In this document: one piece after another, positions 1 through 64,000 of the stretch
Numbering within the stretch: position 1 is the stretch's first letter
Layout of the letters: each line of letters starts with the position of its first letter
Assembly (NCBI GenBank): GCA_046563655.1
Contig: CM102284.1
Span: 6,448,001-6,512,000, forward strand
Length of the DNA stretch: 64,000 bases
Direction of reading: 5' to 3'
Source of the DNA: Yuukianura sp. NJ FZ-2021
Lineage: Eukaryota
The notes under the pieces: generated by a model
Database searches by the model: none
The model's input: only the letters and a program-made list of their open reading frames with translations
What the model was told of the DNA's origin: nothing
Position numbers and translations under genes: made by a program

Positions 1-1064
1 AAGCATTTTTTTCATATTTGCTCTTCTCATTTTCATTCGATCTTCTTCCGTTTTTGGAAAATCTCTAAAATCTACATCAGGAATAATGGTAATAATTTTA
101 TCAGAGGGTGGACCACCTTCTGGATCTCCACCCTCGTCCAACTCCAATGACTCACCAAAGTTACTACCATCTTCAATTTTTGTGCTCGGGCCAAAGGTCA
201 AGGTCGTTCGTCTCTTCTGTGTCACGTCTAACAAGGACTCTGCTTCCCTGAACTCTTCTTCTTCGTCTCCGTCTTCAAATAGAAACAAAATCAAAATTTT
301 GGGTTAGATTTTTCAAAAAAGTTAGCTTTTTAGAAAGACAAAACTAGAGAAGCTCATCGTCCGGCCTCACCAGTGGCTCCTACAGTATTCAAAAGGCCTT
401 CCAAAACTTCCAAATTCTTTTCCGTAATTTCAACTGTGCGAACCTTGGTTGATGGCGGGATGACTGCGTTGGAGAGGTGACGACCTTGACCTTGGTCCTT
501 CTCAAGGTCTTCAGTTGACCCGTGCCCATGCGCCCGCAATTCTTCGAGTTTCTTCCTCCGTTCAAGCCACCAACTCACAATGATAACAATAATCTAGAAA
601 AAAATTCAAAAGAAAGTAAAAAAAAATCACATAAAAATCCCGCAATGGATTTCTTCCTTTTCAGTAAAAGTTTTTTCAAAAGAAGATTTTTTGGAGAAAG
701 TAAAATCTCACGATTTTTTTTCTATTGTTCACATCATCATTCTTTCAAGTGTCGCTGGGTAAGTGATTGATGATTCTGTACGTTATGCTACATTACACTT
801 ACATTATTTTATTATGTACTTACATCTTATGCACATTATGCACACTAAAAGTAAGGTCACGTAACATAACTTATGTTAGACATTTTTACTTACCACAAGT
901 AAAACGAGCATGCCAATAATGAAGAGCGGATCCAGAAAAAAGTAGTCGTCCATCCGCATCTCGGCGGTGTAAGAAACAGAAGCGGGTTGCGTTAAATTCG
1001 TTGTTGCGTTTTGATTGGTTGAGGCTCCTGAAGCAGCTCCGCCTGACGAACTTTTACCGCACAT
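1..1064 (-). CDS. Unassigned single-pass membrane protein, 3' end runs off the window (exons 1064-894, 593-371, 272-<1)
   Basis: GT-AG splicing joins ORFs 876..1064 and 354..578 in phase, giving one hydrophobic segment (PLFIIGMLVLLV|IIVIIVSWW) followed by ERRKK. A phase-1 junction leads into an acidic exon (DGDEEEEFREAES...) that is open to position 1. Confidence 0.7.
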
Positions 1065-2686
1065 TCGTTTAGGTCACAACAATTACGAATTACAATTAGA
1101 AATTGCAACAATGATTAATACAAAATTAGCAGCAAAGACAAAACTTTTCTTTTGTTAGCACGTACAATCAATTTCTTTTTTCAAACAAAGTCGTTGAGAA
1201 GCTTGACCGTGAACGTCGATTCTGGAGCTGGAGCCATTTTGAGGCCAAAGCGAATGCAGTTTGACGACGATGACAATGCAAGGCTGGAAGGAAAGCAGTC
1301 CATGTCAAGAGGTTACTCTTTGCGGTAGAGATGACACACAAATTGGACACAAATGACGACAGACAGATGACAAAAGACAAAGACAAGACGATAAAGAAAG
1401 CACACGGAAAAGAAGGAAAGTGAGGTTGGTGGTGACAATCAAGGCATTTGGATAACTTTGGATTGATGAGAAGCTTAAAGGAAAATGCGACAAAGCGACC
1501 AAATTCCTCTGGTGTCCTCCAGCTCCGCTCCACCGACGTCGTCTGGACTGTGGTGGATTTTTGCCAACGTCTAGAGGCCTCCCTGCTTTCACCGTTATTG
1601 ATCCACCCAAAACGCCGCCACTCAATTCTGCACTACACCAAATACAGTGCAGATTTTCAAGAACTCTCGGCTGAACTCAAGCTTGAGTGAGTCAAAATAC
1701 TTTCGAAATTGTCTCCGTCCAAGTTAGGTTCGAAAGTAGTGGCGTCTTATACATGCTAATTTATAGTTGTGTCAATCAATGGAATTTTACAATTTCCATC
1801 ATTATGTTGGCGAGTTTTCCCTCTCTTTGTCAAAGTTTTAGCAAAATTTTGAACTTCTTTCGGATGTTGCATTTTAGAAAGTCCTCTCTGTAGAATGTTG
1901 GATTCATGTTCCATTGGTTGTGAGAAAGCAAGTGAAAGAAGTTAGTAGGGCACTGGGGTGCCAAGGGATTTTTGAAATCGTTTTTGGAAGCATTTCAGTT
2001 GGTTTTTGGCAAATTGCTTTGCGTTGGACACGGAAGGACAAGAGAAGAAAGGATACCAAAAATAACAATTTATGTACTTTGCATTGAAAACGAAACTACA
2101 ACAGTATTTTACTGAAAATAAACTGAGGAAATTGAGGGTTGAATTAAATTTAATGTCTGGAAAAATATTTGGCCTTGTTTAGTTAAACTACAGCGTTGCT
2201 TTCTCTAAGAGGACAAAAGGAATTACGGAATGCGAGGAATGTGGAGAAAGTTTATTTTTAAAATTTGTGGGCCGGGGACAGGGAGACAACGAGAGAGTTT
2301 TAGCGCCAAAGTTCAAATGTTATCTGCACACGAACTTCAAACCGGTAAGCAGAACAATGAAACGGAGTAACGGGATTTATTTCGGTAGCGAAACGACAAA
2401 GTACCGTTAACGAAACATATGTACTCTAACGGCATAGGGCTACTACAGCTGGAACTGACCCACCACCGAGGCTGGAAGTTGTGTGACCTGACCGCAAGAA
2501 GCTTAAGAAAACAAGGGCAGTTATCAGACATACGACGACATACGAACGATTATTCTGTAAGGTCTCTCTACGCTTTAAGTTTGACTATGATTGATCAATA
2601 ATACAAAGAAATCGTAAAATCTAAATTACAAATTATAACCATGATTTTTGGATTTGTCAGGATCCAGAGGTTGCGCAATAGCTACA

Positions 2687-4818
2687 ATGGTTGACACTCT
2701 TGGGACAGGCGACAACGCCACATATACGAACAATGGGAAGCGAGATACTCTAAATATGCACTGGGACAAGGACGTTGTTTTCGGATACCTGCGGGAGATC
2801 AAACGCTTCGCCTCACCCTCATCTAAAACCACCCAAACTCAAAACGGAAACACCGGCAGCACTCCGAAGAATTTGGGACGCTCCTTCATGACAATTATAG
2901 GCGAAGTGGATTTGCTGAACGCTGATCTATGCGTTTACCGAAGAGTTATGAATCAGGTCAAGTTTCAATTCGCCAACGGCATCGAGGTACTTCGACGAAC
3001 ACTGGACATGGGAACCGCTAACGATAATCGTCAAATTCCAAGCGATTTGGAGAATGACCTGCAATATAAGCCAACAGAATGTTTCGCTGACAAAAGCACA
3101 GAGATCTTCGGTCACATCTGTGTCGGCGAGCTTGATTTGGCCACAGCTGAACTGACTACATTTCATCTTATGAGGGAGTGCCCGTTTTTCATTTTGTGGC
3201 ATGCTGACCTTGATGAAGCCATGTCATTTATTGAAGATACATTTCGGGGTCTCATCGATTGGATGAATGGAAGCAGTGTTGATGCTGGATCGCCTCAGAA
3301 TGCCATCCCCTCACCCAATGACCTATCATTGAAAGCTCAGCTAACTCTCAAAGTCATCCGTGGTTATATGCTTAGGAACTTTCGTTACAAGGGAACAGAC
3401 AGACTTGAATCGATGAAAGAAGTAAGTTTCTGAAATAACTTACATAGTAAATTGATTTAATTCCATAATCCTAACTTTGGTTTCTACATTTCAGGTTGTC
3501 GATAATAGCGATTGTTGCGAACCAGAGTGGCTGATTGCTACTTTTGATGCCGTCCGAAAAAAGTATACTAACAATACTCAAATATACTCAAGTGATTACA
3601 AAGTTGTGGATAACATCTTCATGGTTTTAGACGAGACGTGCCAAAGTACGTTCGTGGTGGACGGCATGTAGCTGAAGAGGATGAGCACATCTATGTTGAC
3701 CGAGCTCTGAAGCTGGATGACCAGAATCCATTTGTACGGCTTGCCTTGTTGGATTGTATCGTCGATTGCTTGAGAGATTCTCGCCAGTCGTTTACATGCG
3801 GTGGTGTAACTTTCCATACAAATAGCAGTCAAATCATGGTTTTCATGAAGCAATCATGCCGGTAAGCAAAATGCTTTATTCACTTCACCAAAACGTTCAT
3901 TTTTATTAAAAAAAAAATGTTTTATCTATCCTATAAACAGAGACATACTTGCTGAATTTCCACGGAGTGTGAAATTCCATAGCAGAATTTCAGACTACTT
4001 TGCCAGATTCGTCACGCTCCGATTCTTTGATATTTCCTACGCCGAGGAATGTTTGAACATTGCATATGAACTGAACCCGACATTCCCTCTCACCACTCAC
4101 AGACTTGGAATTTTCGCGCGCATGAGTGTAAGTTTATGCTGTAATAATTTTTAGAACATCTCCGGATTATCGCTTAAAGATGTGAGTTCTTACGTGCTGT
4201 TTTGATCTAATGCGTAGAAAGGCGCTTTGAGTGCATCTTTCGAGTGGTTCCGGAAGACAGAGGCATGTGAGCCGTATCACTACAACGCCTTTTTGGAATG
4301 TGTCAAAAACATGATTGGACATCCACAAAAGTACAACACTGCTCAATTTATTGAAGACAAGCTTCGCACTCCTGGAGCTTGTTCATGGACGGATGCTGAA
4401 ATTTTGGAACTGCTGTTCTACAAAGGAATTGCCCATTTTGTTCGGAATGAACCCGAAGAAGCATTGGAGACTTGGGTCCCTGTTGCTATTCAGTTTCAGC
4501 CGCATTTTCGCCTCATTGTAAGCCATTTTGAATTTAAGAATGTTGCAAAAGACTGTAACGTGTAATTTTTCCCAGGATCTGGATCAAGTCTGTGGGTTTT
4601 ACCAATGGGACATGGATCTTATAAGCAGTGACAAGTTGCGTCTGTGGATTCACAATGAGAATTTGAAGGAAGACCAGCCTCCAAGTCGCAGGGTCCTGGT
4701 CAATCGCCTCTACAATTTGATGACAGGGAAGATGATTGCAGAGAAACCGAGATGCTCATTTTATCCACTGCAGTGTGCCAGTTATTTCCAAGATAAACGG
4801 CAAACTCAGGTCAACTAA
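2687..4818 (+). CDS. Unassigned ~590-aa helical/TPR-like protein (exons ~2687-3421, 3495-3561, 3631-3861, 3941-4127, 4217-4517, 4576-4818)
   Basis: Six ORF-track fragments join in frame at canonical GT-AG sites. TPR-like segments: YAEECLNIAYELNP, LLFYKGIAHFVRNEPEEALETW, VDRALKLDDQNP. Confidence 0.65.
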
Positions 4819-5228
4819 AAAGTTAGATTAATTAGTGCCAAACATGCTTCAGCAAGATGTTCTGATTCAGTTTAGTTTTTAGTTCAGTTCACATTATTCA
4901 GTAACTATAAAATTATGCTCCAACTACGAAAACGAACAACATCGTATTCAACCGTAGCAAATTGTTCTGGAGTTTCAAGGGCTGATGGTAATTTAATTAA
5001 GTGTTAATTAAATACTTGTGTTAAGAATTTTAGATTTTGTTCCAATAGTTTGCAATATTGCGAATAAGAAGTCTAGAGTGCGGGATTTCGCTGGTTTGAA
5101 TTTTAGAAATTAAAAAAGTAAAAAAAAAATTTCGTAAAGAAATTGAAAAGTATTTGATTCGATTAATCGTTTTAACTAACTTTCTCATAAGATTAGTTGG
5201 ACTTAACATTAGAAAGAGTGTTTCAAGA

Positions 5229-8200
5229 ATGTCACTGTACGATGACCTTGACGCTGACAAGAAGTCGGACAATGTGGCTGGATGGGCTTCGGGAATCAAG
5301 TTGTTCCAGACTCACATGCAATTGAAGAAGGCAGCAGTGACACAGGTAAATCGTTTTCGATACTTATTTCCCGTTAAGCACATTGTCTTCAGTTGACTGA
5401 TTGACGGTGACTAATTAGTCAATAACCAATGCCATTATGTCAATATAAACCTGGAAGGAATCTCGTCGGATACTTTTTGAAGCTACTGCAGTTGCAGTAT
5501 TTTATTTTTACTTTTAGGTAGTTCTAAAAAGATGTATTGTTTTAGAAAACGGGACTTATTACACTTTGCTTACTAGGTAAAATCAAAAATGTCTATAAGT
5601 AAAGTCAGGATTAAATACTCATGTACAAGCTGGATTTGGTGTTCTTGCAAAAACAAAGCAGTCGACTTGGACTTGGAGTAACGTTTGTTTTCAAAAACCA
5701 GCATACCAGAAGTCAAAGTTGGCGAATTTACTTCTTAGCGAAGGTGATCTTCATGGCGTTGCTCGGTGTAATCTTAAATCCATTCAGAGTATCCTTAGCT
5801 CCGGAAGCCAAGAGCTCATTTTCGAATTCCACGAAAGCAATGTCGTGACGTCCTGGAACCAGGCGGACTTCCCTAAAGCCGGGGAACCTAAAACACAAGA
5901 TCAGAATTTAGTTATCTGATAACTCAGTCAGTGTGTTTTGCCTAAGGTGGATAGTTAATCACTTACTGGTTGAAAAGCATTTGAAGCATCATTTCCGTCG
6001 TTTCCTCAGGCAGGTTTGTAAGAAACAGGATTTGATTCGGTGGCTGCTCACCAACAGGACCCATTTCTAACAAAAGAAACAGGATTGATCTGTTGTTTTT
6101 AATAGTTATTCAAGTTTTAGGCAACGATGAAATGTTACTTACGCTGTTGCTGTTGCATTGCGTGACCAGGGAATGACGTAGTGGGGTTTACACTGTTCTG
6201 GTTTTGCGATTTCTAGAATATAACATGAACACTTTAAGTTTAATCATCGACGCAAATTAGAATTTCATATCGCAACGTTCTAACCTTAACATCCTTGCCC
6301 TTCTTCTTCTTCCTTGAATCATCCTTGGCCTTCTTCGGCTTCTCAGCAAACGTTCCCTTCATTTTCGCCACAATATCTGAGTCAGATTTGCTGTAGTTGA
6401 TTCTCTGGCAAAGACAAAGTCGAAGTAAACAGTTTTAAAGTCTCATTACATTGTACTCCAATTCCGATCAGTTGATTGCGTTAATCCCAACTCACCATTG
6501 GTTTATCGTAGAATGGAAATCCTTGCATAGATCGAAGTGCATTTGTAGCACTGTTTATTTCTTTGAAGATCACCCAAGCTTGTCCACGGAGTTTCAATGT
6601 TTTGAGTGCCACTATGTCCATTATTGGTCCAAATTGGGAAAATATAGCGTAAAGAGACTTCTTCAGCTCTAGAAACAATCACAAGTCAAATCATACGCAA
6701 CATCAAAACGTTGAGAAGAAAATTGCTGAATTCGCTTAGTCTTACCTTCCTTTTTGACCTTCTCATTGAGATTGTTGATGTAGATCGTATGGTTTGGTCT
6801 GATGTCGGAAGTAATTTGCGGTGGTTGCTGCATCTTTATCTTCTGCAAAAACAATTTATATAGCAAATTAACCCAACTTTGTCATAAAGTTAAAAAGTGT
6901 AATTTCAAAATTGAAATTCACATGTTAAAATGTGAAAAAATATAAATCAAACAAAGATGAAAGGCACACCTTTAGCAGTTATCGATACCTTACCAGTAGA
7001 CGATTAACTTCGCACTACTAAATTAGTAGATTATCTATGTAAAGATCAACAATAACAATTAGTTTTTTGTGGATTATGAATACGAATTTTGTAAACTAGA
7101 AAACTAAAAACACGATTTTTTCAGCAGACTGACATTGCGGCCGACTAAAATTTTCCGTTACTAAGCACTCCACTCACCCTTCAAACGCCGAAGGTGCATG
7201 CTGGGCATCTTTCGTGGAATTTCTTTGAATAATAATGGAGCTTCCTTATGTGAAACTTACTACATATGTATTAACTTGTAATTACTTAGCGTTGTTTATA
7301 TTATATTTATTATGTAATTTGTATTATCTAATTTATTTAAAATAGTTGAAATTATTATTAATGTCGGTGCATGGTGCATTGCGAGACATGCATTAAGAGG
7401 TGGTGCAGTGTGCTCTAGGTTGATCCATGAAATTATAAATGTTCGAAAGCCGCATTTAAATTTGGGCGCCAAAAATTTCAAAATGCTAACACATTTCAAT
7501 AGCGTCATTTCGCTTATGAGGATGAGTTTTTCAAAAGTGCAAATCCAGATTCTACATGACCTTTGACCTCCAACATACTTTATGTTTTGTTACAAATGTA
7601 GTATAGTATGGAATATGATGTAATATTTTTTTTATGTTTTTTTTTGTGAAATTTTCAGCCCAAACGAGATATGGGAAGAAAGCAGGTTCCAGTAACACTT
7701 GCGCCAGTGATCAACCTCAATTCGAACAAGGTCAAAGGTGAAACGGAGAATCGTGAAAGTACTTTACTCGGAGTAAGCAACACTGGAGGCTTCTTGGCAT
7801 CAAGTTTCAACCTACCATATTCAGTGATTCTACCAAAAGAGTCTGGAGCGCCAAAGAAGAAGAAGATGAAAGCATTTTCGTCATACTTATCAGTTGATCC
7901 TGATTGGCAATTTGAAGATGAGTATGATCCAATGTACCCAAATGACTATGAAAAAGCGCTGAGAGAATTGAGAGATCGGCGTGACAAGGAAGCTGAGGAG
8001 GAGGAGTCAAAACGGAAGCCGAGCAGTGAACCGTAAGCAATAACGTCATAAATTCCATTTTTCTCAAAGTGTCAAAAGTATTACTGAAATATGTTTTTTT
8101 TTAATTTAGAGAGGAAGATGAACCTTATAGCTCCAGTTCATCTTCCAGCAGAGGTGCTCGAGTGGAGATTGCCCCACCACCGTCTTTGTCAGCTCAGCCT

Positions 8201-9238
8201 GCTGCAGAAGCATCTAAAGATCAAGGCGGTGGCAGCAGATTTGCAGGTCCAGCGGCGTCTGGTGGAGGTGGTTCAGCCGCTGCAAGGATTATGGCCAAAT
8301 ATGGATACAAAGAGGGTCAAGGACTTGGAAAGAAAGAACAAGGCATGGCCACTGCTCTCCAGGTTTCAAATTCAAAATTACCGAAATTTTATTTCTGGAA
8401 AATGTAAAAATTTATAATTTTTGAATATCAAAACTTGCAGGTTGAGAAGACGAGTTTTCGAACTGGAAGAATCATCCATGAAAAAGACAGGGAAGTTCAA
8501 AACAGCGTTCCGAATCCAATGGGACTCGCATCTTCAATGGCTGCATGTAATAAAAAGTTTCATGCCGAAATGTTGAATTATCGTATTTGAAAATTCAAGA
8601 TTTCAGTATAATTTTTGTATTTTCGAAAAAGCGTATTTTTTTGTTTAAATTTTAGACAATGACATTGTGGATGACGAAGAAGCTGATGGAAATCCGGACA
8701 ATGATGGACCCACTTTGACTGATCTCCTCAAAAATGCTTCCAAAGTTGTCCTGCTCAGGGTAATTGAATTAGTTGTTAAAAATAGCACAACAAGTGTTGG
8801 TTAGAAATTCAAATCAAAGTATTTCCTTCAAATTTTCAAAATTTTGAAATTTCAAATTTTCAAAATTTTAGAACATGGTTGGTCCAGGAGAGGTGGACGA
8901 TGACCTGGAACCCGAAGTCAAAGAAGAATGTCAAGGGAAGTACGGTGAAGTTTCGAATGTCACGGTTTTTCAAATGCCAGATCCAGATGAGGAAGATCCC
9001 ATTCGGATTTTTGTGGAGTTTAAGGAAGTCGATTCGGCTGCGAAGGGTGAGTGACTTAAAATTTTCAAAAAAGCTTGTTTTAAAACTTTCGAAATTTTAA
9101 GCTGATTTTTCAAAAACTTTGTGTAATGATGTGTCGTTAGCTCTACTGGATTTGAACGGACGATTTTTTGGAGGCAGACAGGTGAAGGCATCGTTCTACG
9201 AATATGATAAATACACGAACTTGGAGTTGACTTTGTAA
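5229..9238 (+). CDS. SPF45: Splicing factor 45 / RBM17 (exons 5229-5345, 7659-8032, 8110-8362, 8441-8546, 8656-8759, 8872-9046, 9141-9238)
   Basis: MSLYDDL...[20 protein letters not shown]-terminus, SF45 motif [13 protein letters not shown]-patch ([22 protein letters not shown]), C-terminal UHM ([14 protein letters not shown]...LNGRFFGGR). Confidence 0.95.
5728..6833 (-). CDS. snf: U1A/U2B''/SNF snRNP protein with two RRMs, nested in SPF45 intron 1 (exons 6833-6746, 6668-6496, 6404-6285, 6212-6143, 6066-5967, 5887-5728)
   Basis: [107 protein letters not shown]. Confidence 0.96.
6980..6987. promoter_or_regulatory. DRE-like palindrome TATCGATA near the snf 5' end
   Basis: Exact match to the arthropod DREF-binding element about 150 bp upstream of the snf ATG. 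A single 8-mer could be chance. Confidence 0.3.
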
Positions 9239-9420
9239 AGTGCATGGATGTACTGCCGAGTTCAAAATTTTAGTTCAAGATTTTTAATATTTAATTTAAT
9301 TTTATAAAATTGAAAGTAGAGCTACAGAATAATAAGTTTTGTTGTTAAAATTTTGAAATAAGTTTCAATAATAGAGAGAGAAATTGTCAAAAAACGAAAA
9401 AAGAGAGTAGAATTGTGGGT

Positions 9421-12057
9421 TTAAATTTTTGGAAGACCAGCAGCAATGCTGTCTTCAATTCCACATTCATTTGAGCCTCGCTTGATCTTGAAGAAGCCAC
9501 CATCACCTTCAGTAAGACAAAAAAAAATATATTTTTTTAAGTTTTTCAATTTTCGAAACTTTTTAAAAATTTTAAATTTTTTAGAAACCTTACCCCAGTC
9601 GTAGTTCCAGGAATTGGCAATCAACCAATAGGGAGTGTCGTTCTCAACGCCCCATCCGACCATCTTGACCGCATGACCTCCAAGTTCAGTTCCAGTTTGA
9701 TGTGAGTACACTCCTAGATTTATGTCTCAATTAGTTTTAAATTGAGTTTTTGAATTTGGAAATTTTGATTTTGAAATTTTCAGTTTGAAATTTTGTTTTC
9801 CTTGCCTTTTTTGTATAGAAGGAAGTCCGAGTACACAGAAAATGCTGCCTCGACTGGTCCGTTTTTCATGATGTCCATTTGAATTTGTTGGACATGACGA
9901 GCAATTGAATAAGCTTTCTTGCCATAATGAAGATCTTGGCCATAAGGAACTTTGTACCCATCGTCACAACTTTTCTGACACTTCGGAGTCTCTCCTTCCC
10001 CAGTGCAGTTGGGTCTTGAGCCACTGGAATGATGTTCACATGGCGGAATTTCATAGGATTGACAGCCCTAGTCATCAAGTAATTGACCCCAATTTAATTA
10101 ATTTGTCACAGTTAAAACTAAGTTGCTAAATTCAATTGAATTTTTCAGATGCGCATGCGCTTACTTGATGAGAATCGTAGGGTCCACCGGAGACGATTCC
10201 AATTTCTACCCAGTACTCCCAAGCAGCTAAAAATTGAAATGTAAGCATTTTAGCAGAAAATAGGTTGAATTTGAGCTGAAATCGACAGCTTATGATGATT
10301 GCGTGACACTTTTTAATTGTTTGTATAGACCTGCAGGAAATCCACCGTTGCAACCATCTCCGCATGAAGCACAACATGAAACCAGATTTTCTGCTGAGAA
10401 TCTAAATTTCTTTGTTCCTTTGGTGGCAATGCAGTAACGATCAGTCATGGCTTCAGTAGCAGCAAACGCCTGTTTTTCAACATTGAAAACGAATTCAACA
10501 AAGGCAACATGTAACGTTTATTTTTAAAAATACCAAACAATAGGAAAAGTATTTGACGAATTTTTGTAGAACTTGGCATGTATTACTCATGCTGTTGTTT
10601 GTGCAATGCTAACTTCCAATGTTTGACTTTGTTACCGTGTCTTTCTATGTTTTAGGAAGATAACAAGAATTGAGTCAGAGGTCACGCGGGTCAAGAGTTC
10701 TTACTAAGAATTCTTTAGGCGCAGTCCATTCAATGTCACTCAAAAGCTGAAACTTTGCGTAATCTTGTCTTTTGACGTGGCCTGCTTATGTAAACACTTA
10801 ACAGTTACATGATTGTGACCTAAAGTGACCTGGAGGAACCGTGACCAGAGTCACGGCCTAGGGAAATCCCAAGTCTTAAGCCTCTTTCAGACTGGATACG
10901 CCGCAACAACTGTCTACGGCAGTTGTGCCGGCGTAACAAACTGCCGTAGATAGTTGTTGAAGGGTTTCACAGTAGCCAACGTATTTTTTCCTACTTCGGT
11001 ACTGCTGATTAGGGAAGGATGATCAGCTGGGATGAGATGGGTCCAAAAGTTGAAACTTTTCAATTACGCTATCAAATTTCGGAAAAACGTTTTGTCCATT
11101 TTCGGAAAATTGTGCTTTTGAATCTGAAAATTGCATTGCAACTTTTGACCTTTTGAAATTCCTGATTAGAGCAATCTTTAAAAAAAAACTTTTCTGAAGT
11201 GGCGTATATGAAGTGGCGTATACTTGAAAATCGTAAGTATCTAAATAGTTAACGTCTTTGTTTTGAAATGCGCAATTTCAATTTCTGCAATTCAATCTTT
11301 CACTAAAGATCGTAAGTTGTGCGTAATTTAGCAAATTCGTTGCAATTCGAAGCCTTCTACTCATCGCAATCGCATAGAGTTGCTAATTTCGGAACAATAA
11401 TTCGAAATTTTTAACGGAAAGACATCGCAAGGCGTTTCGGAAATTGTTTTTAAAAAATTTTCAAAGTTTTTCAAAATTTGTTGGAAAACGATTAATGTAC
11501 GTTTCTTACCCAACATGAACCGCAGGATCCTTGGTCTCTGACTTCTTTTAAGGAGGGGCAATTGGGCCATTTTGTCCTGGAGTCAAAGGATTCTGGAATG
11601 TAAATGCCTTCAAGTCGATGTTTCCGTTCCGGAAGACGATGTTCCTTCCATCCTGCTTTGACACCCATCAACTGCTTGATGTAACTCCAGTCTGTCTTAG
11701 GATCAAAATTTCGTCCAGCCTGGAAGTATCAAGCATCCAGCATCAGAATCAAATTGCATGTTACAAGTAATCAAAACTGCAAAACTGTTGCATATTTCTA
11801 ATTTTTGGAAATTCTAAACTTACTGTCCAATTTTTCTGGATAGAGTTGATGTGATTGATCATATCGTCAGAGAGGGGATGAAAATCATCTGGATTGACTG
11901 CAGGGGAAGATTCGGATTCATCTGAATCCGTCTCTTCTGATTCCAGACTGGCAATGTCATCGTCATAACCGAAGTAATCGTGGAGGAAGCTTGCTGTTCC
12001 TACTGATGTCCATGACAAGGACAGTAGGACAACCGTCAATAATTTAAGGGCCAGCAT
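9421..12057 (-). CDS. CTSB: Cathepsin B (exons 12057-11824, 11719-11510, 10469-10331, 10226-10165, 10067-9806, 9713-9594, 9506-9421)
   Basis: Signal peptide, propeptide [22 protein letters not shown] active site, GCNGGFP, occluding loop [34 protein letters not shown]. Confidence 0.95.
10904..10959. repeat. 56-nt inverted repeat/hairpin (21-bp arms) in the cathepsin B large intron
   Basis: caacaactgtctacggcagtt (10904-10924) pairs with aactgccgtagatagttgttg (10939-10959), with one G-T position. Confidence 0.85.
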
Positions 12058-12608
12058 CCCTTAATTGAACAAAAGCGTAGTTTCTGGAGGAAGATTTCTG
12101 AAACCTATTTGATGAGAGTCCAGTTGATGACTAAATCTGTTCAACAGAAGTTACCAACAAGGAGAGATCAAATTTCAACTTTTGAGCTACCCCAGGATGA
12201 CTCAAAATGTTTCAAAGCATCCAATCCTGAATCTTGTAAGCATTTTTTATGCTGTGATGCTTTGAAGCTATGGAATCCATAGCGTTTGTGTTCTTGAAGC
12301 ACGATAAGATTCCTCCCCCTTCAAGATATGTATTTACAGCTTTGCTTTTTGTTTAACTTGCTGTTGCTATTCTTTCAAAAAGTTATTATCTTTTTTCTTT
12401 TGTAGCAACTTGTATGACAAACGGCAGAGGTCAAAGGTCAAAACAATGAAAAATGAAGAAAAAGGAAATGCGAAGTGTGAGACAAAAATATTATTCATGC
12501 TTTTTTGTTTTTGAAAAAAAAAAGTCATTTTGACACGAACTGAAGTCAAGTTTTATGGCGTGACCTTTTGACCTTTGAAAGTTGAAGCGGCGAAAATTGT
12601 AGAAAATG

Positions 12609-13652
12609 TCAATAGAGTCGGTCCAAATTCTTGTAATCGACGATGTCACACTTTGTTCTGAGAATTCCAGTAAAATCGTTATGTTTTTGTCCGAATTTCC
12701 AGGCAGGAGCTCTTGGGCCGTCCTTGACATTCTCCAGAGAATACTTCGGACCAACCTTGTTGAGCTGATCGGATAAATCCGGATGTCGGCCTAACATGGT
12801 CCAAGCTGGATTTCGTTCCGGTTCGACGATGTTGTACGTGCCGGGTGCTGGAGCGTCGCTCTCAAGTTTTTCGTCCTTCCGGTTTCCTTTCCTGGAATTT
12901 GACACGATTTGACGTAAAATTTAAAAAGAAATTGCAATTGTTGTTCTGAATTCTAAAAAGTTATCTCAATTTTTTTTTGCAAATGGCTGAAATTTACATT
13001 GAAACTTCTTGAGCTGCTGTTCGCAGCATGACTTTTGGACCAATCATGGAGTCTAAAATGTACAGAGCATCAGTGTACAGACCACTGCGGAATGGACGAT
13101 ATGGAAAAATCAAGCATTTTCCAGTTCGGAACAAGTAGACGTCTGGATCTGGAAGGTTGTGGGATCCCGGTCCAACAGTATTTTTCTCAGCATCGGTTCC
13201 TGGAAACAAACTTAGGTTAATCGATTACTGAACGAAAGTTAATTTTTTCAGTAAATTTTTAGAATTTGTGTCGTACGTGGTGCAGCTCTGGTTCCAAATG
13301 ATTGTTCAATGGGATAACACACCCCGTGATGAGTGACATTGTCCTGGATTTTGTAGTAGCCTGCTCCAGGTCCAACCAATCCTTGCATTTGGAAAGATGA
13401 CTGAAGGTATGGTCGCATGGTATACTCGGGCTCAATGGGATGACGAACGTCATGGTGACGTTTTCCCACCAATGGTGGCAGAATGTACCCAGCAGGGCCT
13501 GGTCCACGGTCGTAGAAAGCCAAATGTCGCTCCTTCTCAACATGGTCACGCAGTCTCTTTTTTTGTAACTGTTGACCTCTGCGGTAAGTCCCAGTTTCCC
13601 CTGGGACAGCATTCGGTGACGATTTCTTTGCTGGTGCTGCTGCGCTGGACAT
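12609..13652 (-). CDS. ODF3/SHIPPO (PGP-repeat) sperm-tail/ciliary protein-like (exons 13652-13277, 13199-12998, 12891-12609)
   Basis: Repeated PGP-type motifs GPGPAGY, GPGAGYY, VGPGSHN, PAPGTYN, VGPKYS, each followed by P.Y/F/W.(M/F)G-like segments. The three exons join in frame. Confidence 0.75.
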
Positions 13653-13888
13653 TTTTGTTCCAGAATTCGCTTTTAAATGTCAAGGTCTTCTGATCGCTTG
13701 ATGTCTTTAACGCTGCTGGGTTTCAAATGATTGATTGAGGAATAAAGATTGAATTAAAAAAATTTTAGACATTGTTTCGAGGTCAGACCATAACGGTGCG
13801 GTGTCATTTCCATGGCAACCTCAAAATCATCCATGGATTATTTGACAACCAATCCAATTCTGAGAATCCGAAATTTTGCTGTTTGGTT

Positions 13889-14096
13889 CTACGCCGTCTA
13901 AAAAATAATTTCGTGCAGAATTGGTAAAGCAGTGAGTGTCGGTTGCTAAAAAGTCACAGTGTGATGTGTGTTGATTTTTGCGTGTCGTGCAGACTGCTTT
14001 CCAAAAAGTGTACCCTCGATTTTGGCCGGATCCTATGCGGATATTATGCGGAACAAAAAGGTTGACGTCTTCTTTCAACTTTTTTTGTGACGTCAC
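13889..14096 (-). repeat. Dispersed ~210-230 bp repeat, copy 1
   Basis: Its reverse complement aligns by eye to 47982-48213 (gtgacgtcacaaaaa...ccgcatagga.ccggccaaaatc...gagggt...cacgaca.gcaaaaatca...tttttagca.ccgacactcactg). Confidence 0.85.
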
Positions 14097-14643
14097 TCAC
14101 TTCAACTTTGTGACGTAACTGATCATAGCATTCCCTTGAACAGGAACATTGAAAAATATATTGGTTTATGCGGCGTCTTTATTCAATAGTAATTATTTTT
14201 CAGCTTCTTTTTTAGTTTCAAAATTATTAATTTAAGTTAATTTCAATATCAATTAAGTATAACTACAATTAAATTAAAAACAAAAGTGCTCATTTCGTTC
14301 TTTCTACGGTTCCATCTACCTTCGCAAACTGCCACCAGTTCCATTGGCGGGTATGTTATTTATAAAAAAGAATTTTTGTTTTGTTTTCTATTTGCTCTTT
14401 CAATTTCATCGAGTTGTTTTGAAAAACATTTGCAATTGGTGAATTGGTGAGTGAGTTCTTGATTAAAACCTAATTAGCTCGTAACCAAACGCTAAAAGCA
14501 CAAGTATTCCGGAAAGGAGAAGCAGCATCCGTAACAGGTACAGCACCGGTAAATCAATTGTTTAACGATCTTGGGTAATTGGATTTGCTGGTAATTGGAT
14601 TTCATTTTTGGTAGGTTTAACAATTCCAAAGTGACGAGAGCCC

Positions 14644-14943
14644 ATGATGGAACATAGCCAGGGCCAAGATCTTAAATCCAAATTGGATACTCTACTGACC
14701 CAGAATGGAGAGATTGAGCAGTTGAAGGACCTGCTCAGGAAACGATTACTGGAATCTGGTTGGAGAGAAGAAGTACGCCTAGCCTGTCATCGAGTAATTA
14801 AAGAAAATGGACTTGAGAATTGTTCTGTGGAATCAATTGTTAGAGATGTCACGCCGTCATGTCGAGAAAAGATACCCGCTGCAGTGAAGAAAGAACTTCT
14901 TCAGCATATCAACACGGCTGTCCAGAAGTACATTGACAAGTAG
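14644..14943 (+). CDS. ENY2: Enhancer of yellow 2 / Sus1 (SAGA and TREX-2 subunit), single coding exon
   Basis: GEIEQLKDLLRKRLLESGWREEVR...VESIVRDVTP...IPAAVKKELLQHI; 99 aa. Confidence 0.93.
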   Translation: MMEHSQGQDLKSKLDTLLTQNGEIEQLKDLLRKRLLESGWREEVRLACHRVIKENGLENCSVESIVRDVTPSCREKIPAAVKKELLQHINTAVQKYIDK

Positions 14944-15247
14944 CCCAAGACATGCCGAGTTTCTCAAGAAGTGAGGCAATCCTCGCTATTTAGAAGTTAT
15001 GCTTCTCTAAACTTATTAGACTCGACGTATTATTTTTCAATATTTTAATAAATAAAATATCTAAGTTATTTATATGAACATACATAGGATCTTCTGAATT
15101 TAGAAAGATGCCAAGAGGAATTGACAAAAATGTAATTACTACGCTGAATTGGATTTTTCCTAACATTTAGCTTTAGTACATAAGTCTAAATTACTAAAGT
15201 TGTTTAGTATCAAAGAAATGGAAAAGGTTGGAATTGGGTACAGGAGT

Positions 15248-15778
15248 TTAGATGCTGTCAACTCCAAAAGCTTTTCCGTATCCACCCCTGCCAGCATCGT
15301 AGTCCTTACGAAATTCATCTCTAACTTGTCCACCAGATTTCCCTCGGCCAAACTGTCGTCCTTCCTCGAAGCCAGCATCCCAATCAGTTCGAATGATGCG
15401 ATCATCCAGTTTAGTTCCATTGACATAACGAATGGCATTCTCTGCATCGTACCGATCATAGTATTCCACAAAACAGAATCCACATGGAGTCTTTTTGAAT
15501 CGGTCCAGTCCCATCACAATACGTCGAAGGTCGCCACATTTTGAAAAAAGCTCATGGATTTGGTACTCTCTGGTATAAAACGACAGATTTCCAACGTAGA
15601 GAGTGGTCGAGGTCAGCAGCTTCTTCTCCAAGTCACTTTGAGTCCCCTTTATAAAGTAAAACAGTGTCAATTCAGTGAATAACTCGCCCGAGGATTTGTA
15701 ACAATCGACAACGTGACGTTTGATAATGTCCCTTACCTTGAATAGCTGATCTCGGTACTCGCTCAATTTGGCAGACAT
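15248..15778 (-). CDS. NCBP2: Nuclear cap-binding protein subunit 2 / CBP20 (exons 15778-15737, 15646-15248)
   Basis: [11 protein letters not shown]...[27 protein letters not shown]...[12 protein letters not shown]...[24 protein letters not shown]. Confidence 0.97.
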
Positions 15779-16962
15779 CTTTGTATACGGGTGTACTTGG
15801 TTGAACTGCAAATCAAATAGGTTCCTATTCGAAAGTGCTGTGCCGTTACTTCCAATGAATTGCTTTAAACTTTATAAGTAGTAACATCTAGATCTAACAA
15901 TGTTAGATTGTAACATACCTTACTTTTTCACGAATTAACGATTGACTTGTGAGGTCAACGCTGTGCTGGCAGAAGACAACTCTGCTCCTTCAGTCCAATA
16001 TTAAGATCAAAGATGTGCCAGTGCAACGTTTCACGTAGTGGCGACGGTCCAGGCAATCCAGTCGTCCAGCAATAAAAGTAACGGTAATCGTAAACGCTAA
16101 CGTTGCTTGATTCGATTTCGGTTATCACTTTGTTTTTGAAAAAGTAAATAAATAATTTTTTGAGTTTGACACACACACATACACAATAGAAGTCCACCAC
16201 TCACTACGTATGGGCAAACAAATAGTAAGTTTTGTCATAATTTATTATTTTGAATATTAATCCTAACGTTAATTGCAATTAATTAATTAAGTGCTACATT
16301 TTAAATGTACATTTGAGCTTATTATACTACTAATAAATGTCCCGGGTTAAGTACAATGTACAAGGTATGGTAAATCCATAAAAGCTTTTAATGCCGTTTA
16401 CGGATTTGGCATTGCATGAGGTGAGCACATGTCAGCTGTTTCATTTACATAATACCTCCTACACGTTCTTCAGTAAATCCCGTTGTTTTGCATCCGCAGG
16501 ATCCCCGAATCCCGGGAGAAGGGAGATCTCTTACATGTGGATGTGGAAGATATCAGTTCATTAAGTGCGGTTACGATTGAATTAAGCCAGACGCTCAGAC
16601 GGTATTTCCATTTTCCAGTTCAGTCGTAAGTTGTTTCTTCAAAGGAGAACAAGTCACCTCTCCTCAGTTTGGCTGGCTGGTGCCGACATTACGTTCTGAA
16701 ACGCTTATCATCAGGCACGTTTTTTATCGAAAAATTGTAAAGTTTTGCAGAGGAGCAGATGTAATTGAATTGTCAGAAATCTCAGGGAAGCTTGGAAACT
16801 TAGTAACCTAGGTCAGCTTGTATTGTATCTGCAATCATTCTGGTTGGCATTTAGCATGTGTAATTTTTGCTTTTTCTTTCTCAATTTGCAGGATTTCGTG
16901 AATCTCGGCCAAACAATTTTAAACGTTCCTGTGACATGACAAGGTGAAGAGAAAAGTTGAAG

Positions 16963-18375
16963 ATGAGTCCGAAAAGTGGTGGAAAAACAATCGAATGGAA
17001 GCATTTCATCTATGGTGGCATTGCATCATGTATCGCCGAAGGATGTAAAACTAACACACATTGAAGAATTAAAATTGATTTTGTGATTTTGATTTTGTTT
17101 TTTTTTTAACTAAAATTTTTGATTTCTGTAGGTACTTTTCCACTAGACACAACCAAGACGCGGCTCCAGGTTCAAGGTCAACAAGCCAAGCATTTAGTCT
17201 CATCGGGCGTTTCTCCAATCCGATCCAATTACTCGGGCATGTTCAATGCGTTAATCAGAATCCCAAGAGAGGAGGGTGTTCGAGCGCTTTATAGGGGGTA
17301 TGTTTGATTTTTAATTATTTCATGGATGCTTTAACTATTTCGTCACAATTTTTTTTTTTGCATTTGATTTTTTTTTTTGAATTTTTCAGTATTAGCCCAG
17401 CGCTTCTTCGACAATCGATCTATGGCACTCTAAAGTTCGGTATTTATTATTCAATGAAGCGCCTCCTTCCGGACGAGAACATCGCTTCCAACGTCATGTG
17501 CGCGGTAATCGCTGGTATGATACACAAATAACTTTGACTCTTCCATACTCACGAATACACTGTTTTATTTCAATGCAGTAATTCATCATTTATCAAAAAA
17601 TATTAACATTTTAGGAATGACAAGCAGCGCTGTCGCAAATCCAACCGATGTCCTAAAAGTTCGGATGCAAGTTTCGTCAACAGTTTCGCAATCTCTTGTG
17701 TCTTCGTTTGTTAAAATTTACACGTTCGAAGGTGCCGCTGGACTTTGGAGAGTAAGCACTTTGTTCTCAACTTTCGTTTTAAAATCGTAACAAATTGTTA
17801 TTTTTTACTTTGTTCAATCAGGGCGTTGGGCCCACAAGTCAACGAGCGGCGATCATTGCAGCTCTTGAGTTACCTGTTTATGATGGATGCAAAAAGTATT
17901 TCATCGATCATGACATAATGGATAATACTCCGCCCAATCATATAGTGTAAGACTTCTCAATTTCAATTTACTTGCAACAAATTCCACTCACGTTTATCGT
18001 TATAATCTTCATTTCGTTTTTAGTTCCAGTTTCATTGCAAGTTTATGTGCTGTGTGTGCATCTACGCCAGGTCAGTCACAAACGAAACCGAACTTTTCTG
18101 AAAACACCATGTACAATAATGTTTCATTTGTTGTTTCGATTTCAGTTGACGTAGTTCGGACGAGACTGATGAGTCAAAAGGTACATCGGAGCAGTGATTC
18201 CAATGAAATTAAACCTGGAAAGATTTACAAAGGGAGTTGGGACTGCATGAAAACAACCATAAGACTGGAAGGATTTCGAGCCTTGTACCGAGGATTTCTT
18301 CCGGCGTGGTTCAGAATGGGGCCTTGGAACGTGGCATTCTTCTTTTCGTATGAACAGTTACTGCTACTTTATTGA
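16963..18375 (+). CDS. SLC25A30: Mitochondrial carrier, UCP5/BMCP1-KMCP1 (SLC25A14/30) type, multi-exon
   Basis: [15 protein letters not shown], three carrier signatures ([33 protein letters not shown]), [34 protein letters not shown]. Confidence 0.88.
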
Positions 18376-19477
18376 AGTTCCTTGCCAAGCGCCACTCAAA
18401 GCGGCAGTGAAGCAACAAGATGGAGAGGAGATGACGTTAAGGGCAACAATTTACACAGTCCACTCCTGTACTCACGCTACGCGGAAAAGGCGGGATACTA
18501 CTGTGCAGTTGGCCTCTTCTTCCACTTCTAATAGCCTAAAAATTGACTAATTTTTTATAGAAAGTTTTATTGATATTAGTTTTCTAGATCTCAGGTCAAA
18601 TCCAATCATAATTCAAGGACGAAAACGGCATTAAGTCAGACGTCAACTTACGATTAAAAGTAGTTTAAGAAATTCCACGACCTAGAACTAGTACTAGAGT
18701 TCTGCTTTAATCAACTGCCTTGAAAGAACAGCAAATTACATCGAAAGACTTCCGGCATGCATACTTGCTATAATTGCTGATGTTGAGCTTAGAGGAACTT
18801 ATTAAGAATAAATAAAGTTAATTTAATTATTCAGTTCATAATTAACATAATTTAATTAGTAAGTCAATTCTCACTATTGTCCTTCAATTTGCCATATGGT
18901 GCTATTGTTTCAACGAATAAGTTACGCGCTCAACAAATCTCATTCGTGCATGTGTGATTCTAACTAAAGAATGCTCTCAGGAATGAAGAACGGCGGGAGT
19001 TTTGAACTAGTCTGCCAGGTGATTTTGTACCGGACGCCGGAGGCCGGACCCTGTGAAACCGGTCACTTTTTGCTGTTGTTTGGTTCGTCGTTTTCGTTTC
19101 GTTTGTCGTATCCTCGTATCGTTTTTTGTCGTCGCTTGGCGCTTAGCTGTCATCGCTGATCGCTGTCATTGCTATCATCGCTGTCGTCAACGTGTGTGTC
19201 ATCGTCATAGGGCATAGGTTTATCATTGTCAACTATCAAGGTAAAGTTTTTCCGGTATGCTCTCGAGTCTCGATATCTTTATCATTCGATATTTCTAATG
19301 TTTAAAGTTGAGTTGATCTGAATTTTAAACTGCGGTACTAGTAACACCGCGGTACAAGGGTTATAAACGTATAATCGTAGTATACACCCTTCACGATCAC
19401 AGCTTAGTACAGCTAAGACCTAAGACTAATTGCCTTTTTGTTGTCTGTAGGGAATTCCGAGTACGAGAGTTGAGAGG

Positions 19478-22400
19478 ATGAGTACAAGTGGCGGAGTTAT
19501 CGGTGGCATTGGCGTAGATGACGACTTTGATTGGAGTATCGGTTCTACGGAGTCGTCGACGCCCATTTCCATTCAGGAATTTGAACAATTGACTATGAAC
19601 GGGGCAGAGAGGGATTCGAACTCAAGGTTTGACGCGGATCTTTGGTTAGAAGGTCGCCATTCCCAGCCGTCTCATGATTCATTGGCACCAACCAGCTACT
19701 CGTTCTTGGGAACAGGAATTCGAGGTCAACCCAATCAAGTAAACGACAAGGGTTACGTCAAGCAGTACACCAAAGCGTTGGAGGACAGAATTCAGGAGGT
19801 AAAATCCAAATGACATTGTAGCCGAAGGGTATTATAATAATATATTACTCTACATAGATTTCTAAAACTTCAACTCGGCCTTGTGTTTCAAACGCTACGT
19901 CATTGGTTGAAGGTTCAACGGTCCCAGGCTCACGCTCGGGCTCAATGTGGACAACTGATGACGTTGTTTACAATCTATTTAACATGGAATGCCGGAGTCA
20001 AAGCGTCACATCGCTTGCAATTTATCAACACAAAGACGAAGTAAAAACGCATTTTTATCTTTATCGCCTTCCTTCATATCTGTTCATTTGATATTCGTCG
20101 TCTCACTTTTTAAAATCTGTCATCTATCTAGATCCTGGCAGGTTTAGAAGAACATCAAGTGCTTATTGTGGAGGGCTTTACCGGATCTGGAAAGACAACT
20201 CAGGTAAAGAATCACTCATCGAGAGTGTCAAACGATATAATAATACACTTTATCATAATTATGCTATGATTTTTCTTAGATTCCGCAGTACATTCTTGAC
20301 GATTTCGCAGAGAAGAAGAAACTTGGAAATATTGTTGTCACTCAACCACGCAGGATTGCCGCTCAATCTGTTGCCGATCGGGTTTGTAAGGAGCGACAAT
20401 GGATTGTTGGAGATTTGGTTGGTTATCAAGTAAGTTAAGAACTTAAAAACTGAATCACCAGATGAACTGGGGATGATGAATGAACGATTTCTAAATATTT
20501 TCGTATTTCCTTTAGGTTGGTTTGAACCGAAACACTACGGAACACACACGTCTAACATACGTTACGACTGGAGTACTCCTGCAGACCCTGATTTCTAAAA
20601 AGTCACTTCGGGATTACAGCCACATCATTGTTGACGAAGTTCATGAGCGTGACCTGGACACTGACCTCCTGATTCTCGTGATCAAGAAGTTAATGGTAGA
20701 AACTGCAGATCGTACCACCAAAGTAATACTGATGAGTGCTACAATGAACGCTGAGAAATTTGCTAATTACTTCCCAAAGTGGGCCACTGAGAAGATAATA
20801 TCTGAGTCGAAGATAATTCGTGTTCCGCAAGCCACATTTCATAAAGTCCATGAGTACTACATCGATACACTGGAACGCCCACTGGTATGTCCTCCACTTC
20901 CAATTGACTTTAACAACGTGAATATGTATTGAAAGAATTTTTGTTTTATTTCAAGGGCTCGGCATTCTCACTTCAACAAGCAGAGATTCTCAGCCACGTC
21001 AGCGAAGATCCCAAACTCCAGTCGTGTACTTATGATTTGGCCGTTGATGTTATAGCTGCGTTGGATGAGTTTGAACGAAAACTGAAACGAGGTGATCAGC
21101 GCGGAGGAGTCCTGGCATTTCTTCCTGGACTAATGGAGATTGATACGATGTACAAAAGATGTGCGGAATACATGGAGAAACGAATTGTGTAAGTTATTTT
21201 ATTATAAACCAAAAGGTTAAAAAGTGTTTTGTTTTCATTATTCACAAGTTAAAGTTAAATCTGAATCCATTTCAGGAAGAACAATGGAAAAGATGTGTTG
21301 AGGTGGAGTTTGCTGCCATTGCACTCTTCAATCACTGCTGAAGAGCAACAAAGAGTGTTCCACCCCGTCAAACCAGGGTTCCGGAAGGTCATTCTTGCAA
21401 CCAACATTGCGGAAAGCTCCATCACAGTTACCGATATCACACACGGTAAGAATGTTTGACTGTAACAACTTCTGCCTTATAATTTCCTGCGATCAATTAG
21501 TTTGTATTCTAATGTTTGCATCTTTTTGTTTTTTTTTTACAAACAGTCATTGACTTCTGCCTGACCAAATCTATCAGCTGCGATCCGCAGACAAATTATT
21601 CCTGTCTACGCTTGGAATGGGCAAGTCAAGATCAATGTGTTCAGAGACGCGGTCGTGTTGGACGAGTTTCGGAAGGTCACGTTTTTCGAATGATTACTCG
21701 CAAGGTTTATGTAAGTAAAACCGACGTTTGACAATGTGTAGTGGTCTGCAATATATTACATAGTAGCTGCGTTTTTTGTGTGCCGCATTTTAGACCTCCT
21801 TGAACAAAGAAACTATTCCTGACATGGAGAAAGCTTGTTTGGAAAACGTTATTCTGTCTGTCAAAACCTTGGATCTTGGCTCACCTACTGCACTTATGGC
21901 ACTAGCAATTGACCCGCCGGCTCAATCTGGTATCAAATTGGCAATCTCCAACTTGAAAGAAGTGAGTCAAGCTGCATATTGCCTGCGATTGTCCTTTGAA
22001 CTCTGTTCACAATGAGTGTTTTTGCAATAAGGTTGGCGCGCTTACCATTGAAGTGCGAGGAGTCTACAAGGCATACGATGGTGATCTGACAATGATGGGC
22101 AGTCTCATGGCCAAGCTACCGTTTGACATCCGTTACTCCCGCTTGATTGCTCTGGGACACGTCTTTGGCGTCTTGGAAGAGTCTGTCATTATTGGTAAGA
22201 AATCGTTGCTAGCTAACGTTTGCTGAATTTGAAATTGAAACTGAAAAATACCGCTGGCCTTGAGTAAAAGTAAGCTTTTGATTGTTAGCTGCTGGGCTCA
22301 GCGTGAAAAGTGCCTTCAGCTTCCCGTTCACGCAGCGTCTTCTGGCGTACTTGTCTAAGTTGATGTGGTCTAACGAAACTTTCTCAGACTGTTTCGCTAT

Positions 22401-25400
22401 CATCAATCTCTACCGGGTAACTAAACATTTGCATAACATTTTCTGTTCGTCCAACTTTGTTACTCACGGTAAACTTTATGTTACATTCATAGACTTGGAC
22501 GAGAAAGAATGCAGATGGTGAACTGCGAGACTACAACCAAATGAGGAAATGGAAACAGGCTTATTTTGTCCAGCTAAACGTCTTACGGTATTTGAGATAA
22601 ATAACCAATTTGTTTTTCCGAAAATGTTTCATGTGTATTTGATTTTTGAATTTGCAGCGAGATGAACCTGTGCATTCAAGATGTTGTTCGCCGCCTGCGT
22701 GGGTCCAACATCTTTGTTGACGTGGAAAAATTGACCCATGGTCGAATGTCACCAGAGCAAGCCCTAATGCTAAAGGTAATTCTCGCGTTTCAAAAATGTA
22801 CCCGGGAGTAATCTCGCAGTATTTTGATTCATTTTTCGGAAATATTTGCAGATTGTTCTCGCTGGAGCTTTTTACCCAAATTATTTTGTGAGGTTTCGAC
22901 CAGAACCGAATCAGTATGCTCGTCAAGTGACACGAGAGCTCAACGCTTCCGATCCACTCGTAACCCTTGTCTACACTGGATTTCCAAATGAGCAGCCAGG
23001 AGAGTTGTGAGTTACATTATCGCTGGGGTTTTAAAAATAGTTGGTACAATTTTAACTCTTTTTACCTTTTTAGATACGCTGCACACATTGCACAGAAGTT
23101 TGAATGTCTGAATACCGCTCCATACGTCAGTGTCAATGGAAGTAAAGCAGTTGCTCGGTTTGATCATCGTGGCGACAAAATTGGAACATTGAGTGTCAAT
23201 CTCTTCAGAGGAGTCAAGATGCGACAGCTTCGTCATCAAATCATCTTCCGTGGCACCAGGTTTGTTGAAATGTTGCCCAAATTCTGAGATTTACAGGATA
23301 GGGTGCAAGACGTTAGACAAGACCTAGGACGTTAGAATTTCTAACATTTATGTGTTTTCTCTTCTACGAAACTGTAGATGCGACATTGCAAAAGAGATAT
23401 GTGACAATGAGCTGGAATTGGCCAAGACTCGTATTTTCCCAGCGCCAAAGCAATGCGTCCTTCCTGGAATTAATGAAAATTACATGCTTGTCTCCGTTAC
23501 TTGGGTATGTTTATGCAGTACATGACAGCAAGGATTCAGTACATGACGACAGCATGGAGAACGAAAAAAGTATTGATTGGAGTTGTTTTGATTCCTTGCA
23601 GATCAATTCACCCGGGGACTTTTGGGTAATGTACAGTCAGGAACTGCAGAAATTCATGGGACTTACTAACTTGTTGAACGCCCACATTGATCACTGTCCA
23701 ACCCTCAACGGTCAGGAAGTAGTTGCTGGCAATCTCTGCCTCGTCCGAGTACGGACCAATGCTTATCGAGCCAGGATTGAGTATGTTTCGACTGACAAAG
23801 CGGACATAATGGTAGGAATTTACTTATTTGTGCCCAAGTATTGTGCTTGGTACGCACTTATGCAGTAGTGTTGTGGTCTGAATGGTTTTTTATTTTAGCT
23901 GTTTCTAATTGATGTTGGAGATGTCGTATGGAGGACTCCGAAGCACTGTTTCGCTCTCAGCGGGACACTGCTTAGCTATGACGTGCACCGAACACCAGGA
24001 ACGGTAATTGATTAACTGATGTTGCACTTGAGAATATCGAAAGGAACTCAATTCTTGTTTACGTTTGCTTTTAGGCAATGAACTGTCGTATCTTTGGAGT
24101 TAAGCCGCTTGTACGATACTCTGGAACATGGTCCGCAAGGGCAGCCGAATTCATAGCTGAAGTTGTTGCAAGGAATGACAATATTCTTGTGATGGATGTA
24201 AGTTTTAAAATTGGTTTTCAGTTAATCAAATGTCAGGTTCACAGCTAACTACTGTGTTCAAGGTTTTCTCTGTTGTGGACGGAGTGATTGCGTGTGACAT
24301 GTTTGGTCGAGATGCGGATGGGCTTGGTCGAGATATTGGAGTACGCACAATGTTGCTTTCCGATAATCTTGCGGCTGAAGCAGAAGATCCTAAACCAAGT
24401 TTGGTAAGTTTAGGATTCTGACTATTTTGAAGGAGTTTGATTTTACAAGTAAGCAACAAAATGTTTTTCAATCTGATTTGTAGGAGAATCAAAATTATCG
24501 CAAGAACGTCAGCATTGTTAACTTCGGTCGTGAGGACATTGAAAGACACAATTTGCGCCAACGGAATGATTCAGTACCACCAATTTTATTGAAGCCGCCA
24601 GTCGGAAAGAGTTGTCTCCAAGATGTAAGTCCGGTCCAGCACTACGAAACGGACTAGTTTAACGCTTTGTAACATTAACTTTGTGCACCTTAATTACTCT
24701 TTGCTTTTAGTACACGTTGAAGGGACCTTTTAGTCCTCTGGAAATGTCGTTTCGTGCATTGTCCTCCAGTACGCACACGAAGAGTGTTACTGTCGAAGGT
24801 TGCAGTATCAATTCGGTTGCATTGGATCAGGATCCCGGAACTCCTGCTGCCGTTGTGTTGATCGCTGCAGGCGTTGGAATTTCGCAGAGATCCGGATCTG
24901 TCATATTGCGGTAAGTTTTTTTTAAAGAATCGAAAAGTGTTGATTGATATTTTATGCGTTTTGTTGAACTGACTGCAGTGAAACCACTCTGATGCCACAC
25001 ATTCCCGGCTTGGTTGCAATGCTTACCATGCTCTTTTGTCCAACTATGCAACTACGTTCTGAAGGCGGCCATACTCGTTATACTGGGTGTTTGAGTGGAC
25101 TCGGAAAGGACTATGCTACAGGGGAATCGGTTTATGCTGACCACGACATGGAAGTGACTTTTGACACTGTGTTTGATGCAGAAGACATCAGAACGGTAAA
25201 GCAATTGATAGGAAATGTCAGAACTGATACATGCCGAAGTTGCTGTTGTCAAACGATGTTTTCTGTTAGATCAATGGGATTCGAGAAACTATGAACATGG
25301 TTCTGAACGGTGCGTATCAAACCCACAAGAATTTCTGTATTGACACAATGCGGAAGAGTGTACGAGCTGATGTTACGCGGTAAACAGTTGAAATCAATTC

Positions 25401-25717
25401 GTTTTAGTTCGATTAATATTCAAACTTTTCTTTTGGTCGTCAGCTTGCTCGAACGCACTCGTTCGCCAGCTGAGGAGGTCTATCCCTACAGGGAGTTTAG
25501 ATGGAACGATGATCCGAGCCGAAAACCAGTAAACGTTACGCAGAGTGGGCCCAACGGACAGCGCGTCATGAGCATCAAACATCGTGGAAATGATGTTTTT
25601 CCAATTCATTCTCTGGAAGTGTTACCTCCGACGAAAACGGAGGCAGAATTGGAACTGGAACGTAGGAATGCCGCTGCTGCTGCTGCTGTCGCCGCCGATG
25701 ATGACTTCTTTTTTTGA
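19478..25717 (+). CDS. spn-E: Spindle-E / TDRD9 DExH RNA helicase with Tudor domain (piRNA pathway), many exons
   Basis: [63 protein letters not shown]2 region, Tudor-like AYRARI, and the TDRD9-type C-terminal KGPFSPLEM...MPHIPGL...[10 protein letters not shown]. Confidence 0.93.
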
Positions 25718-27185
25718 AGTTATCCATTTTCTCACACAATTATTCCTCTTCTTCAGTAATTAATTCAGGCTCTCCTTTTTCTCCTAAAACGTAGGAATTA
25801 GTATCAGTTCTAGAATATTTTTAGTGTTCTAATGTTTTGGAATTTCTAATCCCGATGTTTCTCTTAATTGTCCTACTACTGTACTGTGTAACGTTGCTGG
25901 ATCGTCCTGGTGAGAGCTGCTTCACTGAAGGCTTCACATTACATCCCAAACAGTTTAAGTATAAGTTATAGATTTCTTTGTTAATTAGTTTCATGAATTA
26001 ATTGTCTATTTATGATTTAGGTTCGGTAGTTGTTCGACATAACGTTTGGAAGTGGCAGGAGATGCCAGTGTAAACGATTTGTTTGAGGTGAGTTTTATGA
26101 TTGCTTTTATTTTTCGGAATAAGATTGACGAACACTGCTGGGCACATGAGAGGGTTTTATGATTGTTTTGTTTACGAATTGTTTACGAGAAATTCAAGTC
26201 ATGCTGACTGTGCAGTTTTGTTTGCTAAAAGACAAGGAAACGTCAGTTTGTCGCCTTCATAATCGTTTTGGTAATCAAGACTCTTGATTCAAGAGAGCCT
26301 CTCGTGATGTACCAAAGTACTTAAAACAGTAGATTGAGTATTATTAGTGAACAAGACGATTCAGCCAACAACATATGCTGGGCTTCTTCCAATCTGGTCC
26401 GGATTTTATGTGGACAGAGCCAACGACAGCGTCACGACACTTTTAGACAGGTGACCTTGTAAGGTACGACGCTAATCTTAAAGTTACGGCGGAATTGGAT
26501 CGTGGAATTGTGAATTGTGTGCCCGTGCCCCTGGCCTTGGAAGAGTTTCGGTTTCGTTTTTGCGTTGCGGCTGGCACGATTGTCTTATCTTTTCAGTTGT
26601 TAGTGTTAATTTAATCTGGACATTTAATTGATCTATTTAGATATGACTGGATCTCTAATGTCTCCGGTGTTGTTAAATAGGAACTTCTAGGACGGAATCT
26701 GGAAGTGGAAGTACTTACTACAAACAAGGCTTTTCAAATTACGCTGATCGTGAAGATCATTTACGATTATTGGCAAACGTTCAAGTGTGCGAGTCTTCAC
26801 TCTTACCAGTGAGTGAGATACGTTACGTCTTTACTTTTCAATGTCGTTGTTGTCACTTGACATTTTTTGTCTTTGTGTAAGTTTGGCATAGTTCCTTGTT
26901 CCTTCAGTAATCAGAATGCGTGTCATTTCATCTTCACAGACAACAACTGCTGAAGGTGAAGGATGATCCGATCTGATTCGGTCCAAGTCCAAGTCGATGG
27001 TTTTTATTTATACACACAACAGTGTACTTCGTTCTTTCGTCTTTCTTAACAAAAACAAATATATGATACGCCTTATTACAGTACATCCTTGCTTATAATT
27101 AATTCCAGACCTAAATGGTGTTTTTTTTTATATTTCAGATTCTGAAATCTTTACCCTGGGCCGTACAAGTTAAACAGCATTTATC

Positions 27186-30100
27186 ATGGCAGGCGAATCT
27201 GAATCAGTTGAATCGCTGGATATGATGATGGACGTTGACAGCACCGAGGACATAAAGAAGGATGACTTCCAATCGGTCAATAAGCTCATCGAGTATATTC
27301 CCTACTCTGGGACCATTGGGCATGAAGCAGATTCTTTCCATCGCCGTTTACGAGAGAACCTGTCAAAATCAATTGGTTCTCAGAACTTACAGATGGGTAC
27401 TCATGTCTGTAGTAAATCATTTCAATTGTAAGCTTCACTTTTGCAACGCTACCATCTACAACTCCTATGTTAAAATTTGTTATGTCTGAACAGGTATGTC
27501 CAGCAGTTTGGATATCGGTTCACGAAGGAACAGCATGTCACCTACATCAAACTTTACTACGAGCTTCTTACAATGAAGGAGTGTCCACTCAATCTTGTTA
27601 CAATATTTGCTGCCACATTGAATCAGCTGTTGCGGTAAGGTTTAAAAACAGACATAAGAATTGAAAGATTTATTTTACTCATTTGAAGTTGACCGTAAAC
27701 GTTTTTTGAACGAATAGGAAGCCTCATCTGCTAACTCGTGGCGATATTTTGATTCCTTGGCGTCCATTGTACGAAACTCTTGACAGATGCGTCTACCATC
27801 GGAAATACACGCTCTCAGCAACAGCATCAAAGTATGTACTAAAAAAAGAAGTAACGTAATTTTTAACGTGACATTTGCTTCAATTCAAATTACGATAATC
27901 TATTTCCTTTTTCGTTTTAGGTCATTGGAGTCGAATATTAAGTCTGTGATCATCAACAGCAACAAGTACGTCTGTTTCTTCTCAAATGACAAGGAATATG
28001 AGTAGAATTGTTGCTAATTCACACTAATGTTGTATTTTTTCTTAGGTATTTTGGTGGAGATACTTTATTGGAAGTTCTCCAAGAATTTAAGCCTCTAATG
28101 TGCCCTTCGACGTGCAAAATGGCCCATGCGCTGGACATGCTCAAATTGTTCTTACCTTATTTCAGTTCTTCAGAAACACTTCCAGAATTCAACCAATGTT
28201 TGGAATTTCTGCTTGAAATTTACAATTCCTGGAACAACAGTCCAGCCTGGGAGTGGGTATGGTTACTAAAACTACTGCTGTTATTCGTACTACTGTCGTC
28301 CAATGAATGTTTGAATGCAGTGTTTGAATTTTAATACTTTTTGCTACAGAGCATGATCAGGGTCTTGGCAAATGCGTCGTATTACATGGTTGGAACCTTC
28401 GACTGGGAGCCTTACTTGCCTCTGATCTACGCTAGACTGATGAAAGGACTTTGTCTTCCAGTTTACTTCAAAGGAGTGAAGAACGGAGTTGACGAATCAG
28501 CAAAATCTTTCGATGCTGCTAATGCCGCCCGTTGGATCATCGGTACTTTGGTAAACATAAAATTTAACAATTGAAACAGCTCTTCTTTCCTTTAAAATGA
28601 ATCTAAAATTGCTTAAACTACTGAAATTTTAGGGAAACCGCGTAGGGGCAATTAAAAATCTGAAGAATTTCTTGGAAACGGTGGAAACGTACTACAATCC
28701 ACTCAACATGGGCCGATGGAGTGGTCCACTGGCTCAACTTCTCAATGAACTTGTGTCTATTTTCACGTTGCGTCTGAAGAGGTTTGCTTCATAATCATGA
28801 TTTCTAATTTCCATATTTTGAAACACCAGTTTTGAGTTTTATAGTAACGTTTGATTTTTCAGAGAGCGTTACTCAAAAGAAGGACGGTACTGGTGGCTTC
28901 AAGCACCGTCAGATCGCTACCTGACAGACACTGATATTGACGAATTTGTGAAAATGACGTCTGAACTCGTCTTGGACTTCTACATTGATGTGACAACTGG
29001 TGGATTTATATTGAAGAACCTCGCTTGCATTAGGCCACAATTGATCATCCCAGCCGTTATGGAAAAATATGAGAGCATGGTGGAGACAGTGACAGAGCCA
29101 AAGAAGTATCTAATTTCAATGCGTTGGATGACCATTATTCTCCTGCCGCTGGTCTCTGTTCGTCAAGCAGAAGATGGATTCGATGGGCGTGGATATGTCA
29201 TTCCATTTGCTCTGTCTCTGTTGCCAACAATCACTTGCAACGACATGCATAAGACCCTGTCGTCACTTGGAGTCATTCATGGTCTGTTCAACCTTATTCC
29301 ATTTGTGGACTGTTCAGCACTGGCAGATTCACTGGACAGCGAAAATGAGCGCAACATTTGTCAAGAAACGAGTTGTTTAGAAGATTTTTGCCTACAGTTT
29401 CTGGATAGTATTTTGTCGTTGGTTGAGAGCAACGCTCGTGAAAATACGAGGATGGCGGATCACAGAACCAGTAACGCAGTGATTAATATGGAGGAGTTGG
29501 GGTTGGAAAAGCTACTGTGGGCAGTTTGGTAACTGACATAACTTATTGAAATTATTTAATCGTTTTACTTATCGTACTTACGTAATCGTACTTACCTTTA
29601 CTGTTGATTTTCCTTGCAGTCACCGTCTTGCAGTTCAATCTTCAACAAATATTTTCAAGTCATTGGCAAAGAAGATCGTGGGATTTGCATTTTCAAAAAT
29701 TCTGGAACCAGACGTTAGTGGCCGATTATTCGCTTCAATGGTTCAAGCATTCGCGGCGGTAAGGAATTTACGCTTTTCAAAAATAATTGCAAAAAAAGAA
29801 AATATTGAACCAGTTGTAAAAGGTCTTGCTTTTTAACTGTTTCAGGCGAGACCGGACATTGTTCTGCCCAAACTTATTCCAAAACTCTGCTCATCAATCG
29901 AAAACTGCATTACGGACGACATTTTGGAGGACGAAGAATTAGACAAATACTTACTGTTTCACATACTTATCCTTTCTTACGTAAGTATTTTCCGTTATGA
30001 TTTATGGATTAACGTTAATTAATGCATGGACTCATATATTTCAGGCGGTGGAGACAACTGGAGGAGAATTGATGAAGTTTAGAACCGAGCTAGAAACTGT

Positions 30101-33100
30101 CCTGGTACCGTTACTGAAACTTAACGGAAAGAAGCCATACACTTTCGTGTCAAATCTAATTCAGCGTCTTCTAAATTCGCTCGTCTACTTATATCCACTG
30201 GAAAACCGAGTATCAGAAGCCAATTTTGATGATCCAAATTATCTTGCCATCAATGTAAGTGGCTAAAAACATTACAAAAGGTAATTGAATTGAGCGAATT
30301 CCGATTTTGTATTTATGGTTTTAGGACTGGGGTTTGACAATGGACAAGAGTGAAATTCATGTCAATTGGCACACTCCATCGAGGGAGGAAATTGAATGGG
30401 CCAGAGATATTTTCCTTCGTGTTTTTACCCAGTTCTCTTCAAAGTACGAAGGAATAGAGCACTTGACACAAAAAGATGAGAATATCAACAAGTCAATTTT
30501 GAAAGACATGCATATTTTGATTGCTGCTTTGGATGGCCTTCAACCACTTCTTCCATTTTGGGATAATGAACCAATCGCAGCGTAAGGTTTTGAAATTGCA
30601 GTAATTATTTGTCTTTAGGCTGAGAATTTAATTTGATTTTTCTTTCTGGTGCAGATTTGCTGAGGCTCAACTAGATTTCTCACCTGCAGAATACAATTTT
30701 GGGCTACCTGATGTGGAAATTGTGATTCCTGGAACTGGACAGAATGTGAAACAGAAGTACTTTGAACTCTTCAGTGGCATCAAAACGTATTTGGACAAGT
30801 TCAAGAACGATGATACTGAAGCATATATTCAATTGATTAAAGTAAGCACACTATTCGCTAAGTTTAGATTTGTATATGTAAATGTAATTGATTTCAACCT
30901 TTCAGGGCATGGACAATCTCATTTTCATTAACACCGAGCCGGATAGACGTATGTCAGTTCCTGCTGCCAAGAATTTGAGAACGAACTTACAAAATGTTTT
31001 GAATCCGAAACGCAAGAGTACAAGAGGAACTTTTATCGCTCGCGTTTTTGAGTTTCATTTGAAGCGACTTAGGTAATTTTACTTTTTAGTTTAGTTTATT
31101 GGGAAGCAGTTTTACGGAAGTTTTCAAGTTGTTCTACTTTTCCAGAATCTCAGTTACACGGACTTGGTCAACGAGTCATATGGCAATTATGGAAAAGATG
31201 TTTGAGCTTTGCGTTAATCCGTATGCGAGAGTTCGGATCACGGCTCAGTCTCGTTTCTGTCGAATGGTGGACAGTGTTTCTTCCATTATCACGTCTGTCG
31301 TCTCCCCCATGTTTATCGAGAAGCTCCAAAGTGGCGTACCACACGACGAGTATAAGGTAAGCGTTCGGTGCAACACTTTAGTCTACGAATCGAGCTTAAT
31401 TTTTAGCTTTGCGTTTTCTCGATTTAGGGGACGTTGTACACCATGTTGAGCTGCAAATATTCTCCACTGTTGCATAACACTTGGCCACAACTTTGTGACC
31501 TTTGGCTTGCAGTTCTAAAAAGTCCATTTTCAGAGAAGAATTCAATAATCAAGTGTATGGAGTCAGTCCAGAAGCAACTTAGTCAATCCTTCCTATTTTT
31601 CCCAATGGAAGATCGAGTAAGACAAACTATAAAACTTAATTAATCGATTAATTCATATAATTTTTATAGTAATAGTGCTATGGAACAGAGTTTAGTGTTT
31701 TATGCGCATGTTATTTTCTTGTTTTTAGGTTAGTGCGAAAGCTATTGAATACTCAAAGAGTCTTTCCGTCCTTGAACCGGGAGAATGGACTTCATCCTTG
31801 AAGGGCCTTGATTCTTCAATAAATTACTCAGCTTTTCACAGATTGATATCGGAACTCTTGGCCACATCAGACAATGGACTGAAGTGAGGCTGCGTAAAAT
31901 ATTGAACGAGTGAACGAGATCAGTGATTCTTTACAAGTACTGAATGCTTGAACGTTTAACTTTAACAGTCATTGGAGACAACGTGTCCTCTGTACTCATA
32001 TGCTAAGTGTTTTGATCGTGGAGGAAATCCCAATGCCGCAGAAGATGGTCGAGTACTTCTACGATTCACTGGTTGCCAGTTCAATCGACGTCAGAACAGT
32101 GAGTTTGTAGTTTTAAGCCAAAGAATCGCACAATTACATATTTTAAGTTTAATCATTAAATGTGTTTTATAGGCGGCACTCCACACCATTGCATGGTTCA
32201 GTGCAATGTTCAAACGACAGTTCGACACTTTAGAGGTGGATACTCGGACCGGACTGAAGTTTGCTGAGGTAAAATTTTGAAATCTTTCGAAAAAGTACAA
32301 GCTTAGAACTTTTTGTCTTCTGTTTTTGGCAGGGTGAGTCAGTACATTCGGTGTTTCAGTATAAGTCCAATCCTGCACAGGAAGCCATAAAATGTGGCAA
32401 ATTGGAAGTGGTTTCTACGACTGGAGTTCCTCTTACGAAACTACACTTGCACAAGTTGCATTACGGGTATGTGGCACTTCCAGCTACATTGACAGCTAAA
32501 CTTCCGCCGAAGGATTACACGGACTTCTCTTCACAACCGGACCCGATTCGAGTCGTACTTGAAGTTTCTCATCGTTACTTCAACAATGAAGATTTTGTCA
32601 AGAAACTCATTGATATTTTTTCTGAAGAGGAGAAGGGAGGAAAGAGCAGTGGAAATAAGAGGACGCGATTTTTTATTGTAAGTTTTTGTAAATATATTGT
32701 GTTATCCATACCTCCGAGTTTTCTAGAGCGAGATGGAATATTTTGAAAATTTCAGGCCATAAGTCGCAACAGTGGTCCCAAAGGGCTGAAAGCCATAATG
32801 AAGTGTCTTACGCCATTAGCCAAGGACAAAGATCAATGGAAACAAAGATGTGCTGCTGATATTATTTCTGGACTGTTGTACGGAATGAAGCTATGGGATG
32901 ATCGCGATATTGCTGAATTTTGGGCTGAACTCCGTCCAGTTCTGAACGATTGCCTGGATTCAGTGACACAAGAGACGCTTGGCTATTGGAGTGAGAGCAT
33001 GACAATTCCAACGGTAAGTTTTAAGATAGAAAAAACTTAGTGATTTCGATTTTTGGTGTGTTTTTCCCTCTAATTTCTCAATTTGATATTTTAGTCCAAT

Positions 33101-35072
33101 CGTGATCCCAATATGATGAGGTTTTTCGTCGAGCTGATCAAGGAACGATGGACCTCAAGTCTTCAAACAGTTGAAACAACGAGCGTAAATGCATTCAAGT
33201 AAGGAAAAAACTTCAGAATCGATTTGTTCTTGGCGAAAAAGTGTCTTAAAATGGAATTTCTCGATTTGGCTTTTCAGAAATACGAATTTTTATGACAGCA
33301 CTGTGGCCAATATGCACTGGCGTGGAGCAGAGTTGTATCATGAAACGTTTGAAACTGTTAAGAAATTTTTTATTGATACACCAATTCCATATGTGAACGT
33401 TCGAGATCAATTGGGGAGATTAATCGGAGATATTTTTGAGTGGGCTGGAGATCAACCAGTGCCTTTTGACAATCAAGTTTCGCCACAATTTGAACCGTTC
33501 GTCAATTTAGTGCTGGAGACGATGAGGGATTTGGTGCCGGAAGCAGCTCGGTATATGGCAAACGAAAAAGATTCAGAGGATAACGCCGCTGTGAGAAAAT
33601 TGCTTCTAAGATTTAAATCAGGTAATACTAAAAATACAGGTCGTTATCTTTGTAAATAATTACGTTGTTTCCGACTATCTCGGAGATAGTCTTCTTCTCA
33701 ATGCATGAGGAACCGTCCCAGCCACTAGCCACATTTGTTCATTACACAAACAATTAGTGTTACAATTTCGTTGCAATTATCCATTTTTCCTTCGACCCTA
33801 TTTATTCTGAAACGCGCAAAAAAAAGGTGTGGGAACGGGAAGTGGCCTTAAAAAATTGTACATCGCCAAAGAAACCTGTTTTTTTTTTGGTGCATCAAAA
33901 TGGAAAAGCTGCACAATCTCATTTTTTTTTCGTCGGTCTGGGGAGACCCAGTAGTACTCAAAATATTTTATTTTTTGGAAACGGCGTTACTTTTGTACAA
34001 TTTCAACTTCTTTTTCTTTTATTTCCCAGTTTTGGAGCTAACAATTTCCTTATGTTGGGATTCGGAGACGTCTGTTGACCCTGTTCTTTATCGATTCATT
34101 CCGCTTTGTTGCCATTTTGAGAGCTACGATGCGGATCCAGAGCTCAAATCACTTTCTGGAGCAACACTTTCTGGCTTCTCGAGAATTCTGATATTACCGA
34201 AGTATCTACCTCTGGTGTTGGACCAAATTGAAATCGTGAGTTTACTATTTTTGTAAAAGAGGAATTCTCAAAACACTTGCTATTTTTTAACTTTTTAAAA
34301 TTGATTTCTAGGCCGCTTCCTCGACATCGTGGAAAAGTCGTCTCTGCGTAGTAGAATTTCTGAAAGTTTTTGCTCTAAACAACTCAAATATTTTTGCAAG
34401 TGGCGAACAGTTTTCAAATCGAATAATGAAACTGGTACTGCTACTTTTGTCGGATAGAAAAATTGAAGTGAGGGAGGCTGCATCACTTTTGCTCAGCGGT
34501 TTTCTGCATTCTCTCATTCTTCAGAAACCGATGGAATTGTTGGTGAGTTTAGGTTTTCAAAATTAATAGAAAAATTCTTAACGGCTGACGGACTACGTTA
34601 ACGTTGATTCTAAAAATCTTTTCGATTTGTTCTAGGAATCGTTTCAGCGTCAAGCACGAAGTTTCTCTCGAAAGCTTCAAGCGGCGTCGAAGACAACACC
34701 AAGAACTGCTTTGACTTCCGAGGAAATTGATGCTGGACATTCAGCGATTCTTGGTCTTTGTGCATTTGGTAAGTTAGGCTAGAACTAAAGACTATTGATA
34801 AGGAGTTTAGAAGTTTTAAACTAATTCAACGTTATGTTGCATTTTCAGTTGACACGTACCCGTACGATGTACCGGAATTTTTGCCCAACGTCTTAGTTAC
34901 TCTATCAACTCATCTGCATGATCCTCAACCAATTCCAATGACACTGCGCAAGACGTTATCCAATTTTAGACGAACGCATCATGACAATTGGGCTGTTCAC
35001 AAAACGAAATTTAGTGAGGACCAACTCTGTACTCTCACGGATATTTTTGTGTCTCCGTGTTACTATGCCTAA
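27186..35072 (+). CDS. PSME4: Proteasome activator PA200/Blm10, many exons
   Basis: Long helical/HEAT protein. C-terminal PYDVPEFLP...[27 protein letters not shown]...FSEDQL...VSPCYYA* ends in the YYA (HbYX) motif. Confidence 0.93.
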
Positions 35073-36033
35073 ATTCGTAGTCCTCAATTCTCTACCTTCT
35101 AAATAGAGATTTTAACTTATAATCGAGTATTATTGCATTATAATATTGCGAATAAATCAAGTAAAACTAATAAATACGAATATCGTTTCGAATTTTATAA
35201 GTTTACTGTGTAGGAAAATATTTCAAACTAATAATTACGTAGGATGGCGTTGCAAACAGACGAAAAAAATTTCAAAAGAAACGTACTCTTCTAGAAGATT
35301 TTGAGTTTTTTGCAACATTTTTTGCACAAAATCGCGTGGAACAAGGTTTTGCAATTTAAACGAATCGATCAAACCAGAGAAATCGCCTATTTGCATTTTT
35401 TTTTATGAATTCTGTGATTCGGGGGCATTGAAAAGTGTCCGGATTGAATTTTGACAATTTGGGATAGGGGATTATACGGAGCAAAGAGGCAGATAGCCCC
35501 TCTCTGCTTTTGGGATTTTTGTATGAGAAGGCCGCCAGCGGCAAAAAAGTTGAGAAAAGAGAGGAGCCCTTTTGAGTCGCCTAATCTCCGCATAGCTCCG
35601 GATACTTTTTAGAGGAGCCTCCAACTTCACAATGCAAAATCTCTTTCCAAAATATCAGAAAATTAAAAATCTTTAAAAATTCATATCTCAGGAATGGATT
35701 GCAATAAATTGCTAATTCCTTCACCACTCAATTCAAAATGATCTCAAGAATATTTTACGACCAAAAAACAGAAATCTAAACAATTAATCATTTTTGCCAA
35801 AATCCCTGAGCCGAAGTCCATGTACTTGTGCAAATTTCGTCAAAATTTGGTATGTACGTTTGTTTTTGCAAAATGTTTGCAGCGAATTAATGAAATATTG
35901 TTTTCCAACAATTAACTGAGGCTTGATTCACAGAAATCGCTGTAACGTTGAAAATTCAAAGCGTTGTTAAAATAAAATGAAAGTTTCTCTGATTTAGTTT
36001 ACACGCTAGTTAAAATTTAAAATAATTTGGTCT

Positions 36034-36709
36034 GATATATGCCAACCTCATATCTGCTCGTGCGGTGCTCCGGTGTCAAGTAACGGTCTCCACGGTTTAA
36101 GCTGTAAGCGTAGCGCCGGAAGACACTCTCGTCACAACTCAGTCAACGACATAATCTTCAGAGCATTACAAACCGCTGGATTTCCTTCAATTAAAGAACC
36201 TGTCGGCTGCAGCAGATCCGATGGCAAACGGCCAGATGGTGTTACTCTCATTCCTTGGAGCTCAGGACGCTGCCTCTGCTGGGACTTTACCTGCCGTGAC
36301 ACTTATGCAAATTCCTACCTCTCGACATCGTCTTCCCGCTATGGTCATGCAGCCGAATTAGCAGAGACACACAAACATCATCTCTATCGTGACCTAGAAT
36401 CTCGCTTCGTCGTATCCATCATTGCCGTCGAGACATCAGGTGTATTCGGATCCGAAGGTCTTCGTCTACTAAAACAAATCGGACATCGGCTGTCAGAAGC
36501 ATCTGGAGATAAACGAGCCTCGACCTTCTTCCTACAACGAATAAGCCTAGCTGTTCAACGCGGAAACTCCTGCTCAATCTTGGGAACCTTACCCTCAGGA
36601 AAAGATCTTTACGAGTTATTCATATTATAATCTAACTTAAATCCTACTTCTTTTCTCAACCTGCCTTTGGCAGGTGACTGTGAAAAAATTCGATAAATAA
36701 ATGAAAAAT
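36034..36709 (+). mobile_element. 5'-truncated non-LTR retrotransposon with restriction-like endonuclease (CRE-like), flanked by 11-bp TSD taatttggtct
   Basis: Frame open from 36034 to stop at 36630: DICQPHICSCGA...HGLSC zinc knuckle, RHSRHN, DGKRPDG...WDFTC, VETSG, QRISLAVQRGN. TSD copies at 36023-36033 and 36710-36720; A-rich 3' end. Confidence 0.9.
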
Positions 36710-36918
36710 TAATTTGGTCTACACTTTTCATACAGGATTACGTAAGCTGAAATTCTTAATTTTACATATAGCTTTGAGGAACTGCCTTAGAATTCAATGC
36801 TTTCCCATTTTTTAAAATATGCAAAATTTTGAAAGTGCATTGTTTGGAAATTTTTTGCACGAAATCACGCAAAATATTGTTTTGCAATTTGATCCGGGCG
36901 GGCAGCGGTTTATGCTAA

Positions 36919-37687
36919 AGCCCGTATCACATTGCACTGCTTGCGTTGAGCGTTGGCTTTAAATCCAACGCCCAGAATTGAGGCGCGTTGGTTTTAACGC
37001 AAAGACGGTGGCTATCACATTGGCAGACCCTGGCGTCAGAAATAACGCGGCTTTAAAGTTAACGCTGGAGCTGCACTGACATCTGTGACAAATGTGATTG
37101 ACTTAACAAATTTTGAAAATCTTTTAGCGCCAGACCACAATTAACAATTTTCAATTTCTAATTTTTTTTTATTAAAAATTCAAAAATTCCTAAAGGAATA
37201 TGATCATGTAATCTATAATGATATAAGTACAGATGCAAGATTCCTTCTACCTTATAGTTAAACGTAAACAGATGATCCGGGGCCGGAAACCCCTAAAACA
37301 CTATATATTAATTATCAAAAGTATGTTTGATAATGATATGAGCAGTGACACACTTCACTAAAGCACAATTAAGTGTTAAAACACGATTACATTCGTAAAC
37401 AAATAGAATCAGCTGTGGTTTGTAGCTCCGATTTGATTTTGACGCAAGGAAAAGTTGAACCAAGTTCAACTTCTCATCGCGTCAACTTTTCTTGACGCGA
37501 CGTCAGTTTTAAATCGGAAAGTGGCAGTGTGATAGCTCCCCGATTTTGAGGTCGCGTCAACTTTGAGGCTGAGAAAAAACGCGCGTCAACTCAACGCAGC
37601 CTCAAATCCAGTGTGATAGCCTTTTCCTCGCGTTGGATTCAAATCCAACGCAAAAAGTTGAGGTGCGTCGGCAATGTGATACGGGCT
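36919..37687. mobile_element. PIF/Harbinger-type MITE, 769 bp, perfect 17-bp TIR, TAA TSD
   Basis: taa|agcccgtatcacattgc ... gcaatgtgatacgggct|taa; internal gctatcaca/tgtgatagc and cgttgg..ccaacg subterminal repeats; no long ORF. Confidence 0.9.
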
Positions 37688-38745
37688 TAATGGGGCTACA
37701 GCATTGCAAAGAGTTGCAACTTTCTGCTAAAATGCTGAATTTTTAAAACGCGTACATTTTGAATGTGGTTCCTTTATTGCAAAAATTTTTGCACTAAATC
37801 ATGCCAAAAGATGTTTTGCAACTTCTACCGAGCGATGGAATCACAGAAATCGCTGCAAGTTTGGAATCTTTGGAATTTTCTAAAATGGGAATTACGCTTG
37901 TGTTTTTGAAGAGTCTTTTACACGGGAGGCCTTTGGGAAAGCAGAAAAGTAGATCGGAGATCGTACGAAGCGAAGAGGCGAGATAGGTCTTCTGCTCTTC
38001 TCTGCTTTTTGTATGGGAAGGAGAGTGGTGGGAAAAAAAAGGATAGGGAAGGAGGGAGTGTAGCCTTCTTGCTCCGCATAATCTCCTGTCAACTTTTTCG
38101 GTCTTCTGCCTATCCCCCAATGTTAAACTTCACTTCAAAATCCAAGTGGGTGACAAGGGGTGGTGTGCAGTAACTCCTACTCCAACCACACAAATTCAGA
38201 GGGTGACAAGGGTTGTGCGAGTAACCTCTACATCAACCATCAAAATTATTTAAACGCTAATTTCATCCATTTTCGCGCGTTTTTGCTAAAGTACAGTCTC
38301 ACGTCTGTTTTCTGCGTTTATTATTTAGTAACAATAAGAAAAATTGCTAACGTAAACTTGCAATTTAATCGCTCAATTAATTTAGTACATTCAATTAATT
38401 ACTTTCTTCTTTTCCATATCTCATGCAACCCTTAAAAACGTTAACTCAGCTTGTTATTTAAGCTTTCTCAGCGAACAATCAATCCTTGTCATACCTCTAA
38501 CATTAATATTTTACAATGACAAATTAAGAATGAACAACACTATTATTTTTATTTTACGAATTAGTAGTTTATAGAAAGTAAATAATTCTTAGTTAGTTAA
38601 ATAATTATGGTGTAAGAACTTATGGTGTGGAAGGATAGTGTAAGGCTTATAGAAATCTTGCAGCATTCTAAGAATAAGAAGCTCTGGGAAATGGAAAAGG
38701 ACGGAATGTTCAGAATTTTCTGAGGTGGAAGAACGAAGAAGATGT

Positions 38746-40359
38746 TCAGTGAACTTTCATCTCTGCAGCAATTCGCCCAAACTTTTCACGAAACTCCTGT
38801 TTGGCTGCCGTGTTGACGTAAGCCGGAGCAGAAACGAACATGGATTCTTCCTTTGGCTGCGAGACGCTGTTGCGACGCTCCGGTGGCTCCACCATCATCT
38901 CCAACAAGTTCCGTCCATTCTTACGCACTGGCCTAAACGACATGAAGCAAGCAATGTTTATCCTTTACTATTCGTGCTGTGTATATTCAAGTTGTAGCCG
39001 CTGTACTTACGTTTCACCGAAAAGAGTATAGTTCACAATTGGAGGCGGCATCTGCAAGTCACAAAAATATTAGCAGTAGCAGAACAACTTGTATTTGACA
39101 AGGCACGACAAGTAACAGTGTAAAAACTAAAAAGTTTTTGACTAAGTACTGACCCGACCCGGAGCCAAAAACTTGTTCCAATCAATATGGCTGAACATGG
39201 TCTGCGGTTCTTCCTCTTCATATTGTGGGCTGGCGGTGGCATATCCATTGTATTGGTCGTATGGAGAAAACTGCTCATTGTAGAAGTTGTCGTAGGAGTA
39301 AGGATCCAAGAGAACGGCTTCAGGCTCGACGTACTCACGCGGGACAATGCCGTCTTCATACTCCAAAGGTTCAAACTGAGTCCAAGTTTGACGTGGAGCG
39401 AAGGATCTTTGCTGTGGACGAAATCCCTCATCTTGTACTCGGTCGCGACCGAACATGAAGCGGTGGGCTAACAAGTAACAACAAATTAATCATTACGTTG
39501 GAGAATGTAAAGAATATGGTTGGAATTGGATGAAATGGCACTGCAGGCAGACTGAACTTACCAAGAGCAGAACGATGTCGAGGTGCAACAAAGCGTTGAC
39601 GCATTGGAAGAGAACGCCCACGCGAGTTGTTGCGTTGAAAAGTGACTGCCCTTTCTCCATCAGCCCGTGGGCGTGGCCCGTATCCGCCTGGACCACTTCG
39701 GCTTCGTCTGTTGCGAAGCCTGTCACCGACACCACCACCGCCAGTTGCCATGAGGTCACGAACGGCAGCTTCAACAGCTTCTTTTGTTCCAAACTCTAAT
39801 GAAATAAGAGTAAAATGGTGACTGGTTATCTTGGCAGGATTAAATTTAAAGTTTCCGGTATAAACGTATCAGTATAATGAAACCTTCTGGGAATGCTGGA
39901 GACCGAATGGCGCCAGCAACATCTGCTTCTGCGGGGTGGTAGAACATACACTTTTGATTCTTTTCACACGATCCAGCGATGAAGTCGGCACAGGGCAGCA
40001 TCTTCTTATCCCCTTCATCCAAACTGTAACAACGTTCGTTCAATTCCAGTTTTTCCATGGATTCTACCAAATCCTTGATCGGTTCTTGTTCCGGTTTGGC
40101 CTCAACGGAGATGATTTCAGCATTCGGAATCTCCTTCTCCATTTTGTTTTCCGTGTTCCTAAAGATACAAGACATGTTGATCAGCATTACTACTAACAAT
40201 AAGAAACAAGGCGTCCTACGCATCAGCATCCCCCAGACGGGAGTCCAGACAGTAGTACTGTTGACACCGCCAACTTGGCCGCAGCATTTAATAAGTATTA
40301 ATCACTATAAAGCTAAGTTAAATCAACGAAAGTGACCCTTACCCGATATTGATATCCAT
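38746..40359 (-). CDS. Unassigned CCCH zinc-finger protein with Arg/Gly-rich low-complexity region (exons 40359-40343, 40158-39884, 39795-39562, 39467-39154, 39051-39011, 38932-38746)
   Basis: C-x7-C-x5-C-x3-H motif (CADFIAGSCEKNQKCMFYH). All six exons join in frame at GT-AG sites. Confidence 0.7.
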
Positions 40360-41798
40360 GAGAAGTAGCAAATTCAAGCAAACCTACACGTCGCGTGTAA
40401 GTCCAACGTTTTAGCACAATAAATTCTAACGATTAATTGAGGATGATGGACAGAGTCCTACCACTTCGTGAGCAAAATCCAATATGACGGCCTATTTTTC
40501 CAGTTGATCTGTTGATCCAGAGAAGGAACAAGAAGGCGGGTGGGGGTCAAATAGGATAACAAAGGAAGAGAGAAGACAAACCCGAAAATGGAGACTGCGC
40601 ATGCTTGGCTCCAAATTTTTTTCCCCACGCTGTCTATCATGGGAGGTCAATCACCTGTGCCAGTTCGCAAAAGAAAGCAGCATGCCAAAAGCGAATCTAC
40701 AGCAAAATGTGGTGAGTACTAATGAGTAAAAATCACATTTTCAGTCCAATTTACTTGTTGTAACTTCAATTACCGATTCAATTTCCTGCAGATACTACAT
40801 TTATTGCATAAAAATCAAGTCGTTTCAATTGGAATTCTAAATCATGAAGTCTACAGAGTCTGTGGCACAGACTCATGTTTTTTGGTGAGTCATTCTATTC
40901 TTCTACCTGATTCATAGCCAATTTTATCATAATCTTAATCAAATCTAACGTTGATTTCATTAGTACAGAGCAGTTGTTCATAGAATCAAGGGTTTTGGAG
41001 TCCACTAAAGCTACATCGGCGTCACTGCACTGCAGTAAAAAGAGTGACCATGAATCTACTTTCACCTGTTCTGTGTTCCAGACTCTGTATTTTTTGTTGA
41101 TTCTATGATAACCTACTAACCTGTAGCATAGTCTTATAACTTAAGTACTGCGATATAAAGTGCCGATACTAAATTCTTGCGTGTTCGCTGATTTTCAGAT
41201 AAACCTTTAGCAAACATATCAAGAACCATATGAGGAAAGTCGTCTCAAGTCTACATCTACAACTTCTTCGGATACCTTGATAGAAAGGAAAAAAGGTAAG
41301 TGGGAAAATATATGGCCAAAATATGTAAGCAATTCTGCTGTAGCACTTTGACTCATCTCTCCTTCCGAGTCGACGTATACGGAAGAAAGGCTTTACTTTT
41401 TTCTATTTGGTATAAATGACAGTAGTACCCACAGGTGACTTACTCTTTCGTTCTTAAGTTATTCTAATTTCAATTGTATTCTTATTAGGACTCAAGACGA
41501 CGACGGTAGACATTTGGCACAGTCGTTTTCTTTTTGTTTCAACACGACACGCAACATTCACCTGTTGATTCTTCACCTTCGTGTCACCGTCACGTCACGT
41601 CGCTAACATATTACATCTACCAAGTTTGTCCCTGATCGTGATCAATCTAAGAATAGCAACTGGTCAGGGTCAGGGACCACATCAACCTGTTGGACCGAGA
41701 TACCGGACGACTTGTATATGAGTAGTGAAAGTTAATCATCGGGCGGAGTACTTGCTAGCTTGACCTCTGGACGGGAATAGCTACTCAGGACCAGAATA

Positions 41799-43367
41799 AT
41801 GCCACGGGACAGACTTGCTGCGCTTCGACAGGTAACAGTAAGAACCGTGTTGATACAAATTACTACTCCAAAACGATGATCTGTGTAACCTAACGAGTGA
41901 TTATGACATATTGCAGATTCAGGGTCAAGGCTTCAACGATTACGGAGGCGGAGAAGTGGAAAGGCCGAATGGTCTTCCAGGATATGACGGCGGGGAAACT
42001 ATGGTCATTCAGATGGAGTCAATGGATGACGGGCTAGCAGGATTTTTAATGCAGGTCAGCAGCTGAAATCATCAGTGATGTTATCATGATAGTGTTCCAG
42101 AAGTAGAGCAAACTATCCCTAAATGAGACTAATTCCTATTCTTGCTAACTGTTAAATCACAATTAGGTTGAAGACATTCGTGAACTCTTGCGAGAATTTA
42201 AAGAAGACGTCGAGTTAGTGAAACAGAAGCATAGTGAGATTCTATCCTCACCGAATACAGATGATCGTAAGTTCAACTTTAAAAAACTCTCCTTAAAAAC
42301 ATGTTAAGATATGACCTATTTTTGCTTGTGGATTTGCAGCAAGACGAAAGCAGTTAGATGACTTGATGGCCAGAATCAAAACAACGTCTTCTGTAATCCG
42401 TACAAAATTGAAAGGTAACTCAATCTTCCTGAACAAAATGAACTTGACCTCATTTTCTCAAATGTTTACCTTCGTGATTCTTATGTTTAGATATAGAATT
42501 TGAAATTAAGAAGGAAGAACAGAATCAAGAAGAATCTTCAGCAGCAACTTTACGAATAAAGAAAACACAGCATTCTGCCCTACTGAGATTATTCATTGAC
42601 TCTATGAACGACTATCAAATGGCCCAGTCAGACTATCGAGATCGTTGCAAGGGACGAATCAGGCGTCAACTCGAAATTAGTAAGAACTTACAAAAAGCTT
42701 CCATACGAAAGTCAACAGCAAAACTTTGCTAATTCAATGTTTGCAGCCGGTACATCCTTGGATGAACAAGAGATTGAAAATGTCATGGAGCAAGGGAACT
42801 GGTCCTTCTTTACTCAAGGCGTAAGTAGAACCTTGAATCTCTCTTTAACAACATAAAACCTACGTGACACGACTTTTTAACCAATTCCTATTCATTTTCG
42901 TCGCAGATAATCTCAGAAACAGCACAAGCCAAGCAAATGCTTGCTGACATTGAGGCCAGACACAATGATATTCTTCAACTGGAAAAGTCTATAAGAGAAC
43001 TCCATGAACTATTTGTGGAAATGGCCATGCTAGTTGAGAGTCAGGTAATCCACGGTTAATCCTTAATTTACAATTTCAATTACTAACGCTTTTGACTTTG
43101 TTTGCATTAGGGTGAGCAAATAGATCGGATTGAGAATCATGTCACATCAGCCAAAGAACATGTAGAGAAAGCACAAAAAGAAACCACCAAAGCTTTAGAA
43201 TATCAAACCTCGGCACGAAAGGTGACAAAAAAAAACCGCCATTTCTATCTTAATTCTTCACCTAATCAATTTTTAACACTTCATTTTTCTTTTAGAAAAA
43301 AATCTTTCTGATCGTGTTGGCAATTATCGTTGTTCTGATCATTGTGCTCGTCATTGTATTCACCTAA
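41799..43367 (+). CDS. Syx1A-like: Syntaxin-1-like t-SNARE, nine short exons, absent from the ORF track
   Basis: Manual splicing gives [94 protein letters not shown] and C-terminal [23 protein letters not shown]. Confidence 0.92.
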
Positions 43368-44417
43368 AGGTAAAAGTCAAATCAAAATCTTCATCCAAAA
43401 TTTCTCCTACCACGAATAACTTACTCGACTAAGTATTAACTAACTCCATTTCACGTCCGAAGCACACAACCAACACCCAAACAACGGAAACGGAACGACG
43501 TACTTATAAATTCAATTAGTAATTAAGAAGACATTAATTTCTAAACCCATTTTTTCGCAACTGTGATTTACCTACCCCCATTTTTATATTAAGAGTGACT
43601 CAGGCAAGGCTATAATTATGACTTTAGTAACAACTAATTCCAAAACAAAGTACTTTAAAGTGTGAAAAAACTTTAAAAAGTGTGAGAAAAACCTTTTTGA
43701 CTGCCACAATTTAAAAACCAACTCCTCTTTGCTCCCAAAACCTAAACCCGCCCATCCAAGTTCGTCCAAAATGGCTACACTACTTAAATTCTAACTAAAG
43801 TTCTTCAAAAAATATATTAATTAACCTAACTTAAAAACCTATTTGCGAAAAAGCATGTCGAAATTAATTTTTTCCTGTAAGGGCCTAAAAAACTTATCTT
43901 CTACCTCGTCCTTCCAAGAAATCGTCCCATTGCAAACTAGAATTTTAGCAAAATATTGACTAACCCTAACGCCACTTGACTTGATTACCAAAACCAAAAA
44001 CTTCGACTATTTAGTTTACAAATTTGATCCCTCCTAAACCTAACCTTATAAGACTAATCTAAAATTGACTTTGGAAATTACCAAAAAAAGAAGCTTATTA
44101 AGTACCCATAAGTACCCTCCGCTTTGGATGGGAAGTCCACCACGTCCCTTGCACCTTGCACACTTAAAAAACAATGTACATATAAATCCGCACAATTTGT
44201 AAAAAAATTTTCTTGCCAAATGCCAATCAATATAATGAATGCTGACTCCTCCCCAAATTTTTGCAATTTTGCACAAATTTGCCCCCTCTCACCAAATCTT
44301 TCATGAAAACACAATGCCTAATTCTCTATTTCTAAAAAAAACAAGCGTCTTGTCTCTTAAATCCTTCGCTGTGATCCCGAATTGACACTCCAAGTACCTT
44401 TCTCTATTTACCTACCA

Positions 44418-44493
44418 AAAGAAATTAACGCTAAATATCAAATTATTCAAAGAAATTAACCTTAAATATCAAATTAATCAAAGAAATTAACCT
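44418..44493. repeat. 31-bp tandem repeat, about 2.5 copies, downstream of the syntaxin stop (probable 3' UTR)
   Basis: aaagaaattaacgctaaatatcaaattattc / aaagaaattaaccttaaatatcaaattaatc / aaagaaattaacct. Confidence 0.85.
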
Positions 44494-45195
44494 TTCATAC
44501 CTCGACAACCGATTACCGTCGAAAGACTCTTATCCATTAACGGACAAAAAGCCAAGAAACATTGCGATTATTAATTAAACAATAACTAAAACCTCCTGTA
44601 AAAGGGCAAATTCATGGTTAAGATTGTCCTATAAGCGTAAAATAATCAAATAATGATGCGTATCAAGGTAAAAGTTTAGCATTTAGCAAAGTAAATTGCA
44701 AAAGCGTGGAAGATTCAATGTGGTGGGAATGGCCTATTTAAATAAGTTAGCAAATTAGCAAAGTTAGAACCTTGTTAGAACGTGGCATTTAACTTTTTAA
44801 GTTAACTAGAAAGTAAAAAAACAAGCCAAGTCTCAATCAACAGACGAATTAATTATGATTAAATATTTAAGTTAATTGTTCAGCAAAACAGAAAAGGAAA
44901 ACCTCACACTCACTTTCACTCTTCTACTCTACTAAATAAGAGTTTCGCTGCTCTTGAATGTCTAAAATTTTGAGCTGAAATAAAGTATCACAGAATTGGA
45001 TCTGGAATTTGAAAAATTAAAAATTGGAAACTACCTCGACATTGTTTTCTTCGTTACATTTATTTTCTGAATACTTTTTCTCTCATTTGTATCAAATCCT
45101 AATAAGTTTTTGTCTACTTTAATTCATTTCTAATAAGAAAAAGCGTTATTTCTGACCTGTAAGACGCAATGAGTCTTCTACGTCCTCTGAAGATG

Positions 45196-47628
45196 TTAAG
45201 AGTCGCCTCCATTTGAGATTGAAGTTTGATGAGCTAGAAGTCAAAATTTTGAAAATGCCAAAGTTAATTTATTTTTGAAAAATGTTTCCGTTTTAATTTT
45301 TTGCTCGCAAAAAGCTTACCACGTTTAGGAATCTTGATTTCCTGTTCGTCTTGAACCATAACTTCATGGAGCAAGTTTTTAAACCGGTAGTGGATGAGTA
45401 ATGACTTTGTTTCTCCTGGTGCTGGATCATAGAATCCTGGAACATGGATTTTAGTTCCTTTGTGGACCACAAGCGTACTGTCTTTGACAAGACACTGGAG
45501 TGGAACTGTCACGTTAATAACTTCCTCTTCAATCTGTTCAGTTTCTTCAGTTCCGACGACTAGGCGACCATAAATGGCATTTTGAATCAGTAGACCATCT
45601 CTTCCCTCTTCTTCAGTCCGAATTCGTTCGTAAGTGTTGCGCATTAGATGAATAGCAGCTTCAGCCTCTGCTCGCTTCTCTGCCATTCTGAAAAATTTGG
45701 CACACAGATTAGTCGGAATCAGTTCAATATTTTTTTAGTTCGATAGCAGTAAGCGTGTGACAGAGACTTGGGTTTTAAAGAAATGTAATTTACTTGGTTT
45801 TGTAGGCCGTTTGTTTCTTTTCCTTCTCCGCGGCTGCCTTCTGTAGTTCGTATGGCTCCAGTATAAGTTTCTTGACGGTGAGGTACAGCAGAACGGGGGC
45901 CAGCGTTCCGTACACAATTGCGGAAGGAATGATTTCCTCTGCCAGTTGAATTGGAAAAATGTAGGACTGATTGGCACGAACAATTTTTAGTCTGAGAATG
46001 ACTCCATTTGGAACACCAACGATCATCAAGGCTCCGACAGTTGTGTACTGACTTACTTTCTTCTCAATACCAACTTCACAGAAAGCACCGAAAGTACCAG
46101 CTCTGAAAACCAATGAAAATGGTAACCATTAAACTTGTCCAGTATTTGGATACAGAACTGATGAGACCGTGTCAAAAACTTACTTGGCGTTGAAGCGATA
46201 CTTTGTGTCCTCTCGCTTGTGAGAAGTTTGGACCATTCCGTAAACATGTGGAATTCCTAGGTGAACACTGAGGCTGATACGATTTGTTCCATTATCTCTG
46301 AAAAATTTTCAGTGAAAATTGAACAAGGACAGAAATTAGTCAAAATGTTAAGTTTTTCAGTAGAAAGTTGACATGAACGATCAAAATTACCTTACACATC
46401 CTCCTACTAAACTGTTTCCTCCACCGCCAGTACGCCATGTCAATGTTCCAACACTGTGAGCATCTAATTGGTTTCCAACACCAAAGACAAATCCTAGCCC
46501 AATTCCGTCCCCGGTATGCCGACAAAGCAGGCTGAGATTGGTAAAAAATCGTTTCCCGAATTGAGAGAAACCCTTGAGACCAAAATCAAGACCAGACGTG
46601 GCACCACCTAGTTCCATTTCAGCCCATGTTTTGTTACTAAAAAGAGAAGTTGTGTAAGTAAGTATTCGTTTTCAAGTGAAGACAGAGGCAATATGTCGTT
46701 AACGTTTAGCTGTCGTTTTATGAACGTTATTTTACCTAAGTGTCCGTCGAAGGGCACAAGAAATGTTTCCACTCCCTCTTCCGTTGCTGTCGTTTACAGA
46801 AGCTCCCATGATAAGTGTGTCTCTAGGTGTTAGTGGAGCTTCTATGGACTGATGAAAATGGAAACCCGTAAATTCGACGTAAGGTACAACGGCTGAAAAA
46901 ACGCAAATCAGTAAGCAACTGGGAGAACTCTGGGTTTCGTGATCGTAAACTTACCATCAGCGTAGTAAGGATCCTCGTCGTCGGCGATATAAGGATTGAA
47001 AATCTCCGAAGCATTAATATTTACAGTTACGGATCCTTTCGGATGCGTTTGACGTTCCATTTCTCGATCTTGCTTCTCTCTTTGTAGCCTCTCATATGCT
47101 TCTCGAATCTCTTGCGGTGTTTGATACCTCTCGACCAATTCATTTCCTTGGGATTCCAAACCCTCCAGTCCAATTGTGTCATATACGGCACGAGTCGCCG
47201 GATTTGATAAAACTGGAACACCAAGTAGAATTTGTTACTTATCGTTTCGCTGTTCATACTGATTGTAAAGTAGGGAAATGTAGATTCTCACCTTCATGTG
47301 CTTTCTTGAGTCGCAGAAAAAGGTTTTCGGCTGCTGCCTTATTTGTCGGATTCTTGTCTGGATGGTAGATTCTAGAAAAACGTCTATACGCAGCAGTGAT
47401 TTCGTCAGTAGTTGCCTAGATACAGAAATTGACAACGTTACTTATCTTAGCACATCCATTTCGTTTAAGTATCTACCGGCCCAGCATTGCATCAGAAAAT
47501 CGTTATGCAGTGATTCTTACCGTTTTCGGGACGTTAAGACACGCGTACAGATCGTCCTCATCCAGGGTATACTCCGGTGTTGGTAGAGTGTCATCGTCGT
47601 CGGACGCTTCATTAAAATTAGAATCCAT
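45196..47628 (-). CDS. DNAJC11: DnaJ homolog subfamily C member 11 (mitochondrial), multi-exon
   Basis: N-terminal J domain (DLYACLNV...AYRRFSRIYHPDK), TPQEIREAYERLQRE, QSYIFPIQL, GLLIQNAIYG, INVTVPLQCLV, PGFYDPAPGETKSL. Confidence 0.93.
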
Positions 47629-47981
47629 TAATTAGTTAGTTAATTGACTTCACACTGCACGAACTGACGAACTTTATCAACGAAAACAACTTTTTCTAGA
47701 AAACAAAAAACAAAAGTGCAGCTCTGTTTCGCGCGTCTTCTGAATTTAAAAAAGAATCATCTGAGACAGAGCAGAGACCGCACAGGCAATTTGCGTGAGC
47801 AATAACATATTACGTATTATCATTCCAGTTTCATAGTTATTTGCCCATTTAAAACTAGTAGGTAATACTATTATAAAACCCAATAAAATGTAAAACTTGA
47901 CATATATCAAATGATAATAAACTAATAAACACCTGCTGACGATAAAATGTCACTATTGTATGTAAAATTTGCCAGTGATTG

Positions 47982-48213
47982 GTGACGTCACAAAAACGTT
48001 GAAATTTGGAAAAAAAAGTTGGGAACCTTTTTGTTTCGCAGAATTTCCGCATAGGACCCGGCCAAAATCCAAAATCGAGGGTCGCATTTTTGGATAGCAG
48101 TCTACACTACACGACATGCAAAAATCAAAACAAATCGCACTGTGGCTTTTTAGCAGCCGACACTCACTGTATTCCTACTACGCTGAATTAAATTAATTTT
48201 TAAACGGCGCTAG
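47982..48213 (+). repeat. Dispersed ~210-230 bp repeat, copy 2
   Basis: Inverted relative to 13889-14096 and similar along its length. The spurious ORF translations of the two copies also resemble each other. Confidence 0.85.
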
Positions 48214-48250
48214 CTCCAGTCAACCTAAATTTCAACAATTACCTCTCTTA

Positions 48251-49283
48251 TGCCCAGTTCGTCCATTGCAGGTTAAAATTGCGCTAAACTGAGTTTAGTT
48301 AAACTCAGTTTAGTTTTTTAACTGACGGTTAACTTTTGTTGGTTCAGCCAACCAACTTTTGGAAAAGTTAAACTCCGTTTAGTTAAACTCCGGTTAACTC
48401 GAGAGTAGCTGGCAACGTTGCACAAATCCAATTGTGCAAGTGATCTGATTGGCTGAAACACGAGCACCGCGAAAATTGAACAGTTTGTTTACAAATTTCA
48501 AACTAAAATTAGATTCCAACAACCTAAATGAAACTTGTCATCATCAGCATCACTAACCAAATTGCATACGCAGGTTCTAACTAACTAACTAACCATTCTA
48601 GTTTCTGATTGATTAGTAATCAATGGAGTTTCAGAAACAAAAGAGAGGGCCTAACTTTTCATTTAAAGACAGGGAGATCTTAATTGACATATTAATTGAA
48701 GTGGTGTCATAGTAGATAGGGGTAAGTCGGCAAGTGTGTGAAGCAGTGAAAGTGTTTTAGTGAAAACTGATATCAGATGACCTCAAAAATGACCCCTTGA
48801 ACATTGCTAAGGGTCATAAAGGGAATATTTTTTGTCCTACGAACCATGCACCATGCCCCTGTGACCCTTCCCTGAGGTCGCGGGTCAGTCTGAAGAAGCT
48901 TTCTCCCCCCTGTTCAAACGGATTAATTATAAGTTATAGTATAGCAAGAGCAACATAGAACTTTTTTGTAGTGACATGACCCCTGACAACCGAAAAAATG
49001 ACCTCAATAAAAGTTGTTCAGAATAATGTGTAGACCATTTTTTGTCCTCTGACCTATGACCCTGTAACCACCCCCTGATTAGTTATTTTCAGTTTATTCT
49101 TTTTTAAACTCCGGTTAAGTCGTTAACCGAGGAAATTCGGCCGGTTAAATTTAAACTCAGTTTAAGGAAGTTAAACGGAGTTTAACTTTTAACCGGCGTT
49201 GGCTGAACCCAAAAAATTTAACCGGAGTTTAAATCTGGGTTTAAACTCAGTTTAAATTTAACCAGCAATGGACGAACCGGGCA
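48251..49283. mobile_element. PIF/Harbinger-type MITE, 1033 bp, 27-bp TIR with 2 mismatches, TTA TSD
   Basis: tta|tgcccagttcgtccattgcaggttaaa ... tttaaccagcaatggacgaaccgggca|tta; palindromic subterminal repeats (taaactcagtttaa, ttaaccggagtttaa, gttcagccaa/ttggctgaac) at both ends. Confidence 0.9.
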
Positions 49284-49721
49284 TTACTGTTAAATTCAGC
49301 AAAAACTTAACTTCAACCTCCAATCAATTAATGCGGATAACAATGCAAACAACGTTTCTCCATTCCATTTGTTTAGCACTGGACAGTGTACTGAGTGAGG
49401 CCACTATAATTTTAATTTTCTGTAAAAAGTTATAATAACTCTCGTAAATTATAATTACATGTAGTATAATTCATCCCTTATTCCCACCAATGTTAAAAGT
49501 CCTGCCCTCCAACTATAACTCACAATTACCTCTCCCAACTAAATAAAATCTAAGTTTATCTGTACACTGGAACCTCCATAGAGAAATGCAATATACTTAA
49601 CAGTAATAGCTTAGTTAAATAAGGCAATTTTTCAATCCTTGCTGGATTTTTACACTTTTGTTGATGTCCTATTCACCTCATCTTAAACATTTAGTTATGT
49701 TAAACATTATACTTACTGTAT

Positions 49722-52700
49722 TTAGTATAAAAGGGAAGAAATCCCACCGTAGTCGTTTGCATCTGCACTGCTTCCAGTTGAAGGGTTGGACGTAACTGTA
49801 ATCGTAGTTTTGGAATTGCTTCTCCCCGCTGAAGTTGTGGCCAATTTCATAGATTTCGATTCATAAGTTCCTGAGTTGGCAGCAGCAGCAGCTTGTTGCA
49901 GTTGTTGAAACTGCGCAGCTCCAAGAACCATAGTGGCTGCTCCGCCATGATGAATTCTTGCAGTGGTTAATCCCTTTGGATTTGAAAAACAAATTTACAC
50001 TAGTAGTTGAGGATGATGAGGACATCGAAAGCATTTTTTAGTAGTTTGACAGATGAAGTAAATTCCAGAAAGTCAAGAAGCATAAAAAGCTTGGCATCAA
50101 CTCATAAAGCCTATGGTGCAAACAAGTTAGCAAAATATTAACAAAAGCGAATTAAAATTACACAGTAAGAAGTAATTGAACCAAGCAAATGTAAGAAATC
50201 AAGGTCAAGTTATCCGGGATCTCAATGAATCGAAATGAGCAATGTACTGACCTGTGTCACATTGACGTTCCCTCCTTGACCAACACCCAAATCTTCCAAC
50301 TTGATTGCTCTGCCCTGAAGAATAGTTGGATTTTGCAAATCTTCTAGCTTTAATCCCATTCTCTGCAGCTCAGCAGCAGTAATCGAGGATGGTATTGAAG
50401 CCAAGGTGTGAGCAACTTGCATTTCAGGCTTTCCCTAGAAACAAAATTTCGAAAATCATGATTGAATTCTGTTACATTTCGAAATTTCAATGTTTTCAAA
50501 AACGTACAGGTTGGAACTGACGAATTTGCACAATGGATCCAGGATTAGCAATTTGTTGAAGGTCAATTTGATTTCCCTGTGAGCCACCCAGTTGATTTCC
50601 ACTTTGAGTCAAGAAGTCAATGTCAGATGTGGTCGACTGTTGGCCCTAAATAATCCAAAGTCACAGATTCGCAATTACTTTTTAGGAAGAACACCTTAGA
50701 GTTAGTTAGCTTTTAAATCCAGAACCAGGAAAGTAAGTGTCAATGCCAAAGCAAAGCTTTTGGTGTTAATTGAGGATGCACAAAACGTTCACTCCTCACC
50801 TGCTGGCTGGATTGAATAAGCGACGTAGCGGCGGAGATGCTTCCTTGTTGGTTTTGGGTTGCAGATGACTGGGCAGTTGACTTCTTGGCGTAAACGACGC
50901 TCTGATCACCAAAAGATTTTGATTTAGTACCTTTATGCGGACGTGCTTTGTAAGGAGATTTAGCATTTGCCGTGGTCCCATGGTGCCGTGAACGATGCTC
51001 CTTCAATTTGTCTCTTCGGGTTGATGCATAATCACATTCCTATCGACGCAAAGCGAGAAATATACTGCCAAGCTTTCTGTTTTTAAGAAAACTAAAAACT
51101 AAAATACTGCCAGTACGGCTTTACTTACCTCACACTTGAAGGGCCTCTCATTATAATCTGCAAGTTTGCACAAAAAATAAAACATTCAACTTTTAGAAAA
51201 CTGAAAATTCTAAAATTCTGTCAAAAAAGCTGAAAATTCTGAAACTTTGTCGAAAAACTGAACTTGTGCTGCGAAAACAAAATACTTACGTATTCTTTCG
51301 TGTCTCACTAAATGTGATTTCTCTAAAAATCTTCTACCGCATATAGTACAAGGGTGGGGTCGGACTCCCGCATGGCTTCGCATATGCGAATCCAATTGGG
51401 ACTTTTTAGTCGTTGTGTATTTACAGTGATGATCTTGGCATCGGAGCACTTCTCCCGCTGCAGAAATAACACAGTTTGGAATTAGTTGAATTCTTCCACT
51501 TTTGCCATGAACTTGACATTTGATGGGTAAATTTCATACCTACATTTCTTTACAGCGGGCACCGTAGTGCCCGTAGGGGTTGAAGCCGCTGAAGAAGAAG
51601 CGCCTGACGGAGTTGACGGTGTGGCAAGATGAGATTTCTTGTGCGTTGTAAAATGATTCAAGTACTTTGTCGTAAAGGAGCACACGGAACAAGCATAGGT
51701 CTTTTCAGTATTGTGTCCTACTGCATGTTGATCCAAGGAACTCTTGGAGGCAAACGTTCTTCCACACACATTACCTAAAATCCAAAAATATCAACCAAAA
51801 CTTAGTATTAAAAAAACTGAAAAATTCAAATTTTTTGGAATCTTACATCGATAAGGCTTTTCATTGTTGTGCGTCTTGATATGAGCTGCCAAATTGGCCT
51901 TGCTCCTGCACTTAAACTCACAATCACAACATTGGTACGGTTTCTGTTCCTCGTGACTCATCTTGTGGGAAATCAGCGATCCAATCTTCATGCAATCGTA
52001 ACTGCCTTTAAAAACGAATCAAAACATCAGATTCGGAACAAATCAAAACGTGAAAACGTCGGATTCGGAACCAATCAGAAACATTGTTACATCTTGACCA
52101 AACTTACAAGAAGTGCATCTGTAAGGAGGACCCTCATAATGTGACTTCATGTGCATAAAGTAGTCGCGATTCCACTTGCACGTAAATCCACATTCACAGC
52201 ATCGGTAAGTCACGTCATGGGCATGTAAAGACGCCAAATGCTTCTCAAGACGGGAGATTTTCTTTGTATTAAAAGGACAAAGATGACAACGATATCCAGC
52301 GTCTGTTTGTACTGGATCGCATTCCTCTTCGCCACTGGACTCTTCAATCCAATCTGGAAGGATGTAACGTCGCTTCTTCCGTTGTCGACTGAGTCGGACC
52401 CATTTCAGAGTCGAGCGGTTCCGAAGAATACGAGCCAAAATTTTCCTACGTCGTTGCTCAAGGTTTAGGGGAACTGGAAATTCAAAAAAAAGTGTTCAAA
52501 ACAGCTTCTTGAACAGTGCAATTCAAAACAAATGCTATGTTCACTTACGCCTTGACTTGATTTCTCTGGATCTGATAGCCATGTCTTGCGGGCTGGACCA
52601 CTTGTTGCCCTAACATCAGGGTAGAAATTAATTGATTAATTAAATTTTCTTTAGAAAATAGTTAAAATATTTTGTGAAAGTAGCTCACATTTGCAGTGTC

Positions 52701-53861
52701 GAGTAGTATGGAAGTAGAATCTGTTAGCCCTTCCATTGCTGAATTGAACGCCATTTGTAATAAATTATCACCAAAACCTAGGGCTGGATCCGCCTCCTGT
52801 AACAGATAAGTGCATAGAGTGAAATCTGGGCAAACTATAAATACTTCCTGAAAATTTTCAATTTTTAAAGTCTAACCTGTCCAAATCGTTGATCCAACGC
52901 TTGATACATAGATTCGTACTTTTGTATTTGTATTCCTTTCTCTGCCAAGGAATGCAGAACGTAGTAGAAGCATCTTTCTGAGGCACCATACAACGGTTCT
53001 TGATCAATATAGTCAACGATAATTGCAGGATCCATGTTTCTCCATTCAATGTGAGTCAGGAATTGCTTAAAATCTCGTTCACGCGTTCCAATGTCGTGAC
53101 AAATCCAGCGACTCATGAATTTCACGGCAGCATCTTGAGGAAGCCCGTATGCCTGAACACACAACGATAACGTAAGAACTGAACATAACTTTTTGAATTG
53201 TCATTAGTTTGAAAGTTACCTTTTCTGTAACAAACTGCTCAATTTGTTTAGGAGCCAAGTCCATCATGACCTCGTGATTGATCACTTCTGCCAAATTAGT
53301 TTGAATAAATGCAATTGCAGACTTGGTTAGCGAAGGAAGCTGGAACTTTTCCGAAATCTGCTTGACATGAAGAGCATTAGCAGAATCGAGGTATCGTTCA
53401 AGGAAATCTGCGCAATAAGCTTTCAATTTTCCAACTAGAAAGTGATGCGATAGCCGTATAAGCTCTCCAACGTTTTCCTTTTTCAGAGAAATGCTTCCAG
53501 TGTAGAAATAGTTGAGAAATGCTTGAAATATTTCTGGATCCTGACAAGAAATTGCCAAGTTTTCCCGAATAGTTTTCTTCGATTTGAAGATGGAATCGAA
53601 ATAGGCGGATCCAGCGGCAAGGACCATCCGATGTGCAAAGAATTGCTTCCCTTGGACATGAAGAATAACATCACAAAACTTCTCACGTTCACGTTGCTTC
53701 CGGAAGAATTCGATCATTTCTATTCCTCTTTGTGGTTCTTGTATCTGTTGAACGATACTGGTTCCACCGGGGGATTCAATCGTTGAAAAGTACAATGGGG
53801 GAACACCGGCAGTGTGAACAGAAGTATCCATTGTTACGGACATCACTTCCTCAGATTCCAT
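49722..53861 (-). CDS. BTB-BACK protein with nine C2H2 zinc fingers and a Q/S-rich C-terminus, ~13 coding exons
   Basis: BTB (FCDVILHVQGKQFFAHRMVLAAGSAYF...YFYTGSISL), BACK-like helices (LDSANALHVKQISEKFQLPSL...RWICHD), nine C2H2 fingers between ~52300 and ~50980 with EKPY/VRPH-type linkers. Confidence 0.85.
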
Positions 53862-55139
53862 CACTTTTGTATCGGTACAGGGCACTAAACTGTGAGGTCA
53901 CGCCATTTTAACTCCGAAAACGAATGTCTCACGAGTAGAAGAATCTCTTATCCTTAAAAAACAAAACAAAAATAAGGAATTCCTTTAGCTTACTAAACCA
54001 AATACAAAAAGTAATCACATCATTATGTACTTTCAATCGGAATTTAGTAGCTTATTGATTTCCTTTCAAAACTAGGTACTTAGCTTACAGGGTTGGTTTG
54101 GTGGCAGTAAACAATTCAACGCTTAATCGTTCAACAGTTAAACACATTTGATTGATGAGACGATGAGAGGTACTTCCACCACCACAGAGCGACACAACTT
54201 CGACGATTTCTCGTAGTCGGACGGAGTCCGATATGTTCGTCTTCGGTATTGGTTGTTCTTGTTCCGTTTCTAAAACCAACGAAATTAGGAAAATCACACC
54301 TAAGTACGAGCAAACAGCAAATCCACGAAACCAAATTACTTGAGTAATTAGCACTTCTTACCTCATAAATTTAATTAAACCAGATACAGAGGGAAAACAA
54401 ACAAATTGAAACTGAACTGAAGAGAAAAACAACCACCAACACACAAATTCCGATAGTAAGCACTCAAAACGCTATGCTATATGGACTATGGACTGTACAA
54501 TACGCAAGGAAAGTCGGTTTCGGGGTTAACGGTTGAGGGCAGATGCCAAGTCCTACAATGTACCCATCATGTCGACTTCAGTGGGCGTTATTTAAAACTT
54601 CACCGAATAAAATGTGCCTAAATACCACTGTCCTTGCTTTTAAAAGAAATCTATCGTACACTTTGGATTAAATGCACTCTACACTACACCCTACGATGTT
54701 GAATTTAACAAGGGAAGGGGTAGCAAAGGCACTGAGTCGATTATGTTTACACTACATCTGAATTGCCCTTACTGCAACCAGGTCGGTGTAATGCCAAAGT
54801 CAGAGTTTGTTGACTTTGCCAAATGCCGCCTCGCGGCAGTGCTGCCAATTTTCACGATTTTTGGCTTGGCTTTGTCGCTTCCGGCTAAAAGTTTGGACTG
54901 ACTGGAGGGAGCAACCAATTAATTCCAGAGTATGAATTTAAAAGTTTGCATAAAAAATCAAAATCACCTTGACAACCAGGCTTTCTCTCTGGGAAACACA
55001 AATAAACAAGCTTGATCAATCAACCAAAAGCGCGAGCGATGATGACAGGTAAAGAGCAAACTGCAACCAACCTGGAAGGTCAAAGTGAAAAACTTTAGCG
55101 TGGAGCGGCATTGCATTGCTCAGTGACATAACTGTTCAA

Positions 55140-55726
55140 ATGGCGACATCACCCAAAAAACAATCGAAGGCGAAGACAACAGTAGACGCTGAAATTCAAA
55201 CAGAGCTACATCCACTTCCGTCAAACATTGTCGAAGGCTACAGCTGGAACGAATGGGACTTCAGACGAAGGGCACTCATTTTGGTAAGTTATGCAGGCAA
55301 GCCATTCGTCATATCCACCATGTATCTAGTAAAAGTAATTCTAATTGGTCATTAATTTTTCAGCATGATGTTCATAAATCAGTGACGCGCTCATCACAAA
55401 CGGCTATCCAAAGTATCAGTACTTCCGAAGGGACTCAAACTTACCCTGCCAGAAATCGTCGTGTTCAAACTACCCGTTCTGTCTACACCGAAGCCCCACG
55501 AAATCAGTTTTACTTCTTTGGTCTCCGGGGTTATCACTGTAACTTCCTTGGTCCACAACCACCACACATCGTCGAATTGACCCGAGAACCGGTCATGGAC
55601 TTCACAAAGGTCAAGTACCCTAGTCCAAAGCCACTCCTTCCGCTCGACGCCCTTTCAGCACCACCACCGGCAGAACCAGTACGTGTCCAAAAGAGAACTT
55701 CTTCCAACCAATTGAAAAAGCTGTAA
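55140..55726 (+). CDS. Short (~168 aa) protein resembling only the CFAP206 C-terminal region (exons 55140-55283, 55364-55726)
   Basis: DAEIQTELHPLPSNIVEGYSWNEWDFRRRAL, multiple xQT motifs and YFFGLRG recall the CFAP206/C6orf165 tail (recalled, not searched). Confidence 0.65.
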
Positions 55727-56175
55727 TTAAAAAACAAACAGTAAATACACATTCAAATGTAAAACAATACTTAAATATATACTCCAACAATAAAAAATAT
55801 ACAAACATTCAACTCCATGAGGTCTGAAATGTCAAGGTCAGTTATTGGCCAACTCCTGATTTAGTCATTATCATTTTTCATGTCCGTAAGCCGTGCTACA
55901 GCGTCCACACCGACCTGCAATGTTGTCACTTCGGATTTCAGGAATTCTGAATCATCTGTCTAAAACTGATAAGATAAAATTGCACTTTTGCATTTGATTT
56001 GATCCATTTCTTTCATTCTTTCGCGAAAAATTTACAGTTATTTTGCAAAAAATTGCGTTCTAGTTGCCAAAATTCACACCTTATTTGAGTAGTTGACTGG
56101 GATCCACTTGAGCTAAAGAGGAAATCAAGTTAATCAAGTTCATTGTCACTTTACTACAAACAAAAATCAAGAAAA

Positions 56176-57832
56176 ATGTCACACCAGACAGGAATCGAAG
56201 GTAAGTCAATGACATTAATCGACCGGTAACGGTTCCTGGCACATAAAATTATGTAAATTGTATTTTAAAGTCAATTAATCTGTTTTACTACTTTCTTTTA
56301 GCAAATGAAGAACTACGATCGTTCTTTGGCACATGCAGAGACGGAAGTATACGACTAATTAAAATTAGTATTGAAAATGGTATGTTCAACTAAATTTAAA
56401 TTCCTCCGTACAATCTGTAATCTATATTGGATTTTGCTCACTTAAGTTTATATTTCTGCAGAAGAGTTAACACTATCGAGTAAATTGGAACCGAAGAACG
56501 ATAAATGGGAAGACGATTATGAAGAACACCTTGGAGGTGTGCTGGAAGAATCTCAACCGTGCTACGTACTGTTTCGGTAAGCTACTTTATGCAGTTTCAT
56601 TGATCGATTACTCTTCTGTTAAGAAAAAACGACTGACTATCGTTTTCATCGATTTAGACTGGATTCGAAAACGAACAGTGGATATGAATGGCTACTATTC
56701 ACGTGGTCACCCGATAGTAGTCCAATTCGACAGAAAATGCTCTACGCATCAACCAAAGCAACACTCAAAAAAGAATTTGGTGCTGGACAAATCAAGGAAG
56801 AAGTGTTCGCTACAACAAAAGTAAACTGGAACGTTAAAAGTCTGACCACTAAAAATCCGTCCAATGCTAATGTCAATGCCACGTTGATTTTCAGGAAGAA
56901 ACGTCTTGGACAGGGTACTTGAAGCATAAGCGAAATCGTGACGCTCCAGCTCCTCTCACCATGTCAGAGGAAGAGAGGGCTGAAATCAAACGGAACGAAG
57001 TGAACTCTGACATTGGGGTTGACACAAGACACAAAACACTACAAGGCCTGGCCTTCCCTCTCACGAGTAAGAATTTTAGACTTTAGAAAATTTGAAATTT
57101 TGAAAAGAGTTTCACCCCATGCTGCTTTTATAGCCAAAGCAATTGATGCCCTTACAAAATTTAAAGCGAAACAAATCAACTACGTACAACTCAAAATTGG
57201 TAAGCCACTCAAACCTCCTGCGACAACGGCATTGATCTAACGATACTGTTAATGATTTTAGAAATCGAAAAGGAATTGATAGAACTCGTAAGCACAACTG
57301 ACACTGACGCAGAAAGTCTTCGAAAGCGAATACCTGAAACGAGTGCACGATATCACATTTTCAACTTCAAGCACATGCATGACGGCAAGCACACTGAAAG
57401 CTTCGGTAAGTTCCAGACACAAAAACTAAAACGTTGAAACTTTTTCATCATTTGCAGCTTAACTCTACTTTTCAGTATTCATCTACTCAATGCCCGGATA
57501 CAACTGCAGTATCAAAGAACGAATGTTGTACTCCAGTTGCAAAGGACCACTAATTTATGCCATGGAGCACGAAATTGGGCTGGTTATGGACAAAAAGGTA
57601 AGCAATTACTCTAAAGCATTCTAAATTACCTCAGCTAAACTTTTCTTTGCTAAACTTGTTTTTACAGCTGGAAATTGACAATGGAGATGAACTTTCTGAG
57701 GATTTTCTACGCGAAGAACTGCATCCGCCAAAAGTCCAAACTACAACACAATTTGCCAAGCCTAAAGGACCTGCCAACAGAGGAGCAAAACGATTGACCA
57801 AAGCCACAAATGGAAACGGAACTGATGAATAA
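56176..57832 (+). CDS. twf: Twinfilin (two ADF-H domains), multi-exon
   Basis: [78 protein letters not shown]. Confidence 0.96.
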
Positions 57833-58028
57833 TCTCAAATCTAACGGCCAATCATGGACTAATTTATGTTATAATTCGAATAATTTTACAGTTAATTCTG
57901 TTCACTCCAGCAATCAACTAACGGTCTACCATTTTAACAAATCTTCTTAACGAATTGGAAATTGCTCAAACAACTTCCAGTTTAAGTAAACGGTCTAAAC
58001 ATTGCTAATTAAAAAGAGCTAAACCTAG

Positions 58029-59214
58029 CTAACTAACTGCAAGACTAGTTTCATTTGATGATGTTTGTGGCAGGTTACTTACGTCAACTACTGTTCCAGT
58101 AGTACTGCTTGTAGGTTTGGTAGGTTGATTAGATTCTTTCGCTTCTGACTCTGTGTTGAGAATTTCAGAATGAAATTGGTCAAGGGATACTTTGTTCTCT
58201 TCCGGCTTCCTGCTTGCTTGAAGTTGTTCTAGTTCCTTCTGCCTCCTTTCAAAAACAGCTTCACGTTGTTGGCTCAAAAGTTCATCCTGTGTAGTTCCAG
58301 CCAATGCCAACACTCCGTTAATTAAACCTCCGCCAAGTAAACCGAACATTCCTCCTATGAAAAGTTAAAAGAAAGTTAGTGTTTAGCTGCTAAACGTTTA
58401 GTCGGTTTTCAAAATGATGGAAAGTTTACCAATGACTGCTCCAGCCAGTGACAACCGTGGGCCATCTCGAAACTTGTAGATGAATCCGGCTGCTGCTCCA
58501 CCAACAGCAGGATCAAATACACTGGATTTCCCACGGTACGCAGTAAAACAGGTCGACCCAATCCTAGCATTCGAAAGACAGATTAACTTTTTTGTCACAG
58601 CAAAAGGCAAATCTTCTTCTGCTTGACTTACGAATAAACTGAACTAAACACACCAACTCTCCAACCGATTCTGCAAAAACGAAATAAAAACGTTGATTGC
58701 TTTTGCCTCGATTTAGTATTGCAGTGACTCACTTACTAACCTGAAAGCACCGGAGCCCATACCCATAAGAACCGTTTCTTGTAGCTTCGCCTTGGCTTTT
58801 GACGGACTTTCAAATGCCGTATGCATATTTGACCGGAAGAAGTTCTGGTAAGCTACTCTTGAACGACCAACGCCTCCTATGAAAGCACCAGCGAGTACAG
58901 TGAACAAGATGGTGTCGTAGCATCGCTCAAGTTCTGGTGACGATTCTCCATACATGCTACAAAGAAACCAGAATAAAAAAAGTGTCAATCGCATTGGTCC
59001 CAGTTTAAAGCTGTAAAACAATTAACATTTCTTACTCAGTTTCGAATATCTTCTTAACGCGTTCCCAACCTGTAAGATTTTCGTCATCTTTTTTCTTCGT
59101 AGTATGTATTTTGTAAATATACAATTTAGCAGTCTCCACCGGTACATCAGGATTAGGATTAGAATCTTTACTTCCGAAGAGAGAACTTAGCCACTTGTTG
59201 CTTTCCGTCCCCAT
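58029..59214 (-). CDS. TIMMDC1: TIMMDC1/C3orf1 (RPII140-upstream-like) complex I assembly factor, Tim17 family
   Basis: TGWERVKKIF...SPEL, GAFIGG...AYQNFFRSN..TAFES...AKAKLQ, GAFRIGWRVG, AYRGK, GGAAAGFIYK, Gly-rich TM segments. Confidence 0.85.
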
Positions 59215-59795
59215 ATTGCCAATGTCGGTTCACTACTTAATTAACACAACTCGTTATACAGAAACTCGTTAGACTAAAGTAATTAATTGTTGGACTAATT
59301 AGACTTAAGAAACGGATAAACGACGAACGAGGACACCGAATCTTTATTTTAACTTATTTTTTTCAATTTTCAAACTGAATTTAAAACTGATTTTAAAATT
59401 CGCGGTGTGCTTTCAAGCCTACCGCCGCAAGGATAGTATACAGCACAACTACACAAACGGATGACAGTGTCTAACAGGAGACGATTACGTTTATGAAATT
59501 AATTACTGAATTTAATTACCGGGGATTTTAAACTAAGTTAATGAGATTTGTTAACTTTTTGTATCATTTTATGCTATTGGTGTGAACACAATTCTATGGG
59601 GTCACAAATGCAACGTTCCAGAACATGTGATGGTGCCGATTGAATTTGCAGCGGCAAAGTCTCAGCTGTAGCATAAAAACAATGATAAATTCCAAGCGAA
59701 GTGGCTTGGATTGATCAGTAATCATTAATTAATTTTAATCGTTTCATTTTTAGTTTTTATTGATTTAATCGTTTATGTACTAGGACTTCATCATC

Positions 59796-61132
59796 ATGGA
59801 TGATAATTCCAACGGCCCAAAAACCGGATTGAATCCATTCATAACTTCGTTGATAGTAAGGTCAATGTCTCTCACTGTCTCACTGCATTTAGTTTCGTTG
59901 ACAATTAGCAGTCTGTATTCTTATAATTGCTTTTGGTTTTAGGCTGGAAGTGGAGCTGGAACGTCTGTTGACTGTATCCTATTCCCCATAGATACCGTGA
60001 AGACTCGTCTCCAGAGCGCTTCCGGATTTTGGTCCAGTGGTGGATTTTCTGGAATTTACAGAGGAATCGGTCCAGCTTTTGTAGGATCTGCACCTTCGGG
60101 TATGATCCACTAATTCCACTGGTCTATGACATTAATCATTCCATTCTACTTCTCACCAATTTGATTTTGTTTCTATTTTAACAGCGGCTCTCTTTTTTGC
60201 CACTTATGACACCACAAAGACATTCCTTACAGAGGTCACTGGTCGGGACAACGATGCCCGTGTTCACATGACATCAGCTATCCTCGGTGAAATCGTATGA
60301 TATGAATTATTGGACCCGCTTTAAGAAGAAAACAGCGTTGTGAGATCTTATGTCGAAAATTCTATGACTTTGTTGTTGCAGGCAGCTTGTTTAGTTCGTG
60401 TTCCAGTTGAAATTGTAAAACAGCGGAGACAAGTCACAAATACCAGAAGAGTTACCGGGATCATTCAAGACATTATTAAAGGCGAGGGACCGCTGGTACG
60501 CTAATTACAAATTGATTAACACTATAATTTAATTACCGTTACCGTCGTATTTCTAGATTTATCAAAATCATTCTATTGGTTTCAGGGATTCTATCGTGGA
60601 TACTTCGGCACCATCATGCGTGAAATTCCATTTTCTATAATTCAGTTTCCTCTTTGGGAGTTTTTTAAATACGAATTGGGAAAAAGAAGAAGAGTCGTTA
60701 CTCCATTTCACTCGTCAATCTGTGGAGCCATCGCAGGTGATGAAGCACTTATTTTTTTACACTCAACAATTTCCTTAACCAATTACCAATCTAATCGCAT
60801 GGGAATATCTTTCTAAGGTGGAATTGCAGCAGCTCTGACTACTCCTCTAGACGTTGTCAAAACTAGAATCATGTTAGCAGAATCATCCTCAATTGACTCT
60901 AGTGGGAAAATACTTGTAGTAATGAGGAGAGTGTACAAAAGTCAAGGAATCCAAGGGTAAGTATTGTTTCCCAAGTCAATTACTCATCTCTACTTAGATT
61001 TACGGCTTAATTCACACTTTTGAACCATATAGGCTATTTGCCGGAGTGGTTCCGCGGACACTGTTCATTTCGTTAGGTGGTTTTATATTCTTCGGAACCT
61101 ATGAACTTATCAAGGACATTTTCCACCATTAG
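59796..61132 (+). CDS. SLC25A26: Mitochondrial S-adenosylmethionine carrier, multi-exon
   Basis: AGSGAGTSVDCILFPIDTVKTRLQS, GSAPSAALFFATYD, GEIAACLVRVPVEIVKQRRQ, REIPFSIIQFPLWE, TTPLDVVKTRIMLA, ISLGGFIFFGTYE. Confidence 0.94.
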
Positions 61133-61331
61133 CTAAAATCCAACAAAATCCTCACTGTCGTTAAAGTTTTTATGATTAGTCAATATTTTCTAGTTAATCA
61201 AAATATATCTGAGGATCTACGATCTACTGTCTACTTGCAACAAATTACTTACTAGAAATTACTTAACTTACCAACAAGAACGACGTTCATCATGTTGCCA
61301 CACGAAGTCAGCTGACCTAGAATTGTGCAGA

Positions 61332-63192
61332 TTAGATAACCGAGGGGTCTCGATAAGCTACGCAAGTCAGTGGTTTTTGATGCCCATTGTACTCTCTTTT
61401 ACATTGTCCGGTTTCAATACTCCAGAGTCGCGCGAGATTGTCAGACGATGCTGAAAACGAAAGGAAAACGTTTAATTTAGCACCTTTTAAGTTCGTTAAG
61501 TGATTCATTCAATTACCAGTGAGAAGGTATTGCGAATCTCCAGTGAAGGCAGCATCCCAAACCCACCGCTGTCCAGAGTATGACAGTTCCGTCAATTGGT
61601 TAAAAGTATTTGTCTCATAAATCTTGGCATTTTCTGAAGCAGTGGTGGCGAGTAGTCTGTTGGAATTCAAAAGTTTCAAACACTTGACTTGGGGATTGGA
61701 GGATTTAAAACTGGTCAAAAATTTTACATACTTTGAATCCGGTGAAAAATAGCATTTCAGCGCATATCGTTTGTGCACCTTCATTTTATGAAATGGATTC
61801 AGCTTCAATGGTTCCGTTTCAGTTACACCCTCTTCTAGGCTCCAAACGTAGCAATCCCCTTTGTTGTTAACTGGAAATACGAAATAAGGGAAAAACAAAA
61901 TGTGGGGCAGATTTTTAACAAGTACTTTTTAACAATGATTTTACCAATTGCGAGGTATTTCCCCAGAGGGTCGATGTCTACATGTGAAATTGCCACCGGA
62001 GAGTTTTGATCTGGAATCTGAGAAGTATTTTCAGAAAAAGTTAAAACAGAACTTCATTTCAAAAAAGGTTAAAAGTTTCACTTATCGTCACTTTACCAAT
62101 TGTTCCGTTTCGACATCGTTTCTCAAGTCCCAGCAATGAATTGTACCGCTTGCATCTGCCACTATGAGCGCAGTTTGCGAAGGATGTAAGCAGGCTGATG
62201 TGATGCTGGCAGAATGCGTTAGAAAAACTTTTTTGCACTGCGGACTTCCAGTTCTGAAAGTTAACAAAAGAAACTTTAACAGAATGAATGGATAATTAAG
62301 CTTTATTTTACTAGTGTCATTTCCTTACCGTAGATCCCATATTCTGGCATTACAGTCTTCTCCACCGGTAAACATACTGTTCCCATCTTTGTTGAAACCA
62401 AGCGTCGTGACGTTCTTGAGGATCCCTTCCAAGTTTAAAGTAGGATTCTGGGTCATTCCTTGGACGTCATAGATTCGCACATGTTGAAATCCTCCGGCAG
62501 CCACACTCTTCCGGTCGGGCGTAATTTGTAGGACATTGACTTGCTGAAAATGAAACAAATTAACTGTTTAACAGGTTTTAGTATGGTGTAACTTCTTAGC
62601 GCTGCTTCATTCGTATAGGAAATACTTGGAATTGCACTGGAGAAGTGCCAAATTCCTTCTCATTCATTCAAGATCTGCAAATGCAAGTGAAAAACATCAA
62701 TTCCTGAGGACAATACAGAAACAGTGCCAAATTTTAATGCCATCCATACTTTTTTAACTGATTCATCTGCTCATTCCTGTTCCTTGGAATTTAGGTTCTT
62801 CATTCTCTCGGAAGACGTTCGGAATTCCACTTAATTTCAGCACACGACATCGACCTACCTACTGGGGCAACACTTTCGGAGAATCTTTTTTTTTAGTAAA
62901 TGATAATCGTTTTTGAAGAAATTCAAAAAAAAACACCTACGTTAATCAAAAACTGACTTACCGAATCCGGATGCTGAAATGTCTTCAAACACAATGCAGT
63001 GCTTATATTCCACAGCTTGATTGTGTGGTCATATCCAGCTGTTGCCAGTACTGTTTCTGTTGACACCATTCCAGGCGCAACACCATTGTTGATAAAACTG
63101 GAGGATACTGGATTGTTTGCTAAGCTATTTCCTTGACTATGACCTGGAGATACTGGCAATTCCCCGTCACCGTCATCCGAATCCACACTCAT
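61332..63192 (-). CDS. MLST8: Target of rapamycin complex subunit LST8 (WD40), multi-exon
   Basis: [85 protein letters not shown]. Confidence 0.96.
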
Positions 63193-64000
63193 GTTTGATT
63201 CAATTCAACGTCGATTCAACGATTTACGTACAGTAAGTTCAAGCAACTGGAAAACACGATGAATTGAAACTCAAACTCAATGAAAACTGCCCAGGGTTTA
63301 TTGAATTACACTAATTAATTCAACTAATCAAAAATTAAACTTCAATCACCTGTTTTTAAGTGTTTGTTTTGATTTTTTTTAGTTCAAAATTGAAATTCTC
63401 CAATTCAAAAGAAAATTCCGCCAAAATGGTTCGTGCTTCCAATCGCCTCAATACCAAAGAATTTGGTTTGCAACTTGCCAAATTCTTTCTTGTTTGGATG
63501 TACATTTCTGCACGTGAATGAAAATTTGGCAAGCAGAATTTAGCGAATGACGAATCCACTCCCTGCTTTGCCTAATGTTATTATGATTGTTTTTATTTCT
63601 TCATCTGAGTCATTCAAGTGCATGAGAGAGGAGAGGTTCGAGTTTTCTCTCTTCAGTCATCAATTGGAACGCGAACAAGTTAGGTCAAATATCAAGAATT
63701 TCCTTCTGTCAATTACTAATTCGCTACGATTTTGAGTCAACGATACTCGGAGCACCAAGTAGGATAAGGTATGAGTCTTGTTTTATATCAATTTAACCCT
63801 GTAAGTTAGAAATTGCTAAGCTTTTGGTTGTTGTTTGACGTTCGTTTTTTTAGTTGCCGAAAATCATTGGAATTTGAGATGTAGTCTTATCGCTTTCTGC
63901 CGCTCCACGTTCTGGTTTTGGAAATACCAGTTGAACAGTGAACGTCTGTTCAAAGAAGAAATTTTTGCAAGTCTGAAGGAACTAAAGTCTTCGAATCAAA

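Follow-up and report, generated by a model that had tools for sequence, protein, structure and literature searches.

Nested genes are common. In D. melanogaster, tim2 hosts 2mit on the opposite strand (PMC3786989), C. elegans has opposite-strand nested pairs (PMC12274878) and in mouse Mcts2 lies in H13 (PMC13309782), as far as the parts of these reports used here describe them. Our search of the literature on nested genes and introns in Collembola, and on SPF45 together with snf and Sex-lethal, found no description of a snf/SPF45 nest.

Proteins of the U1A/U2B''/SNF family bind U1 stem-loop II and/or U2 stem-loop IV, and in Drosophila one SNF protein serves both the U1 and the U2 snRNPs. Vertebrate U1A autoregulates via a polyadenylation inhibition element (PIE) in its own 3' UTR, which in its U1A-type form is a pair of AUUGYAC boxes preceding the poly(A) signal. 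In Drosophila, SNF and U2A' co-immunoprecipitate with SPF45, whose direct two-hybrid contact is U2A' and not SNF in the part of that report drawn on here (PMC1687153). The same source, in which SPF45 affects skipping of the Sxl male exon, agrees with an earlier, sequence-only reading of the present locus, by which SPF45 and SNF act together in Sex-lethal splicing autoregulation in Drosophila.

Results

Gene models of SPF45 and snf

We rebuilt gene models in the window, by which we mean the whole 64,000-nucleotide stretch of DNA that was analysed, and the coordinates that the sequence-only reading had given for SPF45 (5229-9238), its intron 1 (5346-7658) and snf (5728-6833) proved to be exact. 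On the plus strand, the seven exons of SPF45/RBM17 give a single open frame of 408 codons plus stop, and its introns 1-6, all GT...AG, measure 2313, 77, 78, 109, 112 and 94 nt:

5229-5345, plus strand: SPF45 exon 1; start codon and 39 codons, open frame ending at the GT donor GTAAAT
5346-7658, plus strand: SPF45 intron 1; 2313 nt, phase 0, GT...AG, long pyrimidine tract before 7659; hosts snf
7659-8032, plus strand: SPF45 exon 2; 51-68% identity to SPF45 proteins
8110-8362, plus strand: SPF45 exon 3; G-patch (Pfam PF01585, E 3e-11)
8441-8546, plus strand: SPF45 exon 4; from the gene model, colinear with orthologues
8656-8759, plus strand: SPF45 exon 5; from the gene model, colinear with orthologues
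8872-9046, plus strand: SPF45 exon 6; first part of the C-terminal UHM/RRM-like domain, matching SPF45 chains 5lso and 2pe8
9141-9238, plus strand: SPF45 exon 7 and stop codon; orthologues align colinearly up to the final residue

Residues 1-408 of the product aligned end to end with residues 1-424 of Orchesella dallaii P0003 at 55% identity, and matched P0005 at 57%. Against solved structures, exon 6 matched the SPF45 UHM chains 5lso and 2pe8 better (E ~8e-15) than it did the PUF60 UHM (E 1e-9). The model thus carries the G-patch, the C-terminal UHM and the conserved N-terminal segment of SPF45/RBM17, and is colinear over its whole length with named SPF45 proteins.

On the minus strand, snf runs from 6833 to 5728 in six coding exons that give 236 codons plus stop, with coding-region introns of 77, 91, 72, 76 and 79 nt, again all GT...AG:

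6746-6833, minus strand: snf coding exon 1; ATG at 6833-6831, AG acceptor and pyrimidine tract directly upstream of the ATG
6496-6668, minus strand: snf coding exon 2; core of RRM1 (Pfam RRM_1, E 2.5e-9)
6285-6404, minus strand: snf coding exon 3; linker, colinear with P0128
6143-6212, minus strand: snf coding exon 4; linker, from the gene model
5967-6066, minus strand: snf coding exon 5; RRM2 begins here (RRM_1, E 0.004; on its own short of the Pfam cut-off)
5728-5887, minus strand: snf coding exon 6; remainder of RRM2 (RRM_1, E 3.8e-5) and stop codon at 5730-5728
5501-5506, minus strand: AATAAA; the sole one on the snf strand downstream of the snf stop, 221 nt past it

All 57 residues of snf exon 2 matched the U1A/SNF chains 6f4g and 2k3k at E ~2e-28, and residues 1-236 aligned end to end with P0128 at 86% identity. 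The model is 71% identical to a Frankliniella fusca protein named U2 snRNP B'' by NCBI and, at 236 aa, is colinear with relatives of 232-246 aa, showing the U1A/SNF-like N-terminal RRM, the second, C-terminal RRM and the overall length (~215-280 aa) of the U1A/U2B''/SNF family. Both identities assigned in the sequence-only reading are therefore borne out by Pfam domains, matches to solved chains and end-to-end alignment with orthologues, and, judging from these alignments, both gene models reflect true homology rather than chance. With its five coding-region introns snf is no processed retrocopy, and the AG acceptor and pyrimidine tract directly upstream of its ATG make a further, predicted intron in the 5' UTR possible.

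An opposite-strand nested pair

The snf coding sequence lies wholly within SPF45 intron 1, forming an opposite-strand nested pair. Both the coding region and its one AATAAA fall inside the 2313-nt intron, while the other 10 introns of the two genes measure 72-112 nt. The six snf coding exons, their nesting in antisense and the unusual length of intron 1 all stand as originally noticed. Because the AATAAA sits at 5506-5501, the predicted snf 3' end would still be within the intron, ~135-155 nt from the donor of SPF45 exon 1, and the whole snf transcript would probably be contained there.

SPF45 exon 1, on the far side of snf, encodes 39 residues that share 27 identities with the Orchesella dallaii SPF45 N-terminus, and in tblastx it matched the related SPF45 locus L004 at 86% identity over 35 residues. 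The window holds a single exon-1-like match, which is thus the sole copy of the conserved SPF45 N-terminus. Joining exon 1 to exon 2 restores the uninterrupted sequence of Orchesella dallaii P0003 and P0005, and we infer that the two exons are spliced together across snf.

Comparison with related loci

We searched 34 related SPF45 loci, six of them 10-20 kb long, by tblastn with snf, and none matched (0/34). Nine genomic loci are informative in that they contain both exon 1 and exon 2 sequence (L003, L004, L006-L009, L013, L018 and L029); the snf nest is missing from all nine, a count that leaves L001 and Orchesella dallaii outside. Intron 1 measures ~87 nt in L003, ~110 nt in L004, ~730 nt in L006-L009 (closest to cockroach) and ~270 nt in L013 (closest to mayfly), and L018 and L029 are without it; its position is common to the window, L003, L004, L007 and L013. 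L003 and L004 group with the window and Orchesella dallaii in a springtail-like clade of 8 rows (SH-aLRT 99), so two of the nine loci come from the same clade as the window.

Outside these loci, SPF45 and SNF of the mayfly Ephemera danica have distant locus tags on contigs of unequal size, and D. melanogaster spf45 lies in 2L heterochromatin, where a 3.1-kb fragment contains that transcription unit only, according to the part of the report used here (PMC1687153). Orchesella dallaii SNF was not among the matches listed (at least 120) in the SNF protein search. The conserved microsynteny proposed as a check on the sequence-only reading, with snf inside or beside SPF45 in other arthropods, accordingly came back negative wherever the comparison could be run.

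The closest relative is L001, whose SPF45 is 77% identical and where the same cysteine-protease gene follows downstream in matching order. Only 176 nt of its contig precede SPF45 exon 2, and they contain no exon 1; intron 1 is therefore longer there than in L003 and L004, and the nest may be common to the species of L001 as well. We count this latter prospect against the reading, set out below, of an ordinary, lineage-restricted pair.

Regulatory elements and repeats in intron 1

A scan of the snf 3' UTR for a U1A-type autoregulatory element, also proposed earlier, showed no AUUGYAC box in 5346-5727 on the minus strand; over the window as a whole, its frequency is that expected by chance (21 observed, 19.5 expected). 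In Rfam, positions 4500-9800 at E up to 1 returned only TeloSII_ncR30 at chance level (E 0.55; 18.6 bits, with a cut-off of 86). A search for repeats that could betray a transposition found no match between intron 1 and anything else in the window, and the repeat pairs at the intron itself amount to one 16-nt direct and four inverted pairs. Among these, a 20-nt inverted pair (5619-5638 / 7540-7559, 18/20) by which the SPF45 pre-mRNA might loop out snf was put down to chance, since 22 of 100 dinucleotide shuffles yield a pair of at least 18/20. Two stop-to-stop frames in the rest of intron 1, 7296-7589 (minus) and 7318-7566 (plus), gave no Pfam match.

Discussion

We consider this locus to be an ordinary, lineage-restricted opposite-strand nested pair in which each gene has its own promoter and the shared U2-snRNP association of host and guest is coincidental, and give this reading a probability of roughly 0.78. 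An old phase-0 intron would already have followed immediately on the conserved N-terminal exon of SPF45; in a springtail-like hexapod lineage, a complete, intron-bearing snf gene would have entered that intron, which would thereby have grown from ~100 nt to 2.3 kb, snf arriving with an upstream region and a polyadenylation signal of its own. The two genes would now be read from separate promoters, the SPF45 pre-mRNA running through snf in antisense and the full 2.3 kb being removed as intron 1, presumably constitutively. The nest looks like a recently arisen arrangement, probably gained here rather than lost in the relatives, and not like a regulatory unit; that both products are U2-snRNP-associated is most likely a coincidence. 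Two general points are weighed against the ordinary-pair reading: functional links between host and guest are rarer than chance pairings of unrelated genes, and genuine regulatory effects between host and guest are documented elsewhere in the parts of the reports used here (PMC12274878, PMC13309782).

The sequence-only reading had gone further and proposed a coupled unit, for example by transcriptional interference or by sense-antisense pairing that affects removal of SPF45 intron 1. Taken as a selected regulatory unit, snf antisense transcription, or its mRNA pairing with SPF45 pre-mRNA, would slow or block SPF45 transcription or the removal of intron 1 and so tie the doses of the two proteins. 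Such a unit would be in keeping with the presence of SPF45, SNF and U2A' in one complex in Drosophila, as judged by co-immunoprecipitation (PMC1687153), with the predicted snf 3' end just ~135-155 nt from the SPF45 exon 1 donor, with effects of opposite-strand nested genes on their hosts in other animals, as the parts of the reports used here describe (PMC12274878, PMC13309782, PMC3192792), and with the intron 1 of more than 176 nt in L001, through which the nest may be common to at least two species. However, snf is found at none of the 34 loci, intron 1 is short or absent in all nine informative ones, two of them from the same clade, and the genes lie apart in Drosophila and in a mayfly; the snf-strand 3' UTR is without the AUUGYAC box, the best Rfam match has E 0.55, the one long inverted repeat spanning the intron (18/20 nt) is equalled or bettered in 22 of 100 shuffles, and the splice sites of intron 1 look strong. 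The coupled unit thus found no support, and we regard it as unlikely. The Sxl partnership of SPF45 and SNF belongs to drosophilid sex determination in the part of the source used here (PMC3677924), and it does not carry over to this springtail-like animal. A self-referential circuit, in which SPF45 output comes to hinge on snf activity through convergent transcription and antisense pairing while removal of the snf-bearing intron needs SNF-containing U1 and U2 snRNPs, so that the doses are tied in cis, seems to us more doubtful again.

Two further explanations concern the reality of the nest itself. The genes could be divergent neighbours, with SPF45 using a promoter located in 6834-7658 that it shares head to head with snf, translation starting at a methionine in exon 2 and 5229-5345 a relic or an alternative first exon; the ~825 nt between the snf ATG and exon 2 leave room for a bidirectional promoter, and the fifth codon of exon 2 is a methionine. 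Yet the 39-codon frame of exon 1 is intact, has a consensus donor and is conserved in both Orchesella (27/39) and L004 (86% over 35 residues, tblastx), exon 2 begins exactly at the conserved phase-0 intron position with a strong acceptor ahead of it, and those full-length orthologues whose alignment begins at residue 1 retain the N-terminal peptide, making this arrangement very improbable. Least credible of all is an assembly artefact, a snf-bearing piece falsely joined into the SPF45 intron: the L001 contig does stop before the critical region, but the window contains no N, no repeat links the intron to other parts of the window in a way that might have misled the assembly, and composition is smooth (GC 0.36 in the intron, 0.39 in the window), while L001, lacking exon 1 within 176 nt of exon 2, offers an independent view of a long intron 1.

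If the ordinary nested pair is the true explanation, the locus adds one more opposite-strand nested gene and a datable example in which a gene with introns of its own moved into an intron that was old, short and conserved in position, bearing on the origin of nested genes via DNA-level relocation and not retroposition. Annotation would benefit as well, since SPF45 exon 1, lying beyond snf, is readily overlooked. Only if the two splicing-factor genes influenced each other would the locus matter more, as a compact natural system for transcriptional interference within one complex.

Compared with known systems, the host resembles SPF45/RBM17 of human and Drosophila (Spf45, CG17540) in its conserved N-terminal exon, G-patch and C-terminal UHM-type domain, but differs in an intron 1 of 2313 nt that holds another gene, where relatives have 0-730 nt. 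The guest resembles Drosophila SNF (sans fille) and human U1A/U2B'' in having two RRMs with a basic linker between them, 236 aa in all, but differs in its location inside an SPF45 intron, unseen in any relative examined. A U1A orthologue whose AATAAA follows ~220 nt of 3' UTR, snf is also comparable to autoregulated vertebrate U1A, whereas its strand has no AUUGYAC box in 5346-5727. Like 2mit in tim2, the C. elegans pairs and Mcts2 in H13, as portrayed in the parts of the reports used here, the locus has a host intron occupied by a full protein-coding gene that runs on the other strand and carries signals of its own; unlike them, both host and guest encode U2-snRNP-associated proteins.

snf lies antisense within intron 1 of SPF45

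Both gene models were built by script after reading positions 4800–9600 of the window. SPF45 (RBM17) has seven exons on the plus strand (a single 408-codon open frame and its stop codon), with introns of 2313, 77, 78, 109, 112 and 94 nt, and snf (U1A/U2B''/SNF) has six coding exons on the minus strand (236 codons plus stop), with introns of 77, 91, 72, 76 and 79 nt. All introns are GT...AG; ten of the eleven measure 72–112 nt, and the remaining one, of 2313 nt, contains snf. The rebuilt open frames reproduce the coordinates of the sequence-only reading exactly, and we regard the antisense nest as very probably real (probability about 0.9, judged from sequence).

Exons of the scripted SPF45 and snf models
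5229–5345, plus, SPF45 exon 1 (39 codons)
7659–8032, plus, SPF45 exon 2
8110–8362, plus, SPF45 exon 3; Pfam G-patch
8441–8546, plus, SPF45 exon 4
8656–8759, plus, SPF45 exon 5
8872–9046, plus, SPF45 exon 6; SPF45-domain structure match
9141–9238, plus, SPF45 exon 7
6833–6746, minus, snf coding exon 1
6668–6496, minus, snf coding exon 2; Pfam RRM_1
6404–6285, minus, snf coding exon 3
6212–6143, minus, snf coding exon 4
6066–5967, minus, snf coding exon 5; RRM_1, on its own below the Pfam cut-off
5887–5728, minus, snf coding exon 6; Pfam RRM_1

Structure searches matched snf exon 2 (57 aa) to U1A/SNF chains (6f4g, 2k3k; E ~2e-28) and to U2B'' chains (E ~3e-25), and SPF45 exon 6 to the solved SPF45 domain (5lso, 6hip, 2pe8; E ~8e-15), with PUF60 ranking behind. 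Over residues 1–408, the SPF45 model is 55% identical to the Orchesella dallaii protein P0003 (UniRef name splicing factor 45) and 57% to the related protein P0005, and its alignments with insect SPF45 proteins show 44–46%; the snf model is 86% identical to the related protein P0128 over residues 1–236 and ~71% to a Frankliniella fusca protein (NCBI name U2 snRNP B'').

From homology, we infer that SPF45 exon 1 is joined across snf, from 5345 to 7659, since this 39-codon exon is the only SPF45 N-terminus-like sequence in the whole window, shares 27 of its 39 residues with the Orchesella protein and terminates in a consensus donor, while a long pyrimidine tract precedes exon 2. The end of exon 1 and the start of exon 2 are continuous protein sequence in P0003 and P0005, and a phase-0 intron occupies the matching position in four related loci (L003, L004, L007 and L013).

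Intron 1 carries no sign of a regulatory device

Past the snf stop codon (5730–5728), the sole AATAAA on the snf strand lies at 5506–5501, 221 nt after the stop, so snf is predicted to end inside the intron, ~135–155 nt away from the donor of SPF45 exon 1. A pyrimidine-rich acceptor-like site (6834–6845, minus) immediately precedes the snf ATG and donor-like minus-strand sites lie upstream at ~6993 and ~7177; the snf transcript may therefore begin with a non-coding exon and contain an intron in its 5' UTR. The ~825 nt between the snf ATG and SPF45 exon 2 contain no Pfam-matching frame, no Rfam match and no repeat found elsewhere in the window.

The proposal that nesting makes the two genes a coupled unit, through interference or antisense pairing, went unsupported. 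The U1A-type box, AUUGYAC, is absent from the snf strand of the snf 3' UTR, where such an element had been sought, and occurs at chance rate across the window (21 observed, 19.5 expected). A 20-nt inverted pair (5619–5638 and 7540–7559), considered as a means of looping snf out of the SPF45 pre-mRNA, was rejected as chance-level, its 18/20 match being reached in 22 of 100 shuffles. The only poly(A)-like hexamer on the SPF45 strand of intron 1 is a weak ATTAAA at 5610. Nothing in these scans points to a special regulatory device, and we found no evidence of snf–SPF45 regulatory coupling.

Genes surrounding the nest

A papain-family cysteine protease gene (9421–12060, minus; Peptidase_C1 exons and a C1 propeptide match) lies tail to tail with SPF45, ~180 nt past its stop. 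A single-frame e(y)2/ENY2 gene (14635–14940, plus; EnY2, E 2e-23) adjoins an RRM-protein frame on the other strand (15251–15871, minus; RRM_1, E 2e-16), which places another RNA-binding gene less than 10 kb from the nest. Genes are closely packed from 17521 to 63204, at roughly one every 3–5 kb.

Examples of further gene and frame matches in the window
17.5–18.4 kb, mitochondrial carrier
20.5–23.9 kb, DEAD helicase and Tudor frames
28.9–35.1 kb, PSME4
45.3–46.1 kb, minus, DNAJC11
51.2–53.9 kb, minus, BTB/zinc-finger gene
56.6–56.9 kb, cofilin
61.5–63.2 kb, minus, WD40 frames

The nest is lineage-restricted

The comparison covered 34 related loci (six of them 10–20 kb), all metagenome contigs in which SPF45 exon 2 could be aligned. 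Searching with the snf model (tblastn, E ≤1e-3) gave matches in 0 of 34, a negative outcome for snf/SPF45 microsynteny in these loci. Nine genomic loci contain sequence of exon 1 as well as exon 2, with taxon labels reflecting best similarity only; most of the rest are intronless, transcript-like and uninformative on gene order.

SPF45 intron 1 in the nine informative loci
L003, ~87 nt, springtail-like clade
L004, ~110 nt, springtail-like clade
L006–L009 (four near-identical loci), ~730 nt, closest named Periplaneta (83%)
L013, ~270 nt, closest named Ephemera
L018 and L029, no intron at this position, unplaced

In a quick maximum-likelihood tree, whose clade stars call for some caution, the window pairs with locus L001 (SH-aLRT 99) inside a starred eight-row clade (window, L001, P0005, P0002, Orchesella dallaii, L003, L004, L002) separate from insects, decapods and ticks. 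L003 and L004 are therefore two clade members with a short intron 1 lacking snf. L001, the closest relative (SPF45 77% identical), stops 176 nt upstream of exon 2; no SPF45 exon 1 was found in this stretch, which makes intron 1 of L001 longer than that of L003 or L004, and L001 may share the nest. Downstream of SPF45, L001 also carries a papain-family protease gene (1886–2921), in the order and spacing of the window. In L003 (841–1068), SPF45 exon 1 has a ~10-residue glycine/serine-rich insert absent from the window, L004 and Orchesella, and the automatic gene call for this locus, P0004, begins within intron 1 and misses exon 1. In Ephemera danica, SPF45 (EDAN002318) and SNF (EDAN016576) lie on separate contigs, of 1.48 and 0.35 Mb.

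The splicing-factor genes snf and SPF45 form an antisense nested pair that is lineage-restricted. A single gain along the branch leading to the window appears more parsimonious than several losses, and most likely an intron-bearing snf gene relocated at the DNA level into an old, short SPF45 intron.

Comparison with known nested genes and Drosophila

Opposite-strand nested genes are common. Genomes hold hundreds of nested pairs, and roughly 1–2% of genes encode spliceosome proteins; from these general figures ~0.2 nested pairs per genome would have both members spliceosomal by chance, so finding a single example in a large scan would be unremarkable. Literature searches on collembolan nested genes and on SPF45 with snf and Sex-lethal yielded no description of this pair. 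Certain nested genes do influence their hosts (PMC12274878 and PMC3192792). The Drosophila background invoked for the pair is correct: PMC1687153 reports co-immunoprecipitation of SPF45 with SNF and U2A' and an effect of SPF45 on Sxl male-exon skipping, although the direct two-hybrid contact it describes is the one with U2A'. This Sxl role is, according to PMC3677924, restricted to drosophilids.
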